The notes beneath the pieces were generated by a model. That model saw only the letters and a program-made list of their open reading frames with translations, was not told the DNA's origin and made no database searches. Shown here piece after piece: positions 1-64,000 of a DNA stretch of 64,000 nucleotides (position 1 is its first letter; every line of letters starts with the position of its first letter). The stretch is taken from contig NC_043008.1 in the NCBI RefSeq assembly GCF_006345805.1, forward strand, positions 45,508,001-45,572,000. The letters run 5' to 3'. This DNA is from Octopus sinensis. Taxonomy: Eukaryota. A program made the position numbers and the translations under genes.

Positions 1-845
1 CGAGATATATCACTTCCACATTTGAGTGGTTGAGCAGCCGTTTCAGCACCCAGTCATAGTGTTGTAGGAGCTGAGTTAAACAGCTTCTCCCTGGTCGGAA
101 ACCATGTTGGGTGTCGGGCAGCAAGCAATTTTCTTCAAGGAAGGTGATCAGTTTCCTTTTGACTATTCGTTCCATGACCTTGCTGATGTGTGAGGTCAGA
201 GAGATAGGTCTGTAGTTCTTGGCCTCCGCTCTGCTACCTCCTTTATGTATGGGGCATATTTTACCTTCCTTCAATTTTCTTGGAAGTTTGCCAGCTGCAA
301 GGAAGCTCTGAAAGAGGAACTGCAGTGGTCTTGCTAGGACTCTCTTACATGCTTTTATGAGGATTGCCGGGAATCCATCGGGGCCAGTAGCTGAGTCTGT
401 TTTCATTTCATCTATAGCGTTTATTACATCGTCTTCCTTTATATCGATGTAATTTATCGTCGCCGCCTCTGATTTTATATCTGCAGTGGTAAAAAAGTCA
501 GTTGGATTGGTGATGTGGAGATGCCCAAGGGGTGGAGTGAAAACACTCTTGAATTGGTCATTCAGTATTTCACTTACCCTCATTGGTTTTCCTGTGAGTG
601 TGCCATCATTTTCAAGGAGTGGCCCTATTCTACAGTGCACCGTAGCTGTTTCTTTGGCATACCTTTAGAAAGCTCTGGGGTTAGATTTTATGTTGTCTAT
701 AGCCCAGGCTTCTTTGTCTGCTCTTTCCTTTTCATGGGAGAGTTGCAGACATTTTTCAATTTCCAACAGTTTTATTTTTAGGCGGGACTTTTCACTGCTT
801 TCAATCTGTTTGTTTAGGCGACTTGAAATTTTTGTACGCCGTCAC
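1..845 (-). mobile_element. CR1/L2-group LINE family A fragment (linker + N-terminal RT), runs off the window start
   Basis: Reverse complement is near-identical to the + strand copy at about 29935-30780 (encodes ...NIKSNPRAF...GPDGFPAIL...QHGFRPGRSCLTQLL...VEVIYL). It ends at a (TA)n tract at about 855. Confidence 0.9.
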
Positions 846-865
846 ATAAGGCATGTATATATATA

Positions 866-919
<54 letters not shown>

Positions 920-925
920 CATATA

Positions 926-958
<33 letters not shown>

Positions 959-1104
959 TTATATATACATGCATACATATATATATAGATACATACATAC
1001 ATATATATATATACATACATATTTATATATACATGCAAACATATATATATATAGATACATACATACATCTATATATATACCTACATACACATATACATGC
1101 ATAC

Positions 1105-1151
<47 letters not shown>

Positions 1152-1164
1152 TTATGTATATATA

Positions 1165-1208
<44 letters not shown>

Positions 1209-1803
1209 ATATGTATATATGTATATTTCATTCAAATTTTACACATGCCTTACTCAGGGTCCATGTAGTTTCATGGGTAAAAACAATGTTCAACTTCTTG
1301 ACTAGAGCGAGCCCATAGCAATATCATATCTTCTCCACTGTTTCAGTAGTCTTTTTTGTCAGATGCATTCACTTTAACAATAAAAATAATAATAACAATT
1401 GAATTATATGTAGTAAGTAATAATTAAAATCAACTAAAGTATAATGTAATCGTAAAAAAACAAAAGTAAAAATAGCAATTGGTATAAAATTGCATGAATG
1501 ATTTGAACTTGAATGAGTGGTTTCACATGAATGAGAATAAATTAAAAATTAAAATTGGCGTTCAGAAATTGAATAGTTCAGATGGATAAAAAAAAATTAA
1601 ATTAAAGAAATGACTATTGTCTATAAAGTATACGATGTAGAGAAAAACGAAGAGCTGACAACTCCAGTCTGACATATATTTTGAGTATTGTTATCACTAG
1701 CGATATCAAGATATAAGTTTGTATTTTGCATTTTATGTGTAGATGTATATATATCGATGTACTTGTAATATGTACACATATATATATACACATATATACA
1801 TGC

Positions 1804-1845
1804 ACTAGCACTATGATCCGGCAACGACGGGTCTTTAATGCTAGT
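1804..1845. repeat. 42-bp imperfect palindrome resembling fused Helitron 3' ends (hairpin + CTAG)
   Basis: actagca...gatccg-gcaacga-cgggtc...tgctagt. A GC-rich hairpin lies about 10 nt before CTAG-T on either strand, which is the established Helitron 3'-end layout. Confidence 0.4.
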
Positions 1846-1856
1846 ATAAATATATA

Positions 1857-2150
1857 TTGATTGATTGATTGATTCTAGTTTCAGCTTATGAGCTGTGGCC
1901 ATGCTGGGGCACCGCCATTTGGTGTTGCTACTTGGTTTTAATTCAAGAAAGCTTTTTAGCAACTGCCATTTGGTGCATGAGAGAGTTCGATGCAGCTGCC
2001 CTCATCTGCACCTCCTGCAGCTGCATCGAACTCTCTCATGCACCAAATGGCAGTTGCTACAAAGCATTCGTGAAGTAAAACCATGTAGCAACACCAAATG
2101 GCGGTGCCCCAGCATGGCCACAGCTCATGAGCTGAAACTAGAATCAATCA
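1857..2150. mobile_element. Fold-back of two LINE-A 3' ends with tails pointing outward
   Basis: 1857-2018 is the LINE-A 3' end on the - strand with a (TTGA)n tail. 2017-2150 is the same 3' end on the + strand ending gaatcaatca. Both flanks are AT microsatellite. Confidence 0.9.
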
Positions 2151-2279
2151 AATACATACATATATATATATATATACCTATATACATACATTCATATATA
2201 TATATATATATACATACATGCATACATATATACATACATGCATACATACATATATACATACATACATACATATATATAT

Positions 2280-2312
<33 letters not shown>

Positions 2313-2436
2313 TATATATACATACATACATACATATATATATATACATTCATACATATATATATATATTCATACATACATACACATACATACATATACA
2401 TACATACATACATATACATACATACATATATATATA

Positions 2437-3438
2437 TATCCTTAAATCCTTAATCCTTAAAAATGTTTTAGCCCGAAGGCCGCGGCCATGCTGGGGCACC
2501 ACCGCTGAATGAGCTACACTAGTTTGTGAATCCACCTCTGATACGTGGCACTTGATCAACAAGGGAGTTCGATGCTGCTGCCCGCATCCGTGTCTCCTGT
2601 CGTGAGGTAGGTTCATCTGGGACTCCCAACAAGAAGAGATCCAGTTTAGTTTTAAAGAAACCCACATCCACACCATGTAAGTCTCTCAGGCATTTAGGGA
2701 GGATGTTAAAGAGCTGTGGTCCTCTGAAACCCAAGCTGTTGCAGTATCTGGACCTGTATTTTGATGGTGATGTTGGAATCCTTGGCACCACGCAGCGGCG
2801 CCCCGTTCTGCGGTTGGAGTAACTTTGAATGCCAAAGTTTGGGACAAGACCCTCCAGGATTTTCCAGATGTATATCACTGCATATCTCTCCCGCCTCCGC
2901 TCCAGGAGAAGAGGTTTAATACCTTCAGTCTTTCCCAGTAGCTGACATTTTGCATTGAGACGATTTTCTTTGTGTAGCTTCTCTGAGTTGCTTCGAGTTC
3001 TGCTGTTTGTTTTATATTGTGTGGTGACCAAAGTTGGGAGCAGTAGTCAAGCGGCTGAGGACAAATGTTTTCCATAGGACCATCAGTGTCTCCTTCTCTC
3101 TTGTTCTGAAAGTTCGGAGAATCCATCCAGCTAGCCGTCTGCATTTTATCACCAGATTAGCAATATGCATTTGGAAAGATGCATCATTGCTCATGTCAAT
3201 GCCCAGGTCACGCACTGATTTTGACGCAGGGATTGCAATTCTTCCTGGGCCAGTGTATCCAGTCTTCACGTCATTTACCTTTGTGTGCCAGTAGCGCAGG
3301 GCCTGGAACTTACCTGCATTAAACTGCATGTTGTTGTCCTCAGCCCACCTGTATATTGTGTCCAGCTCATGTTGCAGATGCGCAATATTTTCAGGGTTTT
3401 GTATTGCGTGGGAGACTTTTGTGTCATCTGCATAGCTA
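2437..3438 (-). mobile_element. LINE family B, 5'-truncated (RT C-terminal part + 3' end)
   Basis: Encodes SYADDTKV...MQFNAGKFQ...WILRTFRTRE...LERRRERYAVIYIWKILEGLVPNFG, with frameshifts. 3' tail is (AAGGATT)n, adjoining (TA)n. Confidence 0.92.
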
Positions 3439-3460
3439 ATGTTACATTACTCGATAGTCA

Positions 3461-3523
3461 AGATAAAACTCTGAGTTTCAGATGCCGAAGTGGAAATCCG
3501 CAACACCATTTCTTCGTTTATCT
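3461..3523 (-). ncRNA. Inverted, more degenerate copy of the 3580-3642 hammerhead (core ACGAAGA)
   Basis: Reverse complement reads agataa-ACGAAGA-aatg...catc-t-GAAACTCAGAGTT-ttatct. Confidence 0.45.
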
Positions 3524-3579
3524 TGCTATTTGAAAACGCTTTGAAAATATATATATATACATAGCGTTTTCAAATAGAC

Positions 3580-3642
3580 AGATAACCGAAGAGATGGTGT
3601 TGTGGATTTCCACTTCGGCATCTGAAACTCAGAGTTTTATCT
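3580..3642 (+). ncRNA. Type I hammerhead-like ribozyme (core CCGAAGA, U4C variant)
   Basis: agataa-CCGAAGA-gatg..gtgga.tccac..catc-t-GAAA-CTC.A.GAGT-T-ttatct. Stems I (agataa/ttatct), II and III all pair. Putative cleavage triplet is GUU. Confidence 0.6.
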
Positions 3643-3867
3643 TGGCTATCGAGTAATGTAACAAATTATTGTATAGATAAATTTCCTCTATTTACATAAT
3701 ATTGAGGTCTCTTTCTTTTGTTATCTTACCGTTTTACCAATACATATATACATATATATATATATTATATATATATATATATATACATACATATATATAT
3801 ATTATATATATATATATATACATACATATATATATAATATATATAATATATATATATAATATATACA

Positions 3868-3899
<32 letters not shown>

Positions 3900-3929
3900 A
3901 CATAATATATATATATATTATTATATATA

Positions 3930-3974
<45 letters not shown>

Positions 3975-3995
3975 TATATATATATATTTTTTTTT

Positions 3996-4193
3996 TTTTA
4001 TAACAATTAAAAATGAGGGTGTCTAAGACACCAACATACCGAAATAGCAGCCGAATTCTGACTATAAAACCACGTTAAATGTTCATATCGTACCATGAGG
4101 TGAACATTTAACGTGGTTTTATAGTCAGAATTTCGACTGCTATTTCGGCATGTTGGTGTCTTTTAGACACCCTCATTTTTAATTGTTATAAAA
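3996..4193. repeat. ~198-bp palindrome (arms ~90 bp, 15-nt loop at 4086-4100)
   Basis: ttataacaattaaaaatgagggtgtc...aaatgttca pairs with tgaacattt...gacaccctcatttttaattgttataa. The right arm continues to about 4270 and resembles 46600-46720. Confidence 0.85.
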
Positions 4194-4302
4194 TTTTTTT
4201 ACCTTTGTAAGGTATTTCTTTCATGCTGGCCACTTGATAATTTTGATACTTAAATATCGATATTATCCTCATATATAAAAATTATATATATATATATATA
4301 TA

Positions 4303-4353
<51 letters not shown>

Positions 4354-4366
4354 ATATATATATACA

Positions 4367-4403
<37 letters not shown>

Positions 4404-4614
4404 TATAATATATATATATATACATACATATATATATATATACATACATATATATATATATATATACATACATATATATATATACATACATATATATATA
4501 TATATATATACATACATATATATATATACATATATATATACATACATATAATATATATATACATACATATATATATATATATATACATACATATATATAT
4601 ATACATACATATAC

Positions 4615-4688
<74 letters not shown>

Positions 4689-4689
4689 C

Positions 4690-4738
<49 letters not shown>

Positions 4739-4785
4739 CATACATATATATATATATATACATACATATATATATATATACATAC

Positions 4786-4833
<48 letters not shown>

Positions 4834-4841
4834 CATATATA

Positions 4842-5967
4842 TTGATTGATTGATTGATTCTGGTTTCAGCTTATGAGCTGTGGCCATGCTGGGGCACCGC
4901 CATTTGGTGTTGCTACTTGGTTTCACTTCACGAAAGCTTTCTAGCAACTGCCATTTGGTGCATGAGAGAGTCCGATGCAGCTGCTCTCATCTGCACCTCC
5001 TGCCGTGAAGTTGGTTCATCTGGGACACCTGACAGGAAGAGATCCAGCTTCATTTTAAAGACATCTGCATCCACCACATGCAGGTCTCTCAGGTTCTTTG
5101 GGAGGATATTGAAGAGCTGTGGGCCTCGGAAGCCCAGGCTATCACAGAATCTTGTCCTACATCTTGATGGCAAGTTTGGAGTCCTAGACACCACGCAGTG
5201 GCGCCCAGTTCTGGCATTTGTGTAACTCTCGATGCCAAAGTTCAGGACACGTCCCTCCAGGATCTTCCAGATGTATATTATGGCATATCTTTCCCGCCTA
5301 CGCTCCAGGGAATATAGTTTTAATCTCTTGAGTATTTCCCAGTAGCTTACATTCTGCATAGAGGCTATCTTCTTCGTGTAGCTACGTTGGATCACCTCGA
5401 GCTCTGTGATCAACTTGACACTGGATGGTGAGCATAACCGAGAGCTGTAGTCAAAGTGGCTTAGGACAAGTGTCCTCCAGAGGACCATCATGGTTTCTTG
5501 TTCTTTTGTTCTAAAGGTTCTGAGGATCCATCCGGCCAGTCGTCTACATTTCATTGCCAATTTAGCAACATGTACACGAAAGGTCGCGTCATCACTCATG
5601 TAAATACCTAGGTCACGCACTGATTGTGCCTCTGGGATTGCTATTCCTCCAGGTCCAGTGTATTCATTGGGTATTGCATTTAGTTTTGCATGCTGATAGT
5701 ATAGAGCTTGAAACGTTTCAACATTGAACTGCATGCTATTCTTTTCGGCCCACTTGTATATTTTGTCTAGCTCACATTGCAGGTGTTTAGTGTCCTCAGG
5801 GTTCTGTATTGCCTGTGAAACTTTTGTATCATCTGCATAACTTGTGATCGTGGCTCTCTGCGTGGCTGAGGGCATGTCTGAGAGGGCCATTATGAACAGT
5901 AGTGGTCCCAGAACAGTGCCCTGCGGAACACCGCTCACTATTTGCGTGTTAATGGAAGTGGCCCCAT
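4842..5967 (-). mobile_element. LINE family A, 5'-truncated (RT C-terminal half + 3' end)
   Basis: ORF 4928-5998 contains [18 protein letters not shown] and LYSLERRRERY. Tail is (AATC)n, followed by (TA)n. Confidence 0.93.
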
Positions 5968-7543
5968 TGGAATCAGAAAGAAGACCAGTACCACACAACG
6001 ATGATGATCTTCCTATTCCAATACCACCAGAAAATGGCCTTCAAATGTCTGACGAAGATGTATTTCCTGAAGAAAATACTACTGCTGTGGAAGAGACCTA
6101 AGAGAATGCAGGTTTCACGATTGAAAATGAAGACGTACCACAGAAATTTTCTGAAGGAGAGTTAAATGATTTAGTTAGAGACTTGTCATTGTCGAAGGAT
6201 AAAGCTGAACTATTAGCATCTCGCCAACAAGAAAAGTGTCTGCTTAAGAAAGATGTTTGTATTACTCATTTCAAGAAGAGAAATCGGGATCTGACTTCAT
6301 GCTTCTCTGTTGATGGATCACTTTGTCTCAGTAATAACACAATTGAGTTATTTCGCTGTTTGTTCCAAGAGCATGTTCCAGCTGAATGGCGCTTATTTAT
6401 TGATTCATCTAAGATAAGCCTTAAGGCAGTAGTACTACACAACGGCAATAAGAAACCATCCATTCCCATAGGACATTCAGTGCACATGAAGCAGTGTTAT
6501 GAAAACATGCAAGTAGACCTCAATGCCATAAAGTATACAAACAGCAGCTAGAAAATATGTGGAGACTTGAAGGTGATTGGAATGTCGATGAGAATGCAAT
6601 CTGGGTGCATGAAATATTGTTACTTTTTATGCTTATGGGACAGTCGTGCAACTAACAAGGACTATGTGCAATCAGAGTGGTCTTTGCGAAAATCATATGA
6701 GCCAGGAGTTTCTAGCCTCCAGAGTAAGCCACTTTTAATCCCAGAAAATGTTCTTTCCCCTCTTCACACAAAACTTGGCCTCATGAAACAATTCGTGAAG
6801 ACATTTGCCAGGAAAAGCTCAAAAGGTTTTGAATATGTGAAAACCAAATTTCCAAAAATCACCGGGGCAAAACTGAAGATCCGCAGATAAAAGAACTCCT
6901 GAAGGACAACCACTTCCTCACAGCACTGGACGAGACTGAGCTTAATGCCTGGGAATCCTTCAAATGGCTTTATGAAACTTTCCTAGTCAACAAGAGAGCT
7001 CTAGAATTTAGAAATAGAGTGAAATGTCTTCTAGACTCTTACGTTGCAATGGGCTGTCGGATGTCACTAAAAGTCCATTTTCTTGATTCACATCTGGACT
7101 TTTTTGCAGAGAACCTTGGAGCAGTATCTTATAAGCAAGGGGAAGCTTTCATCAAGATATTGCATCGATGGAACAACAATCTCAAGGATTTTGGAATGCA
7201 GGAATGTTAGCTAACTACTGTTGGATGTTATACAGGGATGAACCTGAGACAAAACACCATAGAAAGTCAAAATCCCAAAGATTATAAGTTATTATGCATT
7301 TGAGAGTATTCTAACTTATTTGTACAATAAAAAACCATGAAATTATCGTATCTTGTATTCAATATACTTTATATAGACATGCTTTACGTATCATATAAGT
7401 TACAACAGCAGATATAATTAACATGTAAACGTAACATGATAGAGAAAATCGGACTTCAGATTCGTAATCAGCATCCAAAAGTAATCCAGAAAATCAATCA
7501 GCAACTCTAATGGTTAAAGAAATTTTCATTTTGTTGACCAGTG
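5968..7543 (+). mobile_element. Degenerate Chapaev3-like (CMC group) DNA transposon, left end missing
   Basis: Broken ORFs give RPVPH..LPIP, WRLFIDSSKISLKAVVLHNGN..PSIPIGHSVHMK, KYCYFLCLWDSRA, PLHTKLGLMKQFVK, MSLKVHFLDSHLDFF..GAVS. The right end ...ttttgttgaccaGTG is followed by TTA, fitting CAC..GTG termini with a TWA target. Family assignment is from recalled motifs. Confidence 0.7.
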
Positions 7544-9321
7544 TTATCGGTGTTTCGAACAAGTTTACAATTACACATCCTAATTCTATAGCATAACCAG
7601 GACAACGATCTTCAAGACCATCTCTTTGCTTCGTGAACTGCAATGTTATTTGATGGTTATTTCACTACTTTTCCATAGGGTTTGTCGAGCGGGTAAAAGT
7701 TGTCTCGCTGGCTCATTGTATCTATAAGGCCTGTTTAATATCAAGATTTCTAGAAAGGAAGTTAGGGGTCAAAGAAAACAGATAGAAACAACATAGAATA
7801 TGTTCAACTGCAATTTGTCTTTCCAAAATTTAACAATGTCACTTTAAAATATTATTAAAAGCTTGACTTAGAGTTGTCCCTCCTCCTGTGATATCTATAT
7901 AAATTATATACTTCACGGTATGTACTTATTACTCGGAAAATCTTAGTTCAGTCGTTTGGTGGTGGCTGGTGATGCTAGCAGGAATCTGATCACAGAGTTA
8001 CTTCAATTATATTATTAATGTGCAGAATGCTAGCTTTAGAAAATAATTTGTATAAAGTTTTTATAAAGAATGCTAATGTACACATTTAGAAAAGAGAAGC
8101 ATTAATGGAATAGGAACTGTATTAGATTCAGTCATTAAGCATTAAATACGAGAGAGGCTGATTCTGTTGTAGCACTGTAGCTGGCTGTTTCCAGATCTTT
8201 GTATTTGGATAATTTATCCGTTTCTTTGAAACATATTTTCATCTGCTATAATTGATACTTTGATTACGGCTAAGTCTCTTTGACAGACTGCTTGTGTACA
8301 GCTTATAAATACACACGCACGCACGTGCATTTGTGTAGGCCTTTATAAGCTCCATTTTCTTTTTAACTTGGTGCTACATCCCTCCTATTTCGACGCGTAA
8401 ACACACAGTTTTGAATTCGTTTGTATTCCTGAGAAGAGATTGCCTATTTCAGAATGAAGACTCCGAATGAAATGTTAACTGTTGTACGTGATGACCCCTT
8501 ATGATTATAACTATGCTCATTTAAAGGTACACACAAAACACACATTCATACCTATAATTTTAAACCTGCTTGTTAACAACTAAAGCCAAAGCTGGCATCA
8601 AACAGGAAGAGATCTTGATGAAATTTACAAGTTAAACTTATATATATGATACCCTTAAACTTCCTGCCTTTAAGTATATCGCGAAAGGCGTGGCTGGAGG
8701 CCCAGCATTCCAAGTTCTTTTATAGGGCTTAGAAAAGCTGAAGGTCCACTGCAATAAGTGTGTGAATATGTTTAATAAAATCCTCATTAACTGATACTTC
8801 TGTATTTTCTTTTGTCCATGGCCAAGAACATTTCAGCGCCTCCTCGTCTCTTTCTTTCTCTCTCCCTCTATCTGTCTGTCTGTCTATCTGTCTCCCTCTC
8901 TCTTTATATATGTATATATATATTACACATGTTGGAATTACTTTTTAAATTCGTAATTGTACAGCAGTTAAGCTGGGGCACTACTTCCATGGGTTTTTCT
9001 CCCCCCTGGTAATCCCAACATGGGGGTTCTATGTTGGTACATATTACGCTGTATATTTTACAAGTTTTACAAATCCATCTGGCTGCACCACTGGTGTTGC
9101 CTTTCACCGGCGGTGTTGTGTCAAACGCAGAGACACAAACAGTTACACACACATACATTACCAAGCTGCCCTCAGTAGGTATCTATCTACTTGCAACCAT
9201 TAGGGACACAACTTGTCCTTAAGTGGGATCGAACTCAAAACGAAGTACTTGCTCGGCATGTTTCGTATGTCTGCGCACAGAGACACGTACATATATAGAT
9301 GCACACACAACACAGACTTTA

Positions 9322-9418
<97 letters not shown>

Positions 9419-10965
9419 TTTTCAGTATATGTGTTTCTGAGCAAGGATGTGTTTATTTTTATTAATAGGTCAATATACACAGAAGGATACAAATGTCTGT
9501 ATATTTAAATCTACAGAGAAACAAATACATATTCAATAGCGATAGGTGTTTAACTTGAATAGAAATACTCTTGGCAATATTGTTCTATTCTCGGCAGTCT
9601 AGTAGTACTCAATATATATCTTACTTCTACATTTCCTTTCAAACCGTTCTTAAATCAGTTCAAAAGGAAATAGGAGCTAAAAGAAAAGAAAAAAAATTAA
9701 TCGGTCTATCCTTTTTAATTAAAGACATCGGCCATTTGTTATTTGATCGTAATCTGTGGGTAGATGCGCGTGAATATGTCTTGTCTGACAACTCCACTCT
9801 CGCTTGAATATTAGCAAGTGTTATCACTTGCCTGGCAACTACCACCGCAACCCTCACCGAAATCTCAACGGTGTGCTAGCACTAGCTAGTTGTTCGTATT
9901 GTTCAACTGGCTAGAAGAGATGAGGACGTCTATGGCGGGATTTAAACACAAACCATTTCTTTCATGCTTCGTGCCGTTTTATATTTCCATATTACTCCTT
10001 TGGACTTTTGAGTATTTTTTCTAAGTAGATTAAAATGAAAAAAAAGAAAAGGACAAAATAACGTATTTGGATTCATAATCATGCATGTATATATTTTCTA
10101 CAAACGATATACGTGTGTGTGTGTGTGGTGTGTGTGTGTGTGTGTGTGGTGTGTGTTTGTATGTGTGTGTATATGCTTCCACTCGCACATTGATGTGTTT
10201 ATGTATTTTAAAACGGGGTTTTAATATATGATAAAAAATTGTGTGTATATTTAAGCATGAAGTGTCTGTATTCTTACTTGTATAGATATATCTATGTTGA
10301 TATAGCCCTTCCTTATATAGGGTAATACATCTAGTATGACTTCACTAGATTACCTATCGAAACACACTGAATATATTTACAGAATATACAAGAAATGCTT
10401 CTTCGCATTTCAATGCGAAGTTGAGATGTTGTGTTCAATAAATTGATGCTAATATTACACGGTAAGGTGTAGTTTTATAGATGATAGTTGTGTGTATGCG
10501 TATTATGCAATAATGATTAGTAAAATTGACAGAAAATTAATATTCCAGTTATGTCTTTCCTTTGTATCTTTCTATATAAAATAAAGGGTAACAGTTATTT
10601 ATAAGTTTTACCATGTGGGTCCTCTGATTCATGTTGAAATTAATGTCTCATGAGTGTGTAGTCATGTGCGACGACAATCTTCCATTGTCCATAATATTCC
10701 TTTCTATTTAGAAAGAATCTACAGTGAATACATTTTAAGTTTGTCTTCTTAAAGAGTAAAAGTAAATCACACGCACGAACATAATTTTCACTTCCAATAC
10801 ACCGTCTTTGACGAAGCCTCTGAAATGTGTACAGCTTTCTATGATATACATATAAATTTACATACGTGTGTGTATGTACATATGTATATGTATGCCTATA
10901 TATATATATAAATATAAATATATATCTGTGTGTGTGTATACATATATGTATGTATGTCTATCTAT

Positions 10966-11085
<120 letters not shown>

Positions 11086-11129
11086 TGTGTGTGTATACAT
11101 ATATGTGTGTATGTCTATCTGTCTATAAT

Positions 11130-11169
<40 letters not shown>

Positions 11170-11927
11170 TATATATACACACACACATTCACTCTCACAC
11201 ATACTCACACATACATGTATCTTTTAAATAATATTGATTGATATACGAGAAATGAAAAATATTAAGTTGTGAGATAATATGAAATATTATTAATGACTGA
11301 TATAATGAGAAAGATAGGAAATAAAGATATAATAGAAGTTACTGTGTTTATATACAACATCAACAACTTGTTATGAAAAGCAATTCTAAAACAATTTAGG
11401 TATTAGAAATTATATAATAGCTATGAGTTCAATTGATATATCGATCAGTATGCAATTCGTCTCTGATTAGATCTCTACTGCGTGCGTTCACTAACGACAG
11501 GGAGAAACGTTTCTAAAGCTTAGTACAGTCTCCCGGGTAAGTGTACGATTTACGCGTTTAGTTATAGATGTAACTAAATTTACGCATTTACCATGTATAA
11601 AGGAAATTACTGCCAGTGATTTAGGGTTCGTACAAGCGTAAATAAAAGAATATGACTCCAAAAAGGTAAATATGTGGTGGAGTGTTAGATGTAAACGTCG
11701 ATATTATATTAGAAAGGAAATGAAACACCAAGTAAAATGCGTACCTATTCCTTCTAACCACGCTCTGATGAACTACACACACATTCACACATATGATGTG
11801 TGTTTTTGCGTGTGTGTGTCCTCGTGTGTACTAATACAGTGTCCTTTCACCAGATCTTGAAAGTTAAATTTGGCAAAGGACACTATACTGATGTGTAGCC
11901 GATGGATGGATGAATGATATATATATA

Positions 11928-12089
11928 GGCGCAGGAGTGGCTGTGTGGTAAGTAGCTTGTTTACCAACCTCATTGTTCCTGGTTCAGTCCCACTGCGTGG
12001 CACCTTGGGCAAGTGTCTTCTACTATAGCCTCGGGCCGACCAAAGCCTTGTGAGTGGATTTGGTAGATGGAAACTGAAAGAAGCCCATC

Positions 12090-12170
<81 letters not shown>

Positions 12171-12337
12171 TGTGTCTGTGTTTGTCCCCCTAGCATTGCT
12201 TGACAACCGTTACTTAGCGGTTCGGCAAAAGAGACCGATAGAATAAGTACTGGGCTTACAAAAGAATAAGTCCCGGGGTCAAGTTGCTCGATTAAAGGCG
12301 GTGCTCCAGCATGGCCGCAGTCAAATGACTGAAACAA

Positions 12338-12342
<5 letters not shown>
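11928..12342 (+). mobile_element. tRNA-derived SINE with CORE-like block, internal (TA)n(TG)n and LINE-like 3' end
   Basis: A box TGGCTGTGTGG, B box GGTTCAGTCCC, and ccttgggcaagtg. Its 3' end ggcggtgctccagcatggccgcagtcaaatgactgaaac matches the LINE-A/B 3' ends. Confidence 0.85.
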
Positions 12343-12368
<26 letters not shown>

Positions 12369-15300
12369 GTTGGGGAGTGCGCTCGTATATAAGGATGCTA
12401 TGTACGAAGGGAAAAAAAAAAGGTATTTAGATTTTAAAGTATTTAGTCATCATAAGAAGTACAGATGTCCCTGCATTTCCGACCTTCATGTGTAAGCAGA
12501 ATGAGATGGATTCTATGATACTTGATTCAGTCGGGTTTAAATGAAGGTTGTACTTCAATAAATAAAACAACTTGTCAATATCCTGAGACAATGTGTACCC
12601 CGATCACATATGAAACTGAATATAGAAGCGAACGGGATGCTTGACAATTCCGGTTTTGTAGTCTTGTTGACGAGTGAATGTATTTTGATTTTAATATACC
12701 AGAGCCTAAAGGGTCGATAAAAATATCTGCAATATGTTCTAGAATATATTAATGAATATTTGTTTCTGCTAGTTGTATTCTTGCTAGTGTTCTGAAATCA
12801 TTTCAATGTATACCGCAGGCCATGTCTCCTACCTAGTTTGTATTATGTCCCTGTGTAGTCTTTCACTGTATCACCTGTGTAACACTACATTTTTAATTTT
12901 GCTCGTTATCTATGGTAGTGAGCAACTACACGGAGTAGTTGCTAATTGCATGTCGTCTTCTTAATTGTAAAAGACTTCATTGTGATACAATGCCTCCGAT
13001 TCTTCTGCTTTCATTGGACGCTTTATTTCGGATTTCAATTTGTTAACTAGTTCCTTTGTCGATGTATCATTTACAACAGTACTTGCCAGGAACTTTTATA
13101 GCTGGATTTCAAACTAGTTTTCGTTCCGTTATATGCTGATTCAATCGCATCGTCTGTATTCAAAGAATACCTTTTGGTGGATGAAATCTTGTAGGCGCTC
13201 TGTCAGGTTGGAGCGTATATTTCTCGTGAACCTTATGAGATCTTTCACTAAGGTTTTCTTGCATGAGCAACACAGGCAAATATCAATGTAACATGCTAGG
13301 GTCAGTCCGAGCCCTCTGACTCAAACTGTATTAAAGGAAAGTGTATGGAGGTTTGTTGGATTGCTTGTAGTTTTTCTTGAAAGGTAGAATTTACATATAT
13401 ATATATATCATTCAGTGGAATAACTATTATATTCCGTCCAACGGGAGTGTGGCTTTAAGTTTCAAATTTGAAAATAAAAATGTAATACAGTGATTTTGGA
13501 TTTGTTAAAGATTTAGCAAGATAGCCATATGGTAGAAATAACATCTACCATTTCTTCACATCAAGTAACACTGACATCAAGTGAAAATAATGGCTAACAA
13601 CTCTCATCGTACAAGATGTGACGGATGTATAACAAGGACTAAATTTCTCAGAAATACTGCCTTATAAGACCACCCTTTCAATACTACCTAGATGGATTTT
13701 ATAATAAAGTACCAAATGTTTCTAACAAAGTTAGATTTCAAAATACATTCTATATTTCTTGGTTCCCAGTAAACTTCCACTCAACTTATAGTTTTCAAGA
13801 CAACCATGGAATTTTCGCGTATGTTGCTAGTAATTTACAAATAGCAAGTTTATCTCAAAATTTTCCTGTCACGCAAAATTATCCCGTCATGCTTATACGA
13901 ATAGTTATCCACCACGTGATCTGTATATAATCCTAACATAAATAATCTTTTTAATAACACAAATACTCATATACTGTCGTTGATTCATAACTGTAAGTTA
14001 AGTCTGATAGAAAAAAAAATTAGGAAAGAAAGCATCGCAACCATGTTTATCGGGCTTATTTATGAGTAACAAAGGCTATATTAGCTAACATGTCTTGTTA
14101 TTTGTAGGAGATGAGGTACAATTTTTGGCCGGTCATGACCACGTGCTGGATTTCTCATTGATTCAATAAATTGATAAAGTATCAGATATATTAGCTAGTA
14201 GCTATATATAAGCAAGAAGTGCCTGGAAGACAATAAACAGACCCCTTAACGCAGACATAATACAGAATCAACTATAAAGTCATCCGCAACAGCCAAAATA
14301 ATCGAAGCATTTACGGTTGATCGTCTATTGGAATATAGCAGGTACTTACCTTGGGTGAAATACATTCACAAGTGATCTTGATACCATATTATATATATAT
14401 ACTACTCAAATGCGGATGTGGTTTGTTGCCAGTTATTTTTAATCAACTGAAATATGCTGATATAACACTATAAAGATCAATTAAAATGCTGCCCCCTACC
14501 ACATGCAATAAAATATCTTTCCTAACATAGAAGACAACGAAAGTCGGAAGTTCATACATTTGGGGGGGGGGAATTCCCATCAGATTAGCAGTTATTTATT
14601 TTTCTAATCGATTAATAAGCAAGAAGTAAATGAATGTTTATCCTCTATGAAGCTCTAGCGATGTTGTTTTCTTTTTGTGTACAATGTACGTGGAATGTTT
14701 ATTGATTGAAAACTAGCAATGCTACAGTTAGAACTATTGATTCTTCATTTTAGCACCACACACTACATATATATAACACAATTTGCATATTTTATTTTAT
14801 TAAGTCAAGCATCGAACATTTCTTGATGACTGTAACGATATTTAACCTCATGCACTGGCAACACAGGTCTCAATGCTGGCATGGAAGTAATTAATCTAAT
14901 TTATTAATTTTTTTGTCTCGTCAACTCATTACATTTTGCAAAAACTAGTACTGAACAATCTTCTTATTGAAAACAGTATTTAACAAACATTGAGTTGTTC
15001 TCTATATTTCAGTAGTGGGCCTAAATCCGTCACTACCGGTTTTCGCTGTCACTGCCTGCAGAGACAGACCACCATTTTGGGAATGTTTCCCTACTTTCTA
15101 TTACATGTCATGTTAACATCCTCCATACTTATTATTCCCCTCTCAATCAAACATTAAAAATTTTCTCAAGCTTTGAATTCCCGATCGAAATCTTTTTTTT
15201 TTCAACTTTTGTATCAGCAATTAGCAAATTATCTCTACAATGATGCGTTGTAGTTGTTTAGCTCCACGCTACTCTTTCTCGGACAAAATTCTAGTCGAAA

Positions 15301-15584
15301 GAAGTGCATCTCTAACCACAATATCAGATATGACCTTCTTCAAGATGATACGGTGTAACCTGATGATTTGTTTGCTAGTTCTAGCAGGCGAAGGTACCGC
15401 ATAAATGGCTTCTTTGTTCATTATGATATCGTTTCCAGACATGACGAACGAACTGTACCTGCCACCGCATACAAGATTAATACTAATGGTGTTATTGTTT
15501 ACGAGTAAAAACGGGGAAATACTTAGCGTATGTGAACACTTACACTAATAGTGTATACTCAATAGTTGAATAGACTATATTACT

Positions 15585-15790
15585 CATCTTTTACTTGTTT
15601 CAGGCATTAAACTGCAGCCACCCTGGGGTACCGCCTTGAAGAGCTTTTTGTCGAATGAACCGCCTTGTTCTAGTTTAAAGCCTAGTGCTTATCCCAACGG
15701 TCTCCTTTGCTGAAATGCTGAGTTACGGGGACAACACCGGTTCTCAAGCGGTGATGGTGGAGAAACATACGCACAAAAACTCGCGCGTGC
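15585..15790 (-). mobile_element. Degenerate 3' half of the same SINE family
   Basis: Reverse complement contains ggcggtaccccagggtggctgcagtttaatgcctgaaacaagtaaaag. Confidence 0.65.
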
Positions 15791-15839
15791 ACACACATAC
15801 AGATATGATGTGTATATATATATAATATATATATATATA

Positions 15840-16708
15840 TTAAAACATTATTGGTGAATGAAGAAATGGAGCTGAACGCAGATTGAACAGAAATCGTTTT
15901 ATTTCATTCTACACGTGTTTCGAAAGGCGGGGGGTTTCCTTGTCAAGGTAGGCTTAGATGAACACACACACACACACATAAACATAACAAATAATATATA
16001 TAATTTCTTATTTTTTTTCTTTCTGCCACCCAAACGGTTATCACGGCAGTAGCCACTGACAGCCGACCGAGCAAACGCACACACGTACACAAAAAATGTT
16101 TTCTACCCCTACGCCAACACACACAATATATGAAACAGTATACACACACACACGTCTCTAAGTAGATTTTTCTCGCCCCTTATAAAAACATCCAATATTC
16201 TTTAAATAGTCAGAACTTTATTCTCGGTCACAAAGAACGTCTATAACCCTCACCCACATGTTTGACCGATGCCTGAACCTGTTGAATTCTTCAGCCACGT
16301 TTCTCACATACACTGATAAACCGTTTCGCCATGGGCTCTTAGGAGCACAGTTCGATTTGTTTTTTGCTCTGCCTCTGTTCTGTTTTTGTTTTTCACGGAT
16401 TTCTTTTTTCTTCCTGAAGAGAAAGACACAATATGGTCCCATTATTCAATCGGATTTTGGTAATTTGTGCCTTTCGAAACACTTGGTAGAATGAAATAAA
16501 ACGATTTCTGGTTCAATCTGCGTTCAGCTCCTTTCTTCAATTACCAATAATGTTTTAATTTCAATTATCCGCACCACCGCACGGTTGCTACGCCAGATGG
16601 TTTGTACCTCCAACCGTGCTGTTCACTGCTGTGATTTTTGCTACTAAGTATCGGTTAACTTTTGTGATTACTCTACTACAAGATTATTCATTTTCTATTT
16701 CACATAAT
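15840..16708 (+). mobile_element. Penelope-type terminal repeat (pLTR) with a partial inverted copy (15840-15928 vs 16469-16558), flanked by (TA)n
   Basis: An ~89-bp inverted repeat is visible directly. It contains a canonical hammerhead, and a related copy lies at 31920-32810. Confidence 0.7.
16407..16496 (+). ncRNA. Canonical type I hammerhead ribozyme
   Basis: tttcttc-CTGAAGA(16414-16420)-gaaag.cacaa...ttgtg.ctttc-GAAA(16476-16479)-C acttg GTA(16486-16488)-gaatgaaa. All core nucleotides and three stems are present. Confidence 0.8.
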
Positions 16709-16742
16709 ATATATATATATTATATATATATATATATATAAA

Positions 16743-16864
16743 GGGCTTCTTCTAGTTTCCACTCACAGTGTGAAACACTTGCCCAAAGTGCCACGCGGTG
16801 GGACTGAACCTGGAGCCGTGGTGTTTGGAAGCAAACTTATTTCCACACAGCCACGCGTACGCCT
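16743..16864 (-). mobile_element. 5' (tRNA-head) fragment of the 11928-type SINE
   Basis: Reverse complement aggcgtacgcgtggctgtgtgg...ggttcagtcccaccgcgtggcactttgggcaagtg. Confidence 0.75.
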
Positions 16865-17204
16865 ATTAAGCCACGTCTAAAGAATAAAGCGATTTATGTA
16901 GGATAATCTATTTGCTGTCCTGAAAATAGGTCATCAGGACAAAAAAATGCTGCAACATTGAAAAATGAATTGCATGGTACAAATAATACCTATATAGCGA
17001 TTTATTGTTTACCACCATGTCTGTTATGTTCTTGTTAATTTCTGATCAAAGACATTCAAATAATGACTCCATCTCTCCAGTTTCAGACTACCCACAGAAC
17101 GTTATCTAATGATTATTTTGTTTTTAAAACTGATTTGAAAGAAGTTTAGTCGTAATTTCTTGGAATCCACTTAACTCTGTAGAGGTGTTGTGGCAGTCTT
17201 TCAA

Positions 17205-17930
17205 GTTGCTGGCAAAATCGTTAGAACAGCTAACAAATTGGAATGCCGTATTTAGTTACATTCTTTTGTGTTCAGACTTCAAAACCGGCAGTGGTTGATT
17301 TGGTCTTGTATTCTTTCGGGTCAGTAAAGAAAGTACCAGCCATCTATTTTTTCCCCATATAACGACTGTTCCTTTGACCAAAATTTCTGCCGCTCTACCT
17401 AATTGCGACAGTTTTATTTTCATATATTGTCTTCTACCAATTCTTGTTAAGACTGTTGCTGCGCAGAATCATTCGCACGTCGAGCAAAATTCTTAACGGC
17501 GTTTCGTCTGCCGCTACGTTCTGAGTTCAAATTCCGCCAAGGTCGACTTTCCCTTTCATCTTTCGGGGTCGATTAAATAAGTACCAGTTACGCATTGGGG
17601 TCGATGTAATTGACTTAATCACTTCTCCCAAATTTGAGGCCTTGTGCTTCCAGTAGAAATGATTATTATTATTATTATAGGCAGCGACATGGCAGAATAG
17701 TTAGCAAAATGCTTGACGGCATTTCGTCTGCCGCTATGTTCAGAGATCAAATACCACTGAGGTCGACTTTGCCTTTCATCTTTTCGGGGTCTATAAGTTA
17801 GGTACCAGTTATGTATTGGGGTCGATGTAATCAATTTAACCTTTTCCTCCAAATTTCAGGCCTTGTGCCTATAGTAGAAAGGATTATTATTATTATTATT
17901 ATTATTATTCTTCTTATTATTATTATTATT
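17205..17930 (+). mobile_element. Tandem array of ~3 short tRNA-derived SINE units with (ATT)n tails
   Basis: Repeated tggcagaatcgttag...gagttcaaattccgcc.aggtcgactttgcctttcatc.ttcggggtc...taagtaccagtt...ggggtcgatgtaat...ggccttgtgc...gtagaaaggattattatt. Confidence 0.8.
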
Positions 17931-18343
17931 GAGAGAGCATCACATGTCATCAGAATGACACTGGGGTACATATATATCTTTCATGGAACTTTATCAAATA
18001 CAATTGCAAGGAATAATATAGGCTTAAAAGAATAATTAACGCCCAGAGCCTTGGAAATGATCAGTTCAACATCCTAGGTTTCAAACGAGAAAATAGGAGT
18101 GATGTTCTTTAGACTGAAGACGGTGCGCACGCGCCTGTGTGTGTGATTAATTAGCAGACACCCTTTTGGGGCAGGAAATAATTTGGCCTCTACTCCAAAC
18201 AGAGTGGATCACAAAAGACGCAGGGGCGTTTGGACCTATTTAGGTGAGACTAAACTTACTTATTGTCTCACTTGTGTTTTAAATATATTTTTATGGATTT
18301 ACTGCGTTAATTCAATTTATAATCCTTCACACACACACACACA

Positions 18344-18394
<51 letters not shown>

Positions 18395-19214
18395 ACACAC
18401 ACACACACCTTCGTTTCCATTTATCTTGTTTTTATCCTACGCCCGCTTCTTGTAATCTCCTGTAATGCAGTACAGAACGTTGTTCGACTACGAATGTCCC
18501 CTAGTGGCAGTGAAAGAAAGTATAATTATTGCTATTGTCACGAGCAGCAGCGGATGTTTTCCTTCCGTCTTCGGTTTTCTTCTTTCTCATTATCTTTTCT
18601 CAGCACAAATATTCATATACGTTATCACCACAATAAATACCAGAACCATTACCAATACTACCATCACCATGACCACCACCACCACTACCACACCAACACC
18701 ACGAACATCATCAGCATTATCGTCACTATTACCGCTAATACTATCGTCAGTTTATGATGACCTTTGGTGGATTTCTCCTTCAAGATCCATTTCTGATGTG
18801 CATTCAGAAAAAATTGATATAAATAGATACAAGTAGAGCTAAACATGTACTTTCAGTTTTAACTGTTGTCTCTTTGTCGTGGTTAGTCTACACACAAACG
18901 CGAAGCATTTCAATTTATGGCTCGAACTAATATCAGCATTTTCTGGGATATTTCTTCCTTGTCTCTAATTTATAAAACCCGACGAAATTCTAGTTTCTCT
19001 CAATTTTCTGGTTGTTTTCATTTTGTGTCCTTGTATATGTAGTCCGTTTTCAGAAATACAATGTGTCTCAGGATCATATCTGTTTCGACATTCAGGTAGT
19101 GAATTGGGCTTTTCTTACTTAAAAATTGTATATGTACACACACACAGAATTCTATCCACCACCTCTCTCTCTCTCTCTCCCTCACACACAGACATATATG
19201 AGCATACATTCAGG

Positions 19215-19260
<46 letters not shown>

Positions 19261-19271
19261 ATATATATATA

Positions 19272-19660
19272 TCAGCATCATCATCGTTTAACGTCCGCTT
19301 TCCATGCCAACATGGGTTGGACGATTTTGACTGAAGCCTGGCGAACCAGATGGCTGCACCAGGCTCCAGTCTTGATCTGGCAGAGTTTCTACAGCTGGAT
19401 GCCCTTCCTAACGCCAACCATTCCGAGAGTGTAGTGGTTGCTTTTTACGTGCCACCGGCACGGGGGCCAGTTAGGCGGTACTGGCAATGACCTCGCTCGA
19501 ATCTTTTTACACATGTCACCGGCACAGGTGCCAGTAAGGTGACGTTGGTAACGATCACGCTCGAATGGTGCCCTTTGACGTGCCACCGGCACTGAACCTA
19601 GTTGGCTGCTCTGGCAAAAATCATGCTCGGATGGTGCTCTTAGCACCCTATTAGCACGGA
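19272..19660 (-). mobile_element. SINE-like interspersed repeat with (GAT)n tail
   Basis: The - strand reads ...ggttggcgttaggaagggcatccagctgtagaaac...ggacgttaaacgatgatgatg. An internal cgtgccaccggcac motif occurs about 3 times. Confidence 0.55.
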
Positions 19661-19881
19661 GAGAGAGGGGGGGAAGAGAGACAGAAAGAGTGAGAGAGAG
19701 AGAGAGTATTATATCTACCTGGTCAATATTGAAAAACTTTTAGCATGTCAGCACTTTTGTTTCAGTAGCCGTTCAAATCAGAATTTTAGCGGTAAATCAG
19801 CCATAGCACTTATTGTATATCCCCATTGCATTATATCATTTGACGCAATATTATCTGTACTCATACATATGCGCACACGCA

Positions 19882-19928
<47 letters not shown>

Positions 19929-20749
19929 ATAGATATATACGCACACACGTGTACGTACAAATATATACATACAAACATATAGATATATATGTATATAATA
20001 TGATTCTGATATGTACATATGCATCGACACACGTAAATATACATACAAATACATATTTGCATGCATGTACACATACTACACGTACATAAACATGCCGGTG
20101 TTTGCGTGTGTGTGACCGTCTGTGTGTTTGTGCATACACGTGGAATTATAAATACACACATATTCATTTTAGAAAACGTTTTAGTAATGTCTTGATACGT
20201 TGACAAAAATTGAAACTAAAGACAAGAAAAAAAATAAAACATTTTCTTGTATGAAAATTTATCACTTTTGGGAAAACCTAGTGAAAAGTGCGGATTATCA
20301 GAGACTAGATGAGGGAACATTTGTATGCATGCGCTTCTAGCTATTTTTGGATTTTCAAAACACGTGTGCGTATGTGTGTGTGTGTGTGCCTGTATGCACA
20401 CAAGCATATATACGTATATATGCATATACCTATTTATATATATATGTACGCACTAACACATGTATATATACATATATATGTGTGTATATATATATATATA
20501 ATATATATATATAATATATATACACACAAACATACACACATACACGCAAACATTTATATATATACACAAACATACAAACATATATATATATACACACACA
20601 AGCACAAACATGTGTGTGTGTGTGTGTGTGTCTGTGTGTATGTAAGTATAATTGTGTTGCATACAATTTTTAATTTTCGGATTTTTTAAATATGCTAAGC
20701 CACTGGTTTTTATTGATTAATATAAATTTCTAACCTTATTATTTAATTT

Positions 20750-20787
<38 letters not shown>

Positions 20788-21234
20788 ACTAAACCGCAAA
20801 ACAAATGCGAGACATGTGTGACTGTGAAATATGTTTTAATTTCATTATTTCAGAGATAAATTTTGATAAATCTTATAAGGTCAATTTCTTGGATACACTT
20901 TGGCCACAGTCTATGGGTAGTTGTTATGTATTCTGATAGTGGTCAGAGCTAACACATCGAGATTGTAGGGCGTGACAGTTTAATATCATGTATGCCCTCC
21001 CTGGGTGGTCAAAATAGCCACACAACGTCGGCACATGGAGTACATGAGGTGGTTCACAAAAGCCATTGGCCCCTATGTCCACGCATTGAGGAAAGCTGCC
21101 TCGAGTTCCACACGATTTGTCGGCCTTGTGAGCACCTTGTTCAGCCGTCTCTAGATTTCAGTTGAGTTCAATTGGGTTCAAATCCTGACTGAGAGCCGGC
21201 CCTGGCCGTGTGGGTTGGAGCACTGTAAAGGACT

Positions 21235-22925
21235 CATAGTGGACTGGCAATGTACATCCGGGAAGATGTCATACCCGTGGTCTTGCTATCACACTCAAAT
21301 TCAGTCTGTGACACTCCGGTGGTTCACATTAAACAGATGAAAATAGTAAGATGTACCACATATCGCCCACCAGATGTTCCAGATCATGGGGATTCATTTG
21401 ATGACAGCCCCCAACATATGAAAGAAGTATTAACCAAACTGGGTGATAGCCTGCACATAGTTCTTGTAGGAGATTCCAACTTCCCTAATGTCAAATGACA
21501 TGAGGGCCGCCTTCCCTCAGGTTTGTCACTGTACGACCTGATTAAAATGCTCTTTATGGAGCAAATAGTGCTCCACCCAATAAGGCGAAAAATGTCCTGG
21601 ACCTTTGCTTTACAAAAAACACGGTGCTCTTCCATAATGTTCTGGTGACACTGCCTATTTTCTCGGACCATAACAATAGAACTAACAATGTATGGTCCGC
21701 AGAATACTACAGCCATGCAGGCTACTAGTAGTACCCAACTCCTTCACAAAGCTGATTGGAAGGGTATCGAGAAAGAGGTCATGGAACATAACAGGTCTGA
21801 CAGTCTCTCTACAGAAGACATTGACATAAAGCTACAGCACTTTATGACAATCGTGCATGACATCTGCAGTAAGTTTGCTCAGAAGAGAATTCCCAACCAT
21901 CAGAAAGATATAATACCCAGGGATAGGAGGATTCAAATAAGAAGATGGGCAAAAATCTTAAACCGTCTAAATGGGCTACTAAAGGATAACAAACGATCCT
22001 ATCGCAAACAAACATTGCTCCAGATTAAAAATGAACTCAAATACCCCCATTAAAAAGAGAGTGTGGATAAAGAAGCCAGGGCTGTCCCCAATATTAAGAC
22101 AAACCCTAAAACATTTTATAGATATGCAAAAGAATCTGTTTCAGTACGGTACAAAATAGTGCCACTATTCGATGAAAATGGCTCACCGACTGCAGACCCC
22201 AATGATGATCAGTGAAATACTGAATGTGCAATACGACAGTGTTTCCACCACTCCATTGGGACAATTGTACGTAGCTATGACTGATGAGTTCTTTGGCTCC
22301 ACCGAGCTACACAACGAAATGTCAATTATCGTTAACATCAAAATACAGAAAATTGATATGATATCAACCGTTGATGAAATGAGCTCAAGCTCAGTCACAG
22401 GTCCTGATGGATTCCCAGCAATCCTCCTGAAGAAATGCAAAGGGTCTCTAGCAAGACCACTTCAGATTCTCTCCATGATCTTGCTCACAACTGGGAGACT
22501 TCTCAAAAAGTTAAAAGAAAGACATAATATGCCCTATCCGTAAGGGAGGTAGTTGAGCAGATGCTAGAAGTTATAGACCTGTCTCTCTAACCTCCCATGG
22601 CACAAGGTCATGGAACGCATTGTCAGGAAGAAACTAATTGCTTTCCTTGATGATAATTCCTGCTTCCTGACACCCAGAATGGCTTTCACTCAGGCAGAAG
22701 CTGCCTTACACAGTCGTCTGGACGACTGTTCACAACTGTGGTCACCCTACAGTGTCAGATTAATAGCAGAACTTGAGGCGGTTCAGCGATGTTACACAAG
22801 GAAGATTGCTTCAATGGAACAGCTGAGCTACTGGGAGAGGGTGAAAGAGCTAAGACTCCCTGGAGCAAAGAGGGGTGAGGTATGCAGTTATATATGTGTG
22901 GAAGACACTGGAGGAAGCTGGCCAA
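21235..22925 (+). mobile_element. Old, heavily decayed CR1/L2-group LINE (APE + RT remnants with internal deletions)
   Basis: ORF fragments MYIRED..YRPP..VGDSNFPNV, IIPRDRRI, GPDGFPAILLKKCK, MERIVRKKL and DDCSQLWSP, collinear with families A/B. Confidence 0.85.
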
Positions 22926-23019
22926 CTACTAATAAATTGTTGGTTTTACTATACACAGAAGCTGTTCCACAGTAGCCATTGTTAAATACGTCCATTGCTT
23001 CAGCCGAAAAAGAATCGCG

Positions 23020-23180
23020 CACGAACATGGCGGTCCACTCTTTCTTCTGCCGACACGATCTGCGCGGATGGCTGTAAAATTATTCACTCTCACTTCAGCT
23101 TCCAAGTGGAAGTGATTGAGATGGGTTTGTGAGGACGAAAAAAGGGATATCGTGTGGATGGTCATTAACCCAGTCCGCAA
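23020..23180 (-). mobile_element. Short APE endonuclease N-terminal remnant of another LINE
   Basis: SQTHLNHFHLEAEVRVNNFTAIRADRVGRRKSG aligns with TETHLKPDIADAELHIPQCVVLRTDRKERSHGG at 38018-38998. Confidence 0.55.
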
Positions 23181-23754
23181 TAAATTGGGTATTGATGGAA
23201 AGGTTGATGCCTTGTGCATTGACCAAAAATGTTGAGGCGAGTGGTGACTACTTCTGACTCTTTTGGTGATTTGCTTGTTAATGGCAGCAATGGGAGTTTG
23301 TGGAATAAGGTGGTGGTGAGGTGACATTGTGTGTCGGTTAGAAAGTTCTTTTGTAGCTCTTTTGCCAGATTCATTATAGCTAAAAAGGAATTCCGTTTAG
23401 AGAACTAAAAATGTTTGTGGTTGAGGGTTTTGTACTTGTTAGGGGGTCCCGTTTGTATTTTTATTTCTCCGACGAGTCTCGGAAGATGGGTAAAGGGACA
23501 ATTAGGCTGTAGACATAATCTGGGATCTATTCAATTTGACGGCCAGATTTTTTATTTTTTCAACTAAACACTTTGAAACTTCGGATACTGGTGGAATGTG
23601 ACGCATAGAAGAGGATTTACCCTTAACGTTTTTGAGAAAAAATTGTATTCTAGATGTTATTTCGTGTTAAAGTTGTATTTGGTAATTTTAACCTATCAAT
23701 GACGTGTATCAGCTGAAGAAAATTACTGCTACTGTTTGCGAACAACTTACGGGT

Positions 23755-23823
<69 letters not shown>

Positions 23824-24332
23824 AATTAATTAGAGATAAAACCACTATTAGGCAACTCAACAGTGATAGACATAAACCAAAACATAAAAAAAACAAACAA
23901 TAAATATAAATAATATAATATATAATATATATATATAAAATATATAATTTAAAATTTAAATTATTAAAATCTAAAATTTTAAAATTTATATTTATATGTG
24001 TGTGTGTGTGTGTGAGTGTGTGTGTATATATCCATACACACACACACATTAATAATAGGCAGATACATGTGCACGTGCGTATAGAATCACGGGCGATATT
24101 CATACTGTACTCACGAGAAATCATTTCCTTTTCCCACAGGTTATTGCAGGTAGAATGGGGTCAAAATTAATCTTCTGTTGATTTCTTATCGCAGATTTCA
24201 CAAAAATTAGGAAATACAATTTACGGATGTTTGAGTTAAGATGGTTTGTTTCTTCAACTACTTACTAAACAGAGCAATGGAAAACACGTCCAGCATATAT
24301 GTGTGTATGTATATAGATTCATCATACATACA

Positions 24333-24368
<36 letters not shown>

Positions 24369-24607
24369 TATATATTATATATATAATATAATATATATAT
24401 ATATATTATATATATATATATATCTATATATATATATAATTCGTTTTGAATTTGGCTTGCCAGATTTGTTATGTGAGTTCGTGTGTTGAAGCATATTCTT
24501 TTGTGTCTGGGGTGAGTCATTTCCTTTTTGTGCCTTATAGTTTAACACACTCACCGGTAAAAATTCCACTTATTTCTTATTTTTATTTTCCTAAAATTTT
24601 TATTTTC

Positions 24608-24644
24608 CTAAAATTTTCGTTGCGTCTCGCAACCTTTTCAATAG
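24608..24644 (-). ncRNA. Minimal hammerhead-like ribozyme with U3:A8 core, within a non-coding repeat (~24440-24680)
   Basis: The - strand reads cta-TTGAAAA-g-gttgcg aga cgcaac-GAAA-ATTT-tag. Stem II is 6 bp, stem III is palindromic (AATT) and stem I is 3 bp. Confidence 0.6.
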
Positions 24645-24817
24645 TCTTGACTTTGTCCGTTATTTACACTGCGTTCCGTCTTTTTATTTGTGCGCATGTG
24701 TATGGGTCAGAGTGTGTGTGTGTGTGCGTGCTTCTGCATATATGTATGCATGTATGTGTGTATGTATGTATGTATGTATGTATGTATGTATGTATGTATG
24801 TATGCATGCATGTGGGT

Positions 24818-25196
24818 GGAGGCGCAATGGCCCAGTGGTTAGGGCAGCGGACTCGCGGTCATAGGATTGCGGTTTCGATTCCCAGACCGGGCGTTGTGAG
24901 TGTTTATTGAGCGAAAACACCTAAAGCTCCACGAGATCCGGCAGGGGATGGTGGTGATCCCTGCTGTACTCTTTCACCACAACTTTCTCTCACTCTTACT
25001 TCCTGTTTCTGTTGTACCTGTATTTCAAAGGGCCGGCCTTGTCACTCTCAGTGTCACGCTGAATATCCCCGAGAACTACGTTAAGGGTACACGTGTCTGT
25101 GGAGTGCTCAGCCACTTACACGTTAATTTCACGTGCAGGCTGTTCCGTTGATTCGAATCAACCGGAACCCTCGTCGTCGTAATCGACGGAGTGCTT
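24818..25196 (+). mobile_element. tRNA-derived SINE (head resembles tRNA-Arg)
   Basis: ggaggcgcaaTGGCCCAGTGGttagggcagcggactcgcggtc...GGTTTCGATTCCcagacc, followed by a ~300-bp body, between microsatellites. Confidence 0.8.
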
Positions 25197-25789
25197 CCAT
25201 CCATGTATGCATGTGAGTGTATGTATATATGTGTGTATGCATATGTATATATGTGTGTGCATCTGTATGTATGTATTCTGCATATTCATGTGCTTGCATG
25301 TCCGTGTTTGAGAATTTTTTATGTATGTGTGTGTGTATGTGTGTGTGTGTGTGTTTGTATATGTATGCACTTCTGTGTCATTGTGTATGCGTGTGTGTGT
25401 GTGTTTTGCAACTATGTACCCTGTTTGTATGTTTGGATGTGCATCTCCAGATGTGTGGACGAGTGTCTCCATATGTGTCCTTGTGTGGAGTAAAGTGTGT
25501 GTGTGTATATATCGTCATGTGTTTCAGTCTCCATTTGCGTATGTGTGCTTGTCTGTTCATATAACCTATGTACCTAGCCGTCTGGATGTTGATCTGTTTA
25601 TTTTCATATCCATATGCTTACATACAAGTGCATATACACATATATACCCCCTACACACACACATACATCTATCTACATAACAGTCTACTTACTATTCTAC
25701 TCTACCTGTGTAAACTGTGGATATGGGGTATTAATCTCCTATGTGTATTTCCTATTTGGTATTGGGGAGCTTTCATTTATAAGGACGTA

Positions 25790-27800
25790 CTCCAGTATTT
25801 GTCTGAGTGTTGGGTCTTTTGGGTGTTTGGATAAGATGCGGATGTCAAGTTAACCCAAGTTGCCTCCATGGTGGTCTTTGGCATGTTGGTAGAGTATGGA
25901 GGACTGTTTTTTGTCGTCATATTGTTTCAGATGTACATTTAATCGTTCCGCAATGCTTCTAGATGTCTCTCCTATGTACGTAATGTTCATGTCTTTACAA
26001 GCACCTTCTATGCATTTTATGCTGTAAACTACATTTCGAGTTCTACAGTTAATGCCAGGGATAATCCTACATAATATGCAGTTATCATTGGTGTATATGG
26101 TATTCTCAAGGGATGCGTCCTATATAGATGTGATCTGACGGAGTTCCCTGGCTTTCTAACAAGCTTAATGTTGAGTTTGATCTCCTTCAGGGCTTTCCTA
26201 ACTCTACGGGCAAGTTCTCCATTGGCTGCGACCTCCACAAACATCACTCCTTGATATTTGTCGATTTTATAACACCTGTTCACCCTGTTTGCTTTGTCAC
26301 CAGCTCTTCGTATTCTAGCGTAGGTACCACTGGTTTAATTGCCCCTGTTATCTAACTTCTATCTACCACCCCTGTATACTCGAACTCTATCTTTCTGATC
26401 ATATCCAGTAATTGCATGCGTTGCATGAAGTATGTACATGTTTCTTCGTATCATAGGGTTTGCATAGCGTGGACACGTTGTTCATTATCCTAAGTCTGCT
26501 ATCAGTATGTTAATTATCATGTTGTGTGACAAAGCTGAGTTCTTGTGAACAACATATTTTGAAGTTATGTAATAGGAGTGGAAGAGCTGCACTCTATTGT
26601 CCAGAGTCTCTAACCAAAGTTCAATATCAAAGAGAGGTAGTCTTTTGTTGGGGTGCCTAGAGGGGTAATCTATTGTTACCTTGATACTTTGGTGGATGGA
26701 GTTAGCTAGTTTCAGGATGCTCTCCATTACGTTCTTCTCAGTTTTTTAATTACCGTCACTAGAGTTGGTCCTAACTATGATATTGATGTCATCTACATAT
26801 CTATTGCAGAGTACAAGAGTTGTGACCCACCAGGCCATGAATATGCCGGCCACATCTCCAGCTACACTGACACCAATGGCTGCACCATGAACGTGCATGT
26901 ATAGCTTTTTGTTAAACTTTACTGTGTAGTTCTTCAAGGTGGTTTCTACACTGGCCTCTATTGCATGTGCAATCATTTCTTTCACCTGACAGTTGTTCTC
27001 AGGGTTTTGAGTGGATGCAGTCCAGCCACTCCAGCGCTCTGTGGTGCTTTTCTTCACTGTTGAAGTGATGGTGGGTGATCTTCCCTTCTGTAACTTGGTG
27101 GGGCAGAATCTACTAAGGTCATGGTCATCTAAATAGTTACTGTCATAGAATAGTCGGAGGAGGAGGCCCAGTTCCCTGGTGTTGACCTTACGGAATTCCA
27201 CTTCACTCTCACAGATTGCTTGAATGCGTTTCTCCACAGCCAAATCTATGTCTATAGATGAGTAGAGTGAAATTATATCCATACTACCCTCTATACAACC
27301 TGTGAGGTCGTTGGTGTGGTTTCAAGTACTGATTTTACTGAGGAGATCTTCCGTACTCACACAGACATCCGGAGACATCTCTATGAGAGGGCGCAATACA
27401 TGTGAGAGGAAGTAGGACAGTCTATAGTTGCTGGAGATATTCGTCCCGCAAACTGATCTGGTTGGGGGGAGGGCGACAGGGTTTATGTAAGCTGTCCATT
27501 GACAGTCTGTACGACTTGACCGTAGGCAGGCACACTAATTCTCTGTTCCTAATCCACTGTTTTAGTTTTTGTAGGCCTTTGTCAACAGATGGACTGAGTT
27601 GGTGGGTCCCTTCCTCACTATGTTTTTTAGAGGATTTGTTGTATCGGTCTAAAATATGTCGGAGTCTATTTCTAGCTAAGGAGATCTTTGCTTCTGTTTC
27701 AGTGTCAATTTGGGGTGGAATACATAACGTTTTGTTAACGGGTAAATCTGTGGGGTAGATTCTCATCATGTCATAAAATTTGTTGTTAGGGTTATAGAAG
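25790..27800 (-). mobile_element. Degenerate Penelope-like element (RT + GIY-YIG), distinct family
   Basis: MDIISLYSSID, GAAIGVSVAGDVAGIFM, RYVDDI, SIKVTIDYPS..LPLFDI. Near 25940-26030 the - strand encodes VYSIKC...YIGETSRSIAERL. Confidence 0.85.
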
Positions 27801-27965
27801 ACAGAGTGTAGAGTGTCATTAACGTTGTTGTTGTTATAGTTGCTGGTATTTTTATTGCTGTTGCTGGTGGTGGTAGTTCTTGGTTTGTGCCTATTGTTGT
27901 AGGTGGTGTTGTTGGTAGTGAGGTGGTTGATCTGGTTGTTGTCGTTGTTGTTGTATATATATATA

Positions 27966-29319
27966 TAAAATTTCAAATCGCCTATACAAACAAATTGAAA
28001 GCAGTGAAAATAAAACTGTTGAAAATTGAAAAATGTCTGCAACTCTCCCATGAAAAGGAAAGAGCAGACAAAGAAGCCTGGGCTATAGACAACATAAAAT
28101 CTAACCCCAGAGCTTTCTACAGGTATGCGAAAGAAACAGCTACGGTGAACTGTAGGATAGGGCCACTCCTTGAAAAGGATGGTACACTCATAGGAAAACC
28201 AATGAGGGTAAGTGAAATACTGAATGAGCAATTCAAGAGTGTTTTCACCCCAACCCTTGGGCATTTTCAAATCACCAATCCAATTGACTTCTTTACCACT
28301 ACTGTTCATAATGGCCCTCTCAGACATGCCCTCAGCCACGCAGAGAGCCACGATCACAAGTTATGCAGATGATACAAAAGTTTCACAGGCAATACAGAAC
28401 CCTGAGGACACTAAACGCCTGCAATGTGAGCTGGACAAAATATACAAGTGGGCTGAAAAGAATAGCATGCAGTTCAATGCTGAAAAGTTTCAAGCTTTAT
28501 ACTATCAGCATGCAAAACTGAATGCAATACCCAATGAATACACTGAACCCGGAGGAATTGCAATCCCAGTGGCACAATCAGTGCGTGACCTGGGTATTTA
28601 CTTGAGTGATGACGCAACCGTTCGTGTACATGTTGCTAAATTGGCAATGAAATGTAGGCGACTGGCCGGGTGGATTCTCAGAACCTTTAGAACAAAAGAA
28701 CAAGAAACCATGATGGTCCTCTGGAGGACACTTGTCCTAAGCCACTTTGACTATTGCTCTCAGCTATGGTCACCATCCAGTGTCAAGTTGATCACAGAAC
28801 CTGAGGCGATCCAACGTAGCTACACGAAGAAGATAGCCTCTGTGCAGAATATAAGCTACTGGGAAAGACTCAAGAGATTAAAACTCTATTCCTTGGAGCG
28901 TAGGCGAGAAAGATATGCCATAATATACATCTGGAAGATCCTGGAGGGACTTGTCCCAAACTTTGGCATCGAGAGTTACACAAATGCCAGAACTGGGCGC
29001 CACTGCGTGGTGCCTAGGACTCCAAATTTGCCATCAAGATGTAGGACAAGATACTGTGATAGCCTGGGCTTCCGAGGCCCACAGCTCTTCAATATCCTCC
29101 CGAAGAAACTAAGAGACATGCATGGGGTGGATGCAGAAGTTTTAAAATGAAACTGGATCTCTTCTTGTCAGGTATCCCAGATGAACCAACTTCACGACAG
29201 GAGGTGCAGATGAGGGCAGCTGCATCGAACTCTCTCATGCACCAAATGGCAGTTGCTAAAAAGCGGTGCCCCAGCATGGCCCCAGCTCATAAGCTGAAAC
29301 TAGAATCAATCAATCAATC
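27966..29319 (+). mobile_element. LINE family A with internal deletions
   Basis: RT C-terminal ORF 28224-29150 (YADD). About 683 bp is missing at 28295-28300 relative to the 29340 copy. Tail is gaatcaatcaatca. Confidence 0.92.
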
Positions 29320-29339
29320 ATATGTATATATATATACAG

Positions 29340-31803
29340 ATGTAGGCAAGTTTAAAGACAGCCTTATAAAAATAGAAGAAGTTCTAGTCACACTAGAACA
29401 GCACATAAGTGTACTTCTCATGGGAGACTTCAACCTGCCCAATGTCAGATGACCCGAGGGCCTTTCTCTCCCAGGAATGACACGATGTGAACGGGGACAG
29501 GCGAGGTCCCTCCTGAACCTCATCAACACCCTGTACATGGAGCAAGTAATACTCCAACCAACCAGGGCAGGTAACATACTGGATCTCTGCTTCACAAATA
29601 ATATGGATCTCATCCATAATGTGAAACTGACACCGACACTACTCTCGGATCACAACATGGTAGAGCTGACTATGTACGGGCCAAAGGAAAGCATGGACAT
29701 GCAGCCTACAAGAAACCTTCAGAATCTTTCCAGCTTGAACTTCCATAAGGCAAACTGGAAACAAATTGAGAAAGAGATCCTCAAACAAAACTGGCCTGAA
29801 TGTCTCTCCTCGCCGGACATCGACATGATGCTTCAACAATTCATGTCTGTAATGCAAGCCATATGCTTGTGTCCCAGAGAGAAAGGCCACTGTACACAAG
29901 AACAAAATCCCCAGAGAGAGGAAAATTTTAATGAGACGGCGTTCAAAAATTTCAAATCGCCTAAACAAACAAATTGAAAGCAGTGAAAAGTCCCGCCTGT
30001 AAATAAAACTGTTGGAAATTGAAAAATGTCTTCAACTCTCCCATGAAAATGAAAGAGCAGACAAAGAAGCCTGGGCTAGAGACAACATAAAATCTAACCC
30101 CAGAGCTTTCTACAGGTATGCCAAAGAAACAGCTACGGTGCACTGTAGGATAGGGCCACTCCTCGAAAAGGATGGCACACTCACAGGAAAACCAATGAGG
30201 GTAAGTGAAATACAGAATGAGCAATTCAAGAGCGTTTTCAATCCACCCCTTGGGCATTTCCAAATCAGCAATCCAACTGACTTCTTTACCACTGCAGATA
30301 TAAAATCAGAGGCGGTGACGATAAATTACATCGATATAAAGGAAGTCGATGTAATAAACGCTATAGATGAAATGAAAACAGACTCAGCTATTGGCCCCTA
30401 TGGATTCCCGTCAATCCTCCTAAAAGTATGTAAGAGAGTCCTAGCAAGACCACTGCAGTTCCTCTTTCAGAGCTTCCTTGCAGCTGGCAAACTTCCAAGA
30501 ATACTTAAGGAAGGTAAAATATGCCCTATTCATAAAGGAGGTAGCAGAGCGGAGGCCAAGAACTACAGATCTATCTATCTCACCTCACACATCAGCAAGG
30601 TCATGGAACGAATAGTCAGAAGGAAACTAATCACCTTCCTTGAAGAAAATGACTTGCTGCCTGACACCCAACATGGTTTCCGACCAGGAAGAAGCTGCTT
30701 AACTCAGCTACTACAACACTATGACTGGGTGCTGAAACAACTGCTCAACCACTCAAATGTGGAAGTCATATATCTCGACTTTGCAAAGGCCTTTGATAAA
30801 GTCGATCATGGAATGATATGTCACAAACTGCGTCATCTTGGCATAGTTGGAAAACTTGGAGAATGGCTTCATGACTTTCTGAAGAATAGAAGTCAGGTGG
30901 TAGCAGCCAATGGGGCCACTTCCATTAACCCGCAAATATTGAGCGGTGTTCCGCAGGGCACTGTTTTGGGACCACTACTGTTCATAATGGCCCTCTCAGA
31001 CATGCCCTCAGCCACGCAGAGAGCCACGATCACAAGTTATGCAGATGATACAAAAGTTTCACAGGCAATACAGAACCCTGAAGACACTAAGCACTGCAAT
31101 GTGAGCTGGACGAATATACAAGTGGGCTGAAAAGATAGCATGCAGTTCAATGCTGAAAAGTTTCAAGCTTTATTACTATCGCATGCAAAACTGAATGCAA
31201 ATACCCAATGATTACACTGGACCCGAAGGGATTGCAATCCCAGAGGCACAGTCAGTGCGTGTGACTGGGTATTCACATGAGTGATGACGCGACCTTTCAT
31301 GTAAATGTTGCTAAACTGACAATGAAATGTAGACGGCTGGCTGTTGGATTCTTAGAACCTTTAGAACAAGAGAACAAGAAACCATGATGGTCCTCTGGAA
31401 GACACTTGTCCTAAGCCACTTTGACTATTGCTCTCAGCTATGGTCACCATCCAGTGTCAAGTTGATCACAGAACTTGAGGCGGTCCAACGAAGCTACACG
31501 AAGAAGATAGCCTCTGTGCAGCATATGAGCTACTGGGAAAGACTCAAGAGATTAAAACTCTATTCCCTGGAGCGTAGGCGAGAGAGTTGTCGTAATATAT
31601 ATCTGGAAGATCCTGGAAGTCTTGTCCCAGACTTGGCATCCGAGAGTCACAAAATGCAGCCAGAACCGGACGCCACTGCGTAGTACCAAGGACTCCAAAT
31701 TTGCCATCAAGATGTAGGACAAGATATTGTGATAGCCTGGGCTTCAGAGGCCCACAGATTCAATATGCTCCCGAAGAACCTGAGGGACCTACATGGTGTA
31801 GAT
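29340..31803 (+). mobile_element. LINE family A (partial APE + RT), lacking both ends, frameshifted
   Basis: [21 protein letters not shown] 30012-31130 with YLDFAKAFDKVDH, GVPQGTVLGP and YADD. It ends abruptly into (TA)n. Confidence 0.93.
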
Positions 31804-31919
31804 ATATATTATATATATATATAGATATATATTGATATATATATATATATATATATAGATATATATAGATATATAGATATATATATATATAGTTATATAT
31901 ATATATAGATATATATTTA

Positions 31920-32810
31920 GTGAAGGGAAGAAATGGAGCTGAACGAAGGCACCGTCAAATTAACGGGATTCTGCAAAATTCTTTCAGATGTCCCCATTGA
32001 CGCCGGCACACATTTCTTGCATACAATTGAAACCTAAGAGAATTAACCCCTTCAAATCCTAAGAGAGGAAAAAAATTTTTAAAAAACATTTTTGGGAAAA
32101 TTTTGAAAAGATATTTAAATTAATTTTGCAAACTGACCATAGACGGACACACAGACACGACCAACAAAACAGCAGTTCTCTTTCCCTCTACCCGCTGCTT
32201 GACAGACTCCCACACTTACACAGGCGTGCACACACATACATGTAGGCAGGGTCCCACACCTATATAAGATATCCTTAATTCTTAAAACAATCTGAACATT
32301 AATTACACAGAATATATTCACACCATTTGGTTTTCAGTATTTCTCCCACTACCAGGATTGACCGCTGTCTGAACCCGATTGATTCCAAAGGACATTTTCG
32401 TCGGCCTCCATCACCACCTCCCAGACGTCAACGTACAGTGAGAGGACAGTTTGTGCTTTCATGGGCTCCCTAAGGAGCGCTTTGTTCCACCATGCTGCGC
32501 ATTTGTTTTGGATTTTAATTCCTGGATTTTCCTGAGAGAATCTGAAAATGGTCTCCTTATTCAATCCGCATTTGGAAATTTGCGGCCTTTGAAACATGTG
32601 TAGAAGATAATAAAAGGAATTAGGTAGGAATCTTCGTTCAGCTCCATTTCTTCCTTCAAAAATAATTGAACTTCAATTATCCGCGCTAAGGCACGGTGAG
32701 ACACCCCAAGGTCGTAACTTCAACGTGTCTTTTCTGTGTGATTTTTGCTCCGGGATCGGTTAAATTTTGAATAATCCTTAACAAGATAATTCATTTATCC
32801 ATTTCAATAA
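31920..32810 (+). mobile_element. Penelope-type 3' end/pLTR related to 15840-16708, with a short inverted repeat (31920-31948 vs 32632-32660) and a decayed hammerhead at ~32526-32606
   Basis: Shares gaagaaatggagctgaacg / cgttcagctccatttcttc and caattatccgc..gcacggt. Hammerhead remnant ttttc-CTGAGAGA...GAAACATGTGTA-gaa. Confidence 0.6.
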
Positions 32811-32901
32811 ATATATAGATATATAGATATATTATATAGATATATAAATAGATATATATATAGATATATATAGATATATATATTATATATATGTATATAC
32901 T

Positions 32902-32935
<34 letters not shown>

Positions 32936-33585
32936 AATATATAAATGATATATATATAAATATATAGATATTATATAGATATATATAATATATATATATA
33001 GATAGATATATATATATATATATAGGGAGATATATATATATGGTATAATATATATAGATATATATATACATATATATAGATATATATATTACATATATAG
33101 ATATATAGATATATACATATATATATATATATATTATATATATAGATATATATATATATACATATAGATATATATATATACATATATATAGATATTATAT
33201 ATATATATATACATATATACATATATATTATATATAGATATATATATATATATATATAGAATATATATATATAATATATATATAGATATATATATACATA
33301 TATATAGATATATATATATATACATATATATAGATATATATATATATCCATATATATAGCTATATATATACATATATATAGATATATATATAATTATCTA
33401 TATATATACATATATATAGAAATAGATATATATACACATATATAGATATATTTATATACAATATATATATAGATATATAATACTATATATGGGTATATAT
33501 ATATAAGATATATACAAATATATATAATCTATATAATATTATATATATATATAGATATAATAGGATATATACATTTATAATAGAC

Positions 33586-33643
<58 letters not shown>

Positions 33644-33704
33644 TATATATATAGATATATAGATATTTATATAGATATATCGATATATAGATATATATAT
33701 ATAG

Positions 33705-33773
<69 letters not shown>

Positions 33774-33830
33774 CTTTATTTTAAGCAGCAGAAAATTCAA
33801 CAAAATCTGTTATCTGAGTTCTCGTTGCCG

Positions 33831-33876
<46 letters not shown>

Positions 33877-33889
33877 TATATACATACAT

Positions 33890-35690
33890 ACTTGACTTTG
33901 AGACTCAGTCTCAACGTATGGTCACCACTATTCACCCTACGTGATACCCCCTCACCACTATCCACACCGCCCTTGCCAGAGCACGGTCCGTGGACCGTGT
34001 ATCTGCTCTCTCTCCCCGAACCCGCCCTGTAGTCTCCCGCCTCCCTTTTCCCCTCATTACCACCCCACGACCCTACGTCTCCAACGCCACCATTCGTCGA
34101 AGCTTTCCGTCATCTCCAGTCCGACCGTCCACTTCACACCTCTTCCCTAACCGACCCCTCCCCTCTTTCAAACGAGCCCACAACCTTCGAGACTTTTGGT
34201 CCATAGCTCCTTCCCTGACCCTACCTCCCAACCCGGCTCGTTCCCCTGCTCCCGCCCACGTTGCCGCACTTGCCCTTACCTCTCCAACACCACCCGCCTC
34301 ACTAGCACCACCATCGACCCTATCCCATCATCCACTCCTTCACCTGCACCTCCAGCAATATTATCTATTGCATCTCTTGCTCTCTCTGCAATTCCTTGTA
34401 CATCGGACAAACGGGACGCCGCTTGGCTGACCGGTTCGCAGAACACCTTCGTGACATCCACCTTGCGAACGACACACCGGTCTCACGCCATTTCCGCTCC
34501 ACCGGTCACTCCTTGCAACACCTATCTGTGTTCGGTTTGTCCTTACACAGAGGCCATCCGGATTCCCGTTTGCGCCGTGAACAGGAATTAATCTTCTCTC
34601 TTCGCTCTTATACGCCATTTGGTCTCACAACTCTCCCCCCCTCCTCCTCTAACCCCCCTCTCCCCCCCTCCTCACCTATCCTTTCTCCCCCCGACCCCTA
34701 CTTTCTTCAGTCCCTTCACCTTTCACCCCTACTCCCCTTCCCTTCTTCCCTCTTTCTCCCTCCCTCTTCCCCTTCCCTCTGCTCCCTCACTCCCTCTTCC
34801 CCTTCCTCTCTTCTCCCCCTTCCCCTCTTTCCTCCTTCATCCCCCTCCTCAACTTCCTTCTCCCCCATCGTCTCCTCTTCCCCTTCTCCTCCCCCTCTTC
34901 TTCCCCTCCCCCCATTCTCTCCCCCCTCTTCTCCCCCTCCCCCTCTTCTCCTCACTTCCCTCTTCCCCCCCTCCCCCTCTTCTCCTCACTGACACCACAT
35001 GACTTTACACATCACATCACATATGATGTGCCATACTAATACACACACCAACTAATACATACGAATACGTACTAATACATACTAGTACATACTAATACTT
35101 ACACCAACCCTATACATACACACGTCCAGACCCCGCATACGCACTTATACTCCTCTCACACACACACACACACACCTATACATACCAATACGTACTAATA
35201 CATACTAATACATACTAATACATACACCAACCCCATACATACGCACGTCCAGACCAATCTTACGCACTAATACTCTCTCATACACACACACACACACACA
35301 CACCACACACACCCGATACATACTAATAAATTACACCAACCCTATACATACACAATCCAGACCCCTCCCACGCACTTTTAGCTGGTCACTCAACCCTTTT
35401 ATCAACCCTATTATCTCCCCTTATTTCGCTCTCGCGTCTCGTGTTTGATCTTTGACCTCTGGCCGAAATCAGATCGCCATGTTGATTCGTTAGCTACTGC
35501 ACGCATTTTTTTTTTCTCTCCTTCTTTCTGTGTTTTTCTCTCTCTGTGTATCTTTCTGTTGAAGAGCGTAGGCTCGAAACGTTAAAGACTTGTTTTATTT
35601 ATATTTCCTGAGCGCCATACTAATACAATTGTTCGTTTGTCTTCCACCTGCCTTCGTCTTTTGTTTATTTTCATAAAGCTTCCCGTTACA
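33890..35690 (+). mobile_element. 5'-truncated Penelope-like element (GIY-YIG end, C/T-rich tract, pLTR)
   Basis: CSRPRCRTCPY and YIGQTGRRLADRFAEHLRDI...REQELIFSL. Near-identical to 48920-50410. Confidence 0.9.
35551..35588 (+). ncRNA. Minimal hammerhead-like ribozyme (core CUGUUGA, A6U variant) in the PLE pLTR
   Basis: tcttt-CTGTTGA-a-gagc gtag gctc-GAAAC-GTT-aaaga. Stem I tcttt/aaaga, stem II gagc/gctc, palindromic stem III AACGTT. A damaged copy lies at about 50255-50288. Confidence 0.65.
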
Positions 35691-35719
35691 TATATATATA
35701 TACATAGATATATATATAC

Positions 35720-35766
<47 letters not shown>

Positions 35767-35822
35767 TAATATATATGTATACATATATATATTACATATA
35801 TATATATATATATATTACATAT

Positions 35823-35876
<54 letters not shown>

Positions 35877-35921
35877 TATGTATATATACATATATATATA
35901 TATACACATATATATCTATAC

Positions 35922-35966
<45 letters not shown>

Positions 35967-35974
35967 ACATATAT

Positions 35975-38900
35975 GATTTTGATTTGATTTTGATTTTCCA
36001 GTTTCAGCTAATGAGCTGTGGCCATGCTGGGGCACCGCCATTTGGTTTGCTACACGGTTTTACCTCACGGAAGCTTTTTAGCAAACGCCATCTGATGCAT
36101 GAGAGAGTTCGATGCAGCTGCCCTCATCTGCGCCTCCTGCCGTGAAGTTGGTTCATCCGGGACACCTGACAGGAAGAGATCCACTCCTACTTTAAAGACA
36201 TCCGCATCTACACCATGCAGGTCCCTCAGGTTCTTCGGGAGGATATTGAAGAGCCGTGGGCCTCTGAAGCCCAGGCTATCACAATATCTTGTCCTACATC
36301 TTGATGGCAAATTTGGAGTCCTTGGTACTACGCAGTGGTGTCCGGTTCTGGCATTTGTGTGACTCTCGATGCCAAAGTCTGGGATAAGACCTTCCAGGAT
36401 CTTCCAGATATATATTACGGCATATCTTTCTCGCCTACGCTCCAGGGAATAGAGTTTTAATCTCTTGTGTCTCTCCCAGTAGCTCATATGCTTCGTGTAG
36501 CTTCGTTGGATCGCCTCAAGTTCTGTGATCAACTTGACACTGGATGGTGACCATAGCTGAGAGCAATAGTCTAAGTGGCTTAGGACAAGTGTCTTCCAGA
36601 GGACCATCATGGTTTCTTGTTCTCTTGTTCTAAAGGTTCTAAGAATCCAGCCAGCCAGCCGTCTACATTTTATTGTCAGTTTAGCAACATGTACATGAAA
36701 GGTCGCGTCATCACTAATGTGAATACCCAGGTCACGCACTGATTGTGCCTCTGGGATTGCAATCCCTCCGGGTCCAGTGTATTCATTGGGTATTGCATTC
36801 AGTTTTGCATGCTGATAGTATAAAGCTTGAAACTTTTCAGCATTGAACTGCATGCTATTCTTTTCAGCCCACTTGTATATTCGTCAGCTCACATTGCAGG
36901 TGCTTAGTGTCTTCAGGGTTCTGTATTGCCTGTGAAACTTTTGTATCATCTGCATAACTTGTGATCGTGGCTCTCTGCGTGGCTGAGGGCATGTCTGAGA
37001 GGGCCATTATGAACAGTAGTGGTCCCAAAACAGTGCCCTGCGGAACACCGCTCACTATTTGCGTGCTAATGGAAATGGCCCCATTGGCTGCTACCACCTG
37101 ACTTCTATTCTTCAGAAAGTCATGAAGCCATTCTCCTAGATTTCCAACTATGCCAAGATTACGCAGTTTGTGACATATCATTCCATGATCGACTTTATCG
37201 AAGGCCTTTGCGAAGTCGAGATATATGACTTCCACATTAGAGTGGTTGAGCAGTTGTTTCAGCACCCAGTCATAATGCTGCAGGAGCTGAGTTAAGCAGC
37301 TTCTTCCTGGTCGGAAACCATGTTGGGTGTCAGGCAGCAAGTCATTTTCTTCAAGGAAGGTGATTAGTTTCCTTCTGATTATTCGTTCCATGACCTTGCT
37401 GATGTGTGAGGTGAGAGAGATAGGTCTGGTCTGTAGTTCTTGGCCTCCGCTCTGCTACCTCCTTTATGAATAGGGCATATTTTACCTTCCTTCAGTTTCT
37501 TGGAAGTTTGCCAGCTGCAAGGAAGCTCTGAAAGAGGAACTGCAGTGGTCTTGCTAGGACTCTCTTACATACTTTTAGGAGGATTGCCGGGAATCCATAG
37601 GGGCCAATAGCTGAGTCTGTTTTCATTTCATCTATAGCCTTTATTACATCGTCTTCCTTTATATCGATGTAATTTATCGTCGCCGCCTCTGATTCTATAT
37701 CTGCAGTGGTAAAGAAGTCAGTTGGATTGCTGATTTGGAAATGCCCAAGGGGTGGATTGAAAACACTCTTGAATTGTTCATTCAGTATTACACTTACCCT
37801 CATTGGTTTTCCTGTGTGTGTGCCATCCTTTTCGAGGAGTGGCCCTATCCTACAGTGCACCGTAGCTGTTTCTTTGGCATACCGTAGAAAGCTCTGGGGG
37901 TAGTTTTTATGTTGTCTATAGCCCAGGCTTCTTTGTCTGCTCTTTCCTTTTCATGGGAGTTGCAGACAATTTTCAATTTCCAACAGTTTTATTTTCAGGC
38001 GGGACATTTCACTGCTTTCAATTTGTTTGTTTAGGCGATTTGAAATTTTTGTACGCCGTCTCATTAAAATTTTCCTCTCTCTGGGGATTTTGTTCTTGTG
38101 TACAGTGGCCTTTCTCTCTGGGACACAAGCATATGGCTTGCATTACAGACATGAATTGTTGAAGCATCATGTCGATGTCCGGTGAGGAGAGACATTCAGG
38201 CCAGTTTTGCTTGAGGATCTCTTTCTCAATTTGTTTCCAGTTTGCCTTATTGAAGTTCAAGCTGGAAAGTTTCTGAGGGTTTCTTGTAGGCCTCATGTCC
38301 TTGCTCTCTTTTGGCCCGTACATGGTCAGCTCTACCATGTTGTGATCCGAGAGTAGTGTCGGTGTTACTTTCACATTATGGATGAGATCCATATTATTTG
38401 TGAAGCAGAGATCCAGTGTGTTACCTGCCCTGGTTGGTTGGAGTATTACTTGCTCCATGTACAGGGTGTTGATGAGGTTCAGGAGGGACCTCGCCTGTCC
38501 TCGTTCACATCTTGTCATTCCCGGGAGAGAAAGGCCCTCGGGCCATCTGACATTGGGTAGATTGAAGTCTCCCATGAGAAGTACACTCATGTGTTGTTCT
38601 AATGTGATTAGAACTTCTATTTTTAAAAGGCAGTCCTCGAACTTGCCCATATGGCTTAGGGCATCTGGAGGGCGATATGTAGCACATACAACTACATCAA
38701 GTTGCCGTATGTGTACAATTAGTGTGTCACACACCGAGTTTGAGTATGACAAAAGGACCTGGGGTGTGAGGTCCTCACGGATGTACATAGCAACTCCTCC
38801 ATGACTCCTTTCTTTTCTGTCGGTCCGTAGTACAACACACTGTGGTATGTGTAATTCCGCATCCGCTATGTCCGGTTTCAGGTGCGTCTCCGTGAGTGCT

Positions 38901-39027
38901 ATGCATAAGGCATGATTGCATGCGACAAAGTCTCTCAGGAACGGGACTTTTGTCCTGTTACTGTGTGTTAGTAGTCCTCTGATGTTCAGTAGGAGCATCG
39001 AGGTGAGGTGTATGCTGTTGCCGGTGG

Positions 39028-39028
<1 letters not shown>
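35975..39028 (-). mobile_element. Longest LINE family A copy: whole APE-RT coding region (~3.05 kb), frameshifted, (TA)n on both sides
   Basis: APE ORF 38018-38998 (LLNIRGL, LTETHL, YRPP, GDFN, SDHN). RT ORFs at 37492-37860, 36864-37391 and 36065-36853. Tail is (AAATC)n. Confidence 0.95.
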
Positions 39029-39113
<85 letters not shown>

Positions 39114-39143
39114 ATATATATATATACATATATATATATAGAT

Positions 39144-40661
39144 AATCCTTATCCTTAAATCCTTAAAAATGTTTTAGCCCGAAGGCCGCGGCCATGCTGG
39201 GGCACCACCGCTGAATGAGCACACTAGTTTGTGAATCCACCTCTGATACGTGGCACTTGATCAACAAGGGAGTTCGATGCTGCTGCCCGCATCCGCGTCT
39301 CCTGTCGTGAGGTAGGCTCATCTGGGACTCCCAACAGAAGAGATCCAGTTTAGTGTTTAAAGAAACCCACATCCACACCATGTAAGTTCTCTCAGGCATT
39401 TAGGGGGGGGGGTGTTAAAGAGCTGTGGTCCTCTGAACCAAAGCTGTTGCAGTATCTGGACCTGTATTTTGATGGTGATGTTGGAATCCTTGGCACCACG
39501 CAGCGGCGCCCCGTTCTGCGGTTGGAGTAACTTTGAATGCCAAAGTTTGGGACAAGACCCTCCAGGATTTTCCAGATGTATATCACTGCATATCTCTCCC
39601 GCCTCCGCTCCAGGGAGAAGAGGTTTAATACCTTCAGTCTTTCCCAGTAGCTGATATTTTGCATTGAGACGAGTTTCTTTGTGTAGCTTCTCTGAATTGC
39701 TTCGAGTTCTGCTGTTAGTTTTATATTGTGTGGTGACCAAAGTTGGGAGCAGTAGTCCAAGCGGCTGAGGACGAATGTTTTCCATAGGACCATCACTGTC
39801 TCCTTCTCTCTTGTTCTGAAAGTACGGAGAATCCATCCAGCTAGCCGTCTGCATTTTATCACCAGATTAGCAATATGCATTTGGAAAGATGCATCATTGC
39901 TCATGTGAATGCCCAGGTCACGCACCGATTTTGACTCAGGGATTGCAATTCTTATTGGGCCAGTGTATCCAATCTTCACGTCATTTACCTTTGTGTGCCA
40001 ATAGCGCAGGGCCTGGAACTTACCTGCATTAAACTGCATGTTGTTGTCCTCAGCCCACCTGTATATTGTGTCCAGCTCATGTTGCAGATGCGCAATATTT
40101 TCAGGGTTTTGTATTGCGTGGGAGACTTTTGTGTCATCTGCATAGCTAGCAAGGGTGGTCATCGTAGCAACTGAAGGCATGTCTGAAAGGGCCGCTATGA
40201 ACATCAGTGGCCCCAAGACAGTGCCCTGTGGGACACCGCTTGTTATTTGCGTTTCCTTGGAGGTGGCTCCATTGCTCGCAACTGCCTGTTTTCTGTCTTT
40301 TAGGAAGTTGTGCAGCCACTCTCCAAGTTTTCCGCCTATGTCAAGACCACATAGTTTGTGACAGATCATACGATGATCGACTTTATAAAAGGCTTTTGCA
40401 AAGTCGAGATATATTACCTAGTCGAAATCCATGCTGGGAGTCAGAGAGCAAGAACTATTTGCTCCATGGAAGAGGCATTTGTGAGATGGAGCAGGGACTC
40501 CACCTGTGCCTGCTGATGGTATGTCATCCCTGGGAGCATCTGCCCCCCAGGCCATTCCACATTGGGGAGGTTAAAGTCACCCATGAAGAATACACTGTTG
40601 TGCTGTTCAAGGTTGGTGAGGACTTCTATTTTTGTTAGGCAGTCTTCAAACATGCCTGAGT
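39144..40661 (-). mobile_element. LINE family B with two internal deletions
   Basis: RT ORF 39392-40369 and APE piece 40453-40660. Junctions at about 40417 and 40452 relative to the 41590 copy. Tail is (AAGGAT)n. Confidence 0.92.
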
Positions 40662-40664
40662 ATG

Positions 40665-40762
<98 letters not shown>

Positions 40763-40840
40763 CATATATATATACATACATTATATATATATACATATAT
40801 ATATATATGTATATATATTATATTATATATATATTTATAC

Positions 40841-40871
<31 letters not shown>

Positions 40872-41042
40872 CATATATACATATATATATATATATACAT
40901 ATGTATATATATATATATACATATATATATACATATATACATATATATATACATATATATATATATACCTATATATATACATATATATATATACATATAT
41001 ATATACATATACATCTATATATATATACATATATATATATAC

Positions 41043-41073
<31 letters not shown>

Positions 41074-41490
41074 CATATATATATACGTATATATATACAT
41101 ATATATATATACATATATATATATATAATACATATATATATATAATATATATATATATATATAATATATATATATATATATACACACACCTATATATATA
41201 TAGATATATATATAGATAGATTATATATAGATATATATATAGATAGATAGATTTATATATATATGTATATATAGATATAGATATATAGATATATATATAT
41301 AGCTATATAGATATATATAGATATATGTATATATAGAAATATATATACATATAGGTATATATATATATAGATATATACCTATATGTATATATATTATATA
41401 TATACATAACTACATATACACATATATGTATATATATTCATATAATATATACATATGTACGTATATATATGTATACATACATACATATGC

Positions 41491-41555
<65 letters not shown>

Positions 41556-41589
41556 TATATATAGATCATATATATATATATATATATAT

Positions 41590-44225
41590 ATCCTTAATCC
41601 TTAAACTCCTAAAAAATGTTCTATCCCGAGGGCCGCGGCCATGCTGGGCACCACCGCTGAATGAGCTACACTAGTTTGTGAATCCACCTCTGATACGTGG
41701 CACTTGATCAACAAGGGAGTTCGATACTGCTGCCCGCATCCGAGTCTCCTGTCGTGAGGTAGTTTCATCTGGGACTCCCAACAAGAAGAGATCTAGTTTA
41801 GTTTTAAAGAAACTCACATCCACACCATGTAAGTCTCTCAGGCATTTAGGAAGGATGTTAAAGAGCTGTGGTTCTCTGAAACCCAAGCTGTTGCAGTATC
41901 TGGACCTGTATTTTGATGGTGATGTTGGAATCCTTGGCACCATGCAGTGGCGCCTCGTTCTGCGTTTGGGGTAACTTTGAATGCCAAAGTTTGGGACAAG
42001 ACCCTCCAGGATTTTCCAGATGTATATCACCGCATATCTCTCCCGACTCCGCTCTAGGGAGAAGAAGTTTAATACCTTCAGTCTTCCCCAGTAGCTGATA
42101 TATTGCATTGAGACGATTTTCTTTGTGTAGCTTCTCTGAATTGCTTTGAGTTCTGCTGTTAGTTTTATATTGTGTGGTGACCATAGCTGGGAGCAGTAGT
42201 CCAAGCGGCTGAGGACGAATGTTTTCCATAGGACCATCACTGTCTCCTTCTCTCTTGTTCTGAAAGTTCGGAGAATCCATCCAGATAGCTGTCTGCATTT
42301 TATCACCAGATTAGCAATATGCACTTGGAAAGATGCATCATTGCTCATTTGAATGCCCAGGTCACGCACCGATTTTGACTCAGGGATTGCAATTCTTATT
42401 GGGCCAGTGTATCCAGTCTTCACGTCATTTACCTTTGTGTGCCAGTAGCGCAGGGCCTGGAACTTACCTGCATTAAACTGCATGTTGTTGTCCTCAGCCC
42501 ACCTGTATATTGTGTCCAGCTCATGTTGAAGATGCGCAATATTTTGTATTGCGTGGGAGACTTTTGTGTCATCTGCATAGCTAGCAAGGGTGGTCATCGT
42601 AGCAACTGAAAGGGCCACTATGAACATCAGTGGCCCCAAGACAGTGCCCTGTGGGACACCGCTTGTTATTTGCGTTTCCTTGGAGGTGGCTCCATTGCTC
42701 ACAACTGCTTGTTTTCTGTCTTTTAGGAAGTTGTGCACCCACTCTCCAAGTTTTCCGCCTATGCCGAGACCACGCAGTTTGTAACAGATCATACCATGGT
42801 CGACTTTATCAAAGGCTTTTGTAAAGTCAAGTTATATTACATCCACATTTGAGCCATTTTGTAGCTTTTTCAACACCCAGTCATAGTGTTGCAGGAGCTG
42901 TGTTAGCCAGCCTCTACCTGGTCGAAATCCATGCTGGGTGTCAGAGAGCAAGTCATTTTCTTCAAGGAACATGATTAGTTTCTTACGGACTATTCATTCC
43001 ATGACTTTGCTGATGCGTGAGGTAAGAGTGATAGGCCTATAATTTTTAGCATCTGCTCTGCTACCTCCCTTATGGATAGGGCATATTACCCCCTCTTTCA
43101 ATTTGACTGGGAGCTTACCACTTGCAAGAAAGCTCTGAAAAAGAAGCTGTAGCGGTTTTGCAAGTGCTCGTTTGCACGATTTGAGAAGGATCGCTGGGAA
43201 TCCATCAGGTCCAGCAGCTGAGTTTGTGTCAATCTCATCTATGGCTAGTGTGATATCATCATCTCCGATGTTGATGTACTCAACTTTTGCCTCTTTGGCC
43301 GCAGGTAACGTGGCAACGAATTCTTCTGGGTTGTTTACTTGCCTGTGTCCTAGAGGTGTAGTGAACAGACTTTGGAACTGTTCGTTCAGTATTTCACTTA
43401 TCCTCGTGGGATTTCCTGTGAGAGAGCCATCTTTTTGGAAGAGAGGTCCTATTCTCTGGTGCACTGTGGCTGTCTCTTTGGCAAACTTAAAGAAAGCTTT
43501 AGGGTTTGATTTTATACTTTCTATTACCCAAGCTTCTTTATCTACTCTCTCCTTTTCATGGGACTGATGTAGACTTTTCTCAGTTTCCATTAGCATTCTT
43601 TCGAGCCGAGACTTCTCAGCACTTTTGGTGTGCTTGCTCAGGCGGTTCGCAAACCTTGTCCGTCGTCTCATAAGAATCCTCCTTTCTCTAGGGATCCTGT
43701 TTTTGTTCTTGTGTGTTCTGGCCCTGCACACTGGGACATATTTGTCACATATGGCTTGTATTATGGACATGAAGTGTTTGTGTTTCATGTTCCATACATA
43801 GACAGCTCTATTATGTTGTGATCCGAGATCTTTGTCGGCATCACATTAACATTATGGATAATATCCATATTGTTTGTGAAGTATAGCTCCAGTATATTAT
43901 CTGCCCTTGTTGGTTGCAGAACTATTTGCTCCATGAAAGAGGCATTTGTGAGATGGAGCAGGGACTCCACCTGTGCGTACTGATGGTGTGTCATCCCTGG
44001 GAGTTCTGCCCCCCCCCCCTGGCCATTCCACATTGGGGAGGTTAAAGTCACCCATGAAGAATACACTGTTGTGTTGTTCAAGGTTGGTGAGGACTTCTCC
44101 TATTTTTGTTAGGTAATCTTCAAACATGCCTGAGTGTTTTGAGGCAACTGGTGGGCGATATGTAGTGCACATGACGATATTCAGTTGTCTTATGTGTACA
44201 ATTTGAGTTTCACATACTGAGTTTT
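41590..44225 (-). mobile_element. LINE family B (partial APE + RT + 3' end)
   Basis: ORFs 43897-44172 (YRPP, GDFN), 43785-44081 (SDHN), 42994-43788 and 41671-42792 (GVPQG, YADD). Confidence 0.94.
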
Positions 44226-44250
44226 AATATACTGAGTTGATATAAATATA

Positions 44251-44298
<48 letters not shown>

Positions 44299-44914
44299 CA
44301 TATATAAACATATATGTATATATATAATATACATATGTACGTATATCGTAGTATACATACATACATATGCATATATATGTATGTATATATACATTTACAC
44401 ATATGTATATATATACACCTACATTTACATATATATATATACATATGTACGTATATATATGTATACATACATACACATGCATATATATGTATGTATATAT
44501 ATTAATAAATGAAATAAAACATATGCATATATATAAACATATATGTACGTACCTACCTCTACATGTACATATACACGCATATATGAGTACAGGACACCAA
44601 AGGGACGTCGAACACAAAGAGAAACGAAAACATAGACACAAACCAAAGGAACTGGACATTTTTTTAAAAACAACAAAAAATGGAGTACAGGACAATTAAC
44701 ACAACGAAAAAAAACCCTTCTCAGTCGCTAAGGTTTCATCTACTCTACGTTTCGAAGGATAAAAGCGAGACGTATCTTCGACAAGAAACTTTCCTTCCTG
44801 CGAAAAGCAAATCAATTAAAATTCTTAGATATTTCTGCAGAGGGGTAAAAAATGGTAAAAAAATGGTAAAAAAACAAGACATAAGTACGTATATATATGT
44901 ATACATACATATAT

Positions 44915-44993
<79 letters not shown>

Positions 44994-45049
44994 TATATGT
45001 ATGTAAATATATATATGTATATATAATATATATATATATATATGTTTAA

Positions 45050-46119
45050 ATACTGTCTTAGGTCCGCTACTCTTCATAATCTACATAAACGAACTTTCCA
45101 GTGTCGTACATTACTGCAAAGTGAAAATATTTGCTGATGACACCAAGCTCCAGTAAATGGTCAATAAAGAAGCGGACCGAACTCAACTCCAGTCTGATCT
45201 ATATGCTGTGAGTCAATGAGCAGACAGAAACAAAATGCAACTGAACGAGGGAAAATTGGAGCTGATGCATTTTGGAAGAAATTCCTCACTGAAACAGCCA
45301 TACTCTCTTCCTTCAGGGGAACTGCTCACAGCCTCTAACAACATCTGAGACCTAGGTGTAATTGTTGATGACGATCTCAGTTGGAGTGCATATATCAACA
45401 AGAAGGTCGATATAGCTCGTACAATGAGTTCCTGGATCTTAAGAACTTTCCGGTCCAGAGAACAAGGTGTCATCATATCACTTTTCTCCTCCTTTGTACG
45501 GTCACACCTCGAATACTGCTGCCCACTGTGGTCTCCCCATACAAGACAAAACATCTCGAGGATTGAATCACCCCAGAGAGCACTCACTAAACGAATTGAA
45601 GGCATGGCTGCTCTCGATTATTGGGATCGACTTAAAGCCTTGAAACTCTACCCTCTCCAGCGTCGCTGTGAGCAGTACATCATTTGTACGATGTGGAGAA
45701 TATACCGCCACCTTTGCCCAAACGACCTGAACATAAGCCTTCAAGGTCCAACCAAGACTGGGACGACGGGCTATACGTCCCCTGCCCAATTCAAGATCAC
45801 AGCATACATATACACTACAACATAATTTCTTTTCCTCAACAGGCCCTGCCCTATTTAAAATTGTCCCGAAAGAGATCAAAGAGGAAAAGGATCCCATCAA
45901 CTTTAAACGGAGTCTGGATAGATTCCTTCAAAGAATATCAGATAAGCCACCAATAATTGGATACAACTCACCCAACAAAAACTCGCTACTTGAATGGACC
46001 ATAAGCAAAACTTGACTTAAACAGGATTCAAATAATCCTATCAGGTGGTGCTATTAAGTTAGACATGGCCTGGACCAATCATTGGTCGAAACACATCTAA
46101 GTTTATCTAAGTCTAAGTT
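45050..46119 (+). mobile_element. LINE family C, 5'-truncated, with stops
   Basis: [45 protein letters not shown]. Tail is (TCTAAG)n-like, followed by (TA)n. Confidence 0.88.
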
Positions 46120-46490
46120 TATATATATATATATATTATATATATATATATATATATAGATATATATATATATATATATCAATGTAAGATCCAGAGATCG
46201 AGGCGTAGAAAGAAAATCAGATTCAGTCAATCCGTAGTAAAATAAAAAAACAAGTTTTAGGAACAATAGTTTACTTAGACGAAAGGTGTGAATCTTCTTA
46301 GCTGCAACACGTACCTCGTACTTTTGAATTTTATCAACGAATCCTTGACATGAAGTGTTCTTGGTGATATACACCACATTCGGATTTCAGAACTTCTGAG
46401 GTTCCACTCGATTTGAAACACACACACACACACACACACACACCACACACACACCACACACACACACACCACACACACACACACACACAC

Positions 46491-46529
<39 letters not shown>

Positions 46530-46532
<3 letters not shown>

Positions 46533-47140
46533 GTAATTATGCAGTACTTTTACTAGTTTCATCTTTTCTCCATGTTGCTATATGAAGATTTAGGTGTTTT
46601 AGAGTCGGTTCATGGCTGCTATTTTCAGCATTGTGGTATCTCGTTAATACCCTAAGTTATAATTTTAATAATTATTACCTTTGAACGTTATTTTTTCCAT
46701 TCTGACCACTTGATAAAATCGTTGTTTTATTTTAATTTAATTATCTTATTCTTATAAATATATTATATTTAACACACTATATATATAATATATATATATA
46801 CACCACACATACATATGTACAGCACATATATATAACACACACACACACACAAACACACAACACCACAACACACACACACCACACACAATATTATATATAT
46901 ATATATATATAGTAATTATGCAGTAACTTTTTACTAGTTTCATCTTTTCTCCATGTTGCTATATGAAGAATTTAGGTGGTTTTAGAGTCGGTTCATGGCT
47001 GCTATTTTCAGCATTGTGGTATCTCGTTAATACCCTAAGTTATAATTTTAATAATTATTACCTTTGAACGTTATTTTTTCCATTCTGACCACTTGATAAA
47101 ATCGTTGTTTTATTTTAATTTAATTATCTTATTCTTATAA
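46530..47140. repeat. Direct duplication of a ~230-bp unit (46530-46760 and 46909-47140)
   Basis: Both copies run tagtaattatgcagta...ttatcttattcttataaata and differ only by single-base indels. Confidence 0.85.
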
Positions 47141-47154
47141 ATATATATATATTT

Positions 47155-47197
<43 letters not shown>

Positions 47198-47383
47198 TAC
47201 ATATGTACAGGCACATATATATACACACACACACACACAAACATATATATACACACACATACATATATACATATATATATATACATATATATTATATATT
47301 TGGCATATACATAAACATACATATTCTTATATACATACATATATATATATATATAATATACATATATATATATGTACGAATGT

Positions 47384-47418
<35 letters not shown>

Positions 47419-47454
47419 GATATATATATTATATATATATACATATATATATAT

Positions 47455-47784
47455 ATGTACGTATGTACACACGTATATATATAGTTATATTAAATAATAA
47501 ATCTGAATGCATATAAATATGTATATATGAATGTATATATATGTACTCATGAATACCTGTGTACAGGTATATAAATATATTATATTTGTTTATAAACCTT
47601 TATGAATATTCAAATATATACTACAACCATACACACATACCCATATATGCATACACAACTGGACATATATGTGTAAGTATATATATATATGTATATATAT
47701 ACACATATAAACATATATATGTTTTAGACTTGAAAATTAAAGAACTATAAATTCTGATTCGGCAAAAGTATCCAACAAGTGGTA

Positions 47785-47821
<37 letters not shown>

Positions 47822-48219
47822 ATTATATATATATATATATATATATTATATAATATATATATATTATACATATATATATATATGTACGTATGTACACACG
47901 TATATATATAGTTATATTAAATAATAAATCTGAATGCATATAAATATGTATATATGAATATGTATATATATGTACTCATGAATACCTGTGTACAGGTATA
48001 TAAATATATTATATTTGTTTATAAACCTTTATGAATATTCAAATATATACATAACACATACACACATACCCATATATGCATACACAACTGGACATATATG
48101 TGTAAGTATATATATATATGTATATATATATACACATATAAACATATATATGTTTTAGACTTGAAAATTAAAGAACTATAAATTCTGATTCGGCAAAAGT
48201 ATCCAACAAGTGGTACTCC

Positions 48220-48251
<32 letters not shown>

Positions 48252-48258
48252 TTGCATA
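47455..48258. repeat. Direct duplication of a ~370-bp unit (47455-47825 and 47882-48258)
   Basis: Both copies run tgtacgtatgtacacacg...gacttgaaaattaaagaactataaattctgattcggcaaaagtatccaacaagtggtactcc(tc)n-tttgcat. Confidence 0.85.
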
Positions 48259-48281
48259 TATTATATATATATATATCTATA

Positions 48282-48313
<32 letters not shown>

Positions 48314-48339
48314 CATATATATGTATACATATAATACAT

Positions 48340-50411
48340 AAGCCTCTATACCGTTATCCCTCACCACGAAGGACTGCAGGCACTTCAGCACTTTCTCGAC
48401 CTCCGCTCCAACCCTGAACCTGACACCTCCACACTCATTCGTCTGGCCGAACTTGTCCTTACTCTTAACTGCTTCTCGTTCACGGGCGAGTTCTACCATC
48501 AGATCTCGGGAGTGGCCATGGGAACGCGAATGGGCCCCAACTATGCGAACCTGTTCGTTGGCTATGTTGAGGCCCAAATGTTCTCTAATTTCACTGGTCC
48601 CACTCCTGAACTATATGGTCGTTACATTGACGACATTATCGGTGCCACCTCACTCTCCCGTGAACATCTAGATTCCCTCCTCTCTTTCGTTCAATCTTTC
48701 CATCCAGCCCTCCACTTCACTTCCACTATCTCCAACACCTCTGTCTCCTTCCTCGACATTTCGGTTAGCATTCTTCACTCCACTCTTACCACCTCCATTC
48801 ACTACAATCACACAGACTCACACTCATACCTCAACTTCTCTTCCTCCCACCCAGAACACACCAAGCTTTCCATCCCCTATTCCCAATTCCTCCGTCTACG
48901 TAGGCTCTGTAGTGACGACCATGACTTTGAGACTCAGTCTCAACGTATGGCTCACCACTTCATCCTACGTGGATACCCCCTCACCACTATCCACACCGCC
49001 CTTGCCAGAGCACGTTCCGTGGACCGTGTATCTGCTCTCTCTCCCCGAACCCGCCCTGTAGTCTCCCGCCTCCCTTTGCCCCTCACTTACCACCCCACGA
49101 CCCTACCTCTCCAACGCACCATTCTTCGAGCTTTCCGTCATCTCCAGTCCGACCCGTCCACTTCACACCTCTTCCCTAACCGACCCCTCCCCTCTTTCAA
49201 ACGAGCCCATAACCTTCGAGACCTTTTGGTCCATAGCTCCTTCCCTGACCCTACCTCCCACCGCTCTCCCCTGCTCCCGCCCACGTGCCGCACTTGCCCT
49301 TACCTCTCCAAACCACCCTCCTTACTGGCACCCATCATCGACCCTATCGCATCATCAACTCCTTCACCTGCATCTCCAGCAATATTATCTATTGCGTCTC
49401 TTGCTCTCTCTGCCATTCCCTGTACATCGGACAAACGGCAAGCCGCTTGGCTGACCGGTTCGCGGAACACCTTCGTAACATCCGCCTTGCGAACGACACA
49501 CCGGTCTCACGCCATTTCCGCTCCACCGGTCACTCCTTGCAACACCTGTCTGTTTTCGGTTTGTCCTTACACAGAGGCCATCCGGATTCCCGTTTGCGCC
49601 GTGAACAGGAATTAATCTTCTCTCTTCGCTCTTATACGCCATTTGGTCTCAACTCTCCCCCCTCCTCATCTAACCCCCTCCCCCCTCCTCATCTAACACC
49701 CTCTCCCCCTCCTCGTCTAACCTCCCCCCACCCATACTTCTCTTCAGTCCTTCATCCTTTCACCCCTATTCCTCTTCCCTCTTTCTCCCTCCGTCCTTCT
49801 TCCTTCTTCCCCTTCCCTCTTCCTCTCTGCTCCCTCACTCCCCTTCTCTCACTCCCCCTCTCCCTCTACCTCCTCCTCCTCTCCTTCCTTCTCCCCATTC
49901 TCTCTCCTCCTCTTCTCCTCTCCTTCCCCCTCCTCTTCTCCCCCTTCTTTCTCCCCCCTCCCCATCTTCCCTCATCTCCTCTCTCTACACTACACCATAC
50001 GACTTTACACATCACATCATATATACATACACACGTCCAGACCTCTCATACGCACTAATACTCTCTCATACACACACACACACACACTCTTATGTTGGAG
50101 CGTGGTCATTTAACCCTATTATCTCCCCTAATTTCGCTCTTGCGTCTCAAGTTTGATCTTTGACTTCTGGCCGAAATCAGATCGCCATGTTGATTCGTTA
50201 GCCTCTGCACGCATTTTTTTTTCTCTCCTTCTTTCTGTGTTTTTTCTCTGTGTATCTTTCTGTTGAAGAGCGTAGGCTCGAAGCGTTTTATTTATATTTC
50301 CTGAGCGCCATACTAATACAATTGTTTGTTTGTATTCCACCTGCCTTCGTCTTTTATTTATTTCCTTAAACCTGCCTCGTCTTTTATCTATATTCATAAA
50401 GCTTCCCGTTA
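48340..50411 (+). mobile_element. Penelope-like element, 5'-truncated (RT + GIY-YIG + pLTR)
   Basis: SLYT.IPH, GVAMGTRMGPNYANLFVG, RYIDDI, VSFLDI, SIPYSQFLRLRRLCS, then NIIYCVSC..C..LYIGQTASRLADRFAEH. (TA)n lies on both sides. Confidence 0.95.
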
Positions 50412-50446
50412 TATACATATATATATATATATATATACATATATAC

Positions 50447-50477
<31 letters not shown>

Positions 50478-50671
50478 CAAATACATATATACATATACAT
50501 ATACATATACATACATATACATATATATACATATATATATACATATATATACAATACATATATATACATACATATGCATATACATATATACATATACACA
50601 ATATATATACATATATATATATAGACATATATATACATTATATAAGATATATATATATACATTATATAATA

Positions 50672-52194
50672 CTACTGCACTCTCTCCAAATAATGCCAAT
50701 CCATTGCCGAGATACTGCAGAAACAATACTGCTCGCTGTTTCAGCAATCCTGATATGGCCGATCTTGGCTGTATCAGTGATGTCAACCCCCAACACACTA
50801 TATCGGACATAACGTTTAGTGCCCCTGATGTCTTAGCGCCGATAAACGAAATAAAACCAATTCAGCAGTAGGCCCCGATAGGTTCCCTGCTTGTGTCCTG
50901 AAGGTGTGTCGACACCAACTTGCATCTCCCCTTGCTAATCTGTGGAGAAACTCACTGGATGCTGGCTTATATTCCAAAAAACCTTCTGTCCCAGTCTGTT
51001 GTCCCAGTTTTTCAAAAATGGAAACAAGTCCCTTGCAGGGAATTACCGTCCGATCTCACTCACCTCTCATATCATCAAGGTATTTGAGAGGGTGGTGAGA
51101 TCTCGAATAACCCAATTTCTGGAAAGCAACAGACGGCCGATCTCCAACCAACATGGTTCCGTATGGAAGGGACTGCCTAACGCAGCTCCTGCATCACTTT
51201 GAGGACATTTTGAGAGCTTTGGAGAGGGCTCCAACACCGATGTCATCTACCTTGATTTCAGTAAGGCCTTCGACAGGGTCGATCACAAGATCCTATTGAA
51301 AAAACTATCCAACATTGGTGTCTCTGGAAAGTTACTGAAATGGATCAAGTGTTTCCTGACAGACAAATCTCAACATGTTGTAGTTGAAGGGGGAAAATCA
51401 AGCCCAGCCAAAGTCAGTAGTGGCGTTCCGCAAGACACTGTGCTGGGCCCACTTCTTTTCATCATTTACATTAATGATATTAATGACATCATCAAGCACA
51501 GCAACATAAAAATCTTTGCAGATGACTCCAAGCTACAGAAGGTCATAATTAGGCGAGTGACCGGACATGCCTTCAGTCAGATCTACTGGCTGTTATCCAA
51601 TGGGCAGAAAAACAATATGCTGCTGAACGAGGATAATTGGAGCTAATCCACTTTGGAAAAGAGGATGCCCTGAAACTCCCATACTCCCTTCCTTCAGGTG
51701 AACTCTCTCGCGGCGTCCAACAACATCAGAGACTTGGGAGTAATTGTGGACAACAACATAAGCTGGGCCCTCATATAAACACCAAAGTTGACATGGCCCG
51801 CAGAATGTGTTTCCTGGATTCTCAGAACTTTCCAGTCGAGAGATATCCACACCATTATCCTTCTCTTCTCCACTTTTGCCGACCCCACCTTGAATACTGT
51901 TGTCCACTGTGGTCTCCCCACACAATACAAGGTATCATAAAAGTTGAAGCACCTCAAAGGGCAATCACCAAAAAGATAGATGGCATGACAGGCCTCGACT
52001 ATTGGGGTCGACTAGAAAAGCTAAAACTCTATTCTCTCCAACGTCGTCGTGAGCGCTACATCATCTGCGATGTGGAAAATATTCCATCAGCATTGCCCAA
52101 ATGATGTTGGCATCACCTTTAAGGTACATCCAAGGCTTGGGCCCCGTGCCATCCGCCCAAACAAAAATCGCACTCTCATCTCATAACAACAAGA
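50672..52194 (+). mobile_element. LINE family D (related to C), frameshifted RT, cut by the gap
   Basis: [73 protein letters not shown]. Confidence 0.9.
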
Positions 52195-52294
52195 NNNNNN
52201 NNNNNNNNNNNNNNNNNNNNNNNNNNNNNNNNNNNNNNNNNNNNNNNNNNNNNNNNNNNNNNNNNNNNNNNNNNNNNNNNNNNNNNNNNNNNNN
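52195..52294. other. Assembly gap (100 N)
   Basis: A run of exactly 100 N, a typical placeholder size. Different LINEs in opposite orientation lie on either side. Confidence 0.98.
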
Positions 52295-52700
52295 TTTCTA
52301 GCCTACGCTCCAGGAATATAGTTTTAATCTCTTGAGTCTTTCCCAGTAGCTTACATTCTGCATAGAGGCTATCTTCTTCGTGTAGCTACGCTGGATCGCC
52401 TCGATCTCTGTGATCAACTTGACACTGGATGGTGACCATAGCTGAGAGCAATAGTCAAAGTGGCTTAGGACAAGTGTCTTCCAGAGGACCATCATGGTTT
52501 CTTGTTCTTTTGTTCTAAATGTTCTGAGAATCCATCCGACCAGTCGTCTACATTTCATTGCCAGTTTAGCAACATGAACACGAAAGGTCGCGTCATCACT
52601 CATGTAAATACCCAGGTCACGCACTGATTGTGCCTCTGGGATTGCTATTCCTCCTGTCCAGTGTATTCATTGGGTATTGCATTTCTTTTGCATGCTGATA
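52295..52700 (-). mobile_element. LINE family A internal fragment
   Basis: ORF 52298-52624 RDLGIYMSDDATF...HFDYCSQLWSP. Confidence 0.9.
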
Positions 52701-52726
52701 TATATATATTAATACATATATACACG

Positions 52727-52762
<36 letters not shown>

Positions 52763-52943
52763 ATATATATCATATATATATATATATACATACATATATA
52801 TATATATATATTACATACATATATATATATATACACTATATATAATATATATATAGAACGTTATATATATATAACACACACATATATATATATATATAAG
52901 ATATATACACGTATATATATATATACGCGTATATATAATTATA

Positions 52944-52984
<41 letters not shown>

Positions 52985-53022
52985 CATATATATTATATAT
53001 ATATACATACATATATATATTT

Positions 53023-53263
53023 TTGATTGATTGATTGATTGATTGATTATAGTTTCAGCTTATGAGCTGTGGCCATGCTGGGGCACCGCCATTTTGTGTT
53101 GCTACTTGGTTTCACTTCATGGAGGCTTTCTAGCAACTGTTATTTGGTGCATGAGAGAGTTCGATGCAGCTGCCCTCATCTGCCGTGAAGTTGGTTCATC
53201 TGGGACACCTGACAGGAAGAGATCCAGCTTCATTTTAAAGACATCTGTATCCACCCCATGCAG
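53023..53263 (-). mobile_element. LINE family A 3'-terminal ~240 bp within (TA)n
   Basis: (TTGA)n tail, then the conserved 3' end and [16 protein letters not shown]. Confidence 0.9.
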
Positions 53264-53419
53264 ATATATATACATACATATATATATATACCTATATATA
53301 TATATATATACACGTATATATATATATATATAACATATATAACATATATTATATATTACACTTATATATATATATCTATATATATACATATATATACATA
53401 TATATATATATATATACAT

Positions 53420-53475
<56 letters not shown>

Positions 53476-53558
53476 ATATACATATATATATATATATACA
53501 TATATATATAACACATATTAATATATATACAATATATATATATATACAACACACACAC

Positions 53559-53591
<33 letters not shown>

Positions 53592-53611
53592 CACATATAT
53601 TTATATACATA

Positions 53612-53952
53612 AAGGGGTAAAGACCCCCTTCGGTCATGAATGCCCATGGAATTGGACCTAGAAAGTTACCCTCCTAGACACAAGTCCGGGCAAGGTTGTT
53701 TATGGAAGACCAGCAGTCGCCCTTGCATACCAGCCTCCCCTCTCCACGCCACCAGTGTTATCCAAGGGAAAGACAAAGGTCGATACAGCTCGGCACCAGT
53801 GACGTCGCAACTCATTTCTACAGCTGACTGAACTGGAGCAACGTGAAATAAAGTGTCTTGCTCAAGAACACAACACGCAGCCCGGTCCGGGATTCGAGCT
53901 CACAACCTCACGATCGTAAGCTCGACGCTCTAACCACTGAGCCATGCGCCTC
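53612..53952 (-). mobile_element. tRNA-derived SINE
   Basis: The - strand head is gaggcgcaTGGCTCAGTGGttagagcgtc...gagctcgaatcccggacc, with central gtgttcttgagcaagacacttt. The head is partly re-duplicated at 53957-53979. Confidence 0.85.
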
Positions 53953-53999
53953 ACTGACGCTCTAACCACTGAGCCATGCATATATATATGCATAATATA

Positions 54000-54043
<44 letters not shown>

Positions 54044-54281
54044 TTATTATATATATACACATATATATATACATATACACACATATATATATATATATAC
54101 ATATATATATACACATATATATACACACATATATATATACTATATATAATATTTCCCACATTATATATACACATATATATATATATATAAACATATATAT
54201 ACACATATATACACACATATATATATACACACATATATATATATATATATACACACAATATATATATATACATATACACAC

Positions 54282-54354
<73 letters not shown>

Positions 54355-54363
54355 TATATTAAT

Positions 54364-54701
54364 GGTGACCCCCTTCGGTCAGACACTGAACATGGGTTTG
54401 CACCTAGATAGTTACTCTCTGAGGCACAAGTCTGGGCAAGGTTGTCTCATGGAAGACGAGCAGTCGCCCATGCATACCAGCATCACCTCTCCACGTCACC
54501 GATGTTGTCCAAGGGAAAGGCAAGGGCCGATACAGCTTGGCACCTGTGACGTCGCAACTCATTTCTACAGCTGAGTGAACTGGAGCAACGTGAAATAAAG
54601 TGTCTTGCTCAAGAACGCAACACGCAGCCCGGTCCGGGATTCGAACTCACAACCTCACGATCGCAAGCTCGACGCTCTATCCACTGAGCCACGCGCCTTC
54701 A
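54364..54701 (-). mobile_element. Second copy of the 53612 SINE family
   Basis: Collinear with 53612-53952. Head gaaggcgcgtggctcagtgg...gagttcgaatccc. Confidence 0.85.
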
Positions 54702-54721
54702 CACACACACATATAATATAA

Positions 54722-54755
<34 letters not shown>

Positions 54756-54829
54756 CATATATATACGTATATATATATACATATATATACATATATATAT
54801 ACGTATATGTATATATTCACATATATATA

Positions 54830-55752
54830 AATCCTTAAATCCTTAAAATGTTTTAGCCCGAAGGCCGCGGCCATGCTGGGGCACCCCCGCTGAATGAAGC
54901 TACACTAGTTTGTGAATCCACCTCTGATACGTGGCACTTGATCACAATGGAGTTCGATGCTGCTGCCCGCATCCGCGTCTCCTGTCGTGAGGTAGGTTCA
55001 TCTGGGACTCCCAACAAAAAGAGATCCAGTTTAGTTTTAAAGATACCCACATCCACACCATGTAAGTCTCTCAGGCATTTAGGGAGGATGTTAAAGAGCT
55101 GTGGTCCTCTGAAACCCAAGCTGTTGCAGTATCTGGACCTGTATTTTGATGGTGATGTTGGAATCCTTGGCACCACGCAGCGGCGCCCCGTTCTGCGGTT
55201 GGAGTAACTTTAAATGCCAAAGTTTGGGACAAGACCCTCCAGGATTTTCCAGATGTATATCACTGCATATCTCTCCCGCCTCTGCTCTAGGGAGAAGAGG
55301 CTTAATACCTTCAGTCTTTCCCAGTAGCTGATATTTTGCATTGAGATGATTTTCTTCGTGTAGCTTCTCTGAATTGCTTCGAGTTCTGCTGTTTGTCTTA
55401 TATTGTGTGGTGACCAAAGTTGGGAGCAGTAGTCCAAGCGGCTGAGGACAAATGTTTTCCATAGGACCATCAGTGTCTCCTTCTCTCTTGTTCTGAAAGT
55501 TCGGAGAATCCATCCAGCTAGCCGTCTGCATTTTATCACCAGATTAGCAATATGCATTTGGAAAGATGCATCATTGCTGATATCAATGCCCAGGTCACGC
55601 ACTGATTTTGACTCAAGGATTGCAATTCTTCCTGGGCCAGTGTATCCAGTCTTCACGTCATTTACCTTTGTGTGCCAATAGCGCAGGGCCTGGAACTTAC
55701 ATGCATTAAACTGCATGTTGTTGTCCTCAGCCCACCTGTATATTGTGTCCAG

Positions 55753-55757
<5 letters not shown>
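54830..55757 (-). mobile_element. LINE family B, 5'-truncated
   Basis: ORFs 55210-55716 and 54853-55176. Tail (AAGGATTT)n, with (TA)n on both sides. Confidence 0.92.
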
Positions 55758-55798
<41 letters not shown>

Positions 55799-55833
55799 TA
55801 TATTATATATATATAATATATATATATATATTA

Positions 55834-55884
<51 letters not shown>

Positions 55885-55949
55885 TATAATATATATATAT
55901 ATATTATATATATACACATATATATATATATATATACATATATATAGAT

Positions 55950-57541
55950 GAGAAAGTTGGTTTGTGAAAGAACGTGGTTGAATATATAGAAAATAGTAAA
56001 AAGTGAAAAGACTACAGAAGGCTTGTTTTAAAAGGTTAAAAAATATATAATTTATTCAATACGTCTGAAGAATATTATAAAATTTTTCCTACAAAGACGT
56101 AGTTTAGAAGAAATGACCGGTTTCGCGTTTAGCTTTTCAAATTCTTACGTCGTTATGTTTATGTTGAGAAGAGTTGTCGTTATGTTTATTTTGAAGAGAG
56201 TTCTAGATAAGGGGAGGTAATAAGTGATTTCTTCCGGTGTAAGGGAGATAATCGCTTAAAATGTTTTGCCTTTCCTTTGGGGTGAATTTCTCTGTATAAG
56301 TATGTTGGAATGGTTAAGTCTGGGCTTGTACTTTTCAATGAAGTATGTTTCCTTGTTTAGTCTAATTTGTGTTGGTGTTCCGATAGCGCATTGGTAAAAT
56401 GGAAAGATTAAAATTTGTGGTAGTAGTTGCTTTGCGCATTTCTCAATGTGCTCACTAAAAGGTATCATTCTGCATTCTGGGAATGCAATCTGTTATCGAT
56501 GCAATGTGCCTCTACGTCTGAGTGAAAGTCCCGTGGATCCCACGTAGTCTTGGTGGCAGCCGGAGCATTTTATGACATAAATTATGTTTTCAGAGGCATA
56601 AGTAAAATTAGATTTGATCTTGAATTTCTGTCCCTCTTTGAAGAGGAATTCTGATCCTTCTAGCAGGTTTGGACATGTTGCACAGTTCGGTCTACCACAT
56701 TTTTTACTTTTGCATCCGTAATTTCAGAAATCAATTTTGCCTTTGTGAGAATCTTTTTAAGTGATTTAGGTTGTTTGTAGCTTTTAATGATTTGGTGTAT
56801 GTTTAGAATTTCCTTTAATTTTGGGTCCTTATGAAGTATTGGTAAATTCTGGGTGATGATGGTGAAGGCTTCTTTGTTTCTGGGGTTATATGTGGATATG
56901 TAAGGTAGTATTTTCTGGGAAGGTGTGTTGTTGTGTTGAACTTTTCTTAAAGTTTCTATGTTGATTTCTGTTGCACGTCTGATCCCATCCTCTATGAGTT
57001 GAGCTGGGTAATGTCTGTCAAAAAGGGTGTTTTTGAGTTCTTGCAGTCTAAAGTTCCTGGTATTTTGTTCTGACACTATTGTGCATATCCTTCTTGCAAG
57101 GTTGAAGGGGATGTTTGTTTTAGTGTGTCTTGGGTGGCATGAATTAAAAAGAAGGTACTGTTTGGCGTCTGTGGCTTTGTAAAAAATGTCTGTTTCTATT
57201 TTAAGGTTAATTTTTTAAATTAGTATATCCAAGAATGGGAGCTCCTTTTGGTTGTATTCCATTGTGAACTGTATATTTGGGTTTATGCTGTTCAATAGGT
57301 TTTTAAATTTTAGGAGTTTATCTGTGTTTTCGTTCCAGAGTATAAAACAATCGTCCAGGAATTGTTTCCAATTCTCTTTTATGTATTGAGAGAGGGGGTT
57401 TCCAAAGATTGATAAAGATTCCTGGTAAATGATTATTTCCAGGTAGCCCATTGTTAGGTTCGCAATGACTGGTGCTGCCCTTGTACCCATAGCAATTCCG
57501 GATTTTTTACGGTAAAATGTATTGTCAAACATGAAGTGGTT
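55950..57541 (-). mobile_element. Penelope-like element (third family), 5'-truncated, degenerate
   Basis: [67 protein letters not shown], and KETYFIEKYKPRLN. Confidence 0.92.
56107..56146 (-). ncRNA. Minimal hammerhead-like ribozyme with U3:A8 core in the PLE 3' repeat
   Basis: The - strand reads aagaat-TTGAAAA-gc taaac gc-GAAA-CCG-GTC-atttctt. Stem III is palindromic (ACCGGT) and the triplet is GUC. It lies about 110 bp downstream of the GIY-YIG ORF end. Confidence 0.7.
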
Positions 57542-57543
57542 AT

Positions 57544-57579
<36 letters not shown>

Positions 57580-57650
57580 CACACATATATATATATACAC
57601 ATATATATATATATACACACACACATATACACACATATATATATATACAC

Positions 57651-57684
<34 letters not shown>

Positions 57685-58134
57685 GTACATATATATATAT
57701 ACATACATATATATATACATATATATATATATACATACATATATATATATATAGATAGATATATGTACATATAAATATACATACATATATATACGTACAT
57801 ATATACATACATATATATACATACATACATATATATATACACATATATATATATACACACATATATATATATATATACACACACACATATATATACACAC
57901 ATATATATATATATATACACATATATATATATATACACATATATATATATACATATATATATATATGTACATATATATATATACATACATATATATATAC
58001 ATACAATATATATATACATACATATATATATATAGATAGATATATGTACATATATAAATATACATACATATATATACATACATATTATATATATATATAT
58101 ATATACAATATATATATATAGATATATGTACATA

Positions 58135-58189
<55 letters not shown>

Positions 58190-58307
58190 ACATACATATA
58201 TATATACATATATATACATACATATATATATACATACATATATATATATATACATATATATATACACACACACACATATATATATATTCACATATATAAT
58301 TAAATAC

Positions 58308-58338
<31 letters not shown>

Positions 58339-58619
58339 CATATATATACACACACATATGTATGTATACATACATATATATATATACATATATATACATA
58401 CATATATATATATATATACATACATATATATACATATATATATACATATCTATATATATATACATATCTATATATATACATATCTATATATATACATATA
58501 TATACATATATACATATATACATATATATATACATATATATATACATACATATATATACACACACACACATATATATATACGTATATATATATACATACA
58601 TATATATATATACATACAC

Positions 58620-58671
<52 letters not shown>

Positions 58672-58701
58672 ACATATATATATACACATTTATATATATA
58701 C

Positions 58702-58732
<31 letters not shown>

Positions 58733-58865
58733 CATATATGTATATATATACACACATATATATATATACATATATGTATATATATACATATATATATATA
58801 TGCATACATATATATATACATATATATATATGTATCTACACACAAACGTGCATATATATATATAT
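57541..58865. repeat. Compound (TA)n/(TACA)n microsatellite; similar tracts at 855-1225, 4270-4841, 32810-33775, 40661-41590 and many more
   Basis: Directly visible. These tracts account for the YI-repeat spurious ORFs. Confidence 0.97.
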
Positions 58866-59280
58866 GATTGTTTGTGTGTAGATAGATAGTAGATTGATAA
58901 ATAGGGAGATAGTGAGATTCGTGTCTATACGTGTGAAACGTGCCTATATATATATATAATGTGAATGTGTACACACGCTTTGTATTAGTTACTCGAAGAC
59001 TACAAATAGTCTGTTGCACTTGATGAAAATCGTGGCTTCCACATGGACTTTCCACTTGTTATATAATTCTTAACTACATAACTCGTACTCGCATCTTTAT
59101 CTCATTTGATACTTTAGAATCTGACGTTTTTTTTTCTCCCTTCCGCGTATCTTAAACACTTCAGATTTCGCATATACCTATCATATGAAACACATACAGT
59201 TCGTCTTATTTCTTTCTTATTCGTTATGTATTTTCCATCCCGTAACATTAATTAAGCAGAAGTATTCATATCTATCTATC

Positions 59281-59363
<83 letters not shown>

Positions 59364-60943
59364 GTTTGTCTGTCTGTCTGTCTGTCTCACTGTTTATCTA
59401 TATAGCTGTATGTAACTAATTTATCTCACTGTTTATCTTCTACCTATTCTAGCAGTCATCATCACACTCTTTCAGTCTGATATCAAACGTACCTGTCAAT
59501 TTTCCGAACTAATTACGCACACGCTTGCGCGCGCGTGCGTATCGATCCATTTTCTCTATTCCTATCCAAACATGTAACAATCGAGTTTTCTGTCTGTTTC
59601 GAAACATCTAACCATCGATCCATCCAACACCCATCCAACCAGACAGCCGGCCAGCCAGCCAGCCAGCAATCCCTTTATATAACTATCTCGCACTTCAGGC
59701 AACAACTATTTATTTTTTCCAACAACCCTCACACACTCCCTCCCTTCTTACTCACCATCCAGTAATACCTACCTCTCTATCCATCTATATATCTAACACT
59801 ATCTCTCCAATTCTATATACATCAATATCACACACACACACACACCCACTTCGCCTCACACCACTCTCTACAGCTGATACATTTAACATCAATCCTGTCT
59901 GTATATTCTATCTATTAATCAATCTATCTCTTCATAACCACTTGTTCATTCAGCCGCCTTTTCTCTCTTCTCCTTTCTTCTTTCCATCTTTCTCTTACCT
60001 TTTCCTGCCTTTTCCTCTTTCTTTCTTTCTTTTTTACTTGTCTATTTTTTGTGTTTGTTTTGTTTTCATTCCTTGCTTCTATTTTTTTCTTTCTGCACCG
60101 CAGTACATTTACTTCTACAATTCATTCATGCTTTCACTCATCTCTTTCTCTCTCTATCATCATCAGCAGCAGCAGCAGCCCCACCCATCCATCTACACAA
60201 CAACCCTCACCTAATCCACCCCCTATTTCTTTCTGTCTGCCTGTCTGTCCGCGTCTAGTTGTCTGTCGCTCTGTCAGTCTTCTTCCACACATGTTTATCT
60301 TATAAATGTTAATCATAGAAAATGCTTAAAGATTAAAGTAGCGGAAACAGCGAGGGTTGCAGCATATTTTTCTCTCTTTCACATTGGTTCATCTCTGCTT
60401 CCCCTGCAACACGCGCGCGCACAAACACACACATACATACACACACACACGCGAGCATACATACACATCTTACTCTCCAGCTCGCTCTCTCTCTCTTCTT
60501 TCTTTCATTCTCTCCGGTTTTTGTAAGTATCTGGAATGCTGGTGGATTAAAAAAACATCACCAAGATAAAAATTTAAACTATATATATGTATGATTGTGA
60601 ACAGAAGGCCAGCAAAAATGCATAAATCGAAATGAGAGACAGTATGCACGGACGGAGAGCGCAGGAGCAGCGGCAATAGCAACAAAAACAACAAAAATCT
60701 AAAATTGACAAGTGATAAATTATAGATTTAGTGATTAAACAACAACAACAACACTTCATAAAAAACATGATTTCTACTAACAACAATAATTGCTACTACA
60801 CTTGAGAGCTTATTATGTATAGAAAAAATAATATTTTATTACAATATCATAAGAAAGTATTTCGAGAGATTTAATAGATGTGAAAGCATCGAAAATACGA
60901 ACAAAATCCAAAACCACCACTGCTACTACCACTTCCACTTTCT

Positions 60944-60982
<39 letters not shown>

Positions 60983-61342
60983 AGCAGCTTCCTGCAGCAG
61001 CAATAACAACAACAATAGCTATAACAATATATGAATAAGCACAAGATGAAAAGTAGCGAAACCAGCAACATCAACACGAACCGAAACGGCTAGATGAGCA
61101 ATAACAACAAGAGTGCAGCAGTAACCACAGCGCCGTGCGTGGTAATTGAATTGAATATTATCAGTTATCAAGGCAATAAATACAAACCTAATAATAATAA
61201 TAATAACATCAACACTAACGACAAAAGTACGGCAAAACATTCAAAGGCATTCGCGCCGACTCGAAGATAACAATAAAACAAGAACAACAACAACGATTAA
61301 GTGATAGAAGGAAGGAGTAAATCGGGCACATTGACTTTTAGG

Positions 61343-61460
61343 ATGAGGCTGTGGCGCTATCTTTGGAATGGAATCACACGATCAAAAACTGTGGACACTT
61401 CTACGATTTACGAAACACACCTTAAACGGTCACTTAACGTTGTTGACCTTTTAGGTCTAG
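61343..61460 (+). CDS. First coding exon of a cationic amino acid transporter (SLC7A/CAT family, SLC7A4/SLC7A14-like)
   Basis: Encodes [39 protein letters not shown](G), matching the CAT N-terminal pattern R.K....ET.L.R.L...DL..LGvG. It ends at a perfect donor AG|GTAAGT (61461, phase 1). Confidence 0.78.
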
Positions 61461-61522
61461 GTAAGTGGTTTCATATATACGTATACATACATATATATAT
61501 ATATATATAAATATATATATAT

Positions 61523-61615
<93 letters not shown>

Positions 61616-61975
61616 CATATGTGCATGCACACTTATATGTTTTACACACACACATATGCGTACAAACATACATATATGGATACACTCGACAGAATGCATG
61701 CGTATACGATATACATATAAAAATGAACACACAAATTTATATATAGTGATCTACATCCACATATACACTCAACTTTCTGCATACAGCTGTACGATTGCGA
61801 CTTGGTCAACGCTGGCGCTATATTATTCCTATTCCTACTTCAGAAAGAAAATCACAATTCGAGAGAGATTTCAAAAAAAAAAGACCCCAAAACATTCCCA
61901 TCTTTAATTATGTTATTTCTATTTTTTAACGTAATCTAAACGCACGTATTCATGTGAGTGCGTGTGCATATATAT

Positions 61976-62035
<60 letters not shown>

Positions 62036-62247
62036 TATATATATGTATATATATATGTATATATCTATATATATATAGGTATATATATATATAGGTATAT
62101 ATATATATATATAATATATGTATATATATATATGTGTATATATATAGGTATATATATAATATATATATATTGTATATATATATGTGTATATATATGTATA
62201 TATATATATTGTATATATATGTATATATATATGTGTATATATATATA

Positions 62248-62294
<47 letters not shown>

Positions 62295-62311
62295 ATATAT
62301 ATATATATACT

Positions 62312-62345
<34 letters not shown>

Positions 62346-62793
62346 TGTATGCATGCATGTATGTATGTCAGCGTACACGCGTAGTGTTTTGCATAGTTTC
62401 AAACTACGAAATCCCATTCGCATTATAGTTAAATAATGTGATAATTATAATGAGACACCGAAGTTATAGCAGAAGACAATTGCAGAAGGTGCCGTATAAT
62501 CGTATCGAACTCAAACCAGCAGTGTCATGAAATGAACACGTTAATCGCATGCACGCGCGCCTCTGTATACACACACACACACACACACACCTTTGAATAT
62601 GCATATATATGATTATATGTACTGCATACAAACACATAAAGATGTGTGTATGTGCGTGAGTGTGTGAATGTGTAGGCTATTGTCATAGCTTATGTAACGT
62701 TTGTGTGTTTGGACAGTTTAATGAACAGAAATTGTTGCCGTCTAACCGTTTCCCTCTTGTTTATAATTATCAAACTTATTTTCATCATCATCA

Positions 62794-62796
<3 letters not shown>

Positions 62797-62888
<92 letters not shown>

Positions 62889-63940
62889 ATTATTATTATT
62901 ATTAATAATATTATTATTATTTATGAGGCGGCGAGCTGGCAGAATCGTTAGCACGCCGGGAAAAATGGTTAGTATTTCTTCTGTCGTTACGTTCTGAGTT
63001 CAAATTCCGCCGAGGTCAACTTTGCCTTTCATCCTTTCGGGGTCGATTAAATAAGTACCAGTTACGCACTGGGGTCGATGTAATTGACTTATCCGCTTGT
63101 CTCTCCTTGTTTGTCCTCTCTGTGTTTAGCCCCTTGTGGGTGGTAAAGAAATAGGTATTTCTTCTGCCGCTACGTTCTGAGTTCAAATTTCGCCGAGTTC
63201 GTCTTTGCCTTTTATCCTTTCAGGGTCGATTAAATAAGTAACAGTTGCGTACTGGGGTTGATGTAATCTACTTCGTCCCTTTCTCCAAATTTGATGCCTT
63301 GATTCCAATAGAAAGGATTATTATTCAGGCGGAGAACTGGCAGAGTCGTTAGTATGTTGGGCGAAATGCTTAGCGGTATTTCGTCTGTTGCTCCGTTACG
63401 AGTTCAAATTCCCCCAAGGACGACTTTGCTTTTCATCCTTTCGGGGTCGATGAATTAAATGCCACCTGAGTATTAGGGTCGATCAAATCGACTTAGCCCT
63501 CCCCCCAAATTTAAGGCCTTGTGCCTTTAGTAGAAAGGATTATCATTAATACCGTTCTACGTTCCGTGTTCAAATTGCGCAGAGGTCGACTTTGCATTTC
63601 ATCCTTTCTGGGTCAATAAATAAGAACCACTAGAGTTGATGTAATCGACTTATCGTCTTCTCCAAAATTTCTGCCTCTGTGGCAAAATTTAAAACCATTA
63701 TTATTTTTATTATTGAGCCGGCGAGCTGGCAGATCGTTAACACGCCGAACAAAATGCTTAGCGGCATTTCTTCCGATTCATTACGTTCTGAATTCAAATT
63801 CTCTCAGGGTCGACTTTGCCTGCAGTTCCCTCGGGGTCGATAAAATGAGTACCATTTGAGCATGTTGAGTTGGGTCGATAAATCGACGAGTTTCTTTTTC
63901 TCAAAATTCAGGCCTTGCGCCAATAGTAGAAAGGATTATT
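62797..63940 (+). mobile_element. (ATT)n tract followed by a tandem array of ~5 full/partial SINE units (same family as 17205-17930)
   Basis: Units start near 62926, 63153 (partial), 63328, 63555 (partial) and 63715. Each carries gagttcaaatt and gcctttcatcctttcggggtcga, and most end aaaggattatt. Confidence 0.85.
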
Positions 63941-64000
63941 GTTTGTGGTGGTAGTGTTTAAAATAATTAGAGAAGCAAGAATTGGATCAACAGTTTGTCA

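Follow-up and report, generated by a model that had tools for sequence, protein, structure and literature searches.

LINEs and SINEs with common stem-loop tails have long been known in principle, and the tRNA-derived octopus SINEs OK, OR1 and OR2 were reportedly described by Ohshima and Okada in 1994. No partner LINE for these SINEs was found in the available parts of PMC3747384, PMC3531059 and PMC4824008. In zebrafish L2 elements (ZfL2), the ORF2 protein binds the 3' stem-loop, and the loop of L2 elements sets the specificity of recognition, according to the accessible sections of Hayashi et al. (2014; PMC4176376). In UnaL2/UnaSINE and ZfL2-1/ZfL2-2, as in the octopus module described here, the 3' stem-loop stands before a short tandem repeat; there, ORF2 recognizes the stem in a general and the loop in a specific manner, whereas binding in octopus is putative. 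UnaL2 and ZfL2 belong to the L2 clade and have one stem-loop, whereas the octopus elements appear to be of CR1 type and carry two abutting hairpins followed by AAAC (comparison with the same sections of PMC4176376).

Among molluscs, the CR1-group LINE CR1-14_CGi and the SINEs BivaV-SINE2 and BivaCORE-SINE1 have a common structured 3' tail with compensatory changes, as in hairpin 2 of octopus (Nishihara et al., 2016; PMC4824008, available text). CR1-14_CGi was classed as CR1-Zenon, and no pile-up of 5' ends was found described in that text. Unlike the octopus module, CR1-14_CGi-type tails are AT-rich (tails as given in supplement 4 of PMC11481361). The bivalve HCD SINE-LINE pairs, including Amar_SINE-2_CORE with CR1, have LINE-derived tails of 35-61 bases and, as here, tail swapping and several partners per head; their tails differ in sequence from the octopus module, with 0 occurrences for cephalopods (Martelossi et al., 2024; PMC11481361, available portion). 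In the parts of the following sources at hand, LINE-SINE pairs are tabulated (PMC3747384), tail exchange is described (PMC5786205), and surveys of octopus repeats give counts of CR1 and SINE families, with no mention of the pairing reported below (PMC13282606, PMC10294476, PMC4758252, PMC3531059). Our literature search, which covered sources other than Repbase, Dfam and subscription papers, found no report of this LINE-SINE pairing or of a pile-up of 5' ends. What appears new here, within the scope of that search, is the pairing of a SINE with the family LINE-D and the pile-up; the common-tail principle was already known.

Here, we analysed a 64-kb window (the whole stretch of octopus DNA under study) together with the genome around it, and identified a 39-base module as the common 3' end of several LINE families and two SINE families. 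It is composed of hairpin 1 (three pairs, a G-G mismatch and four pairs) and hairpin 2, separated by a 0-2-base linker, and ends in AAAC; in both LINEs and SINEs, a terminus of short tandem repeats follows. The 16-base core of the module has 161,273 exact matches in the 2.72-Gb genome versus 0 for a reversed control. A loose descriptor of the module matched 227 times in 1.33 Mb of fetched DNA, largely selected for these elements, versus 2 times in the same DNA reversed. Within the window, a covariance model trained on 15 natural modules, which themselves match by construction, listed 13 copies (E <=0.0022): six LINE-A, four LINE-B, one LINE-C and two SINE ends. An earlier note on this DNA had quoted one 3' end for the SINE and for each of the three LINE families; all four are present, with coordinates that were 1-2 bases off, and the corrected ends are 12297-12335(+) for the SINE, 4863-4901(-) for LINE-A, 2465-2503(-) for LINE-B and 46044-46092(+) for LINE-C. 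The features of the window are as follows:

11927 to 12342, + strand: tRNA-type SINE copy with box A/B-like head, internal (AT)n(GT)n, 3' module and short tail
12297 to 12316, + strand: SINE hairpin 1, with 3 pairs, G-G mismatch, 4 pairs and 4-base loop; near-invariant between families
12318 to 12331, + strand: SINE hairpin 2, with 5 pairs and 4-base loop; covarying stem, family-specific loop
12332 to 12342, + strand: invariant AAAC, then start of the tail common to the SINE and LINE-D
4863 to 4901, - strand: LINE-A module, then (AATC)n
4931 to 6040, - strand: LINE-A ORF2, C-terminal part (RT), of a 5'-truncated copy
2100 to 2138, + strand: LINE-A module
1878 to 1916, - strand: LINE-A module
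29262 to 29300, + strand: LINE-A module with a short deletion upstream
36001 to 36039, - strand: LINE-A3 module with its own tail; type also carried by the second SINE family
53052 to 53090, - strand: LINE-A module
2465 to 2503, - strand: LINE-B module with UUCG loop
39171 to 39209, - strand: LINE-B module
39395 to 40417, - strand: RT part of LINE-B ORF2
41618 to 41655, - strand: LINE-B module, decayed
54850 to 54888, - strand: LINE-B module
46044 to 46092, + strand: LINE-C module; hairpin 1 longer with a bulged A, hairpin 2 longer
45349 to 45822, + strand: C-terminal fragment of LINE-C ORF2
15597 to 15635, - strand: SINE module, decayed, from an old interrupted copy

At 39267-42697, 28295-31803 and 1875-2141 of the window, LINE fragments are arranged head to head and nested within one another's (AT)n flanks, and some form inverted pairs. 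A third hairpin is predicted directly upstream of the LINE-C module (46022-46038, + strand). Open frames at 34306-34989 and 48335-50055 (+ strand) presumably encode Penelope-like RT and GIY-YIG-like proteins. A PDB search gave no match, Rfam gave none near the gathering score, and viral contigs provided no useful match; a metagenome scan returned distant CR1/L2-type elements, none with the module among the 80 loci listed.

Near-full copies of LINE-A, B and C contain ORF1 plus an ORF2 of 1036-1039 aa, and a further family absent from the window, LINE-D, has a 1090-aa frame. The ORF2 proteins of A, B and C possess APE endonuclease and RT domains (PF14529, PF03372, PF00078), a CR1-clade feature here, and LINE-D is 62-65% identical to A/B. 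Protein identity amounts to 71% between A and B, 62-63% between A and D, 64-65% between B and D, and 37-39% between C and the others. In the best phylogenetic tree (30 rows), A, B, C and D together with other proteins form a 99/99 lineage inside a 100/99 group of CR1-motif proteins, apart from the L2-like rows; the clade labels come from motifs, without named reference elements, and CR1, CR1-Zenon and other sub-clades are not distinguished. A quick tree of 79 rows also separates this lineage from the L2-like rows. L2-type proteins are characterized by the C-terminal motif LHWL, which is absent from A, B, C and D; all four have an SLxRR motif. The best reading of these sequences is that LINE-A, B, C and D are of CR1 type and not of L2 type. 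The earlier note drew on L2-clade RTs for comparison; an L2-clade partner is disfavoured by both tree and motif, although a tree that joins the lineage to the L2-like rows was not formally rejected (AU test, p=0.061).

Protein searches gave no clade names and a single named relative, from Argonauta hians (61%). Weak Myb/SANT-like matches and a CCCH zinc finger were observed in ORF1 of A, B and C (L121:3266-4198, L124:3441-4229 and L129:3561-4343), of which only the CCCH match of L129 passes the Pfam cut-off. We found no LINE ORF1 with this combination in the literature, and no usable Atlas match for ORF1. ORF2 and the end of ORF1 overlap, and no Met stands at the start of the ORF2 open frame.

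Each module, when folded alone, is predicted to form the two hairpins. The fold z-scores are -4.36 for the SINE, -3.37 for A, -3.10 for C, -2.82 for D, -3.39 for C2 and -0.59 for B; for LINE-B, 50 of 200 shuffles folded equally well, and in a 116-base context its hairpin 2 is lost from the MFE structure. All 11 folds retain hairpin 1 in their MFE structure. In an alignment of 15 rows, from which RNAalifold returns the same two helices, two-sided changes occur in four of the five pairs of hairpin 2 (13 cells, which represent a few events only, as the rows are related). The covariation score of hairpin 2 is 0.305 versus 0.179 when shuffled (0/500 shuffles as high) and <=0.081 when the alignment is slid, and related sequences can exceed the shuffle control without structure. 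Its outer pair is broken in five of the 15 rows, namely B and the four from C. At the two inner pairs of hairpin 2, three paired haplotypes account for 72 of the 89 standard-length modules in 864 kb of unselected DNA. In hairpin 1, five of the six counted pairs are invariant and the sixth changes on one side only (C-G to U-G), with no two-sided change in the octopus rows of this alignment. The double hairpin had been described in the earlier note as covarying, with pairing kept while sequence changes. This holds for hairpin 2, but not for hairpin 1, whose support comes from the paired insertion by which LINE-C lengthens it. As to the tails quoted there, (AATC)n is confirmed for A, and those of B and C consist of 7-10-base units close to the ones given.

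A possible distant relative, L379 (JBCCLN010000406.1), was identified by a pattern scan of prokaryote genomes as a LINE fragment in a Bacteroidota MAG, where it is likely a eukaryotic contamination. It is 45% identical to LINE-A over 200 aa and lies between C and A/B/D in the 30-row tree. Its tandem tail is directly preceded by two hairpins: in the first, the base triplet is unchanged but the upper helix differs, and a single linker base separates it from the second, after which comes a purine-rich spacer (fold z -2.26). A layout descriptor, written after this single sequence had been seen, fits A, B, C, C2, D, the SINE and L379, and none of 35 other CR1/L2-type 3' regions or 2000 shuffles. 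The covariance model did not detect L379.

The SINE copy in the window, which we take to be a member of the OK family, is 416 bases long and non-coding. Boxes A and B of its head match by a loose motif of our own, with no tRNA found by ARAGORN and no tRNA match in Rfam. Only seven tail bases are present in this copy before (AT)n, and in most other copies the tail continues as AAGTAAAAGAG repeats. The SINE-type haplotype was observed in 53 of the 89 unselected modules. Comparison with the LINEs revealed that homology starts at the first base of hairpin 1. With LINE-D, the SINE is identical at 33/39 module bases and 12/12 of the next bases versus 4/20 upstream; the corresponding module and tail values are 30/39 and 4/12 for LINE-A and 29/39 and 6/12 for LINE-B. 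In assembled contigs of four public runs, many short pieces show likeness to LINE-D starting at the first bases of the module, which is preceded by SINE-like loose ends. The octopus elements have the features of a stringent LINE/SINE pair, as far as sequence can tell: homology restricted to the 3' end, a stem-loop with apparent compensatory changes (hairpin 2) and a tandem-repeat terminus.

Judging from these matches, LINE-D appears to be the best partner of the SINE, and A, B and C, with poorer matches in both module and tail, were rejected for this role. LINE-D, or a near ancestor of it, is the likely source of the RT that copied the SINE in trans. The two differ at six of the 39 module bases, including two bases of the hairpin-2 loop and one of the hairpin-1 loop, and LINE-D has only 436 anchored copies versus tens of thousands or more for the SINE; because the loops differ and LINE-D is rare, an extinct sister of LINE-D may be the true partner that did most of the copying. 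A pattern search for a LINE with precisely the hairpin 2 of the SINE, requiring non-SINE bases before it, found only 134 places. One SINE-type copy, L550, has the hairpin-2 loop of LINE-D and is possibly an intermediate or a recombinant of the two. At L174:3597-3830, the SINE 3' end including the module occurs in tandem repeats.

In a second SINE family (L154, L013), another head is joined to a module of LINE-A3 type, with 37/39 identity to LINE-A3 in the module and 11/12 in the tail. The head-module junction exists in 397 exact copies, and all 12 fetched loci have the same module and tail type; the head itself has other tails in 42 of 44 matches. This family takes the LINE-A-type module at the same border as the first SINE does, and the module was likely captured at least twice, at one and the same border. 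At L154:9406-9640 and in 42 other matches, one SINE head was observed with at least five different 3' bodies or tails, the module among them.

We also examined where LINE copies begin, using copies sampled by a 3' anchor from the first listed places (samples L380-L581). Counted from the first base of hairpin 1, the 5' end falls between -5 and +6 in 20/50 LINE-A, 16/50 LINE-B and 9/40 LINE-D copies. Together, 45 of 140 sampled A/B/D copies, about a third, begin no more than about six bases from the 5' border of hairpin 1 and comprise the module alone (module-only copies); the next 60 bases contain the start of only one of 140 (none for A, one for B, none for D). A uniform spread would place about 0.6 ends at the border for A and for B (p 3e-27 and 4e-19). 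These border counts keep every copy, including one A and one B copy that are module tandem repeats and two D copies 1.5 kb apart. Ends inside the module occur in 1/50 A, 6/50 B, 6/40 D and 3/50 C copies, those of A/B/D including a deletion, a near-duplicate pair and one SINE-type copy. The pile-up is weak in LINE-C (3/50 at the border), where two copies start at +29/+30, just 5' of the third hairpin; apparent LINE-C peaks at +37, +45 and +75 were rejected as subfamily indels, which vanish when several references are used. Among SINE-type ends, only 1 of 58 is module-only (counted by eye) versus 36 of 100 for A and B together (Fisher p=1e-7). None of the copies in the window is module-only, and a non-simple candidate for a target-site duplication was found in only 1 of 36 module-only copies.

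The copies are located in AT-rich microsatellites such as (TA)n. (AT)4 occurs within 45 bases 3' of the copy in 22/50 A, 31/50 B, 28/50 C, 29/40 D and 11/31 SINE cases (background 6.4%), and in the 5' flanks of 8/32 A and 16/36 B copies (background 4.5%), which suggests a preference of insertion target.

Several explanations may be considered for the module itself. The fold could lack any function, with the likeness left over from common descent or from recombination of 3' ends, since A, B and D are close relatives and C could have gained its end by recombination. We consider this very improbable: the module is kept between families while upstream sequence and tails are unrelated, exactly this piece was taken by two SINE families, and the changes in hairpin 2 come in pairs. 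It is also improbable, if less so, that the module is required but hairpin 1 is read as sequence or refolded on the protein, leaving hairpin 2 as the only true stem. The near-invariance of the hairpin 1 pairs is what such a reading predicts; however, this hairpin is found in the MFE of every fold, is lengthened by a paired insertion in LINE-C, retains its base triplet with an altered upper helix in L379, and has 5' ends clustered at its base. Position, hairpin-2 covariation, homology borders and analogy support the earlier proposal that the SINE borrowed an RT-recognition tail, with binding being putative. We think it highly probable that the 39-49-base module, found at the end of every family of one CR1-type LINE lineage and of two SINE families, is an RNA handle that would be bound by ORF2 before target-primed reverse transcription (TPRT).

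With regard to the pile-up, we give about an even chance to an origin of the module-only copies by 5'-to-3' trimming of LINE mRNA down to a protected module, which is favoured because Pol III SINE RNA would escape trimming. Abortive initiation with host repair would be the main rival: RT aborts just past the module as it lets go of this RNA anchor, and host repair seals the cDNA, with no trimming at all. 5' ends are indeed found inside the module and then nearly vanish, and 53BP1-shieldin-CST favours severely truncated R2 insertions (review, PMC13708176, available part). However, a related RT likely copies the SINE, which is hardly ever module-only, and an RT-intrinsic stop should affect SINE and LINEs alike; we therefore regard aborted copying as rather unlikely, with a clearly smaller chance than trimming. 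A simple stop before structure does not fit, because the ends fall on the 5' side of the hairpin. There is little probability that the module-only copies represent a self-propagating mini-element with few sources and read-through transcription. Loop variants are skewed in its favour, the loop of 18/29 longer A copies being present in only 5/20 module-only A copies, but the 5' ends are spread across about 11 bases, and this holds also for B and D, in which AT-rich flanks cannot mimic the upstream bases; moreover, the flanks are mostly unrelated, and the same peak is seen in three families and in several subfamilies.

Taking the RNA handle and mRNA trimming together, the LINE ORF2 protein would bind the module and start target-primed reverse transcription from the short tandem tail. 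Hairpin 1 and AAAC would be the recognition part common to the whole lineage, while the hairpin-2 loop and the tail may drift from family to family. LINE-D or a close ancestor would copy the SINE in trans. LINE mRNA trimmed 5'-to-3' to the protein-protected module would give rise to module-only copies, and Pol III RNAs might capture such short module templates by template switching, thereby forming new SINEs. A broader proposal, which we hold only tentatively and at somewhat less than even chances, is that the pile-up is a base-resolution fossil footprint of ORF2, that trimmed modules of 50-60 bases were inserted by the thousands and captured as SINEs, and that the layout is ancestral beyond cephalopods. 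If this were true, module fragments would found new SINE families, at least twice here, and a broad and little-described sub-lineage of CR1 that reaches beyond cephalopods would have had the two-hairpin layout from its ancestor.

It is likely that the octopus module is a functional recognition tail of a familiar kind, in a CR1-type lineage, with one unusual and measurable feature. A likely engine can now be named for a very abundant SINE of the octopus genome, and a minimal recognition signal of about 50 bases is predicted for a CR1-type RT with intact 1,000-aa frames. The presence of the pile-up in LINEs and not in the SINE makes RNA decay versus RT drop-off testable as the cause of 5' truncation, and it also bears on why SINE tails start exactly at the recognition element.
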